A stretch of 64,000 nt of DNA from the IMG/VR virus record IMGVR_UViG_2630968332_000001, positions 32,001-96,000 of that record. One strand, written 5' to 3'. Made by a program: the position numbers and the translations under genes. Source of the stretch: a virus (Duplodnaviria; Caudoviricetes). The notes under the pieces were generated by a model. The model did not search any database, was not told the origin of the DNA, and was given only the letters and a program-made list of their open reading frames with translations. Of this stretch, positions 1-64,000 are shown one piece after another (within the stretch, counting starts at the first letter, position 1; every line of letters starts with the position of its first letter).

Positions 1-482
1 AGTACTTTGTATTAGATACGTTAAAGTTAGACAATGATACAGGTTCACATGTTAGTGATAAAAGTTGGTTAGTTATGCAACAAAACATGGTTAGATTGTA
101 TAACGTTATCAAGGAATCCAGCTTGAATGTTCATGTCTGGGTTACAGCTCAATTATCTAAAGGTGGACGCAATTCAAGATATTTAGACCAATCACAATTA
201 GGGGTTTCTAAAAATATCATTGACGTTGCCTCATCTGTTATGTTGGTTCGTGATGTAACTCAAAGTGAAAAAGACCCAGAGGCTAAGGCTTCTGAAAGAT
301 TAACGGTGCATAATGCAGCTGGATATGAAGTTGAATTACAACCAGAAGATGATTATGTGATTGTATTCTGGGACAAGAACCGTCAAGGGACAACTAATGA
401 ACAAGTTGTATTAAAGGTAAATCGAGGGTTAAACACCTTTACAGATGTAGGGACTTGTCGTTTGGATAGAGCATTGGTATAG
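1..482 (+). CDS. Replicative DnaB-like (SF4) helicase, C-terminal part (5' end outside window)
   Basis: Open frame from window start; motifs DTLK, TAQLSK, SKNIIDVAS, KNRQG resemble DnaB H2-H4 and the arginine finger. Confidence 0.75.
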   Translation, partial: YFVLDTLKLDNDTGSHVSDKSWLVMQQNMVRLYNVIKESSLNVHVWVTAQLSKGGRNSRYLDQSQLGVSKNIIDVASSVMLVRDVTQSEKDPEAKASERLTVHNAAGYEVELQPEDDYVIVFWDKNRQGTTNEQVVLKVNRGLNTFTDVGTCRLDRALV

Positions 483-489
483 GAAAATT

Positions 490-514
490 AGCACTCAAAA
501 ACGAGTGCTTTTTT
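490..514 (+). terminator. Rho-independent terminator
   Basis: AGCACTC-aaaaac-GAGTGCT followed by T run. Confidence 0.8.
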
Positions 515-526
515 CATATCTAATTA

Positions 527-590
527 TTGACTTAATATGTATATATGTTATAATGTAATAGTTAAGTTAAGTGTTTAGAGAATAAACAAA
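527..590 (+). promoter_or_regulatory. SigA-type promoter with conserved leader motif
   Basis: TTGACT 527-532, TGnTATAAT 546-554, then AGTTAAGTGTTTAGAGAATAAACAAA 565-590. Confidence 0.75.
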
Positions 591-624
591 TGACTTACAA
601 GCACGAAATAAGGAAGGTGATTTT

Positions 625-1119
625 CTGCTTAGTAACTCTTTCTACGAGCATTTAAAAAACGCAGAGTATAAGAACGGTTTAGATATTGAATGGACATTAG
701 ATGATAATGACCCAGACCTAGTATGGTGCAGAGAATATCTAAGCAATCGTTATTTCTATCAAAGATATTTCGCATTTGCAAATATGGTGATGGAGAACTT
801 AACTCTACGAACAAAACCAACTCTCAAGCAAGTCCTTTCTAAATTTGCTGGTAAAAAGACAGATGAGCCATTCATAAAGAAGTTGAAAACAGATAAACAC
901 TTCAAAGAATATGTAAGTCTTGTCAAAAAACACCAAAATCATTATGTATTATCTAGTTCGCTCGGTATAGATGATACTACTATCTTTTCTAGTAAGGCAA
1001 AAGCCCTTAAATATATCCGTACAAATAATTTACAAGGCTATATTCCTTACCCCTACACCAAGTTACTTTGCAAGAAATACTTGAGAGGAAGGGAGGATAT
1101 AGATGGAAATTGTAACTGA
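625..1119 (+). CDS. Hypothetical protein (probable CTG start at 625; track start 784)
   Basis: SD AAGGAAGGTG before CTG; open and in frame with ORF 784..1119. Confidence 0.6.
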   Translation: MLSNSFYEHLKNAEYKNGLDIEWTLDDNDPDLVWCREYLSNRYFYQRYFAFANMVMENLTLRTKPTLKQVLSKFAGKKTDEPFIKKLKTDKHFKEYVSLVKKHQNHYVLSSSLGIDDTTIFSSKAKALKYIRTNNLQGYIPYPYTKLLCKKYLRGREDIDGNCN

Positions 1120-1405
1120 TGAAGGTCGTGGAACTTTTAAGTTAAGACGTGATTTTAACATGGCAAAGTTCAAGTCGATTATTCATTATGAAATGTTCAC
1201 AACTCTTGACCTTAAAGAGTATCATCGTTCCAAAGGTGCTATATCAGCTGTTTTAAGTAAAGATGATGTGGACAGAGCTATTGAGTCTGGTAGACCGATT
1301 TTGGTTTATCACGAAACAAGTAATCATGTAGCAGACATGCTAGATTATTACAACGTTGATGACGCTCAAGCAATGCAAATAGTAAAGGCTGTGAAAAGTT
1401 CATGA
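1103..1405 (+). CDS. Hypothetical protein
   Basis: SD GGGAGG, coupled to neighbours. Confidence 0.7.
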   Translation: MEIVTDEGRGTFKLRRDFNMAKFKSIIHYEMFTTLDLKEYHRSKGAISAVLSKDDVDRAIESGRPILVYHETSNHVADMLDYYNVDDAQAMQIVKAVKSS

Positions 1406-3723
1406 GAGATGGAATTAAATTTGTAGGAACGCTTAATAACTATATTTTTTCTTCCAAAACAAGTGATTTTAAAATTGCTAGTATTAACGTTCTTGATGAG
1501 CTAGAAGGCTTATTCAGGTACAACAATTATGGCAATATCACTCTTAAAGGTGGTATGGAGCTACTACCGAAAACAGAGTATGAAATTGTTGCCTCATACA
1601 TTGTTGATAAGAAATATGGTGAGCAATATAATATCGAGTCATACAAGCGTACACGTGCTATTGAAGATATGAGTGTAGAAGACTTTAACGAGTTTATGGC
1701 TAGTCTAGGCAATAGTGCTGATAAGGTCGCTGAATACTTCGGTGAAAAGACTAAAGATATTATGAATAAAGCTCTTGAACAAAACGATACCAGTGAGCTT
1801 GAAAAGGTAAACGGTATTGGCAAGGTTAAGGCTTCAAAGATATTAGATAAGTATGGTAGCCAACGTGATTATAGTATGGCTATTGCAGTATTTGGTAAGT
1901 GGGGCTTTACTCATTCTAAGATTAAAACTATCGTTAACAAATATCGCAATCAAGATTTGGCTATTAAAAAGCTGAATGAAAATCCATACAATCTATATCT
2001 TGACCGTATTCCTGGCATAGGGTTTAAGACTATTGATAACAAAGCGTTAGAAAATGGTATTGCACCTAATGACAGAAGACGTGTGGAGGCTTATATCTAT
2101 AATTTCTTTGATGATTTAAGCATGTCTGGTGACTCATATATTCCTATTGAAAAGCTACGTAATCATCTACGTACAGAAGTCTACAATGCTGATTTAGATA
2201 GTGCTACTAACTTTATCTTAGGCAATGAAGACTTTAAGATATTCAAAAAAGATGGTGTTAATTGTGTAGCTTTAAGGGAAACATATGAACTTGAGAAGAA
2301 AACAGCTTATGAACTATTAAGGGTTCAAAATGCTTGGGATAGCAAAAAGAGTATTGATGATATTGATACCTACATATCAGAAGTTGAAAAGGAACAAGGC
2401 TGGAAGTATGGGAAGCAACAATTAGAAGCTATCCATACCATCGCCACAAATAATGTCTTCTTATTACAAGGTTATTCTGGTACGGGTAAATCATCTTTGC
2501 TTAAAGCAGTAGTAAGAGCTATGCAAGCTAACAACTTTACAATAGCTCAATGTGCTTTGTCTGGTAAGGCAGCAGATAACTTGACTAAAGTTACAGGGTT
2601 GCAAGGTATGACTATTCATAGGTTATTACAATACAATCCTAGTTCAGAATCCATGTTTAATTATTGGAAGAAGAACCCATTGCCTTACGATGTAATTATT
2701 TTAGATGAAGTTTCAATGGTTAGTTTAGACCTGTTTTATAGTCTGGTTAGTGCAATCAAAGATGGGGCTAAGTTAATCATGGTAGGTGACTCGGGTCAGC
2801 TTGACTCAATCGGTATCGGTGTTATGTCTGGTATTTTAGACTCGCAAGTTATTCCTACAATCACCTTAACTGAAATTCATAGACAAGCAGAAGAAAGTGC
2901 CATTATATCTCATTCTATTACGTATCGTAAAGGTGCTATGCCAAAGGAAGTAAACAAAGAAGGCTTATTCCTATGCGGCACTAAAAAGGACTTAGTATAT
3001 AAGTTACTCGAGAATGAGAAGGAACATGATAATCAAGGTAAAGTGGTAGATAATCTAATTCCTAATGCTTTAGTCTTTTTCAAGAAAGCCTTGAGCAAGT
3101 ATAACGTGAAGGATATTCAGATTATCACACAAACTACAAAGAATTGTAATGCGTTAAATGCCCTTTGCCAACAGATTGCTAATCCTAAGAATAGGGAAAA
3201 AGAAGAGTATGTCGTTTCATTCCAAAACAAAGATGATGATTATGTTTTACGTGTAGGTGATAAGGTCATCAATACAGTAAACAATAGACGCACTGTTTCT
3301 GCTGAAAAAGGTAATGCTATCACACCTATCTATAATGGTAACACTGGAATAATCGAGTCTATTACAAAGCAAGTTGACGAAGATGGCGATGAATATATCG
3401 AGTCTGTAATTAACTTTGATGGTATCGGCAGAGTGCTTTTGGACAGTGGTGATTTAAGAAGTATTAGACTTGGTTATGCAATTACAGTACATAAGTCACA
3501 GGGTTCAACTATCCCATGTGTAATTGTGGTATTACCATTCCAATTCATGTTGAACAGTCGTGAGTTGGTTTATACAGCTATTACACGTACAAGTGAATTA
3601 TGTTTTGTAATATCTAGTTATGCTACTTTGGCTAAGGCTATTAAGAAGTCTACAAACAAGGTGCATAAGACAAATCTATCTGCATTCATGTCTTTGGAAG
3701 CTAGAAAGCGAGGTGATATTTAG
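1402..3723 (+). CDS. recD2: RecD2/TraA-family SF1B DNA helicase
   Basis: HhH (VNGIGKVKA, IPGIGFKT), Walker A GYSGTGKS, DEVSMV, GDSGQL, YAITVHKSQGS, YTAITR. Confidence 0.92.
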   Translation: MRDGIKFVGTLNNYIFSSKTSDFKIASINVLDELEGLFRYNNYGNITLKGGMELLPKTEYEIVASYIVDKKYGEQYNIESYKRTRAIEDMSVEDFNEFMASLGNSADKVAEYFGEKTKDIMNKALEQNDTSELEKVNGIGKVKASKILDKYGSQRDYSMAIAVFGKWGFTHSKIKTIVNKYRNQDLAIKKLNENPYNLYLDRIPGIGFKTIDNKALENGIAPNDRRRVEAYIYNFFDDLSMSGDSYIPIEKLRNHLRTEVYNADLDSATNFILGNEDFKIFKKDGVNCVALRETYELEKKTAYELLRVQNAWDSKKSIDDIDTYISEVEKEQGWKYGKQQLEAIHTIATNNVFLLQGYSGTGKSSLLKAVVRAMQANNFTIAQCALSGKAADNLTKVTGLQGMTIHRLLQYNPSSESMFNYWKKNPLPYDVIILDEVSMVSLDLFYSLVSAIKDGAKLIMVGDSGQLDSIGIGVMSGILDSQVIPTITLTEIHRQAEESAIISHSITYRKGAMPKEVNKEGLFLCGTKKDLVYKLLENEKEHDNQGKVVDNLIPNALVFFKKALSKYNVKDIQIITQTTKNCNALNALCQQIANPKNREKEEYVVSFQNKDDDYVLRVGDKVINTVNNRRTVSAEKGNAITPIYNGNTGIIESITKQVDEDGDEYIESVINFDGIGRVLLDSGDLRSIRLGYAITVHKSQGSTIPCVIVVLPFQFMLNSRELVYTAITRTSELCFVISSYATLAKAIKKSTNKVHKTNLSAFMSLEARKRGDI

Positions 3724-4106
3724 TGACAAAACCATATCGTTGGTATAAAGGTGAGCCTGTTATCATGAAGAGAGTCTATTACATAGGCAATCAAATGTTT
3801 ACTAGGTTGGAACACTTCTATACTAAGAAAGTAATTCCAGCAGTTGATGTTCATGAAGTTAAAGATACTCGTGAAGAAAGCCTAGAAATCGCTAGTGATT
3901 TACAGGAAGAACCAAAGCAAGAAGAACAAACACAAGTCAATAAGATTAAATTTACTGACACAGATGGTAATGAAAGTGTGTTTGAAGAAAACAGCGAAGA
4001 ATACCAAAAGTTTGTTGATGATAACAAGCTAAAAGATGAGTTTATTGGACGTGTCTTAGATGGCAAAATCAATAAACATAAAGGTTTTAATATCGAACGT
4101 GTATAG
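3723..4106 (+). CDS. Hypothetical protein
   Basis: ORF coupled to recD2 stop. Confidence 0.7.
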   Translation: MTKPYRWYKGEPVIMKRVYYIGNQMFTRLEHFYTKKVIPAVDVHEVKDTREESLEIASDLQEEPKQEEQTQVNKIKFTDTDGNESVFEENSEEYQKFVDDNKLKDEFIGRVLDGKINKHKGFNIERV

Positions 4107-4139
4107 CCTTAACATTCGGGAAGTGTGCAAGGGTATGTA

Positions 4140-4286
4140 ATGTTTGATGATTATGAAACTTCTGAATTATTAGATATACTCAATTACATTTTACGTTCTG
4201 GAAGATGGAAAGAGTTGGAGTATGTCTATTCAGAGTTAGTTTTAGAACTACGAAAGCGTAGTGAATTGATGGGTATGATTTATTAA
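4140..4286 (+). CDS. Small hypothetical protein (48 aa, MFDDYETSELL...)
   Basis: Read manually; ends before hairpin at ~4300. Confidence 0.5.
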   Translation: MFDDYETSELLDILNYILRSGRWKELEYVYSELVLELRKRSELMGMIY

Positions 4287-4289
4287 AAG

Positions 4290-4460
4290 GTATAAAAATA
4301 GGATAGCCTTATCAGAATCAGCTATCCTAGAACCTCGTGAGTGTACCGACCTTTTTTAATTCCGAATATTAGGTTTACAGGATGGAAGTAAGAAAGGTGT
4401 TTTTGACATTTTTCGTTTCAGTTTCAGTATGTTAAAACAATTAGAGGTACACTCGGTTCA
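4290..4460 (-). ncRNA. Candidate small RNA
   Basis: Minus-strand TATAAT at ~4466-4471, 9-bp stem GAGTGTACC/GGTACACTC, terminator AGGATAGC..GCTATCCT plus T run; no ORF. Confidence 0.45.
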
Positions 4461-4576
4461 TACCTATTATACCTTAAATTCATTACGTTTTCTATAACAA
4501 ATTAAGAAGCGATGTTAATCGTGGATAAGCAAGTCGTAAGACTGAAAGCTAAAGAGAAGAAAGAGGTTGAATTATT

Positions 4577-5344
4577 TTGGAAAACAATACAATAGATAAG
4601 TTTGATAACACAGGTGCATGGTATAACGTGTTGAAACCAACATGGTATGTAGAACAAATGAAAGGCTGGTCTTTTCCTAGCTACATGCTGTTGATGTTTG
4701 GTTTGGGTGCAATTATTGGTATGACAGCTGCTAGTGGTATCAATGGTATCTCAATTTTAACTTTGTTGGCTGGTACATTAGGTTTCACATGTACTATTTC
4801 TATCACAAACGCTAAACCATTAAACGGTATTTTTGGTTTGGTTAGTGCTTTGATTTACATTACAGTAGCTATTCATGCTAAGAACTTCAATGATGTTTTA
4901 TTGCAAACTGTTTATATCCTGTTATTAGACTTACCAGTATTGCTTATGCCATCTTGGGCAAAGAACGTTGAAGAAAAGGTGCGTTTCTTACATGAAGGTG
5001 GTAAAGGTAAGCGTAATTGGTTATTAACATTAGTATTCTTTGTAGTGGTTGCTTTGGTATTGTACTACTCAGATACACATTGGTTCATTAGCCCACGTCC
5101 AGTTGTAGATAGTGTGGCAGCGGCTATTGGTATCACAGGTGCTATGTTAACTACATTACGTTTCTCAGAAAGTTATTATTTCTGGATTGCACAAGGTCTT
5201 TCTTCTGTTGTTTTATGGGGAATTACCGCAGCAAGTGGAGCAGTTAACTGGGTATTATTCGTAACATACCTATTGTACTTATCTAATGACGCAGTTGCAT
5301 TATTCGATAAGAAAATTAGCTGGTTTCACCATAATAATAAATAA
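4577..5344 (+). CDS. pnuC: PnuC-family (nicotinamide riboside/nucleoside) transporter
   Basis: Multi-TM protein with PnuC-like motifs (NGIFGLVSA, LQTVY, PVVDS, ESYYFW). Confidence 0.8.
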   Translation: MENNTIDKFDNTGAWYNVLKPTWYVEQMKGWSFPSYMLLMFGLGAIIGMTAASGINGISILTLLAGTLGFTCTISITNAKPLNGIFGLVSALIYITVAIHAKNFNDVLLQTVYILLLDLPVLLMPSWAKNVEEKVRFLHEGGKGKRNWLLTLVFFVVVALVLYYSDTHWFISPRPVVDSVAAAIGITGAMLTTLRFSESYYFWIAQGLSSVVLWGITAASGAVNWVLFVTYLLYLSNDAVALFDKKISWFHHNNK

Positions 5345-5448
5345 GACTTCCAAATGCTAAAAGAATAATGGTTGTTGTAGACTGGTTTTCCAGTCTTTTA
5401 GAAGCGGTAGATAATAAGCTACTGTTTCTAAAAGGGGGGGGAAAGAGG

Positions 5449-5676
5449 ATGAATAATACGGAAAGAGAAAAACGCAACAGACTTATCGGTGTGTTTTTAA
5501 CTATCATCGGGTTTATTGTCGGAAACATATATGTAGCATTATTTGCTATGTATTGGGGTACAAGTCGAGTAGCAAGCGGATTGTTGCTAATAAATGGTTT
5601 TTTCGTTTTTGTACCTTCATTCTTTTGCTTCGTAGCTGGATTGGTTACGATGATAATTCTGTTAGATTGGCGATAA
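5449..5676 (+). CDS. Small membrane protein
   Basis: Two hydrophobic segments; ATG after purine-rich SD. Confidence 0.55.
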   Translation: MNNTEREKRNRLIGVFLTIIGFIVGNIYVALFAMYWGTSRVASGLLLINGFFVFVPSFFCFVAGLVTMIILLDWR

Positions 5677-5692
5677 AAAGGAAGTGATATAG

Positions 5693-5872
5693 ATGGAAGT
5701 ATTAAAACTATTCGTAGGAACTTGTGCCTTCACATTGGCTTTCCTTTTCCTGTACATATCGAGTAGAGCATTCATGGTAGGTATGTTTGTTATTGGCTTC
5801 ATGTCTGCATTAATTGTAATAGGCATGGGTCATCTATCATATTCAATGTTCATAGATTTGTTTGAAGAATAA
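5693..5872 (+). CDS. Small membrane protein (59 aa, MEVLKLFVG...)
   Basis: Read manually; SD AGGAAGTG; hydrophobic. Confidence 0.55.
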   Translation: MEVLKLFVGTCAFTLAFLFLYISSRAFMVGMFVIGFMSALIVIGMGHLSYSMFIDLFEE

Positions 5873-6098
5873 AGGAGTGGTATTCATAGTAGGAAAGATG
5901 CTTGATGGAATATTATTAGGGCTATTAACGGTTGTGTATTTAGTTCTACTAGCTTGTGTAATATATTTCTTCCCACATGTAATCCATGTATGTCTTGGGG
6001 TTGGTTGGTTGATATTATATTGGCTATTCTTTGGCATACAAACTACGCTTGGTTTAGTTGTAGTGCTGCTAATTATTATAGATAGCTTAGGTGATTAG
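5862..6098 (+). CDS. Small membrane protein (start uncertain)
   Basis: Hydrophobic ORF; SD AAGGAG inside the 5' end suggests a later start. Confidence 0.55.
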   Translation: MKNKGVVFIVGKMLDGILLGLLTVVYLVLLACVIYFFPHVIHVCLGVGWLILYWLFFGIQTTLGLVVVLLIIIDSLGD

Positions 6099-6158
6099 TT
6101 CAATGCGACTATAATAGATTGAGATAAATAAATGTGTTAGCAGAGGAGGGGAAGTACA

Positions 6159-6536
6159 TTGTTTGTAATGCTTGTATTTTCATGTTCTTTATATTATATT
6201 TTTATGCCACTATTGTTTTCAGCTGTGATATTAACGGGGAATGTGGGACAAGGAGTTTTGATTTTTTATATATGGACTATAATGCAGCCAATAGTATGGA
6301 CGATTATAGGTTCTTTTATGGGGTCTAAATTCTTTTTAATCGGTAAAATCCTAGAAGGCGACTTTGAAAAATTGTGGGGTTTACTTGCTAGTATTTTGCT
6401 AGTGGTTATGTGGTACACAGTTGTTCCATATTGTTTATGGCATTTGACATTGTGCTACCCAACTTGGTGGGTGTGTGTAATCTGGTGGTTGTGGGGTACT
6501 ACCCCAACCATAATGACTGTTATAACGGAGGAATAA
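6159..6536 (+). CDS. Membrane protein
   Basis: SD GAGGAGG; several TM segments. Confidence 0.6.
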   Translation: MFVMLVFSCSLYYIFMPLLFSAVILTGNVGQGVLIFYIWTIMQPIVWTIIGSFMGSKFFLIGKILEGDFEKLWGLLASILLVVMWYTVVPYCLWHLTLCYPTWWVCVIWWLWGTTPTIMTVITEE

Positions 6537-6538
6537 AC

Positions 6539-6952
6539 ATGACATTACAATTAGGTAATTTTGATGGTCTGATGATAAATAATAGATACGAATATCATTA
6601 TTGTATAGTTGCTTATATTAAAAGTGGATTGAATGACGCATATATTGCTCAGTACACTTACTTCGATGGTTTCTTTGAATTAGAAAAAGGGTATAAGAAA
6701 ATCGTTGACGCATTAGAAGGTCGTAGTAAATGGGTTAATACCGAGGCTGGAGTTTTTAGTGTAGAAGATATTGAACATATTGCTCCAGTGGTTGCCTATA
6801 ATGTCCCATCTGACGAATTTGACGAGGGGACATACAAAAAATGTTTGGACTTTAATGTGAGTAAAGGTGACGCTTTTGATGGTCGATACAATCATGTTAA
6901 ACACGTTCCTATTGATTTGATACGTGCTAGTGAAAGACAAGCACACGAATAA
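6539..6952 (+). CDS. Hypothetical protein (MTLQLG...)
   Basis: SD GGAGGA before ATG 6539 within ORF 6410..6952. Confidence 0.65.
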   Translation: MTLQLGNFDGLMINNRYEYHYCIVAYIKSGLNDAYIAQYTYFDGFFELEKGYKKIVDALEGRSKWVNTEAGVFSVEDIEHIAPVVAYNVPSDEFDEGTYKKCLDFNVSKGDAFDGRYNHVKHVPIDLIRASERQAHE

Positions 6953-6978
6953 AATGGATATTTTATAAGGAGAAATTA

Positions 6979-7248
6979 ATGGAAATAATAGACATGCGTA
7001 GCAATAGTGTTGATAAAAATATCAAAATCGGTGACGTTTTAGAGATAATTCACCCAGAAGACCATAGGCATGAATATTGGTTTGTAGGTTATAACGAAGG
7101 ACTAAGTAATAAAGGTAAGTATTCGCTTGTGAACTTAGAAACTGGTGTGGCATTATTAGCACCAGACCTTGACTCAGCACTTAAATACTATTGCTTAGGC
7201 TGTGATATTAGGGTGGTAGATACAGAACTACATATTATTAATGATTAG
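6979..7248 (+). CDS. Small paralog family protein 1
   Basis: IGDVLEI...YSLVNLETG motif shared with the next four ORFs. Confidence 0.7.
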   Translation: MEIIDMRSNSVDKNIKIGDVLEIIHPEDHRHEYWFVGYNEGLSNKGKYSLVNLETGVALLAPDLDSALKYYCLGCDIRVVDTELHIIND

Positions 7249-7259
7249 GAGGAGTAAGT

Positions 7260-7544
7260 ATGGAAATTGTAAAAGGTTTAAAGCGTAACAAGATTATTGG
7301 GTCTGGTGACGTAATCAAAATCTTGTTTTCCGACATCGAAAACGAAGAGTCTTTGGTCGTTGAAAGACGAGAATGTTATGTCATAGTAGTATATGACCCT
7401 GGTGTAGGTAAGTATCATCTGGTTAATTTAGAATCTGGTAGTATCGTGTTTTCAATAGATTTTGATAAAGATATTTGTGATGAATTAAACACTTGTGTTG
7501 ATACGTGGGAATTTGTAGACGCTGAATTGAATGTATCTAAGTAG
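7260..7544 (+). CDS. Small paralog family protein 2
   Basis: SGDVIKI...YHLVNLESG; SD GGAGGAG. Confidence 0.7.
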   Translation: MEIVKGLKRNKIIGSGDVIKILFSDIENEESLVVERRECYVIVVYDPGVGKYHLVNLESGSIVFSIDFDKDICDELNTCVDTWEFVDAELNVSK

Positions 7545-7554
7545 AGGTGTAAGT

Positions 7555-7812
7555 ATGTCAATACGTAGAAATGTGAATGTAATAAAGAGCCTTAAAAGTG
7601 GAGATATAATCGACCTCGGTTTAAACGGGCATAACGAATACTATATAGTAGCGTACCAAGCGGTTGGTGGAAAATATTGTTTAACCAGTTTGCAAGATGG
7701 CTACACAAGTGTATATGGGGATAGCCTAGCATATATTGAAGATTTCTTGCGTAGCTTGGGTTATGAAATTATAGAAGATACAGAAACAAAAGAGTTTGAA
7801 TTTAGTTTTTAG
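7555..7812 (+). CDS. Small paralog family protein 3
   Basis: SGDIIDL...YCLTSLQDG; SD GAGGTG. Confidence 0.65.
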   Translation: MSIRRNVNVIKSLKSGDIIDLGLNGHNEYYIVAYQAVGGKYCLTSLQDGYTSVYGDSLAYIEDFLRSLGYEIIEDTETKEFEFSF

Positions 7813-7825
7813 GAGGTATTGGATA

Positions 7826-8113
7826 ATGAAGATTAAAGAGATATTCGATAATTATGATGTCCAAGTAGGCGATATTATTCATATCAAAGATTATGATAAC
7901 TATTTCATGCTTTCATTTTATGATGGCGGCTATGAGAAGTTTGCGTGTGTTGTTGACTTGGACACTGGAAATGTTGGTAAGGACACTTGGGTAGGTGATG
8001 GCGAAGACTACTTTATCGAAATATTCTCTAATTTTGATTGCGAATTGGTTGGTAAGCATACGATTGAAAGAAGAATAGCCAGAAAAGAGGGAGAAGACAA
8101 TGACGAAGATTAA
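7826..8113 (+). CDS. Small paralog family protein 4
   Basis: VGDIIHI...CVVDLDTG; SD GGAGGT. Confidence 0.65.
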   Translation: MKIKEIFDNYDVQVGDIIHIKDYDNYFMLSFYDGGYEKFACVVDLDTGNVGKDTWVGDGEDYFIEIFSNFDCELVGKHTIERRIARKEGEDNDED

Positions 8114-8208
8114 AGAAAGTAAAGATTGCTTTAAGTCTACTGTTACAAAAGAAGGTCGTAAGAGTACAGTAGTATTTACAACAAATTGCATAAATGTGGT
8201 GTTAAGCA

Positions 8209-8475
8209 ATGACAATTAAAGAGATAATTAACGAGTATGGTTTACGTTTCGGCGATATAATCTACGATAGAGATAACGATAGCTTCTACATGTTTACGTT
8301 GGAAACAAACAATTCATGCGTTGTTAATCTTCATAATGGGCATATTCATATACATTATTGGGAGCATGATGTTAAAGAAACTGCGTTAAGGTTCTTTGAT
8401 AACAAGAATTGCGTACTCATTAACAAGAGTTCACTTTTAAAAGGTGCAACTAACATGGGGGGAGGAGTTCTATGA
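8209..8475 (+). CDS. Small paralog family protein 5
   Basis: FGDIIYD...CVVNLHNG; N-terminus IKEI shared with previous ORF. Confidence 0.65.
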   Translation: MTIKEIINEYGLRFGDIIYDRDNDSFYMFTLETNNSCVVNLHNGHIHIHYWEHDVKETALRFFDNKNCVLINKSSLLKGATNMGGGVL

Positions 8476-8624
8476 GAGTATGGAAAATTCTAACAACAAT
8501 AGTATTCATATTAATAACTGTAGGCATAGCTTTCTCAGAAATAGACATGGCAATGAAAATTTCAGCTGCAATGTTGGTTCTTATTTATTGGGAACTCGTG
8601 GACATTTCTGAGAAACTTGGATAG
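8472..8624 (+). CDS. Small membrane protein (50 aa)
   Basis: Read manually; SD GGAGGAG; two hydrophobic segments. Confidence 0.55.
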   Translation: MRVWKILTTIVFILITVGIAFSEIDMAMKISAAMLVLIYWELVDISEKLG

Positions 8625-8636
8625 GAGGAATAGCTC

Positions 8637-9047
8637 ATGGATAGACCATTGCAAAACATAAACGACATAGATGAATCTAAAATTATCGAAGTCTATGATA
8701 ATCTATTGTGGTATAAATTGCCATTAGATAATGGATGGACATCTTATACGCTGCGTGCGGTAGATTGTATGCACGATAACGTGGAAATCTATAACAAGGA
8801 TAATGTCTATTCTGACGATGGCTATACCCTCGGTGTTAATTTCTCACATATTCCTTCTGAACGCTATGACGAACTACGTCCCATTGTTAAATGGTATGGC
8901 TGCAAGATTGAAGACGATGGGGAAGTTGTATTAAACACTAATAAGATGAGATTTGGGAATCCATTGTTGAACATGACGTTAGCCCTTAGTACAATCGAAA
9001 ACTATTTTGAATTTAGTGGTAAGAAGGGAGATTATCCGTACAAATGA
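8637..9047 (+). CDS. Hypothetical protein (possibly DUF1828-like)
   Basis: SD AGGAGG; SDDGYTL motif. Confidence 0.6.
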   Translation: MDRPLQNINDIDESKIIEVYDNLLWYKLPLDNGWTSYTLRAVDCMHDNVEIYNKDNVYSDDGYTLGVNFSHIPSERYDELRPIVKWYGCKIEDDGEVVLNTNKMRFGNPLLNMTLALSTIENYFEFSGKKGDYPYK

Positions 9048-9418
9048 CAAGTGCTGAAAGAGAGTTTAATAAATCAGTACGTAGATTAGACATGTACTTA
9101 GAAGATGGTAATATGGTCTCTGCTGACATTGAACTAAAATCTATGCGTAGAGTATATGATGAAATGAAGAAACTAGAAAGTCATAGTGTTACCTTCTGGC
9201 TTTTTGTTACAGCAGCTCTAGTTGTGTATATTGGTATGGGGTGGGGTAAGTATGAAATACCAACTATGCTAATGACAGGGCTAGAGGCAATATCATTTGC
9301 TTTGATGACTTATGTTTCTAATATAGTAGACAATTTCATTGATAATATCGAATACTGGGAAGACAAGTATAATCTGCATAAGGAGGTGAATAGACGAGTT
9401 GACAACAGTATCAACTAA
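9044..9418 (+). CDS. Membrane protein
   Basis: Two TM segments. Confidence 0.6.
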   Translation: MTSAEREFNKSVRRLDMYLEDGNMVSADIELKSMRRVYDEMKKLESHSVTFWLFVTAALVVYIGMGWGKYEIPTMLMTGLEAISFALMTYVSNIVDNFIDNIEYWEDKYNLHKEVNRRVDNSIN

Positions 9419-9659
9419 CAATGTAGTAACAGTATATACTAAGAATAATTGTCAGCAATGCAAAATGACAAAGAGAAAGTTGCAAGCTATGGGAGTTGAT
9501 TATCACGAATATAACGTAGATAACGACCCTAAAGCACTAGAATACCTATTAGAGAAAGGTTGGACTAGCTTACCTGTTGTAGTTACAGAAGATGATGTTT
9601 GGATGGGGCTGCGAATGGATAAGTTAAACAATCTTCAAAAAAAGATGAAGATTTCTTAG
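9399..9659 (+). CDS. nrdH: NrdH-like glutaredoxin
   Basis: VYTKNNCQQCKMTKR, SLPVV, W.G.R.D. Confidence 0.88.
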   Translation: MTTVSTNNVVTVYTKNNCQQCKMTKRKLQAMGVDYHEYNVDNDPKALEYLLEKGWTSLPVVVTEDDVWMGLRMDKLNNLQKKMKIS

Positions 9660-9667
9660 TTTTTCTG

Positions 9668-9731
9668 TTGACTTTTATTTTTTATATGGTATTATAATAT
9701 ATGTAAGTTAAGAGTTAAGAGAATAAACGAA
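9668..9731 (+). promoter_or_regulatory. Strong promoter of the RNA island with conserved leader motif
   Basis: TTGACT 9668-9673, TGgTATTATAAT 9687-9698, AGTTAAGAGTTAAGAGAATAAACGAA 9706-9731. Confidence 0.75.
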
Positions 9732-9812
9732 TAACTCAAAGCTACAACAAAACAATTAAATAAATCTGTTAAATATGTTGAACTTAATGTAATTGTCCTT
9801 ACGTGAGTCAAC

Positions 9813-9893
9813 AATCGGATAGCTTAATGGCAGAGCGTACGAGTATGATAACGATACTTGTAAGGTTTGGTGTTCAATTCATCAATCCGATAT
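9813..9893 (+). tRNA. Aberrant tRNA-like element (extended anticodon stem, degenerate T arm)
   Basis: Acceptor ATCGGA/TCCGAT, D arm AGCTTAATGGCAGAGC, 9-bp stem TACGAGTAT/ATACTTGTA, GTTCAATTC loop. Confidence 0.45.
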
Positions 9894-10423
9894 TTGTCAC
9901 AGTGATATTTATTTTACGCATTCACAACGAGTGCCTCCTTGAATTTAAACTTATTTTTCTGAATTATGTATACCTAATCACTGTGACACACCTCCAAGTT
10001 AGATTGGTAGGTGGGTAAAACGGTATTGCCCATCTACATAGGGTTTGGTTAGAATGTTAACTTATAACTCCTTCCGTCCAGAAGTTGCCAAATCCTATGT
10101 AGGTAGACAAAACTTAGTTTGCCTAAACAACTTTTGCAATTCTGAAAAGGATTTGTACTTCCAAATTTTTCTTATAATTGATGATATTCTATGGTTAGTG
10201 TATCTCTAGTCTATTTTGTTAATTACATTAATACTAATTTTAATATCATCTCTTTAAAACTTTTCTTTTATATTATTTTTGTTTTTATCTGTAAATGTCA
10301 GCCCATTAGGGTTGATATATCAGCGAGTAGGCGGTTGACTCTTGATATATTTTTTAAAAACCTTCTTATGTATTTGTATTTTGGCTACTCGTTGATATAT
10401 CTATCTTAATTGGAGGTGCAAAG

Positions 10424-10639
10424 ATGGATAAGCTAAGTAATATGATTGATAGATTTCTCTTGACGAGAACATGGTATGTAATTCAATGGTTGTTCATTAT
10501 GACCGTTGCGTTTGACCTAATCTTTTATAGCTATGGTTTCTGGACTAAGTTATTTTATTTAGCTGGTTTGGCAGCTGGGTTTAGCAATATAAAAGAATGG
10601 CACAAGAAACATATCTATTCTGTTAAGAGAAAACACTAA
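10424..10639 (+). CDS. Small membrane protein
   Basis: SD GGAGGTG; two TM segments, basic C-terminus. Confidence 0.6.
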   Translation: MDKLSNMIDRFLLTRTWYVIQWLFIMTVAFDLIFYSYGFWTKLFYLAGLAAGFSNIKEWHKKHIYSVKRKH

Positions 10640-11004
10640 AACTACATAAGGCAGCTTTGATTGTTGCTAAAGGGAACGGGTTGGTTTTTCACATCCTTTC
10701 AATAAATACAGATAATTAACCCCTATTTACTAATACGATACTGACACAGTTTTTCGTCCCGTTCTCTCTAGGAGCTATTAAAATGCTCTCCCAAAACAAG
10801 TCTACTATATGTTTAGAGTCTAGAGAATAAATGGTAGACATTTGGTATGTAAAATGTTGGACTGTCGGGAACACTATACCACACAAGCTAATATGCGGCT
10901 TTTACATACCACGCTCACAGACTTTAAAGGGAATGTGGGAGCGGATAGGCGAACGCGAATAGTGTAGTTAGTAAACCTATGCGTAATTATTTATCCTAGT
11001 TGGT

Positions 11005-11079
11005 AGTCATGTGGTGTATTCGGGTAACACGCTCGTCCTTGAAACGAGAGCAGTAAGGTTCAAGTCCTTGCTATGACAT
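11005..11079 (+). tRNA. tRNA-Gln(TTG), slightly atypical
   Basis: D arm GTGT..GGTA.ACAC, anticodon arm CTCGT-CCTTGAA-ACGAG, T loop GGTTCAAGTCC. Confidence 0.7.
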
Positions 11080-11182
11080 AGAGGTGGAAACACCTCGAAA
11101 CAAACATTTATTAATTCGTTCATTTTTTATTAGTTGATTAGGTTTTGCGTATTAATCAACACTCCTTTTTAAATTATTTTGG

Positions 11183-11236
11183 TTGCCACAGGTGCAGTAA
11201 AGGTGCATTTTATAGGTTCGACTCCTACTGTGGTAA
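11183..11236 (+). ncRNA. tRNA-like element lacking an anticodon arm
   Basis: TTGCCACAG/CTGTGGTAA stem, GTGCA..TGCAT hairpin, T arm TAGG-TTCGACT-CCTA. Confidence 0.55.
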
Positions 11237-11394
11237 TTGGGGTAGAGCATGACTACCCCGAAAGCACAATAACGGTAAGTGCATAGATTTGTGTAATTTT
11301 TTGACATTGAATCTGAATTAATTCATGAACAGGTTCATTACGACTTACGGATTGGTTCATGATTTAAGATTTCCTCCTTTTGAATTAGAAGGTT

Positions 11395-11454
11395 CGCAAC
11401 GTAGCTCAACTGGTAGAGCAAAGGATGATGTGGGTTCGAGTCCCACCGTTGCAA
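11395..11454 (+). ncRNA. tRNA-like element lacking an anticodon arm
   Basis: Acceptor CGCAACG/CGTTGCA, canonical D arm TAGCTCAACTGGTAGAGC, only 10 nt before T arm GTGGG-TTCGAGT-CCCAC. Confidence 0.7.
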
Positions 11455-11500
11455 TTAGCCAATATGGCTATAAATATACAATAGAAAAGAGGTGAGATAG

Positions 11501-12757
11501 ATGAAGACAATGAGTGAGTTAAAATACCACTATGGCTTGAAGATGTGTATTCACCCTAGCACGAAGCAAAAGCAAATCATTAAGATGAACAGTGATGTAT
11601 CTAGGGCTGTATATAACGCTATGGTTGCGATTGATAAAGAGTTGTATCAACTCAAACAGGTAAAACTACCTATTGATACAATCCAAACACGTATTGCTGA
11701 ATTAGAAAAACGTAAGAAGGCTCAAAACTATTTAGCAACGCACTATACTTACATGAAACACCCTTATATTGATAGTCATTGTCGTTCTATGGCAATGCGT
11801 TCTTATAAAGCTGCATGGAATATGTTTAGAAAAGTTCATAACGTTGGTACACCTAATTTTCATAAGAAAACTTACGAGGAGAAGTATCAAACAAGTGGAA
11901 CTTATACGAGTAAGAAGAAACCAGTTAATATGTGGACTGGCTCAATTAGATTTGTAGACAATAAACATATTAATATTCCTAAGCTGGGTATTATTCGTGT
12001 GAGTGGTTCGTATAGAAAACTACTAGATAATAAAGATGATATTAGAATTGGCACAACTACTATTTCTAAAAATGCTTTTGGTATCTACTACGTTTCTATG
12101 CAGTTGGGTTCAGATACACCTTTTGTTAAAGAATTGCCTAAAACTAATTCTCAAGTTGGAATCGACTTGAATACAGATAACTTCTTAACAACAAGCGAAG
12201 GTAATGTTATAGCTAACCCGAGATTTTATAGAACTATCAAGGGTCGATTGGCTAAAGCACAACGTAAATTATCACGCAGACAAGTTAGAGCCAAGAAAGA
12301 AGGACGCTCCTTACGTGATAGCAAGAATTACCAAAAGCAACGCATAGTGGTATCAAAACTTATGAATAAAGTGCGTAATCAACGTAATAAATTCTTAGAT
12401 GAAATGTCAATAACACTTATCAAGAACCACGATTTGGTTGTGGCTGAAAATCTAAGAAGTAAAAATATGTTGAGAAATCACGCTTTGGCTATGTCTATTA
12501 GTGATGTAGGTTGGAGAACATTCCTACAAAAACTAGAATACAAAGCTGAATTATATGGTAAGACTTTTGTTACTGTAAATCCTAAGAATACTACACAAAC
12601 ATGTAGCGAATGTGGGCATGTTATGGGAACAAAAGATACGGATAAGCTAACACTAAAAGATAGAAGTTGGGCTTGTCCTAGCTGTAATACTTACCATATA
12701 CGTGATGTAAATGCAGCAAAGAATATCCTAGACAAAGGATTAAAACAATTAGCCTAG
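11501..12757 (+). CDS. tnpB: IS200/IS605-family RNA-guided endonuclease TnpB (solo, no tnpA)
   Basis: N-terminal HTH, RuvC-I GIDLN, RuvC-II VAENL, Zn finger CSEC..CPSC, RuvC-III RDVNAAKNI; catalytic D/E/D intact. Confidence 0.93.
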   Translation: MKTMSELKYHYGLKMCIHPSTKQKQIIKMNSDVSRAVYNAMVAIDKELYQLKQVKLPIDTIQTRIAELEKRKKAQNYLATHYTYMKHPYIDSHCRSMAMRSYKAAWNMFRKVHNVGTPNFHKKTYEEKYQTSGTYTSKKKPVNMWTGSIRFVDNKHINIPKLGIIRVSGSYRKLLDNKDDIRIGTTTISKNAFGIYYVSMQLGSDTPFVKELPKTNSQVGIDLNTDNFLTTSEGNVIANPRFYRTIKGRLAKAQRKLSRRQVRAKKEGRSLRDSKNYQKQRIVVSKLMNKVRNQRNKFLDEMSITLIKNHDLVVAENLRSKNMLRNHALAMSISDVGWRTFLQKLEYKAELYGKTFVTVNPKNTTQTCSECGHVMGTKDTDKLTLKDRSWACPSCNTYHIRDVNAAKNILDKGLKQLA

Positions 12758-12936
12758 AAATAGGTAGTCCGTTTGTCTGTTGCGGACTCAAAAGCATTTG
12801 GTAATTACCATGTAAGACCTTTATTTCAGATTTTTCTGATACAAAGGCAACGGTGTATCTAATGAAATTTTGGCAACCCTAAAAAATTAGGAGTTCCCAA
12901 AACCCTAGTACTGTGGGATTTGTTAGTCTGTTTTTA
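12755..12936 (+). ncRNA. omega-RNA/tracr-like scaffold of TnpB
   Basis: Directly 3' of tnpB; hairpin AGTCCGT-ttgtctgtt-GCGGACT; RE-like hairpin CAAAACCC..GGGATTTG. Confidence 0.65.
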
Positions 12937-12938
12937 GT

Positions 12939-13155
12939 GTGTTACCCATATGTGCGTGGGGACAGACTGGAATACGTACAAACGATATACTCAAACTCAA
13001 GGTGTTACCCACATACGTGTGGGGCAGACTACGGCAAGTTTTTTAAAGACAATGAAGAATATGTGTTACCCATATGTGCGTGGGGACAGACTATATGTAG
13101 TTAAGAGTTTAGCGAACAAACGAAAGTGCTACTCATATGTGTCAAAGAACATATA
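12939..13155 (+). CRISPR. CRISPR-like mini-array: 3 repeats plus 1 degenerate, 3 spacers
   Basis: GTGTTACCCATATGTGCGTGGGGACAGACT at 12939-12968 and 13063-13092 (identical), variant 13002-13030, degenerate from 13126; unique spacers of 33, 32 and 33 nt; repeat hairpin. Confidence 0.88.
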
Positions 13156-13165
13156 GCTATATTTA

Positions 13166-13207
13166 CTCACCTCGGTAGTTCTGTTCTGGTTCAACTCCAG
13201 AAGTGAG
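13166..13207 (+). ncRNA. tRNA minihelix-like element (acceptor plus T arm)
   Basis: CTCAC/GTGAG stem stacked on TTCTGG-TTCAACT-CCAGAA. Confidence 0.4.
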
Positions 13208-13214
13208 CTTTGTA

Positions 13215-13612
13215 CCAACTCCTGATACACCTCTAATCAAGGCAAGACCGTTATGCGTCTTTTAATGTAGGACAGGTGCGGTACGGCATCTCATTAGTAC
13301 GTTACTCGAGGGTACGGAAGGTGTTTTGCAAGGGATATACTATGCCAAGTGTGGAGGTTGATTACCTCGCAGCAGATAGCTACTGTTGTCATACGTGCGA
13401 GCTTGGTGTGTGTAGTTAGATGTGCCGATTATTTAGTAAGTTATCTCAAAGTGGCGAGATGACTTTTTCGCTGGGGATAAGCCCAATCGTTTAGATATAT
13501 CCACCAGTTGCTTTAGCCAGTTATCCTCTCGTAGCAGTGGAGTTCTTTCGCCGAACTTGCTAGGGAACAGATTGTTGAGGCGAATGCAATTTAATGTTCG
13601 ATAACTGGTTAT
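13215..13612 (+). ncRNA. Candidate large structured RNA (GOLLD/ROOL-like context)
   Basis: About 400 nt, GC-richer than flanks, no credible ORF, many helices, abuts tRNA-Ser. Confidence 0.6.
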
Positions 13613-13616
13613 ATTT

Positions 13617-13706
13617 GGTAAGTTACTCAAGTTGGTGAAGAGGACTGTTTGCTAAACAGTTAGGTCTGCGATTGTGGACGCAAGGGTTCGAGTCCCTTAC
13701 TTACCG
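13617..13706 (+). tRNA. tRNA-Ser(GCT)
   Basis: GGTAAGT/ACTTACC acceptor, ACTGT-TTGCTAA-ACAGT, long variable arm, AAGGG-TTCGAGT-CCCTT, discriminator G. Confidence 0.92.
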
Positions 13707-14013
13707 TTAACAATTAAATATTAAAATTCGTGTGTATATAGGAACAAATCTGATTGTATTTATAATTTTGGTTTGTACAAACAAAAATCTTATAATATTT
13801 ATAATTATCTTATTGTTTTAGAACAAATTGCGACACCTCCTTTACTAAACCGCCCGCTTTTTGTCCTAACATGCAATTTTTAAAATAAAAGCCTGTGAGT
13901 GAAAGTAGCTACTGTTTTAAGCAAGTGCCCCGCTACTTAAATTTTTAAAAGTGAAATTTTAGCAAAACTAAAGCCAGATTTGTTCCTACATGCACACGAA
14001 TTAGAGAAAGAAG

Positions 14014-14739
14014 TTGGTTAGTATTATTTTCGTGAATGCCCCGATAGGTGCGGGTAAGACAAGCCTAACACGTATGCTCGTTGCAGATTTAGGCACTAAA
14101 GGTTTCTATGAAGAAGTTGATAAGATACCTATGCTCAAAGAGTTTTACGCACAAGGCGAAGAAAGTAGAAATGATTTAAGTTTTGCTTTACAAATCGCCT
14201 TTTTAAATTACCGTTTTGGACAATTACGTGAAGGACTGCATTTGGCTGAACGTGGAATTGTCAATACAGTATATGATAGTTCCTTGATTTCTGACGCTTT
14301 AATGAGTTTTAACTTGTATAAGCGTGGTGAATTTCCAGAAGTTATGTACAATCTTTACGTAAGTTTAAATCAAAATATGGTTTCTGATGTTGCGGGTCAT
14401 CCGTTCAATGGTTATCCAGATTTAATTGTATTCCTAGATATTCCATTTGATTTAATGCTAGACCATATTTCTAAGCGTGGTCGTGATATGGAAGATATAC
14501 GTAAAGACCCTAAGCTAGTAGATTACTATTATTCTGTATGGAACACATACAATTCATGGTACGACAGTTTCGGTCAAGCACCAGTAGTTCGTGTGGATAT
14601 GAGTAAATACGATTTCGTAAACAACTTATCCGACCGTAATACCGTACTTAATCTAATTGAACAAAAACTGGTTGATTTAGGTAAATTAACACAAGATGAG
14701 TTCGATAAAATCAAAGCAAAACGTGATAAGGAGGTGTAG
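14014..14739 (+). CDS. Deoxynucleoside kinase (dNK family)
   Basis: APIGAGKTSL P-loop, FALQIAFL, ISKRGRDME. Confidence 0.88.
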   Translation: MVSIIFVNAPIGAGKTSLTRMLVADLGTKGFYEEVDKIPMLKEFYAQGEESRNDLSFALQIAFLNYRFGQLREGLHLAERGIVNTVYDSSLISDALMSFNLYKRGEFPEVMYNLYVSLNQNMVSDVAGHPFNGYPDLIVFLDIPFDLMLDHISKRGRDMEDIRKDPKLVDYYYSVWNTYNSWYDSFGQAPVVRVDMSKYDFVNNLSDRNTVLNLIEQKLVDLGKLTQDEFDKIKAKRDKEV

Positions 14740-14747
14740 CCGATTTA

Positions 14748-14969
14748 TTGCGTAACATTGAAAAGTTATCTAAACCAATTTATATCATTAAAGGTTTGAG
14801 CGATGATTACTATCATGTAACCACAGATAATACTGCTGATGGTACAGATGTATTGTTTAGTAGCGATAATGGTATTGAGTTATTATCATTCGTTAGTGGT
14901 TATAATATCAACGCTCAAATTAAAATCAATGAAGATGAATTGGAAAATCTAATTACTGAATTATCATAA
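14748..14969 (+). CDS. Hypothetical protein
   Basis: SD AAGGAGGTG. Confidence 0.6.
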   Translation: MRNIEKLSKPIYIIKGLSDDYYHVTTDNTADGTDVLFSSDNGIELLSFVSGYNINAQIKINEDELENLITELS

Positions 14970-14981
14970 GGTAGGTAAACG

Positions 14982-15611
14982 ATGAGTTCAATTAACAAGG
15001 TGTTGTATGGAGATACTAATTATCTCAATACACTTAAAGATAAAGTTAATAAAGTAGTAAACAAAAACTTGAAACAAATCTCTAAAGAAAAGGACGGTGA
15101 CTATATGTTTACAAGCACAAAATTGGTAGAAGCTCCTATGCCTCCAGTCAAAGCATATATTGGTTGTTCATGGTTTAGTGATAAACAAACGGAACATATG
15201 AAAGCTGGGATAGAAGCTATCAAAGCTAACCCTAGTGTAAGTTGGGAATACTCACATTATCCATTGGCACATCAATATAAAGGTATGGACGTGAATAACA
15301 ACCCAGAAATTATGCTTGATAAAGAGTGGCAGATGGCAACTGTATCAGCCGATATTGAAGGAATTAAAGGCTGTGAATTAGGTATTATGCTTTATGTTCC
15401 AAGTGAACCAGATGATGGGCAAGCATGGGAAATGGGTAACTTATACGGACATGGTAAGCAATGTGTTGTAGTTATTCCAGATGATGAAGTACACGAACCA
15501 TTAAATCTTATGGTTGCATGTGGTACAACACGCATTATTAAGTTATCTGAATTAGCTACATTTGATTTCAGACATGTAGTTGCTGATGTCTATGACGGTG
15601 AAGTCTACTAA
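14982..15611 (+). CDS. ndt: Nucleoside 2-deoxyribosyltransferase (start may be 15104)
   Basis: YIGCSWFS, HQYKG, EW..AT...D, DDGQAWEMG, LNLM motifs of Lactobacillus NDT/PDT. Confidence 0.85.
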   Translation: MSSINKVLYGDTNYLNTLKDKVNKVVNKNLKQISKEKDGDYMFTSTKLVEAPMPPVKAYIGCSWFSDKQTEHMKAGIEAIKANPSVSWEYSHYPLAHQYKGMDVNNNPEIMLDKEWQMATVSADIEGIKGCELGIMLYVPSEPDDGQAWEMGNLYGHGKQCVVVIPDDEVHEPLNLMVACGTTRIIKLSELATFDFRHVVADVYDGEVY

Positions 15612-15729
15612 GACCATTCTTACACACCGAAATAAGCAAGTGTTGTTATGATAATCAGACTAGATTGTAATTAGACTATAATAACACTTCGATACATATT
15701 GATACTGATATAAGGAGGGATTAGCTTGT

Positions 15730-16011
15730 TTGAGTAAACAAGTACAGTGGGAATTTATTAAAGGTGAATCATTAGATGGAGAAAAGATTGTGTTCGCACA
15801 TAGCACAAAATACTTGGGACGTGTTGACGCTGCGACATGGAGTCCGAAATGGGCTTTACAACAATCTATCTTTGATGAATATATTTATGTAATTGAAGAT
15901 GAAGATATGAAATTGGTTGATGTATTAGATAAGCATGGCTTGTCAGAACATACATTAATCAAAAACCAAAAAGAGTTCATTGATATGAGTAAGCCAAGAA
16001 CAGAGGTGTAA
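15730..16011 (+). CDS. Hypothetical protein
   Basis: SD AAGGAGG. Confidence 0.6.
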   Translation: MSKQVQWEFIKGESLDGEKIVFAHSTKYLGRVDAATWSPKWALQQSIFDEYIYVIEDEDMKLVDVLDKHGLSEHTLIKNQKEFIDMSKPRTEV

Positions 16012-16015
16012 ATTC

Positions 16016-16399
16016 ATGTACGACCGAGTATTAATGGTTGACGCTAGAACATATGATAGAACTGGCTATATGACAAGTACTACTAGATATACCGTTATTG
16101 ACGACCAAAGTCTAGCAGAAGAAATAGCCGAAGATTTAGCTTTTGAATGTATGAAAGAATTAAATTATCAAATTCGTAGTAATGTTTATGCTGATGATTT
16201 CACGAATGAGGAATACACAGAAGCTGATATGCACAAGAGATATGTTGGCGATGAGGACTTCCCAGAATTGAAGTATATAACTATTGCTGATAAAGACGTA
16301 CCAGATTTCATGAGAGTGGTCGTAGAAATCACTCCATCAACATTAATCAAAGAAAGAGATGATTATTTTTCATTGAAATCATTTCGTGATTATAAATAG
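16016..16399 (+). CDS. Hypothetical acidic protein
   Basis: SD GAGGTG. Confidence 0.65.
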   Translation: MYDRVLMVDARTYDRTGYMTSTTRYTVIDDQSLAEEIAEDLAFECMKELNYQIRSNVYADDFTNEEYTEADMHKRYVGDEDFPELKYITIADKDVPDFMRVVVEITPSTLIKERDDYFSLKSFRDYK

Positions 16400-16469
16400 G
16401 AACGGCAATTCCTAGTCCTAGCGACCGTTTAAGACGGTGGTTAGTCTTGGTTTTTAATAATTAATTAAT

Positions 16470-16500
16470 CCACTAGCTTAGAAATGAGTTAGTGGTTTTT
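16470..16500 (+). terminator. Rho-independent terminator
   Basis: CCACTAGCTT..GAGTTAGTGG plus T run. Confidence 0.65.
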
Positions 16501-16699
16501 GTTTTAAATAGAGTTATTATGCGGTAATTATTTATATAAATCATTAGATAAATCCACTAATTTTAGACTTTACTTATTTTATACAAATTCGATAAAGTTA
16601 TTTCCTATCTTTTCAACAAATCGTATTTGCACCATTTATACTTTATCGAAAAAGTAGTATAATGTATTTAATCAGTAAAGTAGGTTTTGGGGTGGAAAT

Positions 16700-17257
16700 A
16701 TGGTTTACAATTCTAAACCACTTAGAACACAAGCCCAGATAGATGATGTGTTATTCTATTTAAGACGAACTCGTTATCCAGAACGTGATACATTCTTATT
16801 TTTGATTGGAATTAACACTGGGTTAAGATGTTCTGACATAGTGAAACTCAAAATAGGTACTTTAAGACATTCCAAGCGACCAGAAATCACAGAGAAGAAA
16901 ACTGGTAAAAAGAGAACGTTATTCCTAGACAATGTGCAAGATATTGTGCGTGATTATATCGAAGGCAAAGATGATAGTGAGTGGGCATTCCCATCTAGCT
17001 ATGATAAGAGCAAACATATAACGGTGCAGAATGTATATAAACTATTCAAACGAATTGATAATGAATTAGGTGGAATAGGTTTTACCACACACTCTATGAG
17101 AAGGACGTTCGGTTTGTGGTATTATCGTAAGACTAAAAACATATATTACTTGATGGAGTTGTTCAATCATTCCAGTCAAACCATCACCATGAGATATATC
17201 GGTCTTACGGAAGATGAGTTAGGGGACTCTTTAGAAGGGTTCAGAATAGGGTATTAA
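16700..17257 (+). CDS. Tyrosine recombinase (catalytic domain only)
   Basis: TGLRCSD, EKKTG, HSMRR, FNHSS, RYIG give the R-K-H-R-H-Y set. Confidence 0.9.
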   Translation: MVYNSKPLRTQAQIDDVLFYLRRTRYPERDTFLFLIGINTGLRCSDIVKLKIGTLRHSKRPEITEKKTGKKRTLFLDNVQDIVRDYIEGKDDSEWAFPSSYDKSKHITVQNVYKLFKRIDNELGGIGFTTHSMRRTFGLWYYRKTKNIYYLMELFNHSSQTITMRYIGLTEDELGDSLEGFRIGY

Positions 17258-17315
17258 ATAACCCCTATATAATAGGTAGAGTTTTTTCAAAAATTAAGAA
17301 GGGTAGGTAATTAAT

Positions 17316-17417
17316 ATGCGTGATTTGGTTGGTTGCGTAGGTTGTTTGTTCTATATTATTTTAGCTATTTTTAGTATTGGATTGATTATGTTTTCATTCA
17401 TTGAGATGAGTTTGTAG
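17316..17417 (+). CDS. Hydrophobic 33-aa peptide
   Basis: Read manually; SD AAGGGTAGGT; single TM. Confidence 0.45.
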   Translation: MRDLVGCVGCLFYIILAIFSIGLIMFSFIEMSL

Positions 17418-17695
17418 ATGTGTTATAATATAGGTAGCTAATCTGCACAGGAAGATTAGTTTCAAAAGAATATTAAATCGAGTTAAAACTCGTAGTCCCG
17501 CAGCAGTGTGGGGCTTTTTCTTTACAAGCAGATATATTAGTGCTATTATAAACTTGTATGAAGTATAAATTCATAATCTTGTTTTGTGAGATTACTTGAG
17601 CGAGCCTTTCACTTCCACTATTGTTAGGCTTGCTTTTTGTTTATATAAAAAGACCCACCGAAGTGAGTCTTAAGTTTGACATCTAAAACGCTGTA

Positions 17696-17782
17696 TCAAC
17701 GTTTCTTAAAGACGTCATACAACCAGTTTGCAAGCAAACCAGTTATTACACCTATTGCTAGGTTTGTGAGAATGGTAAACAA
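17696..17782 (-). CDS. Type I toxin-like peptide (28 aa, MFTILTNLAIGVITGLLANWLYDVFKKR)
   Basis: Single TM, Trp, basic tail (Fst/Ldr-like pattern); SD hidden in hairpin AAGGGA-GTG-TTCCCTT; own TGgTATAAT promoter and terminator. Confidence 0.7.
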   Translation of the reverse strand: MFTILTNLAIGVITGLLANWLYDVFKKR

Positions 17783-17887
17783 AAGGGAACACTCCCTTCT
17801 TGTGCGTAATTAGAGTTTGGTAGGCTCTAGCACAATATCTATTATACCATTAATTTTGACTTAATGTGCTATCCATAGTATAATACA

Positions 17888-17986
17888 GTTGAGAATGGTA
17901 ATCATAGCAGTGGGAACACTCTTTATGATTTCGGGGCTGGTAACCCCATTTATGACGATTTGGGCGGGACTTAGTTCCGTCCTTTT
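17888..17986 (+). ncRNA. Candidate antitoxin sRNA
   Basis: TTGACT-17-TATAAT promoter (17856-17884); two blocks complementary to the toxin 5' region; terminator GGGCGGGAC..GTTCCGTCC-TTTT. Confidence 0.65.
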
Positions 17987-18008
17987 GTTTATTCAGAGGT
18001 GATTTTAG

Positions 18009-18347
18009 ATGGAATATATGGGCGAAATTCATGCAGATATTGTCAATCAAAGCAATGACTACAATGTTAATTGGTATGTCACACGCAACAATTTTGGCAG
18101 CTTTAATGGCTATGCTGAATTACCAGATGACTGGCATGATGGTGATGAAGATGATTTGCTAGTGCATGGTGGAGTAACATTTCGTGGTAAGTTAAATGGT
18201 GTAGAAGTAATAGGCTTTGACACAACAGATGAGTTAGACTATGACATGAGATGGTCTTTGAATGAGGTAGTGCGTGAAACCAAAGAGAGATTGGCACGTG
18301 GAGTAGATGATAGTATAACATATAGAAGAAGTCAAAAGGCTAGGTAA
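18009..18347 (+). CDS. Conserved phage hypothetical protein
   Basis: NGYAEL, VHGGVTF, IGFDT motifs; SD GAGGTG. Confidence 0.7.
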   Translation: MEYMGEIHADIVNQSNDYNVNWYVTRNNFGSFNGYAELPDDWHDGDEDDLLVHGGVTFRGKLNGVEVIGFDTTDELDYDMRWSLNEVVRETKERLARGVDDSITYRRSQKAR

Positions 18348-18414
18348 GACAAATAAGACCCGCACCGTAATAGTGTAGGTCTTTTATTGTATTGTCAACT
18401 TATTTTATTTATCT

Positions 18415-18442
18415 AGTTTACATAAGATACGTTATCGAAAGT
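18415..18442. other. dif-like site-specific recombination site
   Basis: Reverse complement ACTTTCGATAA-CGTATC-TTATGTAAACT, 11-6-11 layout; right arm equals the Firmicute dif XerD arm; located at transcription convergence. Confidence 0.75.
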
Positions 18443-18635
18443 ATAACAAAGTTGGAAAATACATAAAAGTTTATATCATAACAATCATATAATTAGATGT
18501 CGCATACACGCATTTTAAGGTATATTTGTGATGGTTCGTCTGTTTAATGTTCTGAACTCGTGCTTAGAATGCGTCTGTCAGCACCTAAACATAATAAAAT
18601 AAGGTATTAACCCACTACGAGCCAATACCTTATAC

Positions 18636-19301
18636 TTATTTACTACTTGCTTTTCCTATTCTATCAACGATTTCTTCAACTGGAGTATTTTTGTTGTCAA
18701 CGTCTTTTGTAACAGCAGTTTTTAGTCTACCCAACTTCCAATGAAATCTACATAGTGATGTATATTCTTCATCACCTATTACCACTTGTTCACCATTGGT
18801 TACTTGCTTACCATCTACTAACCTTGCATTCATTGTGGCTTTGCGTTGGCATGTTGGGTTTGCACAAACTGTTTTGATTTCTTCCAGCTTATCTGCATAC
18901 TTTAATAACGCTTCTGACCCCTCGAATAACTCACCACGAAAATCAGTCTTTAAACCATAACAGATAACTGGCATATTATAATAGTCTACTATTCTGCAAA
19001 GGTCATGCACATTACTCTTTGATAAGAACTGTGCCTCATCAACTAAAACACAGCTAAGTTTATCTTTGTCTTGAGCGTTCTTATACACCACATTAACCAA
19101 GTTATCATCTGCATTGATAGCAATAGCGTCTTCTGACAAACCAATACGACTAGCAACCGTTCCAACACCATCACGTGTATCTAAGGCACTTGTCATAATA
19201 ATAACCTCTTTACCCTGTTCTCTATAATTATGAGCTGTTTTGAGTAATTCGATACTCTTACCACTGTTCATAGTGCCATACTTAAAGAATAGTTGAACCA
19301 T
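18636..19301 (-). CDS. tdk: Thymidine kinase
   Basis: YGTMNSGKS, VDEAQF, YGLKTDFRGELFEGS, Zn cysteines, CRFH. Confidence 0.95.
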   Translation of the reverse strand: MVQLFFKYGTMNSGKSIELLKTAHNYREQGKEVIIMTSALDTRDGVGTVASRIGLSEDAIAINADDNLVNVVYKNAQDKDKLSCVLVDEAQFLSKSNVHDLCRIVDYYNMPVICYGLKTDFRGELFEGSEALLKYADKLEEIKTVCANPTCQRKATMNARLVDGKQVTNGEQVVIGDEEYTSLCRFHWKLGRLKTAVTKDVDNKNTPVEEIVDRIGKASSK

Positions 19302-19645
19302 TATTCAGCCACCTCTTTACTTGCAAGGAGCTTGTCAATTTCATCTTTTTCAATACGTACAATACGTGTATCTTTTTCAACCCATTCTTCAAATTCCTTA
19401 CGTTTGAAACCAGAATGAGAACGGAAACGATTATCTCCGTCTACTTCATCAAAACGTGAAGCGTCAAATACAATAACTGTACGTGATGTTTGTTCAAATA
19501 CAGGATATAAGAAGTCTGCTACGAATACTAAACCATCATAGCTCTTAGGTAAGCCTGTATCTTCATCATACTTAATGTTTTCGTAAATGTCTTCTTTTGG
19601 ATAAATGTAATATAAAATCTTGTAATCGTTGTTTTCTTCTGTCAT
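19301..19645 (-). CDS. Hypothetical protein
   Basis: SD AAGGTG; coupled to tdk. Confidence 0.65.
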   Translation of the reverse strand: MTEENNDYKILYYIYPKEDIYENIKYDEDTGLPKSYDGLVFVADFLYPVFEQTSRTVIVFDASRFDEVDGDNRFRSHSGFKRKEFEEWVEKDTRIVRIEKDEIDKLLASKEVAE

Positions 19646-19669
19646 TAATTCACCTTGCTTTATGTTTAA

Positions 19670-19813
19670 TTAGAATCCTAACTTGAATGCTGCATTGAGA
19701 ATATCAACTGTCTTAGCATTTTGTAACTTAACTCGACTACCATTTGCTAATGTAATTGTGTTAATTCCTTTTGATTTCATGAATTTCTTTACTTGTGCTT
19801 TTAATCCTGTCAT
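19670..19813 (-). CDS. Small basic protein (47 aa, MTGLKAQVKKFMKSKGIN...)
   Basis: Read manually; SD GGAGAG. Confidence 0.6.
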   Translation of the reverse strand: MTGLKAQVKKFMKSKGINTITLANGSRVKLQNAKTVDILNAAFKLGF

Positions 19814-19904
19814 ATTATTTTCTCTCCATTCTTTGTATAATAAAAGTCAGCTATTGCTGCTGACATGTTTTTTCTTTTATAATTAATTTAGAGTCGCATT
19901 GTTA

Positions 19905-20213
19905 TTAACTAGGAACTCTATTCCATTCTACCTCGGTATATACACGAACCATTTTACGAACCTTATACGGTTGTTCATATTCGTATGAGTTAGTAGATTG
20001 GTTATATAACCCTGTAATATCAAAAGCATATCCATAATCTTGATTAGCAAAATTAGGAACGACAATGATTTCATAATCATTATCTTCTATGCTAGAGATT
20101 AATGGGCTGTTATCTAACTCACCGTCATAATAAGCATTTACAATGTATTGCTTATCTGAATTGTTTAGCTCTTTTCCCTTATGCAACTTGTTAAATATCT
20201 TCTCTAGGCTCAT
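19905..20213 (-). CDS. Hypothetical protein
   Basis: Coupled ORF. Confidence 0.6.
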   Translation of the reverse strand: MSLEKIFNKLHKGKELNNSDKQYIVNAYYDGELDNSPLISSIEDNDYEIIVVPNFANQDYGYAFDITGLYNQSTNSYEYEQPYKVRKMVRVYTEVEWNRVPS

Positions 20214-20731
20214 TAAAATTCTAAATCCTTTTCTGTTGCCTTTTCTGCTTCCTCTTTATCTACTTCTTTTACTATCTTTTTCCAGAGTAGATTAAAAAAA
20301 TGGTTGCCTAATTCTTCTGCATATTTTTCTGTATCTAATCCGTCAATATCACTACTATTCTTTTCCATGTAGTCTTGAACAATAGCTGTATATAAGCGGT
20401 TATTGATTATTTTAGCTACTTCTTTGTCACCGTTTTCTGTATCGAAATTAAGTAAATCGTCAATAGCTTGGTCTACATCAATATGTTCTTGATATTTCAA
20501 TGGGACTTTTACGTCCTTTTCATCGTCTGTACTATCATCTTCAACCTTTTCATTGTCTACTGCATAGCCAGCAACTTGTTCTAAATTAAACATAGCATGA
20601 CGTTTTTTCATTACAGTTTGTCCATAATAATCAAATTCAAGAATTTCATTGTATTTATCACCACTAACGTTTTCTACGTCCATAAAGTGATATGTAGCAC
20701 CATTTTGTAAAAATACTGTTAATTCAGCCAC
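20213..20731 (-). CDS. Hypothetical acidic protein
   Basis: SD AGAAGGA. Confidence 0.65.
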   Translation of the reverse strand: MAELTVFLQNGATYHFMDVENVSGDKYNEILEFDYYGQTVMKKRHAMFNLEQVAGYAVDNEKVEDDSTDDEKDVKVPLKYQEHIDVDQAIDDLLNFDTENGDKEVAKIINNRLYTAIVQDYMEKNSSDIDGLDTEKYAEELGNHFFNLLWKKIVKEVDKEEAEKATEKDLEF

Positions 20732-21053
20732 TATAATTCCTTCTTTCTATTTAAGTTAATAACCCCATTGAGTACTCGAAACTCATGTCTAACCACCTAG
20801 CAGCAACGATAGGTTATAGAATAGGGTTTGCATTTGCTCCACCTACGATACGAAAAAGTTACGAAGATGTTAGTAGTTTATGAAATTAGACGGGCAAACA
20901 ATCGTAAAATGCACCGCCTTTCCATAAGATTTTAGTTTAATGTGTAGGTGGAGTAATAACAGAATTGTACCTACTGATTAAGTTATTTAGTTTTTATTTG
21001 GTAGTTTCCTACCTATAACCTACCAGCCTTTTACAACTGATAGGTTTACAATT

Positions 21054-21611
21054 CTAGTCTTTTAAATCAGCCTCTTTGACAAACACACCGTCAATCATTT
21101 TACCTTTACGGTCTTTGATTTCGTTGTATGCCATCTCTAATGTTTCTTCCAAAGTAGTGTTGTATTCCTTAGCAATGTCATGCAAGCATTCCATAACACG
21201 TTCTACTGAAAGATGTTCAAGTTGAATAGGTCGGTTTCTGTTGTATGCACTGATAATTCGTGAGCTACTGAAAACTAAGTAATTGAACACTTTGTTTACG
21301 TCAAAGCTCCCCTCTTCCTTATGTTTTTGGGCAAGGTCATCATACTCAGTCCAGAAACTACCTTCTTCTTCAACTTGTTTCTTAAAGTCGATACCACGAA
21401 TTAAACAATAGATAATTAAGGTTACTTGATAATCACCTAAGCTATCTTTTACCCCAGAGTCACCATTGATGTTTTCTTCCAACATAGCTAACCCTAACTC
21501 GCCTTGTTCTTCAATTAACTTACTATATTGAGTACGTGCCTCAACAGTATCTAAACCCCTATCCTTAGCCCATTGCTCTACTTTATTTAATAATTCCAAA
21601 TATTCCATCAA
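21054..21611 (-). CDS. MazG-like NTP pyrophosphohydrolase
   Basis: WAKDRGL, KLIEEQGEL, DSLGD, AYNEIKDRKGKMIDGVFVKE. Confidence 0.85.
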   Translation of the reverse strand: MMEYLELLNKVEQWAKDRGLDTVEARTQYSKLIEEQGELGLAMLEENINGDSGVKDSLGDYQVTLIIYCLIRGIDFKKQVEEEGSFWTEYDDLAQKHKEEGSFDVNKVFNYLVFSSSRIISAYNRNRPIQLEHLSVERVMECLHDIAKEYNTTLEETLEMAYNEIKDRKGKMIDGVFVKEADLKD

Positions 21612-22022
21612 TTAAACCTCCAAAGCGATTTCTTCTGTTTCTTCATCAACCTTAATGATAGGTTTTGTTTTACCTCTTTCATCAACAAAATCTCTAAACT
21701 CATCTACTGAATTAAATTCCAACAGCTTATTATTGTCTAAGATAACCGTTGGTGCGTCAATCATATCATTACGTGTTTTTAGTTCAGCCACATATGTTAC
21801 AGGTACAGAACCCTTAATCTTTACACGCAAAGCAAATGCTCTTACGTTGTCATTTTGTTTGTCTGTAAACATCGCATGAATTGATTTGATTACATCGCCC
21901 CTAACACCATAAGATGAAGGCTTGTAACCATATTCAGCTGCAATGTCTAAGACTTGATTGTACCTGTCTAATAGTTCCTTACGTACTTCTGTACCACAAA
22001 ACTTAGATGATGTCATTGTCAT
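21612..22022 (-). CDS. Hypothetical protein
   Basis: SD GAGGT. Confidence 0.6.
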   Translation of the reverse strand: MTMTSSKFCGTEVRKELLDRYNQVLDIAAEYGYKPSSYGVRGDVIKSIHAMFTDKQNDNVRAFALRVKIKGSVPVTYVAELKTRNDMIDAPTVILDNNKLLEFNSVDEFRDFVDERGKTKPIIKVDEETEEIALEV

Positions 22023-22671
22023 TTACCTCGTTTTCATCTACCCAGATTACGTTTAATTCTTGTGCGAACTCATCTGTCTTAGGTAATTCAATTACTTCTG
22101 AAAATTTTAAGTAATCAGATGTGTTATTGCGAATAAAGTAAGCGTGAGTAGCTTTACGAGTTAAACTATCACATTGAATAGCAACACCATTCATGCCACG
22201 AATAGCCATATTAAAGATTAAGAATGGCAATGCTCGGTCTGATAGTTCTTCTGCTTGATACCAGTAAGCACGAGGGTCATAAGTCATTAATTGGGCTAGT
22301 GGCAATTCACTTGCTACTGGGTTATAAATTCTATCTTTTTGCCATTTAGCAACTAAGATACTACCTGTACCAGCAGCTGGTTCATAGTAAATGTTGTCGT
22401 CCTTATCTTCGCCACTGATTAGTGCATTGAGCAATTTAGCAACGGAATCTGGAGTAAAATCTTGTTTCTTTGATTTTCTTTCAGCTTGTTCCTTTTGGAA
22501 ATACTCTCTGAACCAATCACGACTTACATCTGTTTCCACTTTCAAGAAACGCTTAAACATTTCTTCACGTTTCTTATCATCTAACATGACGTCCATCACC
22601 TTTTGTGGTGCTTTATAAGCGTCATTTACACCCAACAATTCATTAATTTCTTTTACACTAAACTTTTTCAT
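22003..22671 (-). CDS. N6-adenine DNA methylase-like (HsdM N-terminal-like) protein
   Basis: QDFTP, EPAAGTGS SAM motif, FNMAIRG; no NPPY visible. Confidence 0.8.
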   Translation of the reverse strand: MKKFSVKEINELLGVNDAYKAPQKVMDVMLDDKKREEMFKRFLKVETDVSRDWFREYFQKEQAERKSKKQDFTPDSVAKLLNALISGEDKDDNIYYEPAAGTGSILVAKWQKDRIYNPVASELPLAQLMTYDPRAYWYQAEELSDRALPFLIFNMAIRGMNGVAIQCDSLTRKATHAYFIRNNTSDYLKFSEVIELPKTDEFAQELNVIWVDENEVNDNDII

Positions 22672-22890
22672 GGTTTAGCACCTCCAAAGTATTGTTAAAA
22701 ATTCTCGGCACGAATTAACGGTATGTGCCTAAGCCCCACCACGCTCTCAAAAACGTGTGATAGCTCAAATCTGCTAATGTAAGGCGATTGACGTGACTAA
22801 TAAAGTACAATCCATTCATACCTTATTTTATATTGGTAGATTTATCTACCTATGACCTATTAACCTTTTACAATTAATAGACCCAGTGCA

Positions 22891-23403
22891 TTACTGTAAG
22901 GCTAACGCTGAACCATGCCCAAAACGTGCCACAACAGCACTACATAATGCTAAGAACAAATCATCAGCAAATGTATTTACTTTACCATCTTCGTTATCAA
23001 GTTTCTTAGCTAACCCTAGCTTAACCTTGTCACCTAAACCAAAATTGGAACTTGAGATAGTACCGTATAGCTGTGTAATATTGAACGCTAAGGCTTCGTC
23101 AACACCAAACATACCTAAGTCATTTGCAATGATAGTATGCAATACTGGTGTTAATTTGTTTTCTGCTGCTAGGTTATCTAATTCAAACCCAATAGCTAAG
23201 ATATTAAGCACTTCACGTTTCTTTAACACGTTCTTTAATTCACTACCAAATTGTTCTACTGTAACATCTGGATAGTATTCGTGTTGTAATTCGTAGGCTA
23301 CTTTACCTACTTCGATTTCATTAATGCCACGCTTGTCTAACTCTTGCATAACAAAATCATACAATTCTTTATCTGGGTACTTTACACCTTTAGTTGCTAC
23401 CAA
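22891..23403 (-). CDS. pgpA: Phosphatidylglycerophosphatase A (PgpA/YutG family)
   Basis: VLKKREV, FGVDEALA, YGTI..NFG..DK, TFADD. Confidence 0.85.
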   Translation of the reverse strand: MVATKGVKYPDKELYDFVMQELDKRGINEIEVGKVAYELQHEYYPDVTVEQFGSELKNVLKKREVLNILAIGFELDNLAAENKLTPVLHTIIANDLGMFGVDEALAFNITQLYGTISSSNFGLGDKVKLGLAKKLDNEDGKVNTFADDLFLALCSAVVARFGHGSALALQ

Positions 23404-23526
23404 ATAATCACCTCCGTTTATTCTCTAGGCTTTTAATTACATTTATTATAATATCACACAAAAACAAAAAGTCAATACATATTCACAAAAAAATGAACAT
23501 GTTTTGACTTTCTTCTAATTATTTAA

Positions 23527-23616
23527 TTAATCATCATCTTCAAACAACCATTCTTGTTCTTCTTCTTGAATTGAACGTAGGTAGCTTGTATCATCAAAAT
23601 CTACAAAGTTATCTAT
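23527..23616 (-). CDS. Very acidic 29-aa peptide (ATA start)
   Basis: SD AAGGAAG; (M)DNFVDFDDTSYLRSIQEEEQEWLFEDDD. Confidence 0.4.
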   Translation of the reverse strand: MDNFVDFDDTSYLRSIQEEEQEWLFEDDD

Positions 23617-23787
23617 GCAACCATCTTCCTTATTTTGTAATGTTATGGTATACTAAAAACATTAGAGGGAATAAATTACCGCCCTTTAATTCTTAATTTT
23701 TGTTTTTTGTTAAAAATTCTTTTAAAGAACAGAAGGTTTACCCGACTTTCTGTTTTTTTTATTTGCCATAATTTCTTATTTTTTGTA

Positions 23788-24072
23788 TTATAAAACTAAG
23801 TTTTTATTAAGCTCGTTTTGTTGCTCATTATATAATTTGATGAAATCTTCAAGGTTATTCATGTACTTATAAACCTTGTCGTCAGAAACCATATTATCTG
23901 GTATAGCTGTGGAGTCTGATACAAACTCACTATACTTGATTTGTGGTTCTTTCTTTAATCTAATCTTTGTTTCATACAAATCAGCCACATCATTGCTAAC
24001 ATAATGATATACGTATGTATTATTAGCTTGTGGTGAGTATGCTAAAATGTGTGTGTATTTGATATTAATCAT
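23788..24072 (-). CDS. Hypothetical protein
   Basis: ORF in operon. Confidence 0.55.
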   Translation of the reverse strand: MINIKYTHILAYSPQANNTYVYHYVSNDVADLYETKIRLKKEPQIKYSEFVSDSTAIPDNMVSDDKVYKYMNNLEDFIKLYNEQQNELNKNLVL

Positions 24073-24232
24073 TCCTTTCTATTACTCCCAAGTAAAACAT
24101 AAACCCCACCATCACGATAACGGTTTAATGTTATTATATTTGTTATGTTGCGTTTGTATATTTCTTTAAAGAATATCTTGAGATATATTGGAACGTCATT
24201 TTTCTCTTTGGTTTTATTTGGATAATCACCTA

Positions 24233-24730
24233 TTACCATTCAAAAATCACCCACGTTTCATATTCATCTTCTTTACGCTCACCGTCTTCGTATACGAGGT
24301 CTTTTAAATATTCTTTGGAAGATACTCCTATTCCCATAGTTCTACCTAGTTCACTTAGTACTTCTACTAAGTCATCTATATCAACACCACCAAAACCTTT
24401 ATCTTTCAGTATATTTTTCACATCTTCTTCTGAAACGGTATAACGAAAACGACCGTTGTTTGCTTCCTCCCGTAGTTGTTCTTTTGTATTATTAAATACT
24501 ATTTCTGCGTAATGTTTATATTGGTCTTCTCTTATTTCTCTCATTTTCTTTAGTTTTTCCATGTACTCTTCATGTATAGGTGTTGCTATTTCTCTTAGTT
24601 CCTTGCCCAATGTCTTTGGTTGTGGCTTAGGAGCGATAACTGGCGATTTCCCTTCTTCTGGTAGAACACCTTTATTGCCACCATAGCAATTACCACCACA
24701 AACACGCTTTTGTTCTTTCTTAAACCACAT
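24233..24730 (-). CDS. Hypothetical protein
   Basis: Coupled ORF. Confidence 0.65.
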   Translation of the reverse strand: MWFKKEQKRVCGGNCYGGNKGVLPEEGKSPVIAPKPQPKTLGKELREIATPIHEEYMEKLKKMREIREDQYKHYAEIVFNNTKEQLREEANNGRFRYTVSEEDVKNILKDKGFGGVDIDDLVEVLSELGRTMGIGVSSKEYLKDLVYEDGERKEDEYETWVIFEW

Positions 24731-25011
24731 TAATTATCACCCAACTCAAATTCTACATTTTCAACGTGTTTGTAAGCGTCAAAATATAGCTCATTCTTGT
24801 CGCCATTATATGTTACTTCGTAATACATACCGTCTTCTATTGTGGTAGATAATAGTGCTTTGTTGTTTTGCAGCGTTCTGTTCAACCACACCACATACAC
24901 ACTATCGGTAGTAATAGCAACTGATGATTTAGTATTGGTTACATTAATTCCATTGTTATTGTAATCAACTACTTTTTCTTTACATAATTCTACAAATTCT
25001 TTATTATCCAT
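24730..25011 (-). CDS. Conserved phage protein (DUF6275-like)
   Basis: VYVVW..TLQNNKALLST..DGMYYEVTYNGDKNELYFDAYK. Confidence 0.75.
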   Translation of the reverse strand: MDNKEFVELCKEKVVDYNNNGINVTNTKSSVAITTDSVYVVWLNRTLQNNKALLSTTIEDGMYYEVTYNGDKNELYFDAYKHVENVEFELGDN

Positions 25012-25012
25012 A

Positions 25013-25375
25013 TTAATCTCTCCAACCTATTTCTAAATATCTTTCGTTATCCACATAATACACATCAGATAGGTATAAACTCTCATGATTTTCGATAGTT
25101 TCTTTTAGTTTATATTGTACTGACTCATTAAGTGTAGAGCGATTTAATGGGGTAAAAAGTATACTGTGCACCATTCCATAATTTCGTATCGGACTTGTCA
25201 TATTCTCAACAAAATCACTAATGTACTTGTCAGATACGGTTACATATGCTTCGTCATCATTACAATCTACACCCAAACTGATAAGAGTGCGTATACTATC
25301 TTCTATCACGCTCATGATATTATCTACACACCCTTTTACTTTCTTGTCATATTCACGTTCCATACTACTTTTCAC
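25013..25375 (-). CDS. Hypothetical protein
   Basis: Coupled ORF. Confidence 0.6.
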   Translation of the reverse strand: MKSSMEREYDKKVKGCVDNIMSVIEDSIRTLISLGVDCNDDEAYVTVSDKYISDFVENMTSPIRNYGMVHSILFTPLNRSTLNESVQYKLKETIENHESLYLSDVYYVDNERYLEIGWRD

Positions 25376-25745
25376 CCAATATATCTTTCATATCATCTTC
25401 CATTTGGTTAGTAATTTCTTCTAATCTATCTGTCATACTTTCAACAGATTTGCTTGCTGTATCAACACGCAATGCAAGTAATCTGAATACTCTCCATGCC
25501 CAAATGATATTGTCAAGAACATACATAGCTAATTTAATAACTAAGAACATAACAGTATAAGTTACAAATAAACCTAATGTATGCCATGAAATAACCTTGT
25601 CTACAATGAACCATGAATAGTTGTTTAAAATTAAATATGTGTTAATTGCTAAAAATATAACCACACTCAACCAGCTGAAAACTCGTGGGTGCTTTTCTTC
25701 AAACGTATATAATTCACGTTTTCCTTCATCTACAAAATCAAACAT
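25365..25745 (-). CDS. Membrane protein
   Basis: Two TMs; SD GGAGG. Confidence 0.65.
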   Translation of the reverse strand: MFDFVDEGKRELYTFEEKHPRVFSWLSVVIFLAINTYLILNNYSWFIVDKVISWHTLGLFVTYTVMFLVIKLAMYVLDNIIWAWRVFRLLALRVDTASKSVESMTDRLEEITNQMEDDMKDILGEK

Positions 25746-25758
25746 TAATCTGCCTCCA

Positions 25759-26199
25759 TTACTTTCTCTTTTCCCATACTAATTTAGCTTGCTTTACTAA
25801 TTCTTTATCGTCCAACATCTTGTCAGAACGCACATAGTCAAAGCAACTCGAGTAATCGGGATGTATACAATCTTCTAATGCCGACATGAAACTGTCATAT
25901 ACACCGTTGTCCTCTGTGTATGTTGCTTTTTTGAACAGCATATTGAACTTAAATCCCAAGATTAAAATTAAGGCAACCAAAACACAGGAGAGCAAATAGT
26001 ACAAGAAATATAGTGGGATAATAGGAGCTGAAATATACCAGTTGATAGTTGTTTTTGTCATCATCCTGTAAGCATAATCCCCATTTTTACTCCACTTAGT
26101 AGGCTTAGTCGAAACATATAATTTGTTCTTACCTACAAGTCCATACCTCTTTGCTGTTACGTATAGGTATCTCTCATTTCTGTAATTGATACTTCTCAT
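25759..26199 (-). CDS. Membrane protein
   Basis: Central TM; RYLYV motif resembles 27247..27621. Confidence 0.6.
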   Translation of the reverse strand: MRSINYRNERYLYVTAKRYGLVGKNKLYVSTKPTKWSKNGDYAYRMMTKTTINWYISAPIIPLYFLYYLLSCVLVALILILGFKFNMLFKKATYTEDNGVYDSFMSALEDCIHPDYSSCFDYVRSDKMLDDKELVKQAKLVWEKRK

Positions 26200-26708
26200 T
26201 ACTTCACCTTTCTTTCAAAAGTCGTAATTGTGTCATTGTGCCAGCTACCATGAGCCACCAATAGTATTTCCTGTATCTCAAAACCATATTTCTTACCGAT
26301 ACCACCGCTATTCCAAGCACAACTGATGACATAGCCATCTTGCTTTACAATACGTGCAATCTCACGTTTTTGCTTAGTCCAATAGCTATTTTGTGTGGTT
26401 TCCATATTCACACTCATATCTAGTTTTCTATACGACTCGCTGACTTGTCGTTGTGAATATGGTGGGTCATATAATACTAAATCTACTGAATTGTCTTTAA
26501 TTTGTTTGAGAAAATCTAATGCGTCTAAATGATAGTCTGTATCATATTGTGGGTCTAAATCATTTGTGATAGTCGCTAGTTTATTAGCGTTTGCGAAGGG
26601 GTCAACCACAAGCATATCTTCCTTCAAATACCTGTGAATTAACTCATTGATAGGTTTTATGTTGAATGTATTTTTGTTAGGCATAGCCCATTTTCTATTT
26701 ATTTCCAG
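26199..26708 (-). CDS. Adenine-specific DNA methyltransferase (probable CTG start at 26708)
   Basis: VVDPFA, DLVLYDPPYS; SD AAGGGAG 8 nt before CTG. Confidence 0.8.
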   Translation of the reverse strand: MEINRKWAMPNKNTFNIKPINELIHRYLKEDMLVVDPFANANKLATITNDLDPQYDTDYHLDALDFLKQIKDNSVDLVLYDPPYSQRQVSESYRKLDMSVNMETTQNSYWTKQKREIARIVKQDGYVISCAWNSGGIGKKYGFEIQEILLVAHGSWHNDTITTFERKVK

Positions 26709-26721
26709 TTAATCAGCTCCC

Positions 26722-26979
26722 TTATTCATCTTTGAAAGTGTAATACAATTCGAGTAAGACTATACCAAATGCTATTACTCCCAATACTCCTAAAAGCACC
26801 ATACCAATACGGAGTAACAACAATGACATCGCTATGGCATAATCATTTTCTGATGTGGTTAATACCACAGCTGCTACCAACATAAGTAACTGTATTATTG
26901 CACCTGGTATTCCTATGAATACTGCTATGGGGTCTTTATTAACCATCTTTCTTATGGTAGCTTTGACCTTATTCATCAT
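26722..26979 (-). CDS. Membrane protein
   Basis: Two TMs; paralog-like to next ORF. Confidence 0.6.
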   Translation of the reverse strand: MMNKVKATIRKMVNKDPIAVFIGIPGAIIQLLMLVAAVVLTTSENDYAIAMSLLLLRIGMVLLGVLGVIAFGIVLLELYYTFKDE

Positions 26980-27250
26980 TATCTTCGTCTGGGTATCTGC
27001 CTTTATTGTGTATTCTTGAGTAGGTTGTATAGATTAACGATAGTATTACACCAAATGCAAATATAACTACAAAAGCAAAACCAATAAAACCAATGTTTAA
27101 AATCAACTTAGCGAAACCCATATTGATTGCTGTAGCAATAAGCGAAATAATATAAATGGGAACTAATATGAAAACGATAAATACCGCTAAGCACACCGTT
27201 ATACGTTCAAGACTAAATACTTCACGAATGAAACTCTTTATCTTATTCAT
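26969..27250 (-). CDS. Membrane protein
   Basis: Two TMs. Confidence 0.6.
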   Translation of the reverse strand: MNKIKSFIREVFSLERITVCLAVFIVFILVPIYIISLIATAINMGFAKLILNIGFIGFAFVVIFAFGVILSLIYTTYSRIHNKGRYPDEDNDE

Positions 27251-27621
27251 TTAATCAACCTCTCAATTCCATATCCCGATACCTTACCTGTTGTTCTGAT
27301 ATTTCTTAACCAGTTTGTAGCAGCGAATAATATATCAATCTCACTAACCTTTTCTTGCGTTAATATACAATGTAGATGGCTTGCATAACCTATTCCAGCG
27401 TTTTCAAATAGTAGTCTTAGTAATAACCTATCTTTCCTAACTTCTAATATGTCGTATGCGTAACCATAATCAATATTAACTCTAGGTTTTGGACTAACAT
27501 AAATATCTGTCTTACTTTCAAGTTTGTGTATTGTGCCAACATACAACCATCTGTCGTCTTGATAAGTTATATTTTTCTTTTCATTTATTTCGACTTTTCT
27601 AATCTTTACACCGAAACTCAT
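27247..27621 (-). CDS. Hypothetical protein
   Basis: SD GAGGTG. Confidence 0.6.
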   Translation of the reverse strand: MSFGVKIRKVEINEKKNITYQDDRWLYVGTIHKLESKTDIYVSPKPRVNIDYGYAYDILEVRKDRLLLRLLFENAGIGYASHLHCILTQEKVSEIDILFAATNWLRNIRTTGKVSGYGIERLIK

Positions 27622-27630
27622 TTAGTCACC

Positions 27631-27891
27631 TCAGTCAAATATATCAAATAACTTAGCTGTGATTGTTCCAATTAAGGCAGATATAATAATAACAATACTG
27701 CATACCAACAGTGTTAATAGCACTTCGACAATCCCAACCTGTATTGCAACGCATACAAGGAGATAAATCGTGACGAACAAACAGATAACCATTAGTCCTA
27801 TCAGCGTATTCAAAACAATGTCCAACAAATTACCCTTCTTTCCAATCCCATCATACTGGTAACAACACTTGTTTCTTATTAATTTCTTCAA
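27631..27891 (-). CDS. Membrane protein
   Basis: Two TMs. Confidence 0.55.
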   Translation of the reverse strand: MKKLIRNKCCYQYDGIGKKGNLLDIVLNTLIGLMVICLFVTIYLLVCVAIQVGIVEVLLTLLVCSIVIIISALIGTITAKLFDIFD

Positions 27892-28390
27892 ATACTACCT
27901 GTCTAGGTAGAATGTCATGTGTGATATATACACTAGAAAACGGTGGGTTTAAAGCAGTCTTCCCACTCGTAAAGTCTTTCATAAATGAAACTCTACGGTT
28001 AAGATACATAATTTCCCAGTCGTTATCTCTAAACATTTCAAAGCGTCTTTGGCTTTCAAATAGTCCCACTACACCTATTAGCATTGCAAATGGTTTACCT
28101 AATTCAAATAATCGTTCTAATACTTCTGTTTTTAGCGAATATGGTGGGTTACTTACGATGTAATCATAGCTATCTCTATTAGGCTCATATTCAAAGAAGT
28201 CATACCCATCTTCGATATGAGTTGCTATCACATCGTACCCCCCCATCTGTAATGATTTAACAAATTGGCTATCTTGTGTATCAAAAGGACACCAAATTGT
28301 TGCACCCTTTTTCAAATATTTTAATATTGGTTTAACAGCATAATATGGAGTATAGAACTCATCATTCTTGCTGCCAGCTACTTTATCCAT
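27851..28390 (-). CDS. Phage N6-adenine methyltransferase
   Basis: NDEFYTP, IWCPFD, DYIVSNPPYS; G7 tract in frame. Confidence 0.8.
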   Translation of the reverse strand: MDKVAGSKNDEFYTPYYAVKPILKYLKKGATIWCPFDTQDSQFVKSLQMGGYDVIATHIEDGYDFFEYEPNRDSYDYIVSNPPYSLKTEVLERLFELGKPFAMLIGVVGLFESQRRFEMFRDNDWEIMYLNRRVSFMKDFTSGKTALNPPFSSVYITHDILPRQVVFEEINKKQVLLPV

Positions 28391-28408
28391 TTTCAGCTTA
28401 CGAACTCT

Positions 28409-29965
28409 CTGCTATATAAAATGTGGAATAATGTAGAACAATATTTATTAGTTCTACATTATTAGAAAGAAATATAGTTTTTCCTTTCCTAGATTTTATT
28501 TACTACCGTCAACAACAGTATTCCCATATCCTAATAAAAGGGTAATGACATTGACTGTCTCTGATAACCTAAGGGTGTAGCCCACCCCGTTGTATTTTTA
28601 TGCTACTAAATTCAATAAATTCATAACCGCATTTTCATCTCTATCCATAATCGAACCACATTCATAACAAATATATTCGTTATGTTTTGTTCCATGCTTA
28701 CGATTACCATTAAGACCAACTTTATCTTCGCCAGTCTTGATATATCCACATTCAGAACATCTTTGTGTGCTTGGATAATATTGGTCTGCTAAGACTATTT
28801 CCTTGCCATACCAGCCAGCTTTATAAACCAATACTTGTCTAAAAGTTCCAAATAATGACCTTTGTAAACCTTTAGAAGCAACGTGTGTCATCTGCATTTT
28901 CTTCACATCTAAATCTTCGATTACGATTTTGTCGTAATCACTTACTAATTTAGTTGTAAATTTATGAATAATATCATGTTGGATATTAGCCACTTTACGA
29001 TAATCACGTTGCAACTTGGCTCTCGTTTTAACGTAATTATTCGACTTAGTTGCTTTCTTTCCATTAACAACACGTTTTCTAGCTAACTGACGTTGGTAAT
29101 GTTTGATACGTTTATAGAGTTTCTTTAGATGATTAGGCAATGTATTAACTTTACCTTCGGTATAGTTAAAATGACCGACATTAATATCTACAGCTGTTTT
29201 CTTACCAGTTTTAGTTTTCTTGGTTATTTCAACTTCAAAAGGTAAACTAGCCCAATATTTACCGTTTTCACGATAAATTGATACAACTTTTAAATCACCA
29301 TCTAAACTCTTAGCGCCTTTAAAACTAATACCATACCAAGTTTTAACCCCACGAGGTTTATCAAGTCTTAACTTGCCATTAATAATCTTGGCTCTGTCAG
29401 TTTTAAAACCTTGTCTAGTAGCTTTCTTAGATTTAAATTTAGGTTTACCCCAGTCTGGCATAGCTTTATTAAAAAAGTTGCTCCATGCTTTACCTAAATC
29501 AGAAATCGCTAACTGTAAGCAACGAGGTGATAATTGATACTGCCAATCCTCTTTATTAGCTACTAACTCATCACGCACCTTGCGTTCGCTAGGTTTTAAC
29601 TTTTTATCATCTAAAATCAACGAACTATCATACATATCATTCCATAAAGCTAAGCCTTGATTCCAACAATATCTACGATAATCACATAAATCATCAAGAA
29701 CTTTCTTCATGGTTTTATTTGGATAAAGTCTTACCTTTTGCGTTCTAATCATATATATCACCACCTTGCTTCACAAAATTGATATAATAAATTTATCTTC
29801 TATATTATACTAACTTTAGAGAAGTAAGTCAAGATATATTCATGAAAAAATGAAGATGTTTTATGTTTTTGAATTCATTGTTTTTAAGCCTATTTCACAT
29901 TTTTACTCTTTCTAGTAGGCTCGTTGTTCTATATAGTTCTACATAATTCTATATTTTTGTTAACA
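28409..29965 (-). mobile_element. Non-autonomous IS607-family element (tnpB only); ends approximate
   Basis: TAGAA subterminal repeats at both ends (~29925-29955 and ~28430-28460); separates an SD and CTG from the MTase frame. Confidence 0.6.
28598..29764 (-). CDS. tnpB: IS607-type TnpB RNA-guided endonuclease
   Basis: MIRTQKVRLYPN, TAVDIN, VIEDLD, CSECG..CYECG, DRDENA; catalytic residues intact. Confidence 0.9.
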   Translation of the reverse strand: MVIYMIRTQKVRLYPNKTMKKVLDDLCDYRRYCWNQGLALWNDMYDSSLILDDKKLKPSERKVRDELVANKEDWQYQLSPRCLQLAISDLGKAWSNFFNKAMPDWGKPKFKSKKATRQGFKTDRAKIINGKLRLDKPRGVKTWYGISFKGAKSLDGDLKVVSIYRENGKYWASLPFEVEITKKTKTGKKTAVDINVGHFNYTEGKVNTLPNHLKKLYKRIKHYQRQLARKRVVNGKKATKSNNYVKTRAKLQRDYRKVANIQHDIIHKFTTKLVSDYDKIVIEDLDVKKMQMTHVASKGLQRSLFGTFRQVLVYKAGWYGKEIVLADQYYPSTQRCSECGYIKTGEDKVGLNGNRKHGTKHNEYICYECGSIMDRDENAVMNLLNLVA

Positions 29966-29985
29966 GTTACCGTCCTCCTTATTGT

Positions 29986-30563
29986 TTAATATATCCAGTC
30001 AATCGTAGGTTTACCTTTATATCCTTTTTCCCATACAAACCAAGCATGACACATAGCTGTTGACTTGTATTTATCAAACTCACCATTCTTAGCTGTGCTG
30101 ATACGTTTTGAATAAACAAATACATGTTTTAATTCATTGTGTTTGTATAATTCTTCGTATCTCTTAGCACCTTCTAAGAATTGGATTTTAAGGAAATAGC
30201 AAACTTTATTCCCTACTGTTACTGTATCTAATGCCTTAGTAACAAATTCTGTGGCTAACTTATATGGAGGGTTAGTAACAATATCACAATTAACTGGTTG
30301 TATTTCTTCTTCTAAAAAATCAAATACTTTATCGAACTTCTTAGCTCCTCTATCTTTAATGTCGGTAGCGGTTACGTTATAGCCAAGCTCAATTAACTTG
30401 TCTGACAACGCACCCCCCCGCAAGCACATTCCCAAACATTTTTATTTAACGAAATCTTGGATAGTAAATCATCTATTGCTCTAGGCGGTGTTGCATAGTA
30501 ATCATCTTCTTGGCGATTAGGGTTATGATTACCTCCAATGCCTCTTACATAAGCGATACCCAT
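29986..30563 (-). pseudogene. N6-adenine methyltransferase frameshifted at a G7 tract
   Basis: ATG 30563 MGIAYV..DDYYATP..WECACGG switches frame at C7 30413-30419; downstream IVTNPPY; 578 nt, one extra G restores the frame. Confidence 0.8.
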
Positions 30564-31288
30564 TATTTCGCCACCGCCTTTTCAATTCTATCTTTGGCAA
30601 TGTTATAGTACTCACTACTCAATTCTATTCCTATAAAATTACGGTTAGTGTTTGCACAAGCAACACCTGTGCTACCAGAACCCATACAGTTATCTAAAAC
30701 TGTATCGCCTTCGTTAGTATAGGTTTTGATAAGGTATTCTAATAATGCAACTGGTTTTTGTGTTGGGTGGAGTTTCTTACCATCATGTTTAAATTCGATA
30801 ATATCCACTGGGTAGCGTCTACCATCTTTACTTTCGCTAGGAGTATAAGGTCTTTGCTTATCGTAATTACTAGATTTACTACGTCCTTGCTTTACTTTAT
30901 ATGGAGTGCTATACCACCATTGTGGGTTGTAAGTAGGTAATTTCTTGTAAAACACTAAGATATTCTCATGCTTTTTAAGTGGCATTTTCTTAGCATTCAA
31001 ATGACCTGTTGCCAAACCCTTTGTCCAAATCCGTTCATATCTGAACATCTTTGGATTACTTTCAATCAACTTTGAACTGAATGGTTGTTGTGAGAATAAT
31101 ACGATTGCACCATTATCCTTGATGATACGGTTGTAATGTTCCCACAACTTGTCCAAATCAATTATCTTATCCCATTTATTTCTTGTAGTGCCATAAGGTA
31201 GGTCGCACAAGATAAGGTCAATCGACATATCTTGTACCCCCCCCAGAAGCTCTAGGCAGTCACCTTTCTTCAAATCAATGCTTACTAT
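30563..31288 (-). CDS. N4/N6 DNA methyltransferase, beta class (probable ATA start 31288; track 31273)
   Basis: KGDCLE, DLPYG, HPTQKPVAL, VLDNCMGSGST; G8 tract in frame. Confidence 0.9.
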   Translation of the reverse strand: MVSIDLKKGDCLELLGGVQDMSIDLILCDLPYGTTRNKWDKIIDLDKLWEHYNRIIKDNGAIVLFSQQPFSSKLIESNPKMFRYERIWTKGLATGHLNAKKMPLKKHENILVFYKKLPTYNPQWWYSTPYKVKQGRSKSSNYDKQRPYTPSESKDGRRYPVDIIEFKHDGKKLHPTQKPVALLEYLIKTYTNEGDTVLDNCMGSGSTGVACANTNRNFIGIELSSEYYNIAKDRIEKAVAK

Positions 31289-31308
31289 CTTCCCTAAATC
31301 CCACCTTA

Positions 31309-31665
31309 TTATTTATTTGTACTATTTTTGGTTACACTGCTATTGTCAAAGAACTTAGCTTTAATCAAGAACATGTAATAATATATCCTACTTGTTAATC
31401 TGCCCCAAAATGTTCTATTCTTACGTCTGAAATACAAACATTGGAATACAATCTCATCTAGGTCATGGTTCTTTAACAATACGTTCATACCATTAATAGC
31501 TTGCTGATTTGTTTTAATGTTTAAATCTTCTTGTTTAGCCAGTGTAGTTAGGCTATAAGCAACTTCGCCTTCTGGCTGTTCTTTTAACCAATCCATTAGT
31601 TTATAGATTGACTTATTATCTTCTGGTGTAATATCTTCATAGTCACCATGAAAGAATGCACGCAA
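31309..31665 (-). CDS. Hypothetical protein
   Basis: ORF in operon. Confidence 0.6.
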   Translation of the reverse strand: MRAFFHGDYEDITPEDNKSIYKLMDWLKEQPEGEVAYSLTTLAKQEDLNIKTNQQAINGMNVLLKNHDLDEIVFQCLYFRRKNRTFWGRLTSRIYYYMFLIKAKFFDNSSVTKNSTNK

Positions 31666-31669
31666 TTAA

Positions 31670-32323
31670 TCACCCCACATACACAATCATCACACCGTCT
31701 TCTGTGGTACTTATTTTAAATAGCCTTTCGTACTCTTCGATATACTTATAGACATAGTTCTTTTTAACCTGTGACTCGTTTGAATGATAATTCAAAATTT
31801 TCGTTTTAACACCTTTGCCAGTAAAGAAGTCTTCATAACCAAAAAGAGTGTATGGAATAATAGCTTTGGCTCTACCGTTTTTATCTATGTTGCGTAGTAT
31901 TTCACGTTCTATTTCATAAAAAATGTGTAAGTATTCCACACTGTACTCATCTTCAGACAATCTAAACATTTTACTTGCAGTAGTCCCAAAGCCATCAGCA
32001 TTTCGCCACGAGATATTAATTTCGTAATCATTGTTTACAAGTCTAAAAATCTCTGGTGTTATAACATCAAAGTCGTTATCATCATTGACTAAGATTTTGA
32101 TAAATCTTTCATAACATTCCAGTCCTTCGCTAAGATTGTGACCGATAGATTTATCAACAAACAGATTTTGCAACTTACAATAAGTAACATCAATTTCTTT
32201 TAACCCAATTTTTGCTGCTGCTTCAATTTGTTTAAGTGCCACATCTAGCAAATTGTCAATAATTATTTCTTTTCTTTTTCTATCTATTCTATTATCAAGA
32301 GTTTTTGTATAAAAAATACTCAT
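31670..32323 (-). CDS. Hypothetical protein (distant member of the next paralog set)
   Basis: IEAAAKIGLKE resembles MAKIGICA; SD GGAGGTG. Confidence 0.65.
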   Translation of the reverse strand: MSIFYTKTLDNRIDRKRKEIIIDNLLDVALKQIEAAAKIGLKEIDVTYCKLQNLFVDKSIGHNLSEGLECYERFIKILVNDDNDFDVITPEIFRLVNNDYEINISWRNADGFGTTASKMFRLSEDEYSVEYLHIFYEIEREILRNIDKNGRAKAIIPYTLFGYEDFFTGKGVKTKILNYHSNESQVKKNYVYKYIEEYERLFKISTTEDGVMIVYVG

Positions 32324-32335
32324 ACCAACACCTCC

Positions 32336-32872
32336 TTATTCGTATTTGAACGTAATCTCATTTCTATCACCATTCAGATAAGCATATATGTGATGAGCCT
32401 CGAGATACTTGAGTGCCTCTGGTGTCGTTAGTATCATGTATTCTGTAATATCTCTTTTTACGATAATGTCATATACATTCTTGCCATGTTCAAGGTTCTT
32501 AGCCTTTTTAATCATTTCATCTATGACCCCTGTTATTTTCTTGGCATTATCACGATTATCTTCTGCAATTTTAATAGCTTTATGTGCTGGTATTAAACCG
32601 AACCAAAACTTTAACTTTTTATTTTCTTCTTCGTATACAGATGGTAAATCTATCCAAGCTGCGTCAAAGCGTACTGTCATTTTTACAGTAGGCTCTATTT
32701 CACCAGCACTAACTCTAACGTCATATCCTAGATGCAACAACATGTTGCAGATGTCATCATAATAAGTCTTTGGAATGATAAAGCTGGTTTCGTAAGCACC
32801 CATATGAGCAGTATCAGTAATCTGGTTACTAATATTATTAATTACCGATAATTCAATGTCTGCTAAACTCAT
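32336..32872 (-). CDS. Paralog family B protein
   Basis: LGYDV, YLEAHHIYA. Confidence 0.7.
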   Translation of the reverse strand: MSLADIELSVINNISNQITDTAHMGAYETSFIIPKTYYDDICNMLLHLGYDVRVSAGEIEPTVKMTVRFDAAWIDLPSVYEEENKKLKFWFGLIPAHKAIKIAEDNRDNAKKITGVIDEMIKKAKNLEHGKNVYDIIVKRDITEYMILTTPEALKYLEAHHIYAYLNGDRNEITFKYE

Positions 32873-33390
32873 ATTTCCACCTCTTTAACTTCAAACACAA
32901 CAGTATTCCCATCATTAATGGTATGAACGTGAATGTCATAGTAGGCTTCAAGCCACCATAATTCTGCCCCACCCATAATGGAACTTACATTATTCAATCT
33001 CTCTTTTAATGCTTCGCCCTTTTTGTGTGCCTCATAGGTTTTGCTAACAATATCTTTAAGCAAATCTGAGGTGTCTAAATTCTTATTCCAACGTCCCCAT
33101 GCTTCGTCAGCTGTGAGCATTTCAATAGCACAATCTAGTTCACAAGCACCATGTGACTTAGTAGGTTTACAAAAATCAATGCTTAATGATTTCGTGTGAC
33201 GTGGGTAGGTATTGTGAAATACCTTGACTTCGTAACCTAGATACTTTAAGATTTCAACAACTTGGTCTACATACTTATCATCTACAGTTGTGTCTAAGTA
33301 ATGTAAACCAATCTCAGAGTTACTATGAATTGCGTCATCAATCTCAGTTAGCAATGTTAAAGGTATATTATCTGTATTAACCTTGCCCAT
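32869..33390 (-). CDS. Paralog family B protein
   Basis: DNIPL, LGYEVK, LDCA, ELWWLE. Confidence 0.7.
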   Translation of the reverse strand: MGKVNTDNIPLTLLTEIDDAIHSNSEIGLHYLDTTVDDKYVDQVVEILKYLGYEVKVFHNTYPRHTKSLSIDFCKPTKSHGACELDCAIEMLTADEAWGRWNKNLDTSDLLKDIVSKTYEAHKKGEALKERLNNVSSIMGGAELWWLEAYYDIHVHTINDGNTVVFEVKEVEI

Positions 33391-33913
33391 CTTCCACTTC
33401 ACCATCTTTCAACTCAAAAATAGCTGTATCGCCGCCATCAACAGCATGTGCATAAATATTGTGATAATGTTCCAAATACCATAATTCAGTTTCATGCAAG
33501 ATATTTGCTACATCATCTACATGTTCTTTTAATGTATATCCTTTTTCCTTCATACGTTTAGTTCTCATAATAACAAGTAGCAAGGATATTCTTTTCTTTT
33601 TATGGGCTTCAGCATAAGCATTTGCGTTCTGGGCTGTATCTATATAAACAGCACAATCCAAGTTGTAATCACCGTTTAAATTTCGTGGTTCATTAAAATC
33701 AATACATAACTTTGTCGTATCTGTATTAGTGTTACTACCAAGATTTTTAACCTCGTAACCCAAAATTTTTAAAGCCTCCACAACCTTAACCAAATATTGA
33801 TTTGGGATATGTACGTCAGCTGCACATATACCGATTTTAGCCATGTTATTGATTGAACTACTTACCTCTGCCAATACCCTTAACGGAATGTTGTCCATGT
33901 TAACCATGCTCAT
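33377..33913 (-). CDS. Paralog family B protein
   Basis: DNIPL, LGYEVK, LDCA, ELWYLE. Confidence 0.7.
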   Translation of the reverse strand: MSMVNMDNIPLRVLAEVSSSINNMAKIGICAADVHIPNQYLVKVVEALKILGYEVKNLGSNTNTDTTKLCIDFNEPRNLNGDYNLDCAVYIDTAQNANAYAEAHKKKRISLLLVIMRTKRMKEKGYTLKEHVDDVANILHETELWYLEHYHNIYAHAVDGGDTAIFELKDGEVEDGQG

Positions 33914-34427
33914 AATAACCATTCTCCCTCAACACTTTTTCTATTTTGTTTAAATGTTTACTTACGATAGCCAATGCGTCACTAAATACTTCCATATAAC
34001 TAATAGGGACAAGTCCATCTAATTCATAAAAGACACTACCATAGGTTTTATCGAGATAAACAGTTTCACCTTTATATTCGATATATATTCTGGTAAGTTT
34101 TTCGGCACGAAACTCGTCACCGTCATCATAATTAAGTTCTGTATCAAACTCATTAAAATCAAAGTCCATAACGAAGATTTCTACTTCGCTACCGTACTTT
34201 TTCTCTACTTCATCAATCATGTCAGTGAGTATATGCTCGATTTTCCAAGACCAATCATACATAGGCCACCCCTCCTTCTTATCAATATAGTTATTCAATT
34301 CTTGTATCAAATTAAGGTACTCATTCAAATCAGACCAAATTGAAACATTATCTAAATCTTGATTATGAAATACTATTTTGTAGTGATTGTCACGAAAATC
34401 ATCTAACAAATCCTTTAAATCTCTCAT
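33900..34427 (-). CDS. Hypothetical acidic protein
   Basis: ORF in operon. Confidence 0.65.
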   Translation of the reverse strand: MRDLKDLLDDFRDNHYKIVFHNQDLDNVSIWSDLNEYLNLIQELNNYIDKKEGWPMYDWSWKIEHILTDMIDEVEKKYGSEVEIFVMDFDFNEFDTELNYDDGDEFRAEKLTRIYIEYKGETVYLDKTYGSVFYELDGLVPISYMEVFSDALAIVSKHLNKIEKVLRENGYYEHG

Positions 34428-34430
34428 GAA

Positions 34431-34907
34431 CTAATCAACCCTCTTAGTCATTTCTTCTAAAGCGTCTTGCCACTTGTATTCCACATCTTCCTTGATAATA
34501 GGGTTGGTTTTCTTCGTCAGACCAACAACCTTAACCCTAAAGTCATGCACACGAGGAACTACAATTTCAACAGGAATACCATATTGCTTAGCAAACATCT
34601 TAAATCTTAATTGTGCTGCTGGGTCAATATTGTATGTTGAGTTAAACCCTGTCTTAACGTCATAAACATGTAGCAAGTTACCATCTTCATCTCTTATCAC
34701 AACATCTGGTGTGTAATTAGCACTTCTCAAACGCAGACCATTGTGTAATTCCACCATAGGTTGGATTGTAAAAGACTCGTGTACGGTAGCATTTAAATCT
34801 CTACCATAAATAAATCGCTCATAAAACTTAGCTTCTTTTTCAGAGTCAAATTTCAGACCATCAAATTCAACTTTCTTACCAAAGTAAGCTGTTCTACCTC
34901 TATTAAT
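34431..34907 (-). CDS. DUF1064-like PD-(D/E)XK nuclease (probable ATT start 34907)
   Basis: KKVEFDGLKFDSEKEA upstream of track start, YTPDV, VYDVKTG, LRFKMF. Confidence 0.75.
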   Translation of the reverse strand: MNRGRTAYFGKKVEFDGLKFDSEKEAKFYERFIYGRDLNATVHESFTIQPMVELHNGLRLRSANYTPDVVIRDEDGNLLHVYDVKTGFNSTYNIDPAAQLRFKMFAKQYGIPVEIVVPRVHDFRVKVVGLTKKTNPIIKEDVEYKWQDALEEMTKRVD

Positions 34908-34945
34908 TCTAGTTTTGCACCTCGCTTATTCGATTTTGTTAAGAG

Positions 34946-35009
34946 TTCGTTTATTCACTGAACTCTTAACTTAACTATTATATTATATCATATATTAATA
35001 TTAAATCAA
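34946..35009 (-). promoter_or_regulatory. Promoter with conserved leader motif and hairpin
   Basis: TTGATT..TGaTATAAT then AGTTAAGAGTTCAGTGAATAAACGAA. Confidence 0.7.
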
Positions 35010-35169
35010 GAATTAAACACAAAAAACCTCGCAGCAAAATACTACGAGGTCAAAAAGGTTTACAGTGTGTTATAATGTATCGTGGCGAAAGTTATAAAGA
35101 CGGTGGCTGACTTATTAGAAAGTGTGGTGTTGCCTATGCAATGCGAAACTAACGAAAGGAAAGCCATTT

Positions 35170-35253
35170 GTGTCTGTCTATCAAGCCTTGATGTTGACGT
35201 TAACATTCGGTATGTTCCTATTGGCATTACTGACATACATCAGCAAAAAGTAA
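35170..35253 (+). CDS. Holin-like type I toxin (BsrE/BsrH-like, 27 aa)
   Basis: MSVYQALMLTLTFGMFLLALLTYISKK; SD GAAAGGA; own promoter and terminator. Confidence 0.85.
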   Translation: MSVYQALMLTLTFGMFLLALLTYISKK

Positions 35254-35481
35254 GCAACTTTGTTGTAACGATAGTAGATACAGTAAAACCGTCCGATTGT
35301 AACTTTGGCGAGTTCGTGGACGGTTGCTGTATGTGACTATCTAAATAACTATGCCACCGTCTTTTAAACGGTCGCTGTGAGTCATGCTTCGGCATGGCTT
35401 TTTCTATTTATAGAATATCACAAAATGCAATAAATTACCATATTTGATATTTCACAACGTTTCACAGCATTCCATTTATTG

Positions 35482-36873
35482 TGATTTATGCTTCGTATGA
35501 AATGTCTTCTGGAGTTTTGTCTAATCGAATTGATTTAATCGTTGGAAATCTAAGAGAGATATTATTATCGTTTTGATTGTTTGTTTCTTCAAAGTATTGG
35601 ACATCTACAACTTTGCCGATAATCTTGTTAGGGTTAGCCCAATATGTGTTACGTTCTTCCAATGTAAAGCCAGAACCTACCTTAACGTCATTGCCTTTAT
35701 AGTCAATAATTACACCGCCTAGTGTGCAGATAGTTCGCCTGTGCCTTCAAATACACCTTTGACTAAGACATCAGCATTGAAAAACTCTTTAACTTTTAAA
35801 ATATCACTTGTGCGTTTGGTTTGATATAAACCGTCTGAAAGATTAATCATTAAGCCTTCCCAGCCTAATGGTTCTACGTATTCTTCTTGTAAGGATAGGA
35901 TAACATTTGGGTGATATGTGTCTTCATAGATATTTTCAACTTCATATAAGTGTCGTGATGGTGGATTTATTTCGCTTTCTGGTGATTTAGTAGATTTGAG
36001 TGGGTAGATAGAATAGAAAGCATTAGATAAATCTTCTTTGCGTTTCCAGAATGGGTCTTTAGATATGCCAGTGATAAATTCTTCGTAAGGTAAACAGTCA
36101 AATGCGTTGAATAAAACTGAACTTTTATCAGCACTATCACTTCTCAAAATACTTGTCGTCAATCTAAACAAGTCCTTAGTTTCTAGCCCATCTGCGTTGT
36201 ATGCAAGCAACTCGCCATCTAACACATAATCTTTTCCACCGAAACCATGTTTCACTAATTCCTCTGCCTCATGTTGTTGAATATCTAAACCATTAACCAC
36301 CAAGCCCTTTCTCGTATAGAATGTAGCCTTACCGTTCTTTACAATACAGATAGACCTATGCCCATCTAACTTTTGTGTAACGATAATTTCGCTACCTTCT
36401 AGCTTATTTAAATACTTGTGATAGGGATAGGCTAACTGGCAGCCAAATTCTTCAATAAACCCCTTGCCTAGCACCTTATTAATTGTTTTGGCTGTAATAC
36501 CAACCTTTAGCTTTTTGGTAAAGACATCTTTTAGGAATTGCCTTGTTTCTTCATCTTCAAACTGATTGATATAGGTTTGCAGAATATATACTGTATCTAA
36601 CTTACCAGTGTTATGTTCTTTAACCCAATCTAACAGGCTCTCATAGTTGTATTTAAACCCTGTATTCAGCACCATAAATTCATTGTCTTTGATGTTGGCA
36701 TTAATCTTCTTGGTTGAAATACCAGTGGTGATAAAGTCGTCATAGACAAACTTCAATGTCTTGGTAAACAACTGATTATCCTTGTATTTGTTGATAATAT
36801 CTTCTTTGGCTTTCTTAGAAGATACAGATTTGATTTCTTTGAAAATGTCCTTTAATTCAATGATATTATTCAT
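35482..36873 (-). pseudogene. ATP-dependent DNA ligase with a 1-nt frameshift near 35725
   Basis: QKLDGHR, VLDGEL, EGLM, ILKVK; OB domain (GGVIIDYKG..VGSGF..SLRFP) continues in another frame after TAG at 35719. Confidence 0.85.
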
Positions 36874-37345
36874 TCACGCTTACCCCGCTGCCTTCAAGAT
36901 TTTCTAGTTTGTCTTTGACTTGATTAAATCTATCATCATCTTTGCCTTGTTCTTCTAAAATCTTAGCAAACAAACCAGATGTTTCACTTTTAGTCTTTAC
37001 CAAATATTCTTTTAGTGTTAAGACTTCACATTCATCATTACTGATAACCTCATCAATTTGGTATAACATACCATCATAGATGTACTCGAACTCTACTAAG
37101 CATAATCTGTCTTCACCCAGCATGTTGCCTACATCATTGCAATGCAATACCAAGTTGTTTGTATTCATAATCTCACGTAGTAATTCTTGCCAGTTTCTCA
37201 ATGCTGTTTCACAACTACTAATCTTTTCATCATTGTTTGGGTCGGCCGCTAGTATTGTAGTTAATACATCAACATCACGACAAGTTTTTGATAATTCGAT
37301 ATTTTTAATTGACATTACACGTTTAACTTTCACTTTACACACCAT
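36866..37345 (-). CDS. Hypothetical protein
   Basis: Coupled ORF. Confidence 0.6.
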   Translation of the reverse strand: MVCKVKVKRVMSIKNIELSKTCRDVDVLTTILAADPNNDEKISSCETALRNWQELLREIMNTNNLVLHCNDVGNMLGEDRLCLVEFEYIYDGMLYQIDEVISNDECEVLTLKEYLVKTKSETSGLFAKILEEQGKDDDRFNQVKDKLENLEGSGVSVNE

Positions 37346-40300
37346 CGTCCTTTTTATTTAAATTTATTAAACTAAATGCTTCTAACCAGAACTCCCTCTC
37401 ATCTTCGCTCTTAGTCCATTTTCCATTAACGTTAACTATCTTAGGTTTTGCAACAACCTTCTTAATATTGATGAAGTCACCTATCTCTATTTTTTGAGAT
37501 ATATAATTTCTTTTTGATACCAATATTTGACTTATTTTTCCAGTTTTTAAGCTATAAATATTTAATTTGCATCTATTACTCATCTTAGCTAAATCAGTCA
37601 CAAAAACGTAAGTATTAGGTAATTTGTCATTGGAATAGCTAATTTTCCCCTTGAGTTCTAACTGTTGTTTAAGTTGATAATCTAGCGGAAAATCAATGTT
37701 AGCAGACGTTCTTTCAAACTCAAGACATTCAAGGTATGCCTTCTGTTTATTGATGAGCGTCTTATTCTTCGGTTTGTATATTTTAATGAACTTTTTATAA
37801 GTTTCAGCTAATAGTTTAGACCCACCAAATTCATCAAAATAATTCAGCGATATTAAGTTTAGCATAATAGACTTATTAACTTCAACACATTTTTCTTTTT
37901 TTATGAAGATGTTTTTGTTGCACTTTGCAAGTTTGTCTATTTCCTTGACTTTGTCAGATGATAATTTATACAAATTTGTTAATTTTGTTATATAATTACT
38001 CTCTTGAATTGCTTGGATAGGCTCGTAAATATCCAATAACAAGTCTGTAAATGTGTCATATTGGTTATCACGTAAACTGTATAATTGTTCACCAGCTTTC
38101 TCATTTACACGTTTAATCGGTTCGATACCTTCATAAATTGAGTTAGTTTCCTTATCCATGTAATACAAGGCACGTGATTTTCTAAATCTAGCTGGCTTGA
38201 TATTGATACCTCTACTTTCAAGATATGAAGTAACCTTAGCAATCTTTTCTGGTTTATCTTTCCAGATTTCACATGCTGCTGTACCCCATTCCAGTGGATA
38301 GTAATATCTTAGCCAAGTTGAGATATAACCAATATATGAATATGCCATTGAGTGATTAATAGAAAAACCGTAGTTGGCAGCGTCCATGAATACTTGCATA
38401 AAGTCTTTTGCAATCTTTTCAGCGTGTTCTTCACTATCACCATATTTTTCCATCATGGTCTTAACAAACGCTTTATGAATTTTAGGCACTTCTTCATCGA
38501 GAATTGACTTAATCTTCTTGCTGAAACCCCGTCTAACGATGTCAGCCGCACCAGCTGTATATCCACAAAATTGCACTAGAAATTGGATTAATTGTTCTTG
38601 ATACACAAGATTGCCAAGCGTAGGAGCTAAAAACTCATTTAAGGCTGGATGTCCATTATCTTTAACAATGCCATGAGTAACATTGTATAAATAACTTGCA
38701 CCAGAAGGTCTTTGAGCTGCGTTAGCCAAACTCAATAAATCCATGTACCGAACTTTTGTTCTTTTATTATTATCGAACCCATTTTCGATTTTGTCAATAG
38801 TATCTGGTGCGAACAAATCTTTAAGAATTTGACCCGCCCTATCTGCTTCAAATTGGAAGATACCAATGTTGTTATCACGCATAGAGCCCCAAACCTTTTT
38901 ATCTTCAAAATCAACAATGTCTGTACTGTCTGGTGTTAGGTATGGCAAACCAGCTAATTTACATGCTTTAGAGATTAAACCAACATTATCTAAACCTAAC
39001 ATATCAAACTTTACCCAATTATAGTGGTCTATCTCTTTCATAGTAACCTGTGTTACAGGGTAGTCCCATTTAGAGATGGTTTGAATACCAACATGGTCGT
39101 CAATAGTATTAGTGTCAATCAAAACACCAGCCGCATGTCTACCAAAGGAGTCAATCACACCTACAATTTGCTTTGCATTATCAAACAATTCTTTATGTTC
39201 TTCGTATAAGCTATTGTTGTAATTACCCTTATCATCAATTTGATTTCTAATACTTTGAATATATTGTGGTTTGCCAGCATATCTATCCATACCATCAGCA
39301 ATAGCCTTGATAGCACCTTTTAGACCATAAGTGTTAGTTGTTAAGATAGAGGCAGCGTGCCATTTATCATTAGTCAACATCCATTGTTGTATCCATTGTT
39401 GGTCTTTGCTCTCGAGGTCTAGGTCTATATCGGCGAGCGATACACGTTCTGGGTTCATAAAGCGTTCAAAATTTAAACCTAATCTAACACTATCCATGTC
39501 AGTTTGATGGCATAGATATGCGATTAAAGACCCAGATACGCTTCCGCGACCTGCACCTGTATCAATACCATTTTTATGGGCTGTATTAACAATATCTTCG
39601 TGGCATAACATATAATCAATCGCACCGTTATGTTTGTATACTTCATATTCGTGTTTAACTCTATCTAAGTACACTTTACGTTCTTCTTTTGGTTTGTCTA
39701 AGATACCTCTATCCTTTAACCCTTGTTTAATTCTCTTTTGGAACTCTTTTTCTGGGTCTTTATACAGTTTAGGGTATTTATGGCTCTTATCTAGCTCAAA
39801 TTCTTCCACACTGTCAGCAATGTCTAAGGTTGCTTGTAATGCTTTTGTGATTACTTCATCGCTCATAATATCAACATTAAAATCAGCTCTTTGTTTTTGA
39901 AATGAACTAACCATTTCATCATAAGTTTTAACCCATAACTCAAACTCATCGTCGCTATCATAACCATTATGCTTTCCTTTTTTAACAATCATTCTAAGTT
40001 CATTGTGTTTGGGATTTAAAGCGTGGACGTCATTACTAGCAATAACATGGCAGCCAATCAATTTAGCATACTTAATAGCTAGGGTATTTAATTCGGCTTG
40101 TTCTTTATTGTCATGTGGTTGAATTTCAAAATAGAACATATCCTTATGCAACTTAGCCATATCAAGCCATTGTTGTACTACGTTCTTTTTATTATTTCTA
40201 ATTTCTTCTGTATCATCTTTTTGGGGTTTGTTTTGATAGATAAAGCCCGCCAAACAGGCTGTGGTAATGTAGATATTACCGTTTTTGAAAGTGTCTTTTA

Positions 40301-40676
40301 ATTCATTGAATAGAATACGTGGTTTGCGATAGAAGTGTCCGTCCGTTCTATTAAAAGACTTTGATGATAATTTATTGATTTCCTTAACACCGTCATAATT
40401 TCGTGCTAAGAGAATTGTATGATATGCTTCTTTGCCTTCTAAACTCATTGTTACATAGGCTTCCATTCCATGAATATATTTTAAACCAGCTTGTTCTGCC
40501 AGTTCCTTTCGATATATCCACCGAACTACATTCCCATGTTCAGTTGATGTAACTGCATGTAGCCCATGTTCTTTAGCATAAGCAACATAATCTTTGAATT
40601 GAGTTACAACTTCAAAATAGTTGCTATTACTAATGTCTGTATGTTGATGTAAACTTATCCATTGCTTATCTGCCAT
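37335..40676 (-). CDS. dnaE: DNA polymerase III alpha subunit
   Basis: PHP HQHTD..TEHG, GRGSVSGS, FERFMNPER, ADIDLD, RHAAG, KFDMLGL, VYQEQ, YGFSINHS. Confidence 0.95.
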   Translation of the reverse strand: MADKQWISLHQHTDISNSNYFEVVTQFKDYVAYAKEHGLHAVTSTEHGNVVRWIYRKELAEQAGLKYIHGMEAYVTMSLEGKEAYHTILLARNYDGVKEINKLSSKSFNRTDGHFYRKPRILFNELKDTFKNGNIYITTACLAGFIYQNKPQKDDTEEIRNNKKNVVQQWLDMAKLHKDMFYFEIQPHDNKEQAELNTLAIKYAKLIGCHVIASNDVHALNPKHNELRMIVKKGKHNGYDSDDEFELWVKTYDEMVSSFQKQRADFNVDIMSDEVITKALQATLDIADSVEEFELDKSHKYPKLYKDPEKEFQKRIKQGLKDRGILDKPKEERKVYLDRVKHEYEVYKHNGAIDYMLCHEDIVNTAHKNGIDTGAGRGSVSGSLIAYLCHQTDMDSVRLGLNFERFMNPERVSLADIDLDLESKDQQWIQQWMLTNDKWHAASILTTNTYGLKGAIKAIADGMDRYAGKPQYIQSIRNQIDDKGNYNNSLYEEHKELFDNAKQIVGVIDSFGRHAAGVLIDTNTIDDHVGIQTISKWDYPVTQVTMKEIDHYNWVKFDMLGLDNVGLISKACKLAGLPYLTPDSTDIVDFEDKKVWGSMRDNNIGIFQFEADRAGQILKDLFAPDTIDKIENGFDNNKRTKVRYMDLLSLANAAQRPSGASYLYNVTHGIVKDNGHPALNEFLAPTLGNLVYQEQLIQFLVQFCGYTAGAADIVRRGFSKKIKSILDEEVPKIHKAFVKTMMEKYGDSEEHAEKIAKDFMQVFMDAANYGFSINHSMAYSYIGYISTWLRYYYPLEWGTAACEIWKDKPEKIAKVTSYLESRGINIKPARFRKSRALYYMDKETNSIYEGIEPIKRVNEKAGEQLYSLRDNQYDTFTDLLLDIYEPIQAIQESNYITKLTNLYKLSSDKVKEIDKLAKCNKNIFIKKEKCVEVNKSIMLNLISLNYFDEFGGSKLLAETYKKFIKIYKPKNKTLINKQKAYLECLEFERTSANIDFPLDYQLKQQLELKGKISYSNDKLPNTYVFVTDLAKMSNRCKLNIYSLKTGKISQILVSKRNYISQKIEIGDFINIKKVVAKPKIVNVNGKWTKSEDEREFWLEAFSLINLNKKDDGV

Positions 40677-41280
40677 ATTCCTCTAACCACTTCTTTTCTC
40701 TATTTTCTGTATCAAAATGTTCTGCCAAGACCAACAAATTGCTACTGTCAAAGTCTTCGTAAACATGAAGGTCATATGTTTTATCGGTGTAATATAACGC
40801 TTTACCGTCTGGATGGTAGTCAAATTCCATATCAAACATTGTGAATTTGATATGGCTAGTTGCATAACTGTCTAAATCTATATAACAATCATCAGCTCTA
40901 ACAGTTTTGCCACGATAAGTAACCAATACAACAGAGTCTGCATAGATAGGGTTACCTTCTCTATCTTTAATACCTAAGTCACCACAGACACTAAAATATT
41001 CCATAATGGCACTTTCCAACCAATCTGTATCAAACTTAGTGTCGTTGCGATATACTTTTGTATCTAACCATTCTGCAAAATGAACTAAGTTATTAATTGG
41101 TGGCACTGTTGCATTATCCCAGCTGTCCCACCAACCATTTACCGTAATTTCTTTACCGTTAGCTAGTTTGAATATGAAAGTAGGGTATTTAAACGTTTCG
41201 TAAGTTCCAAAGCAAAATTCGCAAGTCCCAACATCAACTTCTTCATATTCAGTTTGTACATCAACTAAATGTATTTTCAT
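40666..41280 (-). CDS. Hypothetical protein (CxxC near N-terminus)
   Basis: GTCEFCFG; SD GGAGGG before ATG 41280. Confidence 0.65.
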   Translation of the reverse strand: MKIHLVDVQTEYEEVDVGTCEFCFGTYETFKYPTFIFKLANGKEITVNGWWDSWDNATVPPINNLVHFAEWLDTKVYRNDTKFDTDWLESAIMEYFSVCGDLGIKDREGNPIYADSVVLVTYRGKTVRADDCYIDLDSYATSHIKFTMFDMEFDYHPDGKALYYTDKTYDLHVYEDFDSSNLLVLAEHFDTENREKKWLEEYGR

Positions 41281-41303
41281 TAAAATTCCCTCCATTAAAA
41301 ATA

Positions 41304-42482
41304 CTATCCAAACAGCATATTCATGATTTCATCTGTTTCATCATCTTGTTGTTTATCCATTTCGCCACCAAATAACCATGCTGTATCTTCGTCTAGGTTT
41401 TCTTCTGGTGGTAAATCGTCTACTAAATTCTCACGTTTCTTAAAGTAATCAGATGTATGATATGCACACAATTTCTTGTCATAATAGTTATCTGGGTCAT
41501 ATGGGTATGTGTATGATAGGTAACCTTCTAAGTCTTCAATATCTTCTAAAGCTACAATCTCATCGCACTTATTACCAATATGTTTATTCAATTCTTTTAT
41601 ATCATCTTCGTTAATATCAATTTCAATGAAGTAGTTTTCAATATAGAATTGTTCACGAATATCTTCTGGTAAGTTATCCATATCATTGTTTGCACAAGCT
41701 GTATCAATCATTTCTTCGATTGTAATGGGGTCTAAGTCAGTTTTCTTCAACTTAGTTTCTAACTTCTTACGCATTTTTTCTACCCATTGATAACGTTCTT
41801 GTACACTTGTTTTCCATTTACCATTTTCTTGTTTGAAATGAACCGTACAATACTTAGCCATATCAAAACGTGCTTTAATCTTATCGTAAGGAGTGCCATG
41901 CACTTGATGTTCTGCCATAGCATACAACCTTAACTGCATTGATTTTTCTGGTAACTTGGCTTTTGAGAAACTAGACTTAGATGAAGTCTTGTAATCAACT
42001 AATACTAAATTCCCATCTTCATCAGTATATTCTGTATCGACATAACCAACGAATACATATTTATTTCCCTTATCACTTTCAACAATAGCTCTAACAGGCT
42101 TTTCATTAACTGCTTTGTCTGTCATAACCTTTGTATGTTTAAAGTAGTGATTAAGGTTTTTGATATAGCCATCTTTAATCTTTACAGTATCAAACATGTA
42201 ACGTGCTGGGTCGCTTTCCCATTTAGCTACAAACTTACTCCATTGTTTATATAAGTCATCATATCCAATTTCATGGTTGTAAAAGTCTTCCATTTCTTGA
42301 TGGAATTGAGAACCCATGAATGAATAGATATTACCTTTAGCCAAATCCATATGCCATAAGTAAGTAGCTACGTAATCTACTGGGCATGCTTCAAACTTGG
42401 AAATTCTACTATAACTCCAAATTCTATCCACATCATACTTTTTCTTTAACGCATTTAATTGTTCTTTAGTTAATCGTGCTAT
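41304..42482 (-). CDS. PD-(D/E)XK RecB/AddB-like exonuclease (probable ATA start 42482)
   Basis: WSYSRI, GSQFH, GYVD, LVDYKTS, QLRLYA. Confidence 0.82.
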   Translation of the reverse strand: MARLTKEQLNALKKKYDVDRIWSYSRISKFEACPVDYVATYLWHMDLAKGNIYSFMGSQFHQEMEDFYNHEIGYDDLYKQWSKFVAKWESDPARYMFDTVKIKDGYIKNLNHYFKHTKVMTDKAVNEKPVRAIVESDKGNKYVFVGYVDTEYTDEDGNLVLVDYKTSSKSSFSKAKLPEKSMQLRLYAMAEHQVHGTPYDKIKARFDMAKYCTVHFKQENGKWKTSVQERYQWVEKMRKKLETKLKKTDLDPITIEEMIDTACANNDMDNLPEDIREQFYIENYFIEIDINEDDIKELNKHIGNKCDEIVALEDIEDLEGYLSYTYPYDPDNYYDKKLCAYHTSDYFKKRENLVDDLPPEENLDEDTAWLFGGEMDKQQDDETDEIMNMLFG

Positions 42483-42498
42483 TTTAGTTTATCTCTCC

Positions 42499-43575
42499 TT
42501 ATACAAAATTTACTTTATTTCTAGTTTTCATTGAATACCGCCAGCCTACACCTTTCTTTCCCAATGTATCTATTGGTGATTGCTTAGGTTTGAATATATT
42601 AACAGGCGGTCTAATATACGATACTCTACGGAAATTGGAGAACTTATCTGCTACTTCTTTTAGATATTCTTCCCCACCATTTTCACCAAACATAACATCT
42701 TCATCAAATGCTATGACAATCTCACAATCTTCTGGAGTATTTCTTATAATGAATTTCCGTTGTATTTCAGATACGTTGTGATTGCCTAATGCAACAGAAT
42801 ATCCCTTACCACGTTTATATGTGAATTGCTTTAATACCGACTTTTCACCCTCGAACAAAACAAGCATATTACTCTTAGCTAAATTGTTCTTAGACTGTTG
42901 GAATCCATACAAGTTATTGCTCTTAGAAAAGCCATCAATGTAATTCCAGTACTTAGGAACACCTAATAACTTGGCTGTATCACTATCTAATATAGTTCTG
43001 CCTTGTATGCCAACAATGTTATTCTCATCATTCCAATCATAATGTGGGAAGATTATCCTATCTCTTTCTGGGTCATAACAAATATTGAATTGTTTAATCA
43101 CATCTGGTGAAATGCCTTCTTCAATCAATGATTTATGTGGCATTGGAATGAAACAACTAAGATAGCTGTTGTCATACTTTTTATTTTCTTTGCCTTGCAC
43201 AACCATTCCGTACTTAGCAAATTGTCTATATTCTTCAATTAGGCTAGTAGTTTGAACTTGCTGTATTGAGTTTCCAATCCCAAACAATGCTTTCATGTAA
43301 GCAAACGTTGTAGTGAAGTCCCAACCTTTTATCTCCTGTATTGCACCAATCAAATCACCACTGTAACTGATTGAGAACATAGATGTAGATAGGCTTTCAT
43401 TTAATACCACACGTAATGAGGTGTTGTTATCATGGTCTGGCAAAGCTCCACGTATAACATCTTCTTTCTCATACCATAAATCATGAAAGTTTATATCTTC
43501 TAGTATCTTAATTATTCTGTTGCTATCTTTAAGCAAGTATTCTTTAAACTCTTTGACTTCCGATTTACTTAACAC
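42499..43575 (-). CDS. DNA primase (TOPRIM)
   Basis: RIIFP, GIQGR, LYG, VLFEGEKS, IAFDED. Confidence 0.85.
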   Translation of the reverse strand: MLSKSEVKEFKEYLLKDSNRIIKILEDINFHDLWYEKEDVIRGALPDHDNNTSLRVVLNESLSTSMFSISYSGDLIGAIQEIKGWDFTTTFAYMKALFGIGNSIQQVQTTSLIEEYRQFAKYGMVVQGKENKKYDNSYLSCFIPMPHKSLIEEGISPDVIKQFNICYDPERDRIIFPHYDWNDENNIVGIQGRTILDSDTAKLLGVPKYWNYIDGFSKSNNLYGFQQSKNNLAKSNMLVLFEGEKSVLKQFTYKRGKGYSVALGNHNVSEIQRKFIIRNTPEDCEIVIAFDEDVMFGENGGEEYLKEVADKFSNFRRVSYIRPPVNIFKPKQSPIDTLGKKGVGWRYSMKTRNKVNFV

Positions 43576-43601
43576 CTCACTACAAATTTCTCTTTAAACG
43601 C

Positions 43602-43634
43602 AAAAAAGGACACACTACTTCCGTAATGTGTCCT
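43602..43634 (-). terminator. Rho-independent terminator
   Basis: AGGACACA..TGTGTCCT followed by T run on minus strand. Confidence 0.7.
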
Positions 43635-43682
43635 AACGTTTTTCAACTATATTATTATAACATTTTAAACTATCTAAGTCAA

Positions 43683-44168
43683 TTATTGTTTTAACTTCAT
43701 TTCAAGACTAAAGGTTAACTCTTCATTGCAATGTGGACATTTAACTACAATATAATTACCTCCACCACGTCTTTTACCCTTGTTATGAACTGCAATGTCT
43801 TTATACCTATCTTTATACATACCAAGTATTTCTTTGTCCTTGTCTGATATTTCCATTAACTGTGGCAATATATAATGATATAAATCTTCGTCATGTTCTT
43901 TGATATACTCTATCTTTTCTGGTGTTTCAAAAGCTGAATTAAGTTGCATAATTCTAGTAATAGTTGTGCTATTTAAATTGCCTTCTTCTCTTAATATCTT
44001 TCTCATATACCCTATCATTTGTGAACTAATACCTGTTAATTCCGCTAAATCTACGTGTTTCATCTTGGATTCCAACAATCTTACAACATTATTGTAGATT
44101 TGTTCTACAACTGGTGTACCATACCTGTACACACCAATATCTTCCTTGTTCTCCATAATCAATCCCAC
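43683..44168 (-). CDS. HTH transcriptional regulator with C-terminal CPHC
   Basis: HVDLAELTGISSQMIGYMR helix-turn-helix. Confidence 0.6.
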   Translation of the reverse strand: MGLIMENKEDIGVYRYGTPVVEQIYNNVVRLLESKMKHVDLAELTGISSQMIGYMRKILREEGNLNSTTITRIMQLNSAFETPEKIEYIKEHDEDLYHYILPQLMEISDKDKEILGMYKDRYKDIAVHNKGKRRGGGNYIVVKCPHCNEELTFSLEMKLKQ

Positions 44169-44202
44169 CCATTATAATTATTTATAAGTAAATGATAACA
44201 TG

Positions 44203-44237
44203 AAAATAAGCTACAACCAAAAAGATTGTAGCTTATT
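44203..44237 (-). terminator. Terminator after lysin
   Basis: AATAAGCTACAA..TTGTAGCTTATT plus T run. Confidence 0.7.
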
Positions 44238-44241
44238 AAGA

Positions 44242-45516
44242 TTATATTGTTAATGTTTGACCTGGGTAGATTAGGTTTACGTTATGAATACCGTTCTTTT
44301 GAGCAATAGCCCATGCACTCGTACCATAGCGTGCTGCAATTCCACCTAATGTATCACCATAACGTACTGTATAGCGTCTTACATTGCTTGCTTGGCTAGC
44401 TGTACCATTGATAACAATTCGTTGTCCTGGGTAAATCCAGTTCACATTACTAATACCATTGTTACGAGCTAAAGTATAAACATTCACTCCATAACGGTTA
44501 GCAATAGCACCTAAAGTATCGCCATAACGTACATAGTAAACAGATTGTGTTGTAGCTGGAGTATTATTACTCTTAACTTGACCTGTTACCTTTAATACTT
44601 GACCGATATATAGGTAGTTAGGATTGCTTAAACCATTTAGACTTTGTAATGCTTGCCATGTTGTGCCATAACGAGCTGCGATAGCTCCTAAAGTATCTCC
44701 AGACTTAACCACATAAGTGCCTGTTGCTTGTGGTTTATTTTGTGGTTGTGATGGTTGTTGTGCTGGCTTAGCTTGATTATTGTTATAGCTTGCACCGTAA
44801 CCATTCTTAGTAATATCCTTACCATTTGGTGCTAAGGAAATGTTACCGTCTAAACCACCAGACATATATGTTGAAGTAAATTGCCAAATGGAAATTCCGT
44901 CCATAGATGGGAAGATGCTCCATACAGGTTCAGTAGTTACATTGTAGTTAGGATATGCAGCAATCCATAAACTATCTGGGAACTCTGCTAAAATTCTATG
45001 ATAATCAACATGAGCTAATGTGTATGGCTTATATGAGTAATACATAGGAGTATAGCCACAATCTCTAATATATCTCATACCATATAAGATATTGTTTGTA
45101 TTGGCTTGAATATCACCAGAAGCACCAGACTCATAGTCCAAAGCTACAATACTACCTTTTGGTGCGTTAATCTTAGGCATGAAGTAGTCTAGCATTTGTT
45201 TTGTTTGCCATTGGTTAGCCCCAGTCTGCATCCAAATGTAAGTGTGCATACGTTTACCAGCGGAACGACCGTAATTCATTTGAGAATTATAAGTCCATTG
45301 GTCGTAAATATAACCGTTGATAGAACCACCAATTTGGGCAATACTAAAGCTATCTCTACCATAACCCAAGTTACCATTTGCTCCTTGATACTTAGAAACA
45401 TCAGTACCATAGGAACGTGCGTCAGCAGCTTGCACACCAGCAAAGCCACCTACACCCATGAATAAAGTCATAGCTGTAACCATCGCTACAACTACTTTGT
45501 TAAATAGTTTTCTCAA
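44242..45516 (-). CDS. Secreted endolysin: signal peptide, GH25 muramidase, 3 LysM
   Basis: [27 protein letters not shown]; three YxVxxGDTLxAIA repeats. Confidence 0.93.
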
Positions 45517-45595
45517 CTAGGAAAACTCCCCTCATGTTAGTTTTCCCTCCTTTGTTGAAGACACCTCACTATTTAACTTAGTTTACATTAATTAA

Positions 45596-47965
45596 TTAGT
45601 ATTTATATGGTGCTGAGAAGAAGATAGCTTTCATTTTGCTACTTCCTCCCTCATCAATGATTGGCTTAATCGCACCATCTAACATCTTTGTTAAACCTTC
45701 GCCTGTGATAGTATATGGTATTCTTACTAAAAAGATGTCATTGTCATCACAGTATTGGTTTTTAATTTTGTCGTAATTGATACGTTCTTCAAACTTTTCA
45801 TCGCCACCCCAGTATTCCACTGATTTGAAATGCTGTTCACCATCATATTCGATAGCCATATTAGCAGATGGGATATAGAAATCGAACGGTAGTGGTTGTG
45901 CATTACCAACACAATCATTAAAAGTCTTTTGTGGTTCATAATCAATATTATGTTCAATCAGGTAATCTTCGATTTGAGCCTCACCACGCGACCTACCTTT
46001 TCTAACACAACGTGGACATTCTGTCCCGCCATTAACAAAATTGCTAGGACTCGTCTTCCATTCATAACCGCAAGTATTGTGCTTCATAAGAATAGGTGTA
46101 CTACTGTTCACATATTTACCTAGCACAGTATACTCATCACCTCGCAATGCCGCTACTTCATCTTTATATTGTTTTGTTGTCTTTTTAAACTTACCAAAAC
46201 AATGTGGACAACCAGTCCCATTTATTATATGCGACGGAGCCATCTTAAACTCTTTACCACATACGACATGTTTAAATAATGTTTTTTCCTGTGCTTTTAC
46301 ATATCTACCCAAAAGTATATACTCGTCACCACGTACTTTTTTCAATCTCTTTTCAAACTTTTCGGTAGTGATATTCTTGCCACCACCATGACATTCGGCA
46401 CACATACCACGTTTATGAAGAAATTGGTTAGGGGTTTTCGTATAGATAGTACCGCATGGATTGTGCTTATATTTAATTGGTACTCTTGCACCTTTGTATT
46501 CCTCCAAAAAAGTGTATTCATCTCCAACTAAATCATATACCTCTTTTAAAAACTCCTCGTTTGTTTTCGTGGCATTTTTAATATGACACTTTATACAACG
46601 TGAACCAGATTTAAATTGTGCTGGACGTGTTTTCCATATATAGCCACACTTGTTATGACGTACCCGAATAGATGTTGAGTAGTTAACATATGGGGCTAAG
46701 AATGTATATTCATCTCCAACCATGTCATATACTTCTTTTACCCATTCTTCATTAGTTTTGCCTCCACCTATTCTGCCCTTCTTCCATGAATGATAATTTC
46801 CAGTTCTTTTACCTCTACACTTTTTACAGCCTTTCCAATGTGAAAGATAATCGGCACGAACCGTAGTTACCTCACCACATGATAAATGTTTTATCTCTAA
46901 TTTTGTTTTTGCATTTTCGTATTCATTTAAGATTGTATAATCTTTACCATGAACTTCGTGTAATCTTTTTACTATTTGCTCGGTAGTCATTGAACGTGAT
47001 TTATCATAGCATTTTTTACATCTTTGTCCTTGAAGATAAAAGTTATTAGGCGATATTTTAAATTCATTACCACACTCATTATGTCGACATAGTATTGGGT
47101 GCTTACTATTAACATAATCTTCCAAAAAGACGTATTCGTCCCCAGCTACCTCTTTTACCCTTTTCGCCCACTCTTTATTGCTTATTTTACGACTATTTAT
47201 TTCGCATTGTGGACATCTAGTACCAGCTAAAAAATCATGCGGTGTAACACACCATTCATACCCACAAACACTATGTTTGCATTTCATTTTAACATTAGAC
47301 CTTGTATATGGTTCTGGGAATAAATACTCATCACCTGTAAGACTATGGTAATCTTTCTCCCATTGTTCCTGTGTTTTAAGCGTACCTTTGTTTTTAGCAC
47401 ATTTCTTACACCTTGTACCATACAAAAAGTTCTTTGGTTTAATTTTGTAAACATAACCACATTCGTTATGTCTAACCCTCATAGCTGTTTCACGATTTTG
47501 ATAAGTATCTAAAAAGGTATACTCATCGCCCACAAGATTAAATACATCTTCTTTCCACTGTTTATCACTTTTATTATGTCTTTCAGCTTTACAGATTGGA
47601 CATCTTTCGCCCTTCATAAAATCAATAGGCATAACATTAAACGTCTTACCACAAACAGTGTGTTCTGCGTGGATAGCAGTTTGATTATCAACGTAATCGC
47701 CAATGAAGTTATATTCATCAACGCTATTGAGTTTCTTTATACCTTTAAGCCACTCGCCATTATTTTTAAACGTTCTATACTTACCACACTTTAAACACGA
47801 ATTTCTGCGCATAAATTGTTTAGGTGTTATTAGATAGGTTTCGTTACAAACATTATGTTTAATTCTTAATTTTGTATAATTATTTTCATACTCATCAAGA
47901 ACCTCATATTCGTCACCATATCTCTCTTTAACTCTATCTTCAAAATTGTTTCTTCTCAAATACAT
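45596..47965 (-). CDS. Multi-Zn-ribbon repeat protein with C-terminal Vsr/DUF559-like endonuclease (homing endonuclease-like)
   Basis: Ten ~64-aa repeats GDEY..H..CG..P..F..G..CxxC; SRGE..PFDFYI..IEYDGEQHF..D..KN. Confidence 0.8.
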   Translation of the reverse strand: MYLRRNNFEDRVKERYGDEYEVLDEYENNYTKLRIKHNVCNETYLITPKQFMRRNSCLKCGKYRTFKNNGEWLKGIKKLNSVDEYNFIGDYVDNQTAIHAEHTVCGKTFNVMPIDFMKGERCPICKAERHNKSDKQWKEDVFNLVGDEYTFLDTYQNRETAMRVRHNECGYVYKIKPKNFLYGTRCKKCAKNKGTLKTQEQWEKDYHSLTGDEYLFPEPYTRSNVKMKCKHSVCGYEWCVTPHDFLAGTRCPQCEINSRKISNKEWAKRVKEVAGDEYVFLEDYVNSKHPILCRHNECGNEFKISPNNFYLQGQRCKKCYDKSRSMTTEQIVKRLHEVHGKDYTILNEYENAKTKLEIKHLSCGEVTTVRADYLSHWKGCKKCRGKRTGNYHSWKKGRIGGGKTNEEWVKEVYDMVGDEYTFLAPYVNYSTSIRVRHNKCGYIWKTRPAQFKSGSRCIKCHIKNATKTNEEFLKEVYDLVGDEYTFLEEYKGARVPIKYKHNPCGTIYTKTPNQFLHKRGMCAECHGGGKNITTEKFEKRLKKVRGDEYILLGRYVKAQEKTLFKHVVCGKEFKMAPSHIINGTGCPHCFGKFKKTTKQYKDEVAALRGDEYTVLGKYVNSSTPILMKHNTCGYEWKTSPSNFVNGGTECPRCVRKGRSRGEAQIEDYLIEHNIDYEPQKTFNDCVGNAQPLPFDFYIPSANMAIEYDGEQHFKSVEYWGGDEKFEERINYDKIKNQYCDDNDIFLVRIPYTITGEGLTKMLDGAIKPIIDEGGSSKMKAIFFSAPYKY

Positions 47966-48056
47966 ACCACCTTTATAAAGATTAATATAATATTATATTA
48001 TCTCTATTATTTTATTAAAGTCAATATATATTCATGTAAAAATGAAGATGTTTTAG

Positions 48057-48737
48057 TTATTTCCAATAGGTTATTTGTAGCTTAGGACTTCTCCAACCGT
48101 TGTGTGCTCCATAATAATAACCATAATGCAAATGGCTTAGGTCGTAACCTCTCACAGTTAGACCCGATAATTTATTATCTCTAAAATTATCTCCTACCCA
48201 AGTTGGTAAATCTATCCATGCACCTTCGCCATAACTCATGCGTCTTTCTGCAACTAAGCCATTAGCTTCTTGGAAACGGTCAGACCAACCAGAACGATTG
48301 TTATGAGTACCAACCCTAGCTACACCACCAGAATAGTAATACCAGTGTGCATTACACAAATAGACCTTGACCGACTCAATTCTAGCTCCAGCCAACTTGT
48401 TCCTTATGTCACCATCATTGAACCACATCATAGAACCTTCATCTCCCCTGTCATACACATCGTGTGCAGGCGAATAACACCCGGCGGACATGAATTTCTT
48501 TGGGTTTACCAAAGCCGAAAAACCTTTCGCAGCACCCCCGTTAATCATATTACTCCAGTAGCTCCAGCTTCCTGTCGCTTCCCATGTGTCTACATGACGT
48601 TCTTCACTCAACATAACCCATCTATGTCCGTCCCAGCCACGTATCTTAGCTTTCTTCCAGTTATGACCGTCCCATATTCTAGTGTTATGAGCTACATCCC
48701 ACCAGTCATTTCCATGCCATATCTTTACCTTACCCAA
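48057..48737 (-). CDS. Tail fiber-associated/receptor-binding protein
   Basis: Trp/Gly-rich WDG repeats, PKLQITY end, position after tail fiber. Confidence 0.6.
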   Translation of the reverse strand: MGKVKIWHGNDWWDVAHNTRIWDGHNWKKAKIRGWDGHRWVMLSEERHVDTWEATGSWSYWSNMINGGAAKGFSALVNPKKFMSAGCYSPAHDVYDRGDEGSMMWFNDGDIRNKLAGARIESVKVYLCNAHWYYYSGGVARVGTHNNRSGWSDRFQEANGLVAERRMSYGEGAWIDLPTWVGDNFRDNKLSGLTVRGYDLSHLHYGYYYGAHNGWRSPKLQITYWK

Positions 48738-48749
48738 ATAATCAACCTC

Positions 48750-50078
48750 CTAGAAACCAATCCAAATAGAACCATATGGAATTTCAACATTAGTAGGCAA
48801 ACCATCTTGCAAGAATAATCTACGTCCTTGCCACTTAGGAGCTTCACCCATTTCCACATAGTTTGTATCTGTGTCATATCGCCAGATGAGACGGTTCTTG
48901 TACCAGTCCCATGCACCTAAACGACCATTGGCGTCTTCTTTGAAATAGAATCCCATATGACCGTTGCCAAATCTAATATCCTTTTCTGTACCGCCAGCAA
49001 ATTCAAGATTACCTGTTGTGTATACTCTATCGCTATACAAACCAAGCAATTCATTATTTCCATCTGGACTGATAGACATACCATCGCCATCAGACTTGGA
49101 GATATAACCCACATTACCTTTATTGCTCTTGGCACTCATGAATTGAATTGGTATAGCAGAACCTTGTACATTGCCTACAACAAATCTTAATGGTGCTGCA
49201 TTACTATATGTTTGAACACCAGACCAATCATTATTTTGGTCTTTACGAGCATATAGGTTAGCGTCAACTCCACCAACCTTATCAGCATTTAAACCATTCG
49301 TACCTGTTGTAACAACCTTTTGTCCATTAAGGTAAACATCACCTTTGGATTGAATATTTAACCCCATTTCGCCGTTACCAAACACAAGGTTATTACCGTT
49401 ACGACTAATTACACTAGGTGCTGTACCTGTAGAACTTCTAAATGCTAGGTTAGCCCCATTTTCAAATACTAATGTGCCTTTGAAACTATCACCTGTACCT
49501 GTTTTACGGATATATCTGTCATCATGGTTGTGTTTTTTATATTCATTTAAAGCACTATTAACGCTGTCCGTATTGTCGTTTACTGTGTCAATTTTGCTTT
49601 GCAATTCATTCACAGCATTAACCAAACTAGACTTGTTCCCTGTTTCTAAATCACGCAACTCACCTACTTGGCTATCCAAGTTATTAATAGCATTTTGTAA
49701 TTGAACCCCACCTAGAGTCCAACCACTTTGATTAGAGCCAGAAACAGTCATTTCTTTTGATACACCAGATGGCGATGTAACCTTATAGAAGATTACGTCT
49801 GGATTATCTTGGTTTCCAATAGCTTTTACTTCAAGAATTGAGTATTGATTGCTAGGAATTTCGCTAGGTAAACCACTCAACCCTTTAATCTTGTACACTC
49901 CAGAATGTTTAATGTTGGTAACACTGCCACTTGTAACAGTCTTGCCTTCAAATAAATACTCTTGTAATGTACCCAATTCATTTTTATTATTATCTAATAC
50001 TTTAGTTGTTACTGCGTCATTATCAAAATAGAAGACATCATCTCCCATTCTGTACCTTGTTCGCTTAATTAAGGTCAA
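48750..50078 (-). CDS. Tail fiber protein
   Basis: KSSLVNAVNEL, HNHDDRY, LNADKVGG fiber motifs. Confidence 0.75.
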   Translation of the reverse strand: MTLIKRTRYRMGDDVFYFDNDAVTTKVLDNNKNELGTLQEYLFEGKTVTSGSVTNIKHSGVYKIKGLSGLPSEIPSNQYSILEVKAIGNQDNPDVIFYKVTSPSGVSKEMTVSGSNQSGWTLGGVQLQNAINNLDSQVGELRDLETGNKSSLVNAVNELQSKIDTVNDNTDSVNSALNEYKKHNHDDRYIRKTGTGDSFKGTLVFENGANLAFRSSTGTAPSVISRNGNNLVFGNGEMGLNIQSKGDVYLNGQKVVTTGTNGLNADKVGGVDANLYARKDQNNDWSGVQTYSNAAPLRFVVGNVQGSAIPIQFMSAKSNKGNVGYISKSDGDGMSISPDGNNELLGLYSDRVYTTGNLEFAGGTEKDIRFGNGHMGFYFKEDANGRLGAWDWYKNRLIWRYDTDTNYVEMGEAPKWQGRRLFLQDGLPTNVEIPYGSIWIGF

Positions 50079-50097
50079 CTAACTTTTCACCTACTTA

Positions 50098-50496
50098 TTA
50101 ATTAATCACTAAATCATTATCTGTTAAATTGCCATTATCATCAGCAAATTTAGTAACTCCACTTACTAAATCACCTTTGCCCTCTTGATTATTACTGATA
50201 ACCATAGTCTGTTTACGAGTTGAACCAGATGAGCCTGTAACTACCCATTCCTGTCCATTGCCCATTGCGTCTTGTACATACACAATGTCATCTTTGCTAA
50301 TCCAATTATGCAAGTGTTCGGGAAGTGTGCATGTCCTTTCTACTTTATTTATCTCTACGATACATTTGTAGCCTTCTGGGTCTTGTACAACTACACCTAC
50401 ATAAGTTTGTGGAATGTTTAGTCGGCTAACCTTAGAGTCAACTACTACATCTACTGTATCAATAATTCCTTTTTGTAAATCATTCAAGAGTTTCAC
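50098..50496 (-). CDS. Baseplate/tail spike-like protein
   Basis: OB-fold-like pattern; tail module position. Confidence 0.5.
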   Translation of the reverse strand: MKLLNDLQKGIIDTVDVVVDSKVSRLNIPQTYVGVVVQDPEGYKCIVEINKVERTCTLPEHLHNWISKDDIVYVQDAMGNGQEWVVTGSSGSTRKQTMVISNNQEGKGDLVSGVTKFADDNGNLTDNDLVIN

Positions 50497-50503
50497 CTAC
50501 TTT

Positions 50504-51205
50504 TTAGTTATAGACTTCTAAATAGCTAATAGCTGGATGTAGGTTTTGTGGCTTACTATTCCCGACAATAATAGATTGTGGGTATGGAAACCAATTTGCT
50601 GAATTGATATTAGGTTCTTTGCCTGTGCTATCATTCTTCGCTACAAACACAATACCATCTTTGCATACTGCGTCACCTAAATGGTATGTTGTACTACCAT
50701 TCCAATCGCCTTTGAATGTAGCATTTAAACCTACATCACCCTTATCGCCTTTAAAAGCTACTTGACGATAAGTATCTGGGGTTAAATCTGGAGTATGGTT
50801 ATTATCAGCAACCACATCTTTTAGCACCAAGAATAGATGCCCACGATAGTTAACTAGGTTTTGAAAACTATATTTAGTTTGGTTAGTCCAATTACCAACA
50901 AATCTAAATGAGTCAACATAGTGTCGCCATTCTTCTTGCTTTTGTAAGATGTAACCCCTTACATTTTTATCGAAAAATGTTTCTAAAGCAGTCATACAAT
51001 CTGTAATTCTATTCCATTGTTCTGGAGTAATCATATAGTCTTGCAATTTTGCTGTTAGAGCTTTAATTTCGTTTTGTTCATTTGTATCTAAACTTGCCTT
51101 ACCCTTTAATTCGGTTAATCTGTTAGCGTCATTAACCTTATCACTAGGTAGGTCAAATAACTCTGGGAATGTATCTATCCCATTAGGAAACACACTTCTA
51201 CTCAC
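50504..51205 (-). CDS. Baseplate protein with carbohydrate-binding-like repeats
   Basis: FPNGIDTF, W..TTY..GDAV, KGDKGD. Confidence 0.6.
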   Translation of the reverse strand: MSRSVFPNGIDTFPELFDLPSDKVNDANRLTELKGKASLDTNEQNEIKALTAKLQDYMITPEQWNRITDCMTALETFFDKNVRGYILQKQEEWRHYVDSFRFVGNWTNQTKYSFQNLVNYRGHLFLVLKDVVADNNHTPDLTPDTYRQVAFKGDKGDVGLNATFKGDWNGSTTYHLGDAVCKDGIVFVAKNDSTGKEPNINSANWFPYPQSIIVGNSKPQNLHPAISYLEVYN

Positions 51206-51344
51206 GAAGCCTTAATCCCACCTTATCATAAATTTAACTTAATTATTATAACATATTGCTTACTAAAAGTCAATAGATATTAGTAAACTTTTTTAATATT
51301 ATTTAATATTTTCAGAATCCATTTTGCAACTTTTTTAATATTAT

Positions 51345-53507
51345 TTAATATTCATATTCAATTTTGAAACCAATACTATCAGTCTTAGCTTCACCTTCGT
51401 TAAACACATCATCAGCATCTAATGCTTTGTCATAAAGGTTATTAAAGTGAATACCACCTACTGAAACAGTATCATGGTCTTGACTATCTTGTAACCAGTT
51501 CCAAATATCATTCCAGTTGTTTAAGGTATTAATAATGATTTGTATAGCTCTATCATTATTTCTATCTTCTTGGTTCTTAGGCACTTCTAAATATCCACCT
51601 AATTCTAATATCTTAACAGGGAATATAGACCATAAGTTGCCTTCGCCATGCAAGCCTTCAAACATCTTCTTGATACCATCTTTACCAACTAACTTCCAAA
51701 TTGTCGCAGCTAATAAGAATGCACTGGTATAATCTTCTGAAACAGCGATGGTTTGCGAACCATTCTTTTGTCCCCATGCACCTTTTAATTGTAATTCAGC
51801 TCTATCTACTAAAGCCTTTTTCTTTTGTGCAAAGCTATCGTAATCTAATGATTGGTAACGTTCACGTCCGCCATGAATAAATTCAGCAAATCCTTCTTTA
51901 AACCATTGTGGCATATCCGCAGCCTTATCAAAACCATAGTAGTCATTGCATACCCCATGAAACATTTCATGAGCCAGAACTCTATCTAAATAGTCACCAC
52001 GAGAACGATTAGGAACTTCACCGTTTTGACTATTCTTAATAATGTTTCTGAAATCTCGTATATCAATACCAAGAGTTTGTACTTTAGTTGTTGGATAGCC
52101 TTGAACATAAGCCTGTTCGCCACCTTCTTCTTCTGAGAAGAAACGAACACGAATAATGTTTTTACCAGAACCACTGATACCATAACAATCTTTAATACGT
52201 TGTTCGCCAAGTGATAACCAACCCAACTTATCAATACCGTTTTTGATTGTCTTAACAAATGGTGACTCAACATCTCCATAAGATGTACGTACATAGTGTA
52301 ATTTGTGTGTATTGATAGTCATAATACCATCTACACCGAAATCAATACCTATCTTATCAATAATGTATCTGTTCTTTTCTTTGGTTACTGGATTAACAAT
52401 AGTGATAATATCCTTGCCATCTAACACATAGATAGGAACTGTTGTTATATCACATGTTTCTTGTAAATGAGCTGTTTGCCATAAATGATACTTAGCTTCT
52501 GATACGCATTGAATATCATCACTTAAATCATTGTTTTGCACAACTTTAGTTCTCATACCAATAGCGTCAATATTGTAAGGAACACTAGGGTCGGTCAAGC
52601 CTACTTCTGCATAAGGAGTATATCTTGTCTTGGATGATGTACCACCAAATACAACAATATGATTATATAAGCCTTTAAAGTTATAATCTTCTGAAAATGA
52701 AACCATTAAATCAGACCTATCTGCTCCTGTTGGGTCAAAGTCCCATTTAGCTGGTGTAACTTCATCTTCCTTTTGTACATCAATCTTAGTAAATTCAAAC
52801 TCGCCACGCACATTAAAACCACAAGTATAATCCATGTACATATCACGTAAATCTGTAATTATATCAAGTTTATTCGTTCCAATTTCCTTAATATAATCGT
52901 ATTGAACCACTTCTTGTTCTGAGCTTTCGTGCATTTTGCCAAAGACTGTTTCACCCATTTCTTCCATAACAGAACGGATAGCACTATCAATCTTTTGTCC
53001 TCTAGGTATCTTTACTCGATATGCTGTTGTAGCATTTTCATACAATGACATCTTATCTTCTAAAGTAAAGGTAATCGTACTATTTGTGGTATTGATACTC
53101 AGGTTTTCATTTGTAATGACAAACGTTCCTAATAAGAAGTTGATAGGTTCTTTATTATAAGACCCCATATCAATAATGCTTTGATACAACTTAAACTGCT
53201 TATCAAACCATGCTATACCTCCAGATTTAGGTAGATAGTCTTTATCAACCGCTAAAGTAAGTGAACCTGTACGTCTAGTAAGCGATGTTGCGTCTATTGA
53301 GATATTACCAGATATAGCTTTACCTTCGATTGTTTGATATACAGACCCATCACGATTAATAACCTGTATAACTGTATCAATATTTCTGATTGGCTGTCTT
53401 AGAACTTCACCAATTCTACTGTCTGGTTTTACACTTAAATCACTAATGATATTAGGTAGAACGTGATTGTTACTACCTTTCATTAATTCGCCATCTGTAA
53501 AATCCAA
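51345..53507 (-). CDS. Tail hub protein fused to HExxH metallopeptidase
   Basis: N-terminal tail-hub region (RRTGSL, LGTFVI, NHIVVFG); AHEMFH..WFKEGFAEFIHG. Confidence 0.75.
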   Translation of the reverse strand: MDFTDGELMKGSNNHVLPNIISDLSVKPDSRIGEVLRQPIRNIDTVIQVINRDGSVYQTIEGKAISGNISIDATSLTRRTGSLTLAVDKDYLPKSGGIAWFDKQFKLYQSIIDMGSYNKEPINFLLGTFVITNENLSINTTNSTITFTLEDKMSLYENATTAYRVKIPRGQKIDSAIRSVMEEMGETVFGKMHESSEQEVVQYDYIKEIGTNKLDIITDLRDMYMDYTCGFNVRGEFEFTKIDVQKEDEVTPAKWDFDPTGADRSDLMVSFSEDYNFKGLYNHIVVFGGTSSKTRYTPYAEVGLTDPSVPYNIDAIGMRTKVVQNNDLSDDIQCVSEAKYHLWQTAHLQETCDITTVPIYVLDGKDIITIVNPVTKEKNRYIIDKIGIDFGVDGIMTINTHKLHYVRTSYGDVESPFVKTIKNGIDKLGWLSLGEQRIKDCYGISGSGKNIIRVRFFSEEEGGEQAYVQGYPTTKVQTLGIDIRDFRNIIKNSQNGEVPNRSRGDYLDRVLAHEMFHGVCNDYYGFDKAADMPQWFKEGFAEFIHGGRERYQSLDYDSFAQKKKALVDRAELQLKGAWGQKNGSQTIAVSEDYTSAFLLAATIWKLVGKDGIKKMFEGLHGEGNLWSIFPVKILELGGYLEVPKNQEDRNNDRAIQIIINTLNNWNDIWNWLQDSQDHDTVSVGGIHFNNLYDKALDADDVFNEGEAKTDSIGFKIEYEY

Positions 53508-53521
53508 TATCTCACCTCACC

Positions 53522-54541
53522 TTAAATATCATTTAAAACCTTTTGAGCATTTCTACTCTTATTCACATCTTTAATCAAGTTTGTATCGTCAAAGATGATT
53601 TCGCCATGTTCGTCATAAGTAAAGTTAGATAAACCAGCTGTTGCGATTAAACCAGATTTTTCCATTGTGTTGTAATCTAATTTACCTACTTCTGTGAATG
53701 AGAATGTAACATTAGATAATTCATCAAAGCTATCTGATAATGGTTGTAAGTTAATATCATTTGTAGCAACTGCCATAATATCACCATCATCACGTCTAAT
53801 AACCTTAATCTTACCATTGTTTAAGAACTCAATAATTTGATTTCTATTTCTCAATTCTTCTTTTGTATCTAGGCTATTTCTCAAACCTAATTCTTGTTGT
53901 TTTGTTAATGGGAGGAATGTTGCTGTACCAGAACGGTAATTTTGAGCCCCTTGTGTTACGATAGGAAATTGTCCCGAAAGAGTTGTTTGAATGCTTGTGT
54001 TCTTATTATATCTTAAATCGCCAAATCTAAAGTTCAAATTCATAGCATAATTGTGTTGCAAATCTGATATGAAGTTCCCTTTAAACACTGCTGCGATTGG
54101 TTCTGACATAACCTTATCCCCTTGAATATCCTTAGATAAAGGAACAATAGCATATTGATATGTCTTACCATTTTGAATAAACCTATCTGTGATTGTATAA
54201 GTATTGTAATCTTGGTCGTAATCCCATTGAGCAATAAGTGTCCAATCACTATCAACTGCTTTGTATTCACGTCTATAGCATTGGAGCTTAACTACTTTAT
54301 GCCCGCCACCATCAATCGAACCAGCTTCCAAGCTACCATTAAACTTTGCGTCCATGATAGTTTTGAGTTGCCATCCAGTTGGCTTTTCATTTGTGGAATT
54401 AATGCTGGTATCAACGGACACAAACACTTCGTCATACATTCCTTCTCCGAGCCATACTTCATCAAGTTCGTCTGTTGGGATTGCTGTGTCATATACTACT
54501 CCCTCCATTCCTCTACCAAAAAACGTATGTCCTACTATCAT
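53522..54541 (-). CDS. Tail protein (distal-tail-like)
   Basis: FN3-like YQYAIVP, QNYRSG, FSFTEVG. Confidence 0.6.
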   Translation of the reverse strand: MIVGHTFFGRGMEGVVYDTAIPTDELDEVWLGEGMYDEVFVSVDTSINSTNEKPTGWQLKTIMDAKFNGSLEAGSIDGGGHKVVKLQCYRREYKAVDSDWTLIAQWDYDQDYNTYTITDRFIQNGKTYQYAIVPLSKDIQGDKVMSEPIAAVFKGNFISDLQHNYAMNLNFRFGDLRYNKNTSIQTTLSGQFPIVTQGAQNYRSGTATFLPLTKQQELGLRNSLDTKEELRNRNQIIEFLNNGKIKVIRRDDGDIMAVATNDINLQPLSDSFDELSNVTFSFTEVGKLDYNTMEKSGLIATAGLSNFTYDEHGEIIFDDTNLIKDVNKSRNAQKVLNDI

Positions 54542-54544
54542 TTT

Positions 54545-55696
54545 CTAACCTCCATAACCTATCTTTTCGATTATCATCTGCACCCTATATTCTGTTACTT
54601 TGATATAGAGATAGAATGGTTGTTGCCCTAGACCTTGAACAATGTTAGACCTAGCACGAGATTTAACTCTACCAAATGACTTTTCCATAGTAATATAATC
54701 ATCATGCTTAACAAAATTGATTTGCACCCCAGTCCCAGTCGGGTTCTTTTTATCTGTCTTAGTAGAGAATTGAAGGAATAAGCCATTATCTACTCCAGCA
54801 CACCATAATTTAGCTGTAAAATCACTTGCCTTAGCCATGCCCAAACGAGTAAACATTAATGGATTATCCTTTGGAATTATGACGTAATGAGCGTCTGTTT
54901 GACCGCTTGGACTCCAATAATCATAGTGATAATCACTATCAGTAGCACGATTAGGAATGTAAGGTTTAGCTGGTGTACCTAAGATTTGTTTCAAGAACGC
55001 ATGAATTTGTATTTGTCCTTCATCTTCATTCAATTCTGGTTGCACAACTGAATTAAGTGTAGGGATAACATATTGTGGAACAAATTCCTTGCCTTGACTT
55101 TCCCAGACCATACCATGCTTTGTAGTTACTCTAACTATTGCATAATACAATCTACCTTTTTGTAAGCCTTTAATGTGTTCTGAAAATCTGAATGGGTCAT
55201 CTGCTGCTGGAATACGTACTGGGTATTCTTGAATGTTGACATGGTTATAGTCTTGTAAAATAAATTGGTATGTTTCTACTTTTTCTGATTGTTCTTGTGC
55301 ATATAATACACTTAACATCATTTCATTTGTATAGACATACTTGCTATTACCAATTTGTTCAAAATAGAAGTTTGGTTTAGTCAAACACATAAATTCTATT
55401 TCAGCAGACCATTCAGTCCATGCCCCATTGTCTAATTGAACACGAACCTTAGCTAAATAACTCAGTCCATTCTTCAAAGCATTTCTAGGAACAATATGAA
55501 CTTTGTCAAAACTTGTTCTAGTTTCTGTATAGACTGGCGATGAGTTAGGTTCATCTGGACGGATAGATACTTGATTAACTGTCGAACGTTCTGTCCCTAG
55601 ATACATATAAGTTAATGTATGTTCTTCGGTAGCATCAAAGTTCGACACCATATTTAAAATTGGTTGTGTCAAATTTAATATCATTCCTTTCTTCAA
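54545..55696 (-). CDS. Tail protein with FN3-like domains
   Basis: LKNGLSY..VRV..WTEWS; follows tape measure. Confidence 0.6.
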   Translation of the reverse strand: MKKGMILNLTQPILNMVSNFDATEEHTLTYMYLGTERSTVNQVSIRPDEPNSSPVYTETRTSFDKVHIVPRNALKNGLSYLAKVRVQLDNGAWTEWSAEIEFMCLTKPNFYFEQIGNSKYVYTNEMMLSVLYAQEQSEKVETYQFILQDYNHVNIQEYPVRIPAADDPFRFSEHIKGLQKGRLYYAIVRVTTKHGMVWESQGKEFVPQYVIPTLNSVVQPELNEDEGQIQIHAFLKQILGTPAKPYIPNRATDSDYHYDYWSPSGQTDAHYVIIPKDNPLMFTRLGMAKASDFTAKLWCAGVDNGLFLQFSTKTDKKNPTGTGVQINFVKHDDYITMEKSFGRVKSRARSNIVQGLGQQPFYLYIKVTEYRVQMIIEKIGYGG

Positions 55697-55826
55697 AATT
55701 TTGATTTTTATAAAATCCGTATTTTATATTGCAAAAATATCAAATTACTTATTTGCAATTATCAAAATACTTATTATATGTACTCCCATATCCCCACCTT
55801 TTACAGTAGAGATATGAGCCAACTGA

Positions 55827-58800
55827 TTATAATGATTTAGATTGGACTTGTTGCTTAGCAATCTGTGGTAAGTTCTTAATAGCTTCTTCAAATCCCGTTG
55901 GGTCTGTTACATTAGGGAACTCTAATGTTTGATGTTGAATAACCATAGACAATGTTTGTGTTGGTGCATTAGGTATTCTAGGTGAAAGGTTAGGGTCTAG
56001 TTTAAGAGCGTCCCTTAATTGTTGACCGAACATTTCACTAATTTCCTTACCAACCACTTTGAATTGGTCTGTGAACCCTTGTAGGATTTCTTGGTAACCT
56101 GTTAAGCTACCAACAGCCTTAGAGTCACCATACTTGCCTAAAATGTCCTTATTTCTATTCACATAATCAGTATATTGTTGGATAATGTTTTCAAGCTGTC
56201 CAGCGTTGTATTCTGGAATATCATCTAAAATACCAACACCATAAGCGTCTTGTAATTGTTGTAGTCGTGTCTTAACTTCATCAATGTTTAATTCGCCTGT
56301 CTTAGCACCGTCAATTACTTTTTCAACAGCGTCAACAAATTGTGACTTCATCTGTTTTTTGTAATCTTCCATATCTACTTTAGCTTGTGTTAAGTTTTCT
56401 CGTGCAGTATCAACATCATCTTGGTTAGCCATGTAAGTCCAATTAAACTTACCGTCTTCCCCTTGTGTTAATACCTTAGTATCACGTTTACCTAACGTAT
56501 TATCCAAAGCCTGTTGTGCATTTAACACATCTATTTGTTTATCTACGTAATCAGCTTGTATCTTAGACATTCTTGATTGAGCGTCCAAAGCCTCAATACG
56601 TTTCTTCACAACTTCATTTTCTAGTTCAATAGACTTTTGTCTTAATTGTTCTAGTTTAAGTTGCTTAGATACACCATCAATCCAGATGTCATCTTCAAAT
56701 TTAGTTCTATCAGCGGTACGTCCACCATTGATAGATTTTTCAAATTCCTTAGATGTAGCCTCCATTGTGTTTTCAAATTGTGAACGTGAAGCCTCTAGTA
56801 AATCAGCGATAGATTGATTTACTCTTGAGTCCATTTCATCAATTTGTTTTTGCAATGTATTCCATTCAAATGAGTTTACACCATATCCAGATTGTTGTTC
56901 TCTTAGCTTGTTAGCTAATGCAATATAGGTGTTGTATTGCTTTTCAATAGACTTGTATTGTTGCTCTAACAACTTAGCTTGTGTTGCTGGTTGCATTTGT
57001 AAGGTCTTAGCCAATGTTACTAAGTTACTTACTGTATCTGTAACCTTTTGATATTTATCTAATTGGTCTTGAATAAGTGTATTTTCATACTCAAATCTTT
57101 CCTTGATAATATCTTTAATATTGTTTTGAGCGTCAATATTATCTTTTTCATATTGTGCAATACTTTCTTTTAATGTTTGACGTTGTTCTGTTGTTAAATC
57201 TTCTGTCTTGAGTTTCTTTTGCATATCATCAATAGCTTGTAAATTACTATTAATAATTTGTTGATATAACTCACGTTGCATATCCATTTGTTGAACAGCA
57301 AACTTCTGATTAATTCTTGAACGTTGCTCATCATTTGCAGCAGCTTTAAGTTGTTTATTGTACTCTTCACGCAACTTCACTAACTCATCTTGGTATTTAA
57401 CCATTGCTTTGGTATATTCAACACTACGTTGACCTCCACCAATAGTAATATCATTTAAGTTAGCTTGACCCGTTGGTGTTGCGTAAGTAGCAAACTTAGT
57501 ATTGATTTCACCCACATACCCTTTAGCATAATCTTTTGCAAGGTTAAGCATTTGAGCATATTTGTTTTGTTCAACTCTTAATTGAGCCGCAGCAACATTA
57601 TTTTGTCTATCAACATTCTTTTTAGCAAAAGCGTCCATAGCACTATCTAATTGCTTTTCCAAATCAATACGTTGTTGCATTTGTCTTGATAAAGCAGATT
57701 GTTGCTCAAAATCAGTAACAGCTAGATTAGAACTCAATAAGTCATCAAACGTTGTACCACTTAACAATCCATCTTGTAATTGTTGTACATTAGACTTCAA
57801 ACGGTCAATATTGTTATTAATCGTATCAGTGAATGATGTTAGGTTTTCTGTGTATTGGTCGATTTCTGCTTGTTTCATATTGTTTTGTAATTCCAATACG
57901 CTATCAGCAGTATCTAAAATGGTTTGTCTTAAATCGTTTAAGCTATCTTCAATCTTTTCTGCCTGTTCCTTCTTTGAGAATGTCATAGCAGATAGTTCGT
58001 TGAATTGACCTATCAATTTTTCTAAACCAGCTGATTGTTCATTGATTTCCTTTGCACTGAAACCTAACTTCATAGCGTAATCTTTTTCACTCAAGGAGTC
58101 GATTACCCTATCTGCCAAATTCTTGGAGTATTCAACTGAACGTTGTACCATTTCCAATTCACGTTGAGCCTTTTCAATAGCTTGTGACTCAATTTCTTCT
58201 TGGTAATCTTGGATATTCTTGTTTTGTTGCCAAATATCTGTATTCAATTCATCTATCTTCTTAGTTACATCAGATAAGTTTTGATATACATTTTGGTAGG
58301 TACTCAATAACTCATCAACCTTGCTTGCCTTATCGCCCTTAAAGTTCTTGGCGATGTCCAAGTTAGTAATTTGATTACCATTCGTACGGAAACCATATCC
58401 ACGTAATTTACCCATAACATCATTTAATTGGTTTTGATATGCACCACGCATTTCGTTTTGATATGCTAATTGTTTTCTATCTACATCAATCTTTTGACGT
58501 GCGATATTAATCAATTTATTCATATCTTCGTCAGCTTGCGTTACAGCATTTTCCAATTTAGACGCTTGTTCATCTAATGGTAAACCTTTGTAGAGTTCCT
58601 TACCCATGTATCTCCAGTAATCTTCATTTACCTTTGTATCATCGGAAGCGTCAGAATAATCTCTAATTCCCATATTAGCAGCAGTACCATTCATAGCACT
58701 TACCACATCTGGATTATCGGTTGCCACAGACATAGAACGGAATGGATTTGGATTTACAGCGTAGCTTGCGTCAACATTACCCAATATACCAAGCGAGCTA

Positions 58801-61800
58801 CTAATACCAACAGAAGGGTTTTTCTTTGTTACAGTCACTGTTTCAGATTTTGTAACACTAATTGACACACTCTTTTCTGATGGAATACTATTAACAGCAT
58901 TAGCTACGTTTGTCGCTGCAGCTGCGGCTGCCTCTGCACCAGTAACACTAATAACCGTATCGTGTTTTGGTGGAATTGAGTCAATCGCACTCTTAACAGT
59001 ATCAATAACAGAACTTGCTTGGTCGTCAGCGGTGATGGTTACTTCTGCCTTAAGTCCTTGTACCGAACTTTGAATACTAGATATTGTTGAGGCTGTATCA
59101 TCTTTGGCTGTAATACTAATTTGAGCCTTAACACCAGTGATTTTACTCTTGATACCTGAAATTGTATCACCAGTCTTATCTTCTGCAGTAATAGGTATCT
59201 TAGCCTTGATATTTTGAACCTTAGATTTAATCTTGCTTATACCATCACCAGTTTTGTCTTCGGCAGTAACAGGTATCTTTATCTTTTGCCCCTTACCTTT
59301 GGACTTAATCTTATCCATCGTACCTTTAGTTTTATCTTCACCTTTGATAGGGACTTTGATATTTGCTTTTTTGCCTTTAGATTTAATTTTGCTAAGCGTA
59401 TCCTTAGTTTTATCCTCGCCTTTAATAGGTACTTTAATATTAGACTTTTTACCCTTAGACTTAATTTTATTAAGTGTATCTTTAGTCTTATCTTCGCCCT
59501 TGATAGGTACTTTAATAGCCTTTTGTTTACTGTTAGATTTGGCTTTACTTGATGAAGACTTGGAACTAGACTTACTACTCTTTTTCTTGGCCGCCTGTGC
59601 CTCAATCTTAGCTTCTTCATTTAACTTCTTAGCTAAATTACGCTTTTCTTTAGCAGATAACTTACCGTCATTATTCTTATCGGCTGCGTTGTACTTCTTG
59701 GCAAGTCTTTCCATTTCTTTTTGTCTAGCTTGAAGATTACGTTTTTCCTTAGCTGTTAGCTTGCCACCCTTTGAGTCGCTGAGCTTGTGCATTTTGCCAT
59801 TTTCGTCTAAATAATCTTTCTTATTAGACTTCTTGGATTTACTAGACTTATTAGACTTTGTATCTTCCTTGTCTTCTTTTTTCTTGTTCTTTTTATTTTC
59901 GGATTGTTTACCTTTATTTTCAGCAGCAGCTTTTCTCTTACCTAGTTCTTCATATTTCTTTTGTTCAGACTTGCTTAGCTTACCGTCACCGTTCTTATCA
60001 GCTTTATTGAAATTCTTAACAGCTTTTTGATAATTGTCGTAGGCTGTTTTATCATCTTTCTTTAATTGTGCCAACTGTTTCTTTGTTAAAGCTGAATATT
60101 GCCCATTCTTCATGGCTTTGAGTGCCTTATTAGCGGCTTGCATACTCTTCGTATTCTTTAATTCATCAGCTTCTACTGTTGGAATTATGCCAGGTGCTGT
60201 AATTTTGTCGTTTTTCTTATCGTTCTTACTACCCTTGCCGCCTTTATTACCTTTTCCACCTTTGCCACGCTTACTATTACTACTTGAGCTAGAACTAGAA
60301 CTATCATCATCAACAGCACCTTTTTTAGTGCTACCGTCTTTCTTGATGTTCTTATCTACCCATTTATTAGCAGACTTGCTATCAAACCCCATTCTCTTTA
60401 AATAGTCTTTTAACATTGATTTGCTACCCATAGCTTCTGCTAAATCGGACATTGCCTTCTTATCAGCTTTTGAACTAAAACCATTATTTAATTGTTTTCT
60501 GGCTTTTTCATAGATTTTACCTTGCTTGTCTAATGCAGCTATATCACCTTGATATACCCCATTTTCTTTCATTTCTGCTTTAGCAAGGTCATAGTTCCCT
60601 TTATTATTCTTCATATAATCATTGAAGACTTTTTTAGCGTCTTTGGACTTACTATTAAATTTGCCACCATCTAAATTAGATTGGTAACGTCCTGTTTGAT
60701 GATAGTCAGCTTTTCCACTAACTAAGTCTTGCAATAGTCCTAATGGATTGCTTGAGCCTTGCACACCTTGTAAGTTAGTCAATAACTTAGATAAATCTAC
60801 TTGTCCGTCTTTGTCAGCAATATGGAGATTTTTAAGGTTCTTACTACCCAAAGCGTTGATTTGAGAAATCTTAGATGTATCTACTATTCCATCACCATCA
60901 ACTAAAGCCCTAGAAGCAGCTGTCGTACGACCATTCTTTGAATTGAACTTATCTATGTTGCCTTGCATACTTTGCATGACTTTATTCCATGATTTGCCAT
61001 ACTGTGCCTCAAACATGGCAGATAAGCCCAACATTGATTTACCAAATTCACCTTCACGACCCATTAAAGAGATATACTTCTTATTATCTCCGCTTTCGTA
61101 AGCGTCCTCAATTTCTTTCTTACGCTTCTTACCAATGCCACGTGTTGTTAGTAAATCATCAAGATTTTGTTTTGCTCTAGTATAATCATCAGAATTTTTA
61201 TTTCTAGCTTGATTAAACTTATCTCTTTCGTCTTGAGTCCATTTGCTAGTGTCTTTTCTAACAGATATACCCATATCGTTAAGTCTTCTAGCTTCACCTT
61301 TGGTTAATTTCTCACCGTTTTGTTGTTTCTTATTTATCTCATCTAGGAAACTAGCTTCTTGTTTTCTGTTACGTAAGATTTGACCTGTTGCTATTGTAGC
61401 TTGTTGTAGTGTATTTTTATCCCAACCCTTGTAGTCATCTTTACTAAAGTTGCCAGAGTCAATACTCTTACCCATTCCACGAATATTGGAACGAATATTT
61501 TTTTGAATCGCAGCATTTTCCGCCTCAATCTTGCGTCCATCTTTCGACATCCATGCTGCATTTTCAGCATTACGCATATCTTCGTCATACTCTTTTTGAG
61601 TTATGTTTTTATTGGCGAGATTATACCTATCTGTATCCCTTGTTTTTACATACTTGTCATTTCCCTCGTATAGTTGCTTGGTTTTATTCTTACTTGATAC
61701 ATCATTTAATTTGCTAGATTCTTTTTTATTGTCTTTAGCCCCTTTAACAATCTTATTGTTGTTAATTTCCTTTATATCAGCCAAGACGTCTTTCAGTTGG

Positions 61801-64000
61801 TCTTTTATAACATCAAGGTTGTTGGACTCAACATCAATATGAAGATGATATTTTTTATTAACATCTTTTATGAAGTCTTTATATTTCTGGTAGTTCTCGT
61901 CATTTAATTTGTTATTTGCTACTTCATCATAACTAGCATTATTAACAGCGTCTGAAAGACTTTCGCCAGACTTCTTAACACTAATTGCAGCACCGTTAAA
62001 TACAGGATTGTTATTTATTCCACTTTGTATTTTATCTACTTGTTTCGCTGTTGTATCTAACGCTTTGTTTAAATCATCAGACGCAGCTTTAGTTGGATTA
62101 ATAGCTCTTCTAATGCTTTCAAATGGCTTAGCACCTGTCAATTCCAGTAAGGTCATTCCGATAGCTATACCATCTAAAATTACACCTATAGGCCCAAGTA
62201 CACCACTTACCAAACTTGCAGCCGCAGCCATTTTACCCATTCCACTGGCTACTTTACCACCAACTCTTGATAAGCCACCTATTCTACCTTCGGCACGATA
62301 TGATACATTGCCAAGATTATCTACTTCTTTTGCTACATTCCCTATACTTCTGGACTCAGTAGCTAAGTCACCTTTAACTTTTCTCTTACCTATTTTTGAC
62401 TTGTTTCTATTTAATGAGTATCTTTCTCTACGACTTGCTGCTATATCTGCACTTTCTTCTGCTACATCTGCGGCATTAGCAACAGCATTTGCCATTTTAT
62501 TTCTTTCTGCTACATGTCTTGTTTCTCTATCTGGTTTCTTGCCGATACCCAACTGTCTTTTTCTTTCGTTCATATCGGCAGTCCAGTTCTTCCACGTTTC
62601 ACCACTTAAGAGCGATGTTAAATTATCCCACTTAGCAGCAGTAACTTCTCTAGCAGCACTAGCCAACCCACTTAGAGCCTTATGGAATGCCCCAATGGCG
62701 ACAATAGCACCAGTAAACATTGCAGTGCCTCTAAATATCTTATTATTAGCTAAACTATCTAGCACATTAACTACTGATGTGCCAGTATCAACAATCTTAT
62801 TTAAACCTTCACGTCCACCAACAACGTCATTTAACATTTGTGTCCATGAGTTCTTTAATGTAGCCAGATGGAATTGGACTGATTGTTGTTGTTTCTCAAA
62901 TTCTTGGAAAGCAGAACCGTGGTCTTTATCAACTAAACTTACCTGACCTTGTGACTCACGCATAGCCTTTTGAACTGTTTTCCAATTATCTAGCATACCT
63001 GTAAATTGGTTGGAATGTTCCTTACCAGCAGCATATAAAGCAGCGTCAGATTTTTGTTGTTTACTTAACTTGCCCCATACCTTAGATAAATCATTCATAA
63101 TTTGATATGTGGATTTCATCTTTCCATCAGATGTCTTTAAATCAACACCTAATCCATGAAAGAACTCGGAACGTTTCTTATCTGTTGCTGTAACACCAGA
63201 ACTCATCTTAGAGAAGTTAAGTGAGATTGCCTTGATAGAACGTCCAACAACATCACCACCAGCACGAGTAGCTTCTTGAGCACCAGTAATCATACCAGTT
63301 AACTGACTAAATGTAGTACCCGTACTTGCTACAACAGAACTGGCTTTAGAATATGCTTGACCCAAATCTTCCATTTCAATAGCGTTCTTGTTAGAAACTT
63401 GGTTCATACTATTGATAATATCTTTAGATTTAAGCCCTTCTTTTCTAAATGAGTTCAATGGAACAGCCATGTACTTAACCATATCATTAACATCTACGTT
63501 ACCAACGAAAGAACCCATAACAGAGTCTTTAGCCAAGCCAATAGATTGTTTTAATGATTTACCAGTTGTAATCCATTGTTCAACAGCGTCAGCATACTCT
63601 GGAGCTGTCTTACCTACTGCACTAGCATTCTTATAGATTGATTTAGTAAATGCGTCTATATCTTTTTGTGGTGCATTAGCAACTTTAGTAACACGAGTAA
63701 TAGCAGCGTCAACTTCGCTTAATGCAGAAACAGCACTAGCAACAGCATAAGCACCTTGTTGTGCCATGTTGTAAACGTCCATTGTTGCATTAAACCCAAT
63801 ACGAGTTTTACGTTGTTTCCTTGCTTGAACTCTGGTTGTACCCAATTCTTCTGACAAAGCATTAACTCTACGGTCATGAGCCGCACTTTGATACCCATTA
63901 TCACGTATTTGCTTGCGAATAGAGGCTTCCTTTTCACGTTCTTCTGCTAATTGTCTACGTGTATTACGCTTAGCAGCAGTATCAGTAGCTCTAGCCAATT
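55827..64000 (-). CDS. Tail tape measure protein (5' end outside window)
   Basis: More than 2700 aa, TP901-type core (EDLGQAYSKASS, VGRSIKAIS, AAGKEHSNQF), long coiled coils. Confidence 0.9.
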   Translation of the reverse strand, partial: LARATDTAAKRNTRRQLAEEREKEASIRKQIRDNGYQSAAHDRRVNALSEELGTTRVQARKQRKTRIGFNATMDVYNMAQQGAYAVASAVSALSEVDAAITRVTKVANAPQKDIDAFTKSIYKNASAVGKTAPEYADAVEQWITTGKSLKQSIGLAKDSVMGSFVGNVDVNDMVKYMAVPLNSFRKEGLKSKDIINSMNQVSNKNAIEMEDLGQAYSKASSVVASTGTTFSQLTGMITGAQEATRAGGDVVGRSIKAISLNFSKMSSGVTATDKKRSEFFHGLGVDLKTSDGKMKSTYQIMNDLSKVWGKLSKQQKSDAALYAAGKEHSNQFTGMLDNWKTVQKAMRESQGQVSLVDKDHGSAFQEFEKQQQSVQFHLATLKNSWTQMLNDVVGGREGLNKIVDTGTSVVNVLDSLANNKIFRGTAMFTGAIVAIGAFHKALSGLASAAREVTAAKWDNLTSLLSGETWKNWTADMNERKRQLGIGKKPDRETRHVAERNKMANAVANAADVAEESADIAASRRERYSLNRNKSKIGKRKVKGDLATESRSIGNVAKEVDNLGNVSYRAEGRIGGLSRVGGKVASGMGKMAAAASLVSGVLGPIGVILDGIAIGMTLLELTGAKPFESIRRAINPTKAASDDLNKALDTTAKQVDKIQSGINNNPVFNGAAISVKKSGESLSDAVNNASYDEVANNKLNDENYQKYKDFIKDVNKKYHLHIDVESNNLDVIKDQLKDVLADIKEINNNKIVKGAKDNKKESSKLNDVSSKNKTKQLYEGNDKYVKTRDTDRYNLANKNITQKEYDEDMRNAENAAWMSKDGRKIEAENAAIQKNIRSNIRGMGKSIDSGNFSKDDYKGWDKNTLQQATIATGQILRNRKQEASFLDEINKKQQNGEKLTKGEARRLNDMGISVRKDTSKWTQDERDKFNQARNKNSDDYTRAKQNLDDLLTTRGIGKKRKKEIEDAYESGDNKKYISLMGREGEFGKSMLGLSAMFEAQYGKSWNKVMQSMQGNIDKFNSKNGRTTAASRALVDGDGIVDTSKISQINALGSKNLKNLHIADKDGQVDLSKLLTNLQGVQGSSNPLGLLQDLVSGKADYHQTGRYQSNLDGGKFNSKSKDAKKVFNDYMKNNKGNYDLAKAEMKENGVYQGDIAALDKQGKIYEKARKQLNNGFSSKADKKAMSDLAEAMGSKSMLKDYLKRMGFDSKSANKWVDKNIKKDGSTKKGAVDDDSSSSSSSSNSKRGKGGKGNKGGKGSKNDKKNDKITAPGIIPTVEADELKNTKSMQAANKALKAMKNGQYSALTKKQLAQLKKDDKTAYDNYQKAVKNFNKADKNGDGKLSKSEQKKYEELGKRKAAAENKGKQSENKKNKKKEDKEDTKSNKSSKSKKSNKKDYLDENGKMHKLSDSKGGKLTAKEKRNLQARQKEMERLAKKYNAADKNNDGKLSAKEKRNLAKKLNEEAKIEAQAAKKKSSKSSSKSSSSKAKSNSKQKAIKVPIKGEDKTKDTLNKIKSKGKKSNIKVPIKGEDKTKDTLSKIKSKGKKANIKVPIKGEDKTKGTMDKIKSKGKGQKIKIPVTAEDKTGDGISKIKSKVQNIKAKIPITAEDKTGDTISGIKSKITGVKAQISITAKDDTASTISSIQSSVQGLKAEVTITADDQASSVIDTVKSAIDSIPPKHDTVISVTGAEAAAAAATNVANAVNSIPSEKSVSISVTKSETVTVTKKNPSVGISSSLGILGNVDASYAVNPNPFRSMSVATDNPDVVSAMNGTAANMGIRDYSDASDDTKVNEDYWRYMGKELYKGLPLDEQASKLENAVTQADEDMNKLINIARQKIDVDRKQLAYQNEMRGAYQNQLNDVMGKLRGYGFRTNGNQITNLDIAKNFKGDKASKVDELLSTYQNVYQNLSDVTKKIDELNTDIWQQNKNIQDYQEEIESQAIEKAQRELEMVQRSVEYSKNLADRVIDSLSEKDYAMKLGFSAKEINEQSAGLEKLIGQFNELSAMTFSKKEQAEKIEDSLNDLRQTILDTADSVLELQNNMKQAEIDQYTENLTSFTDTINNNIDRLKSNVQQLQDGLLSGTTFDDLLSSNLAVTDFEQQSALSRQMQQRIDLEKQLDSAMDAFAKKNVDRQNNVAAAQLRVEQNKYAQMLNLAKDYAKGYVGEINTKFATYATPTGQANLNDITIGGGQRSVEYTKAMVKYQDELVKLREEYNKQLKAAANDEQRSRINQKFAVQQMDMQRELYQQIINSNLQAIDDMQKKLKTEDLTTEQRQTLKESIAQYEKDNIDAQNNIKDIIKERFEYENTLIQDQLDKYQKVTDTVSNLVTLAKTLQMQPATQAKLLEQQYKSIEKQYNTYIALANKLREQQSGYGVNSFEWNTLQKQIDEMDSRVNQSIADLLEASRSQFENTMEATSKEFEKSINGGRTADRTKFEDDIWIDGVSKQLKLEQLRQKSIELENEVVKKRIEALDAQSRMSKIQADYVDKQIDVLNAQQALDNTLGKRDTKVLTQGEDGKFNWTYMANQDDVDTARENLTQAKVDMEDYKKQMKSQFVDAVEKVIDGAKTGELNIDEVKTRLQQLQDAYGVGILDDIPEYNAGQLENIIQQYTDYVNRNKDILGKYGDSKAVGSLTGYQEILQGFTDQFKVVGKEISEMFGQQLRDALKLDPNLSPRIPNAPTQTLSMVIQHQTLEFPNVTDPTGFEEAIKNLPQIAKQQVQSKSL
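58900..59520 (-). repeat. In-frame ~78-bp (26-aa) tandem repeats in tape measure
   Basis: IKVPIKGEDKTKDTL.KIKSKGKK units degenerating into ITAEDKT/ITADDQA. Confidence 0.8.

Follow-up and report, generated by a model that had tools for sequence, protein, structure and literature searches.

The window analyzed here (64,000 nucleotides, positions 32,001 to 96,000 of IMG/VR record IMGVR_UViG_2630968332_000001, Duplodnaviria; Caudoviricetes) belongs to a phage of 129 kb and carries a mini-array with three spacers directly 3′ of a gene for a 418-aa TnpB. The features of this locus, in window coordinates, are:

11501-12757, + strand: tnpB-like gene, 418 aa, with intact RuvC D/E/D motifs and zinc ribbon
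12758-12938, + strand: putative omegaRNA-derived scaffold, with a first hairpin at 12767-12787 and loop strand GTCTGT at 12775-12780
12939-12968, + strand: repeat 1, 30 nt, consisting of GTGTTA, a CCCA..TGGG hairpin and then an ACAGACT handle
12969-13001, + strand: spacer 1, 33 nt
13002-13030, + strand: repeat 2, 29 nt, differing from repeat 1 by compensatory changes in the stem (CCCACA/TGTGGG)
13031-13062, + strand: spacer 2, 32 nt, A/T-rich
13063-13092, + strand: repeat 3, 30 nt, with the sequence of repeat 1
13093-13125, + strand: spacer 3, 33 nt, a candidate guide aimed at the orthologous promoter/leader site of sister phages
13126-13155, + strand: degenerate terminal repeat, agreeing with the repeat at 14 of its first 16 bases and kept, with the downstream flank, in sister genome G002

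The first-pass annotation had placed spacer 3 of an array at 13093-13125, and this was borne out by a complete repeat/spacer register. Spacer 3 is exactly 33 nt long and in register, with a full repeat on one side and the terminal repeat on the other, and compensatory changes are seen in the repeat hairpin. Upon analysis of the adjacent protein, we found Pfam matches above cut-off to PF01385 OrfB_IS605 (60.9 bits), PF07282 Cas12f1-like_TNB (89 bits) and PF12323 HTH_OrfB_IS605 (25.2 bits). The protein aligned over its full length to ISDra2 TnpB (E 1.3e-35), and GIDLN, VAEN and RDVNAA stand opposite GVDVG, GTEH and RDENAA of ISDra2, with the catalytic D/E/D triad retained. No transposon context was seen for tnpB, neither a left end nor the divergent tnpA found in many relatives. 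Searches for Cas1 and Cas2 (PF01867, PF09827) returned none in the 129-kb record, with positive controls. In the reports on ISDra2 TnpB, the substitution D191A inactivates the enzyme (PMC8612924, PMC10097598).

Spacer 3 had been said to match a motif that lies directly after three promoters of the phage itself. The sites concerned are:

9668-9698, + strand: promoter-like pair, TTGACT (9668-9673), 16 nt, then TATTAT (9690-9695) with an overlapping TATAAT (9693-9698)
9699-9732, + strand: self near-protospacer of spacer 3, 29/33 once an extra A is removed, with TATAAT immediately 5′
565-590, + strand: promoter-leader motif copy, 22/26 to the spacer core, lacking the spacer's first 6-7 bases
34946-34971, - strand: promoter-leader motif copy, 23/26 to the spacer core, lacking the spacer's first 6-7 bases

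We recovered the 26-nt core of spacer 3 where it had been reported, at 9706-9731 (23/26), at 34946-34971 on the minus strand (23/26) and at 565-590 (22/26), each ∼11 nt past a promoter-like pair of the form TTGAC..(16 nt)..TATAAT/TATTAT. With up to 3 mismatches allowed, the core had three matches in the window and none in 100 shuffles. The motif family extends across the genome, with 22 matches to a 22-nt core (≤6 mismatches) as compared to 2-6 in 10 shuffles, and eight of the 22 come after a promoter-like pair. The pair at 9668-9698 heads the block of tRNA, tnpB and array and is kept in the relatives G001, G002 and L035. Immediately behind it, the near-protospacer at 9699 has a 5′ flank ending in AAT and, judging from its position, probably spans the transcription start together with the conserved leader motif. 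The indel described for the 5′ seed of this self site is present: dropping one A, at self position 8 (window 9705/9706), yields the 29/33 match.

To place this insertion, we compared the carrier (G000) with its sisters. In G001, G002 and L035, the site orthologous to the carrier's promoter reads TATAAT directly followed by ATATGTAGTTAAGAGTT..., and in all three assembled sisters spacer 3 matches it exactly over positions 1-17 and at 29/33 overall, with mismatches at positions 18, 21, 25, and 33 only. The first 14-17 nt of the spacer occur once in each sister genome and, in the carrier, solely within the array. The carrier's extra A was absent from 3/3 assembled sisters holding the site as well as from 4/4 metagenome runs, which come from four studies. 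It is the sole carrier-private change over 9612-9739, and it falls at guide position 8. Judged from these alignments, the 1-nt insertion in the carrier is derived. One private change per 128 nt has a chance of ∼0.26 of falling in the 33-nt site and of ∼0.09 of falling in positions 1-12, and the self insertion taken alone is statistically weak. The hallmark of virus-borne mini-arrays, a matched relative and an altered locus in the carrier, is found here with a match of less than 33/33.

A perfect counterpart of spacer 3 was sought more widely. No 33/33 protospacer was found in the three sisters, in IMG/VR or among GenBank phages; a search allowing up to 3 mismatches gave no matches in G001, G002, or the more distant G003; and an IMG/VR search with N at the three variable positions of the spacer matched only two sisters. 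The donor of spacer 3 is unsampled, and the spacer could be old and decaying. As one of two readings, the first-pass annotation had suggested cleavage of the corresponding sister-phage promoter by way of spacer 3, with self escaping, and had named a perfect protospacer in related phages as the thing to look for. The part concerning the alleles stood, since the sisters lack the extra A and agree exactly with positions 1-17 in 3/3 cases, while the perfect protospacer did not materialize. Because no 33/33 match was found, half of the outcome that had been named as speaking against the suggestion, no perfect match in relatives, is what we observed.

Array content was compared among the phage genomes. 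Arrays in G000, G001, G002, and G003 hold 3-5 spacers each, and none of the 15 spacers is common to any two genomes. G002 agrees with the window in its terminal repeat and the flank beyond, yet has a different last spacer; run X1 likewise has another sequence at the position homologous to spacer 3 within the same flanks, and contigs of runs X1 and X11 carry still other inserts between repeats. Array turnover is complete between phage genomes that are about 93-95% identical, and old spacers therefore seem not to persist.

We favor, with a probability of roughly 0.6, the interpretation that the spacer 3 guide in this phage TnpB array may act as a weapon between phages, for exclusion and/or homing, with the carrier protected by its own escape allele. 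A rather unlikely alternative is that spacer 3 was taken from the promoter-leader of a relative and is now useless, its internal mismatches reflecting decay and the A insertion being neutral. Consistent with this, a perfect protospacer is absent from all sources searched, the spacer adjoins the degenerate terminal repeat, which is the oldest position in canonical arrays, and the insertion statistics are weak by themselves. The wholesale replacement of arrays just described argues against a surviving remnant, as does the location, within the seed, of the only private change to a promoter-leader stretch that is invariant over the rest of its 128 nt. Moreover, the mismatches begin only at position 18, past the ∼16-nt guide that is described for ISDra2 TnpB, of which positions 1-12 are essential and positions 13-16 tolerant (PMC8612924, PMC10097598).

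Which effector would use such a guide is suggested by the region between tnpB and the array. The scaffold is collinear with the scaffolds of bacterial IS relatives, and its last unit (∼12903-12931) is a decayed copy of the 3′ half of the repeat. In G003, the scaffold ends in ...GGGATAGACT, i.e., as the 3′ half of the repeat, and abuts a 32-nt guide. The scaffold loop and the guide-adjacent linker covary, being CAACC/GGTTG and CAACT/AGTTG in bacterial ISs and GTCTGT paired with ACAGAC or ATAGAC in the phage clade, whose linker corresponds to the handle of the repeat. This complementarity is held through three sequence states, with 15 distinct combinations listed. As far as covariation can tell, the 3′ handle ACAGAC of the repeat serves as the strand of the TnpB omegaRNA that forms the pseudoknot, and the handle-loop complementarity and covariation provide indirect support for the use of crRNA by TnpB. 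The pairing fits a pseudoknot in the ISDra2 structure as presented in PMC10097598.

The 5′ flanks of the three inferred targets, TATAAT, TAAAAT and TTCAAT, all end in AAT, two of the three having been taken from diverged near-targets rather than true protospacers. With an AAT frequency of 0.033, finding it in at least 3 of 4 has P = 1.4e-4. Related ISs have left boundaries beginning TTCAAT, TTCAT or TTTTAAT, and TATAAT agrees with the TTCAAT of these relatives at 4/6 bases. From these flanks we infer a candidate TAM ending in AAT. Since the handle covaries with the scaffold loop and the target flanks resemble the TAM of the ISs, TnpB is the likely effector of the array.

We also surveyed the wider TnpB family for arrays, using 113 loci with ≥300 nt of downstream sequence. 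Periodic repeats downstream of TnpB were found only in the phage clade (L001, L002, L003, and L036) and in L076, whose repeats resemble a separate array beside an ordinary IS. L035 was dropped from this survey by the length filter, and the first repeat is present there. Beyond these, L005 showed just a simple repeat of 5 nt, and L081 a short pair attributable to chance.

The L076 repeats bear on a second alternative, that the locus is a mini-array in the style of type I-E, read by host Cascade and Cas3 and supplied with spacers by host Cas1-Cas2, with TnpB a mere neighbor; we regard this as improbable. Type I-E arrays have repeats of ∼28-29 nt, spacers of 32-33 nt and a hairpin followed by a 3′ handle, and the present array, with 29-30-nt repeats, 32-33-nt spacers, a GTGTT start, a hairpin and a 7-8-nt handle, has a similar layout. 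In addition, the G003 repeat resembles the reverse complement of the L076 array repeat (score 8, against a null mean of -5.1 and a maximum of 4 in 300 shuffles), and uniform spacer length with rapid turnover in the absence of phage Cas1/Cas2 calls for a ruler-type integrase. Against a host system, the repeat was absent from 401 Lactobacillaceae genomes (pattern search, ≤3 mismatches) and from 33 genomes of Ligilactobacillus, the genus of L122 (BLAST), collections with one genome for each species, which may lack the phage's own host. The ACAGAC handle pairs and covaries with the TnpB scaffold loop family-wide, the array accompanies tnpB on two unrelated phage backbones, and the G003 scaffold itself ends as the 3′ half of the repeat next to a guide, all of which tie the array to TnpB. 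We also considered mismatches at every sixth base as an argument for type I-E and rejected it: the mismatches lie at positions 18, 21, 25, and 33, and of these (three internal ones and the last base) only position 18 is divisible by six.

A third possibility, which we consider very unlikely, is self-regulation, in which the spacer 3 guide would bind the phage's own promoter-leader sites imperfectly and repress them in the manner of TldR. The near-target does lie directly against the -10 box and is likely to include the start of transcription. As reported for TldRs (bioRxiv 10.1101/2023.11.30.569447), these TnpB-family proteins, some of them phage-borne, repress promoters through guides that match beside a TAM, and the phage's own paralogous promoter has TAM or seed changes that prevent self-targeting, which resembles what we see in the carrier. 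However, TldRs are defined in that report by the loss of RuvC residues and repress host genes, whereas here all three catalytic residues are kept and it is the sister phages that contain the matching site. The self site would form a bulge at position 8, and at guide positions 1-6 the remaining leader copies have no base in common with the spacer, while positions 1-12 are given as essential in ISDra2 (PMC10097598). The earlier idea that a partly matching guide represses promoters of the phage itself gains no support, given a self site broken at position 8, other copies without the first 6-7 bases and the intact D/E/D residues. Finally, the notion, also raised at first pass, that a resident copy of the leader motif came to lie between repeat-like sequences by chance can be dismissed: the motif is multi-copy in the genome, but spacer 3 is exactly 33 nt, sits in register between a full and a terminal repeat, has no -35/-10 pair ahead of it and is replaced by other sequences within the same flanks in G002 and X1, and it is a true spacer.

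The cassette is conserved among relatives. The TnpB is 98% identical in amino acid sequence in L001, 97% in L002, 96% in L035, 93% in L003, and 92% in L036, and the cassette occurs on two unrelated phage backbones, G003 sharing 3.5% of G000. The sequence common to the unrelated backbones begins 19-29 nt before the tnpB ATG and adjoins a tRNA-like gene. More distant TnpB relatives, 80-85% identical, are P0006-P0008, and an IMG/VR scan with P0007 found no further phage of the clade. All relatives found carry the cassette as well, so a simple homing picture of a carrier invading an empty site fails.

Returning to the weapon interpretation, we propose that the array arose from serial duplication of the 3′ module of the omegaRNA, i.e., its last hairpin and pseudoknot strand. 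Transcribed on the + strand, every repeat-spacer unit would give a hairpin, the ACAGAC handle and a guide. The handle would pair with GTCTGT, the loop strand in the scaffold whose sequence follows tnpB, and through this pairing a nuclease-competent TnpB would be directed to DNA in which an AAT-ending TAM precedes the guide sequence. Here, the joining of repeat-spacer unit and scaffold could occur in cis or in trans. For spacer 3, the target would be the transcript start at the early-type promoter from which the tRNA/tnpB block of the sisters begins. The carrier would be spared because its insertion, at guide position 8, breaks the TAM-proximal guide region that TnpB is expected to need. When relatives co-infect and compete, the rival genome would be destroyed and/or made to use the carrier as its repair template. 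The scheme presumes that the array is expressed, that the guide RNA assembles in trans, that cleavage takes place and that fitness is affected.

Free-standing phage homing endonucleases of the Seg/Mob type cut a relative's genome near, and not at, their own gene and spread through repair from the carrier, whose site is resistant. Their specificity is fixed in the protein, whereas here it would be programmed by RNA and exchangeable. We tentatively extend the weapon interpretation in this direction, as an idea that could well be wrong: the cassette may be an RNA-programmed homing or exclusion device of lytic phages, a linked poison-antidote pair that obtains its guides without phage-encoded Cas1-Cas2. 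Guides would hit sites of relatives a few kb from the cassette, with the carrier's resistant allele next door, and a cut rival repaired from the carrier would gain TnpB, array and resistant allele together. Spacers might be gained through TAM-linked capture, or by a host type I-E integrase lent to the TnpB effector. If this is true, the locus would be a living example of a transposon nuclease turning into CRISPR inside a virus.

Both virus-borne mini-arrays and intermediates between TnpB and type V are already known, and the phage TnpB array is a variant of these. A close parallel in viral conflict is that of the Sulfolobus portogloboviruses SPV1 and SPV2, which are described as carrying mini-CRISPR arrays involved in interviral conflicts (Medvedeva et al. 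2019, PMC6858448). As in our phages, the short arrays in that account occupy one and the same position in the genomes of sister viruses but differ in their spacers, which aim at close relatives and at targets near the array while the carrier's orthologous locus is mutated or deleted. These viruses differ in being archaeal and, according to the same source, in having only 1-2 spacers and repeats of host type while encoding no effector themselves, whereas the present system is found in a bacterial phage in which 3-5 spacers lie beside a TnpB and the repeats incorporate the TnpB omegaRNA handle.

In comparison to ISDra2, an IS200/IS605 TnpB, the present protein has a similar size (∼400 aa), RuvC D/E/D residues and zinc ribbon, and shares the pseudoknot in which an upstream segment pairs with the bases that immediately precede the guide, as well as a TAM 5′ of the target, to the extent that these are set out in PMC8612924 and PMC10097598. 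It differs in the lack of TnpA and of a left end, and in having several exchangeable array guides in place of the one flank-derived guide described for ISDra2.

Type V-U and TranC-like systems, as portrayed in their reports, likewise have an effector the size of TnpB, followed by an array, and lack Cas1/2/4. Duplication of an omegaRNA segment has been proposed there as the origin of arrays in V-U intermediates (Altae-Tran et al. 2023, PMC10691335; TranC: bioRxiv 10.1101/2025.09.28.678669), and many V-U groups are stated to be without cas1/cas2 too (PMC10691335). Our TnpB is much closer to ISDra2 (E 1.3e-35) than to LaTranC, which it matches in a C-terminal part only (residues 282-411, E 4.9e-23). 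With respect to type V membership, the locus has a variable-spacer array 3′ of the effector, and lacks both cas1/cas2 and close kinship with TranC.

Cas12r of the Thermus Lalka phages (bioRxiv 10.64898/2026.04.20.719267) and the 'Cas12 hacker' (bioRxiv 10.1101/2025.01.20.633832) are similar in that a phage's own small type V nuclease and array are proposed, in these preprints, to act against rival mobile elements. The spacers of Cas12r are reported to hit mostly integrative elements rather than sister phages, and the abstracts of both describe neither an escaping self allele nor an omegaRNA-derived repeat.

The locus bears on how TnpB gave rise to CRISPR and on what favored the earliest arrays. 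In this phage, a TnpB resembling that of a plain IS has an array apparently built from its own omegaRNA end, and for at least one guide both a likely target, namely the constrained promoter-leader of the sisters, and an escape allele can be named. The pattern of targets near the array with a mutated locus in the carrier would thereby extend from archaeal viruses to bacteriophages. The system is amenable to tests of spacer gain without Cas1-Cas2, of split guide RNAs in a minimal TnpB and of RNA-guided phage competition or homing.

Targets for the remaining spacers were sought in several collections. Among the four phage genomes, DNA targets were significant solely for G000_S3 and G002_S5. The spacers of the window and of the L001 array had no target in GenBank phages. 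A search with the G002 array gave one match, at chance level, and no spacer targets were found in the 33 Ligilactobacillus genomes (the genus of L122). Spacer 2 searched against the 401 Lactobacillaceae genomes gave matches at chance level only, the best being 28/32 with seed mismatches (E 1.6e-4 per genome). One further feature of the window is relevant to these searches:

16700-17257, + strand: small tyrosine-recombinase-like ORF, 185 aa

We tried spacer 1 as a protein-level match to a recombinase motif of this ORF and rejected it; its score of 33 equals the mean of the shuffled bests (33.5) and thus provides no evidence for a recombinase target. No spacer targets were found in 78 IMG/VR loci encoding 31-41% homologs of the ORF, and a wobble-degenerate pattern for the G002_S3 peptide recovered only the spacer itself. 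G002_S3 encodes HSSQAITMRY, compared to HSSQTITMRY in the ORF, with 24/32 nt identical and TTCAAT immediately 5′; this match is significant, scoring 47 where shuffles reached at most 44. Among named bacteria, the nearest homologs come from Ligilactobacillus salivarius and L. agilis, relatives of the phage are present in runs labelled chicken gut or feces metagenome, and the group to which the phage belongs is cultivable.

The array lies in a single virus record of 129,218 bp (34% G+C; the window is its bases 32001-96000), referred to as G000, which encodes three TnpB-family genes and in which no Cas1 or Cas2 was found. The 418-aa TnpB in front of the array scored above the Pfam cut-offs for OrfB_IS605, Cas12f1-like_TNB, and HTH_OrfB_IS605 and could be aligned along its whole length to ISDra2 TnpB (E 1.3e-35), so that its GIDLN, VAEN, and RDVNAA segments face the catalytic segments of that enzyme.

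Features of the tnpB array and sites related to spacers
11501-12757 (+): TnpB ORF, 418 aa (Pfam and ISDra2 alignment)
Between the tnpB stop codon and the array: non-coding stretch, 181 nt
Starts 12939, 13002, and 13063: three repeats of 29-30 nt, with three spacers of 33, 32, and 33 nt
13093-13125: spacer 3 (S3)
From 13126: terminal repeat, 14 of its first 16 bases kept, then decayed
1.8 kb upstream of tnpB: inferred S3 target
About 0.3 kb upstream of tnpB in sister phage G001: inferred target of G002_S5, a spacer of sister phage G002 (30/32, 2-nt gap), in a tRNA-like stretch that diverges fast
16700-17257, about 4-5 kb downstream of the array: small tyrosine-recombinase-like ORF with the near-target of spacer G002_S3 (DNA 24/32)

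In IMG/VR, the sisters G001 (126.5 kb) and G002 (127.3 kb) cover 82% of G000 at 93-95% identity, while G003, an unrelated 180-kb phage, has only 3.5% of G000 in common, cassette included. TnpB, scaffold, and array are present in all three and in the metagenome loci L035 and L036 (TnpB identity 96% and 92%), yet their spacers all differ from those of G000. None of the 15 spacers in G000-G003 is common to two genomes, and contigs from two metagenome runs (X1 and X11) have further different inserts between repeats. By eye only, another spacer of the X1 array seems to hold a ..GAATAAAC.. stretch resembling the phage leader motif, so more than one array of the population may have leader-derived guides.

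As the first-pass annotation had claimed, the 26-nt core of S3 matches 9706-9731 (23/26), 34946-34971 on the minus strand (23/26), and 565-590 (22/26), with no match at three or fewer mismatches in the shuffled window. All three sites lie about 11 nt after a TTGAC..(16 nt)..TATAAT/TATTAT pair. The leader motif forms a family, with 22 matches in the whole genome (up to 6 mismatches to a 22-nt core) versus 2-6 in shuffles. The promoter pair precedes 8 of the 22, and a ribosome-binding site and start codon shortly follow several. The extra A reported in the carrier's own site at 9699 was likewise confirmed: with this base (self position 8) removed, all of S3 aligns at 29/33. That the site follows TATAAT is literally correct, though our promoter scan favors TATTAT (9690-9695; 16-nt spacer) as the -10 box. 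This 9668 promoter may drive the array: we found no better plus-strand site between the two, in a scan whose count is at chance level (16 versus 18.5) and whose sole terminator-like site falls within tnpB. Copies of the motif (..AGAGTCTAGAGAATAAAT) also occur without an upstream promoter-like pair (window 10811-10832; G000 8326, 11674, 23419(-), and 124847(-)), and the motif may thus act by itself as an RNA or protein-binding signal, beyond a transcribed leader. An Rfam gathering-level match to the Listeria sRNA rli28 (35061-35240 (+), 65 bits) adjoins the minus-strand copy.

The orthologous promoter in G001, G002, and L035 reads ...TATTATAAT followed by ATATGTAGTTAAGAGTTAAGAGAATAAACGAAT, and is identical to S3 at positions 1-17, with mismatches only at 18, 21, 25, and 33. 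Each of the two complete sister genomes has a single copy of the first 14-17 nt of S3; in G000, these bases are found inside the array only. In a four-way alignment, the inserted A is the only G000-private change across the gene end, promoter, and leader (9612-9739), and the upstream ORF has many. In metagenome runs (four runs from four studies, labeled chicken gut metagenome, feces metagenome, or with a coded organism), the base at 9705 is missing in 4/4, and no substitution is common to the runs among the differences listed for 9651-9767. By parsimony, the insertion appears to be derived in the carrier. A single private change would fall within the site with a chance of ∼0.26 and within positions 1-12 with a chance of ∼0.09, which are modest statistics alone. 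For ISDra2 TnpB, two reports describe guide positions 1-12 as essential, 13-16 as tolerant, and the native guide as ∼16 nt (PMC8612924, PMC10097598). Position 8, where the carrier's insertion falls, is therefore one at which that enzyme does not tolerate mismatches. The earlier suggestion that S3 cuts a sister promoter while self escapes is supported by the sister match over positions 1-17 and by the seed insertion, but the search of relatives returned no 33/33 protospacer in the sisters, G003, or IMG/VR or GenBank phages. Targets of the other 12 spacers were not found in phage genomes, IMG/VR loci, GenBank phages, or Lactobacillaceae and Ligilactobacillus genomes. We favor, with a probability of roughly 0.6, the reading in which S3 guides TnpB to the conserved promoter-leader in sister phages and the seed insertion shields the carrier. 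The ORF just before the targeted promoter (9399-9659 (+)), rich in G000-private substitutions, resembles by eye a small CxxC (CQQC) glutaredoxin/NrdH-like protein; a preprint describes a miniature Cas12 of a phage that host thioredoxin activates.

Scaffold homology, loop/linker covariation, and AAT flanks point to TnpB as the probable nuclease for S3. Bacterial relatives (∼50-74% protein identity), which are multi-copy insertion sequences (ISs) of Lactobacillaceae, have an omegaRNA homologous to the scaffold; named TnpB homologs are from Ligilactobacillus salivarius and L. agilis (65-68%). The bacterial omegaRNA ends in a hairpin and (T/A)GTTGAC, followed by a flank-derived guide. In G003, the scaffold end ...CCCTAGTACGATGGGATAGACT directly adjoins a 32-nt guide and later repeats end ...TACATGGGATAGACT, which indicates that the repeat arose by duplication of the omegaRNA's 3′ module. 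The scaffold's own copy of this module has decayed in G000-G002. The first scaffold hairpin loop is complementary to the linker before the guide, and the two covary: bacterial ISs have CAACC/GGTTG or CAACT/AGTTG, and members of the phage clade have GTCTGT/ACAGAC (or ATAGAC, forming a G-U pair), with the 3′ handle of the repeat as their linker. In L036 the match is only partial. Since handle and loop are complementary and covary, each repeat-spacer unit could dock on the scaffold through this pairing. The ISDra2 structure has a pseudoknot at the same position (PMC10097598). Similarly, the repeat hairpin shows compensatory changes (CCCAT(A)/(C)GTGGG, CCCACA/TGTGGG, and CCCATG/CATGGG). Lastly, the 5′ flanks of the inferred targets all end in AAT: TATAAT for S3, TAAAAT for G002_S5 in G001, and TTCAAT for G002_S3 in the recombinase-like gene. 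At an AAT frequency of 0.033, P is 1.4e-4 for at least 3 of 4, for a putative TAM (the flank 5′ of a TnpB target) resting on three flanks, two of them at diverged near-targets. The left boundaries (TAM side) of related ISs start TTCAAT, TTCAT, or TTTTAAT.

It is possible that the host contributes, at least to spacer gain. A 29/32-nt repeat/spacer architecture is that of type I-E systems, and uniformly 32-33-nt spacers with fast turnover call for some integrase. Moreover, the G003 repeat resembles an array repeat beside an IS in L076. At that locus (6440-6800), a TnpB of 59% identity whose omegaRNA end and guide are normal precedes 28-nt repeats with a 61-nt period and, beyond these, extra degenerate copies. 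On the opposite strand, these repeats resemble the G003 repeat and look like a lactobacillar type I-E repeat; an IS may have inserted next to a host array, which could be one way in which hybrid repeats arise. Against a host effector, the three lines above favor TnpB, and searches of 401 Lactobacillaceae genomes and of 33 genomes from L122's genus (Ligilactobacillus by record title) did not recover the phage repeat. The proposal that S3 is a partial-match guide repressing the carrier's own promoters fails, because the nuclease motifs are intact, whereas TldR repressors have lost them (bioRxiv 10.1101/2023.11.30.569447), the carrier's own site is bulged at position 8, and other leader copies lack guide positions 1-6. 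That S3 is just another leader copy is ruled out, as the scan found no promoter-like pair upstream of it and spacers differ among relatives at the homologous place, G002 keeping the window's degenerate terminal repeat and downstream flank but having a different last spacer.

Three of the 15 spacers have related sequence in the genome of the phage family itself, each time near the cassette. Their lying within ∼5 kb has a probability on the order of 1e-3 under uniform placement in a 128-kb genome. For G002_S3, the encoded HSSQAITMRY compares with HSSQTITMRY of the recombinase-like ORF (protein score 47 versus a shuffle maximum of 44, n=60). Archaeal virus mini-arrays likewise have near targets, mutated own loci, and differing spacers at the same position in sisters; that study leaves the proximity unexplained (Medvedeva et al., PMC6858448). 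Homing-type repair that copies the cassette into a cut rival could explain it, as could selection for linkage of guide and escape allele in freely recombining phages. The S3/TnpB system varies known kinds and is no new category; it would be an unusually clear natural intermediate between transposon nuclease and CRISPR system within a phage.

In sister G001, the array closes with a full repeat, and the degenerate terminal repeat and flank are absent (L001 7620-7700; G001 21877-21940). The first 16 nt after that repeat are the reverse complement of a tRNA-Ser 3′ end that lies downstream in G000 and G002, which places a rearrangement breakpoint exactly at the repeat/guide boundary. Directly before tnpB, a tRNA at 11395-11454 (+) was called by Rfam (46 bits) and not by ARAGORN. 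Since a tRNA-like 3′ end also directly precedes the cassette in G003 and L036, the cassette may favor tRNA clusters. A further TnpB-family gene at 28598-29764(-) is followed by an Rfam "Transposase-1 RNA" match (28509-28567(-), 72 bits), and the third lies beyond the window (G000 ∼20.2-21.6 kb) in a 2.2-kb segment 97.8% identical to G003. The host is inferred solely from the named homologs, run labels, and a gathering-level Rfam "salivarius-1 RNA" match (22731-22785 (-), 56 bits). A 789-aa ORF at 45596-47965 (-) matches the DUF4379 treble-clef zinc finger, and in many large Firmicutes phages its tblastn matches fall on fragments with HNH or homing endonuclease annotations.
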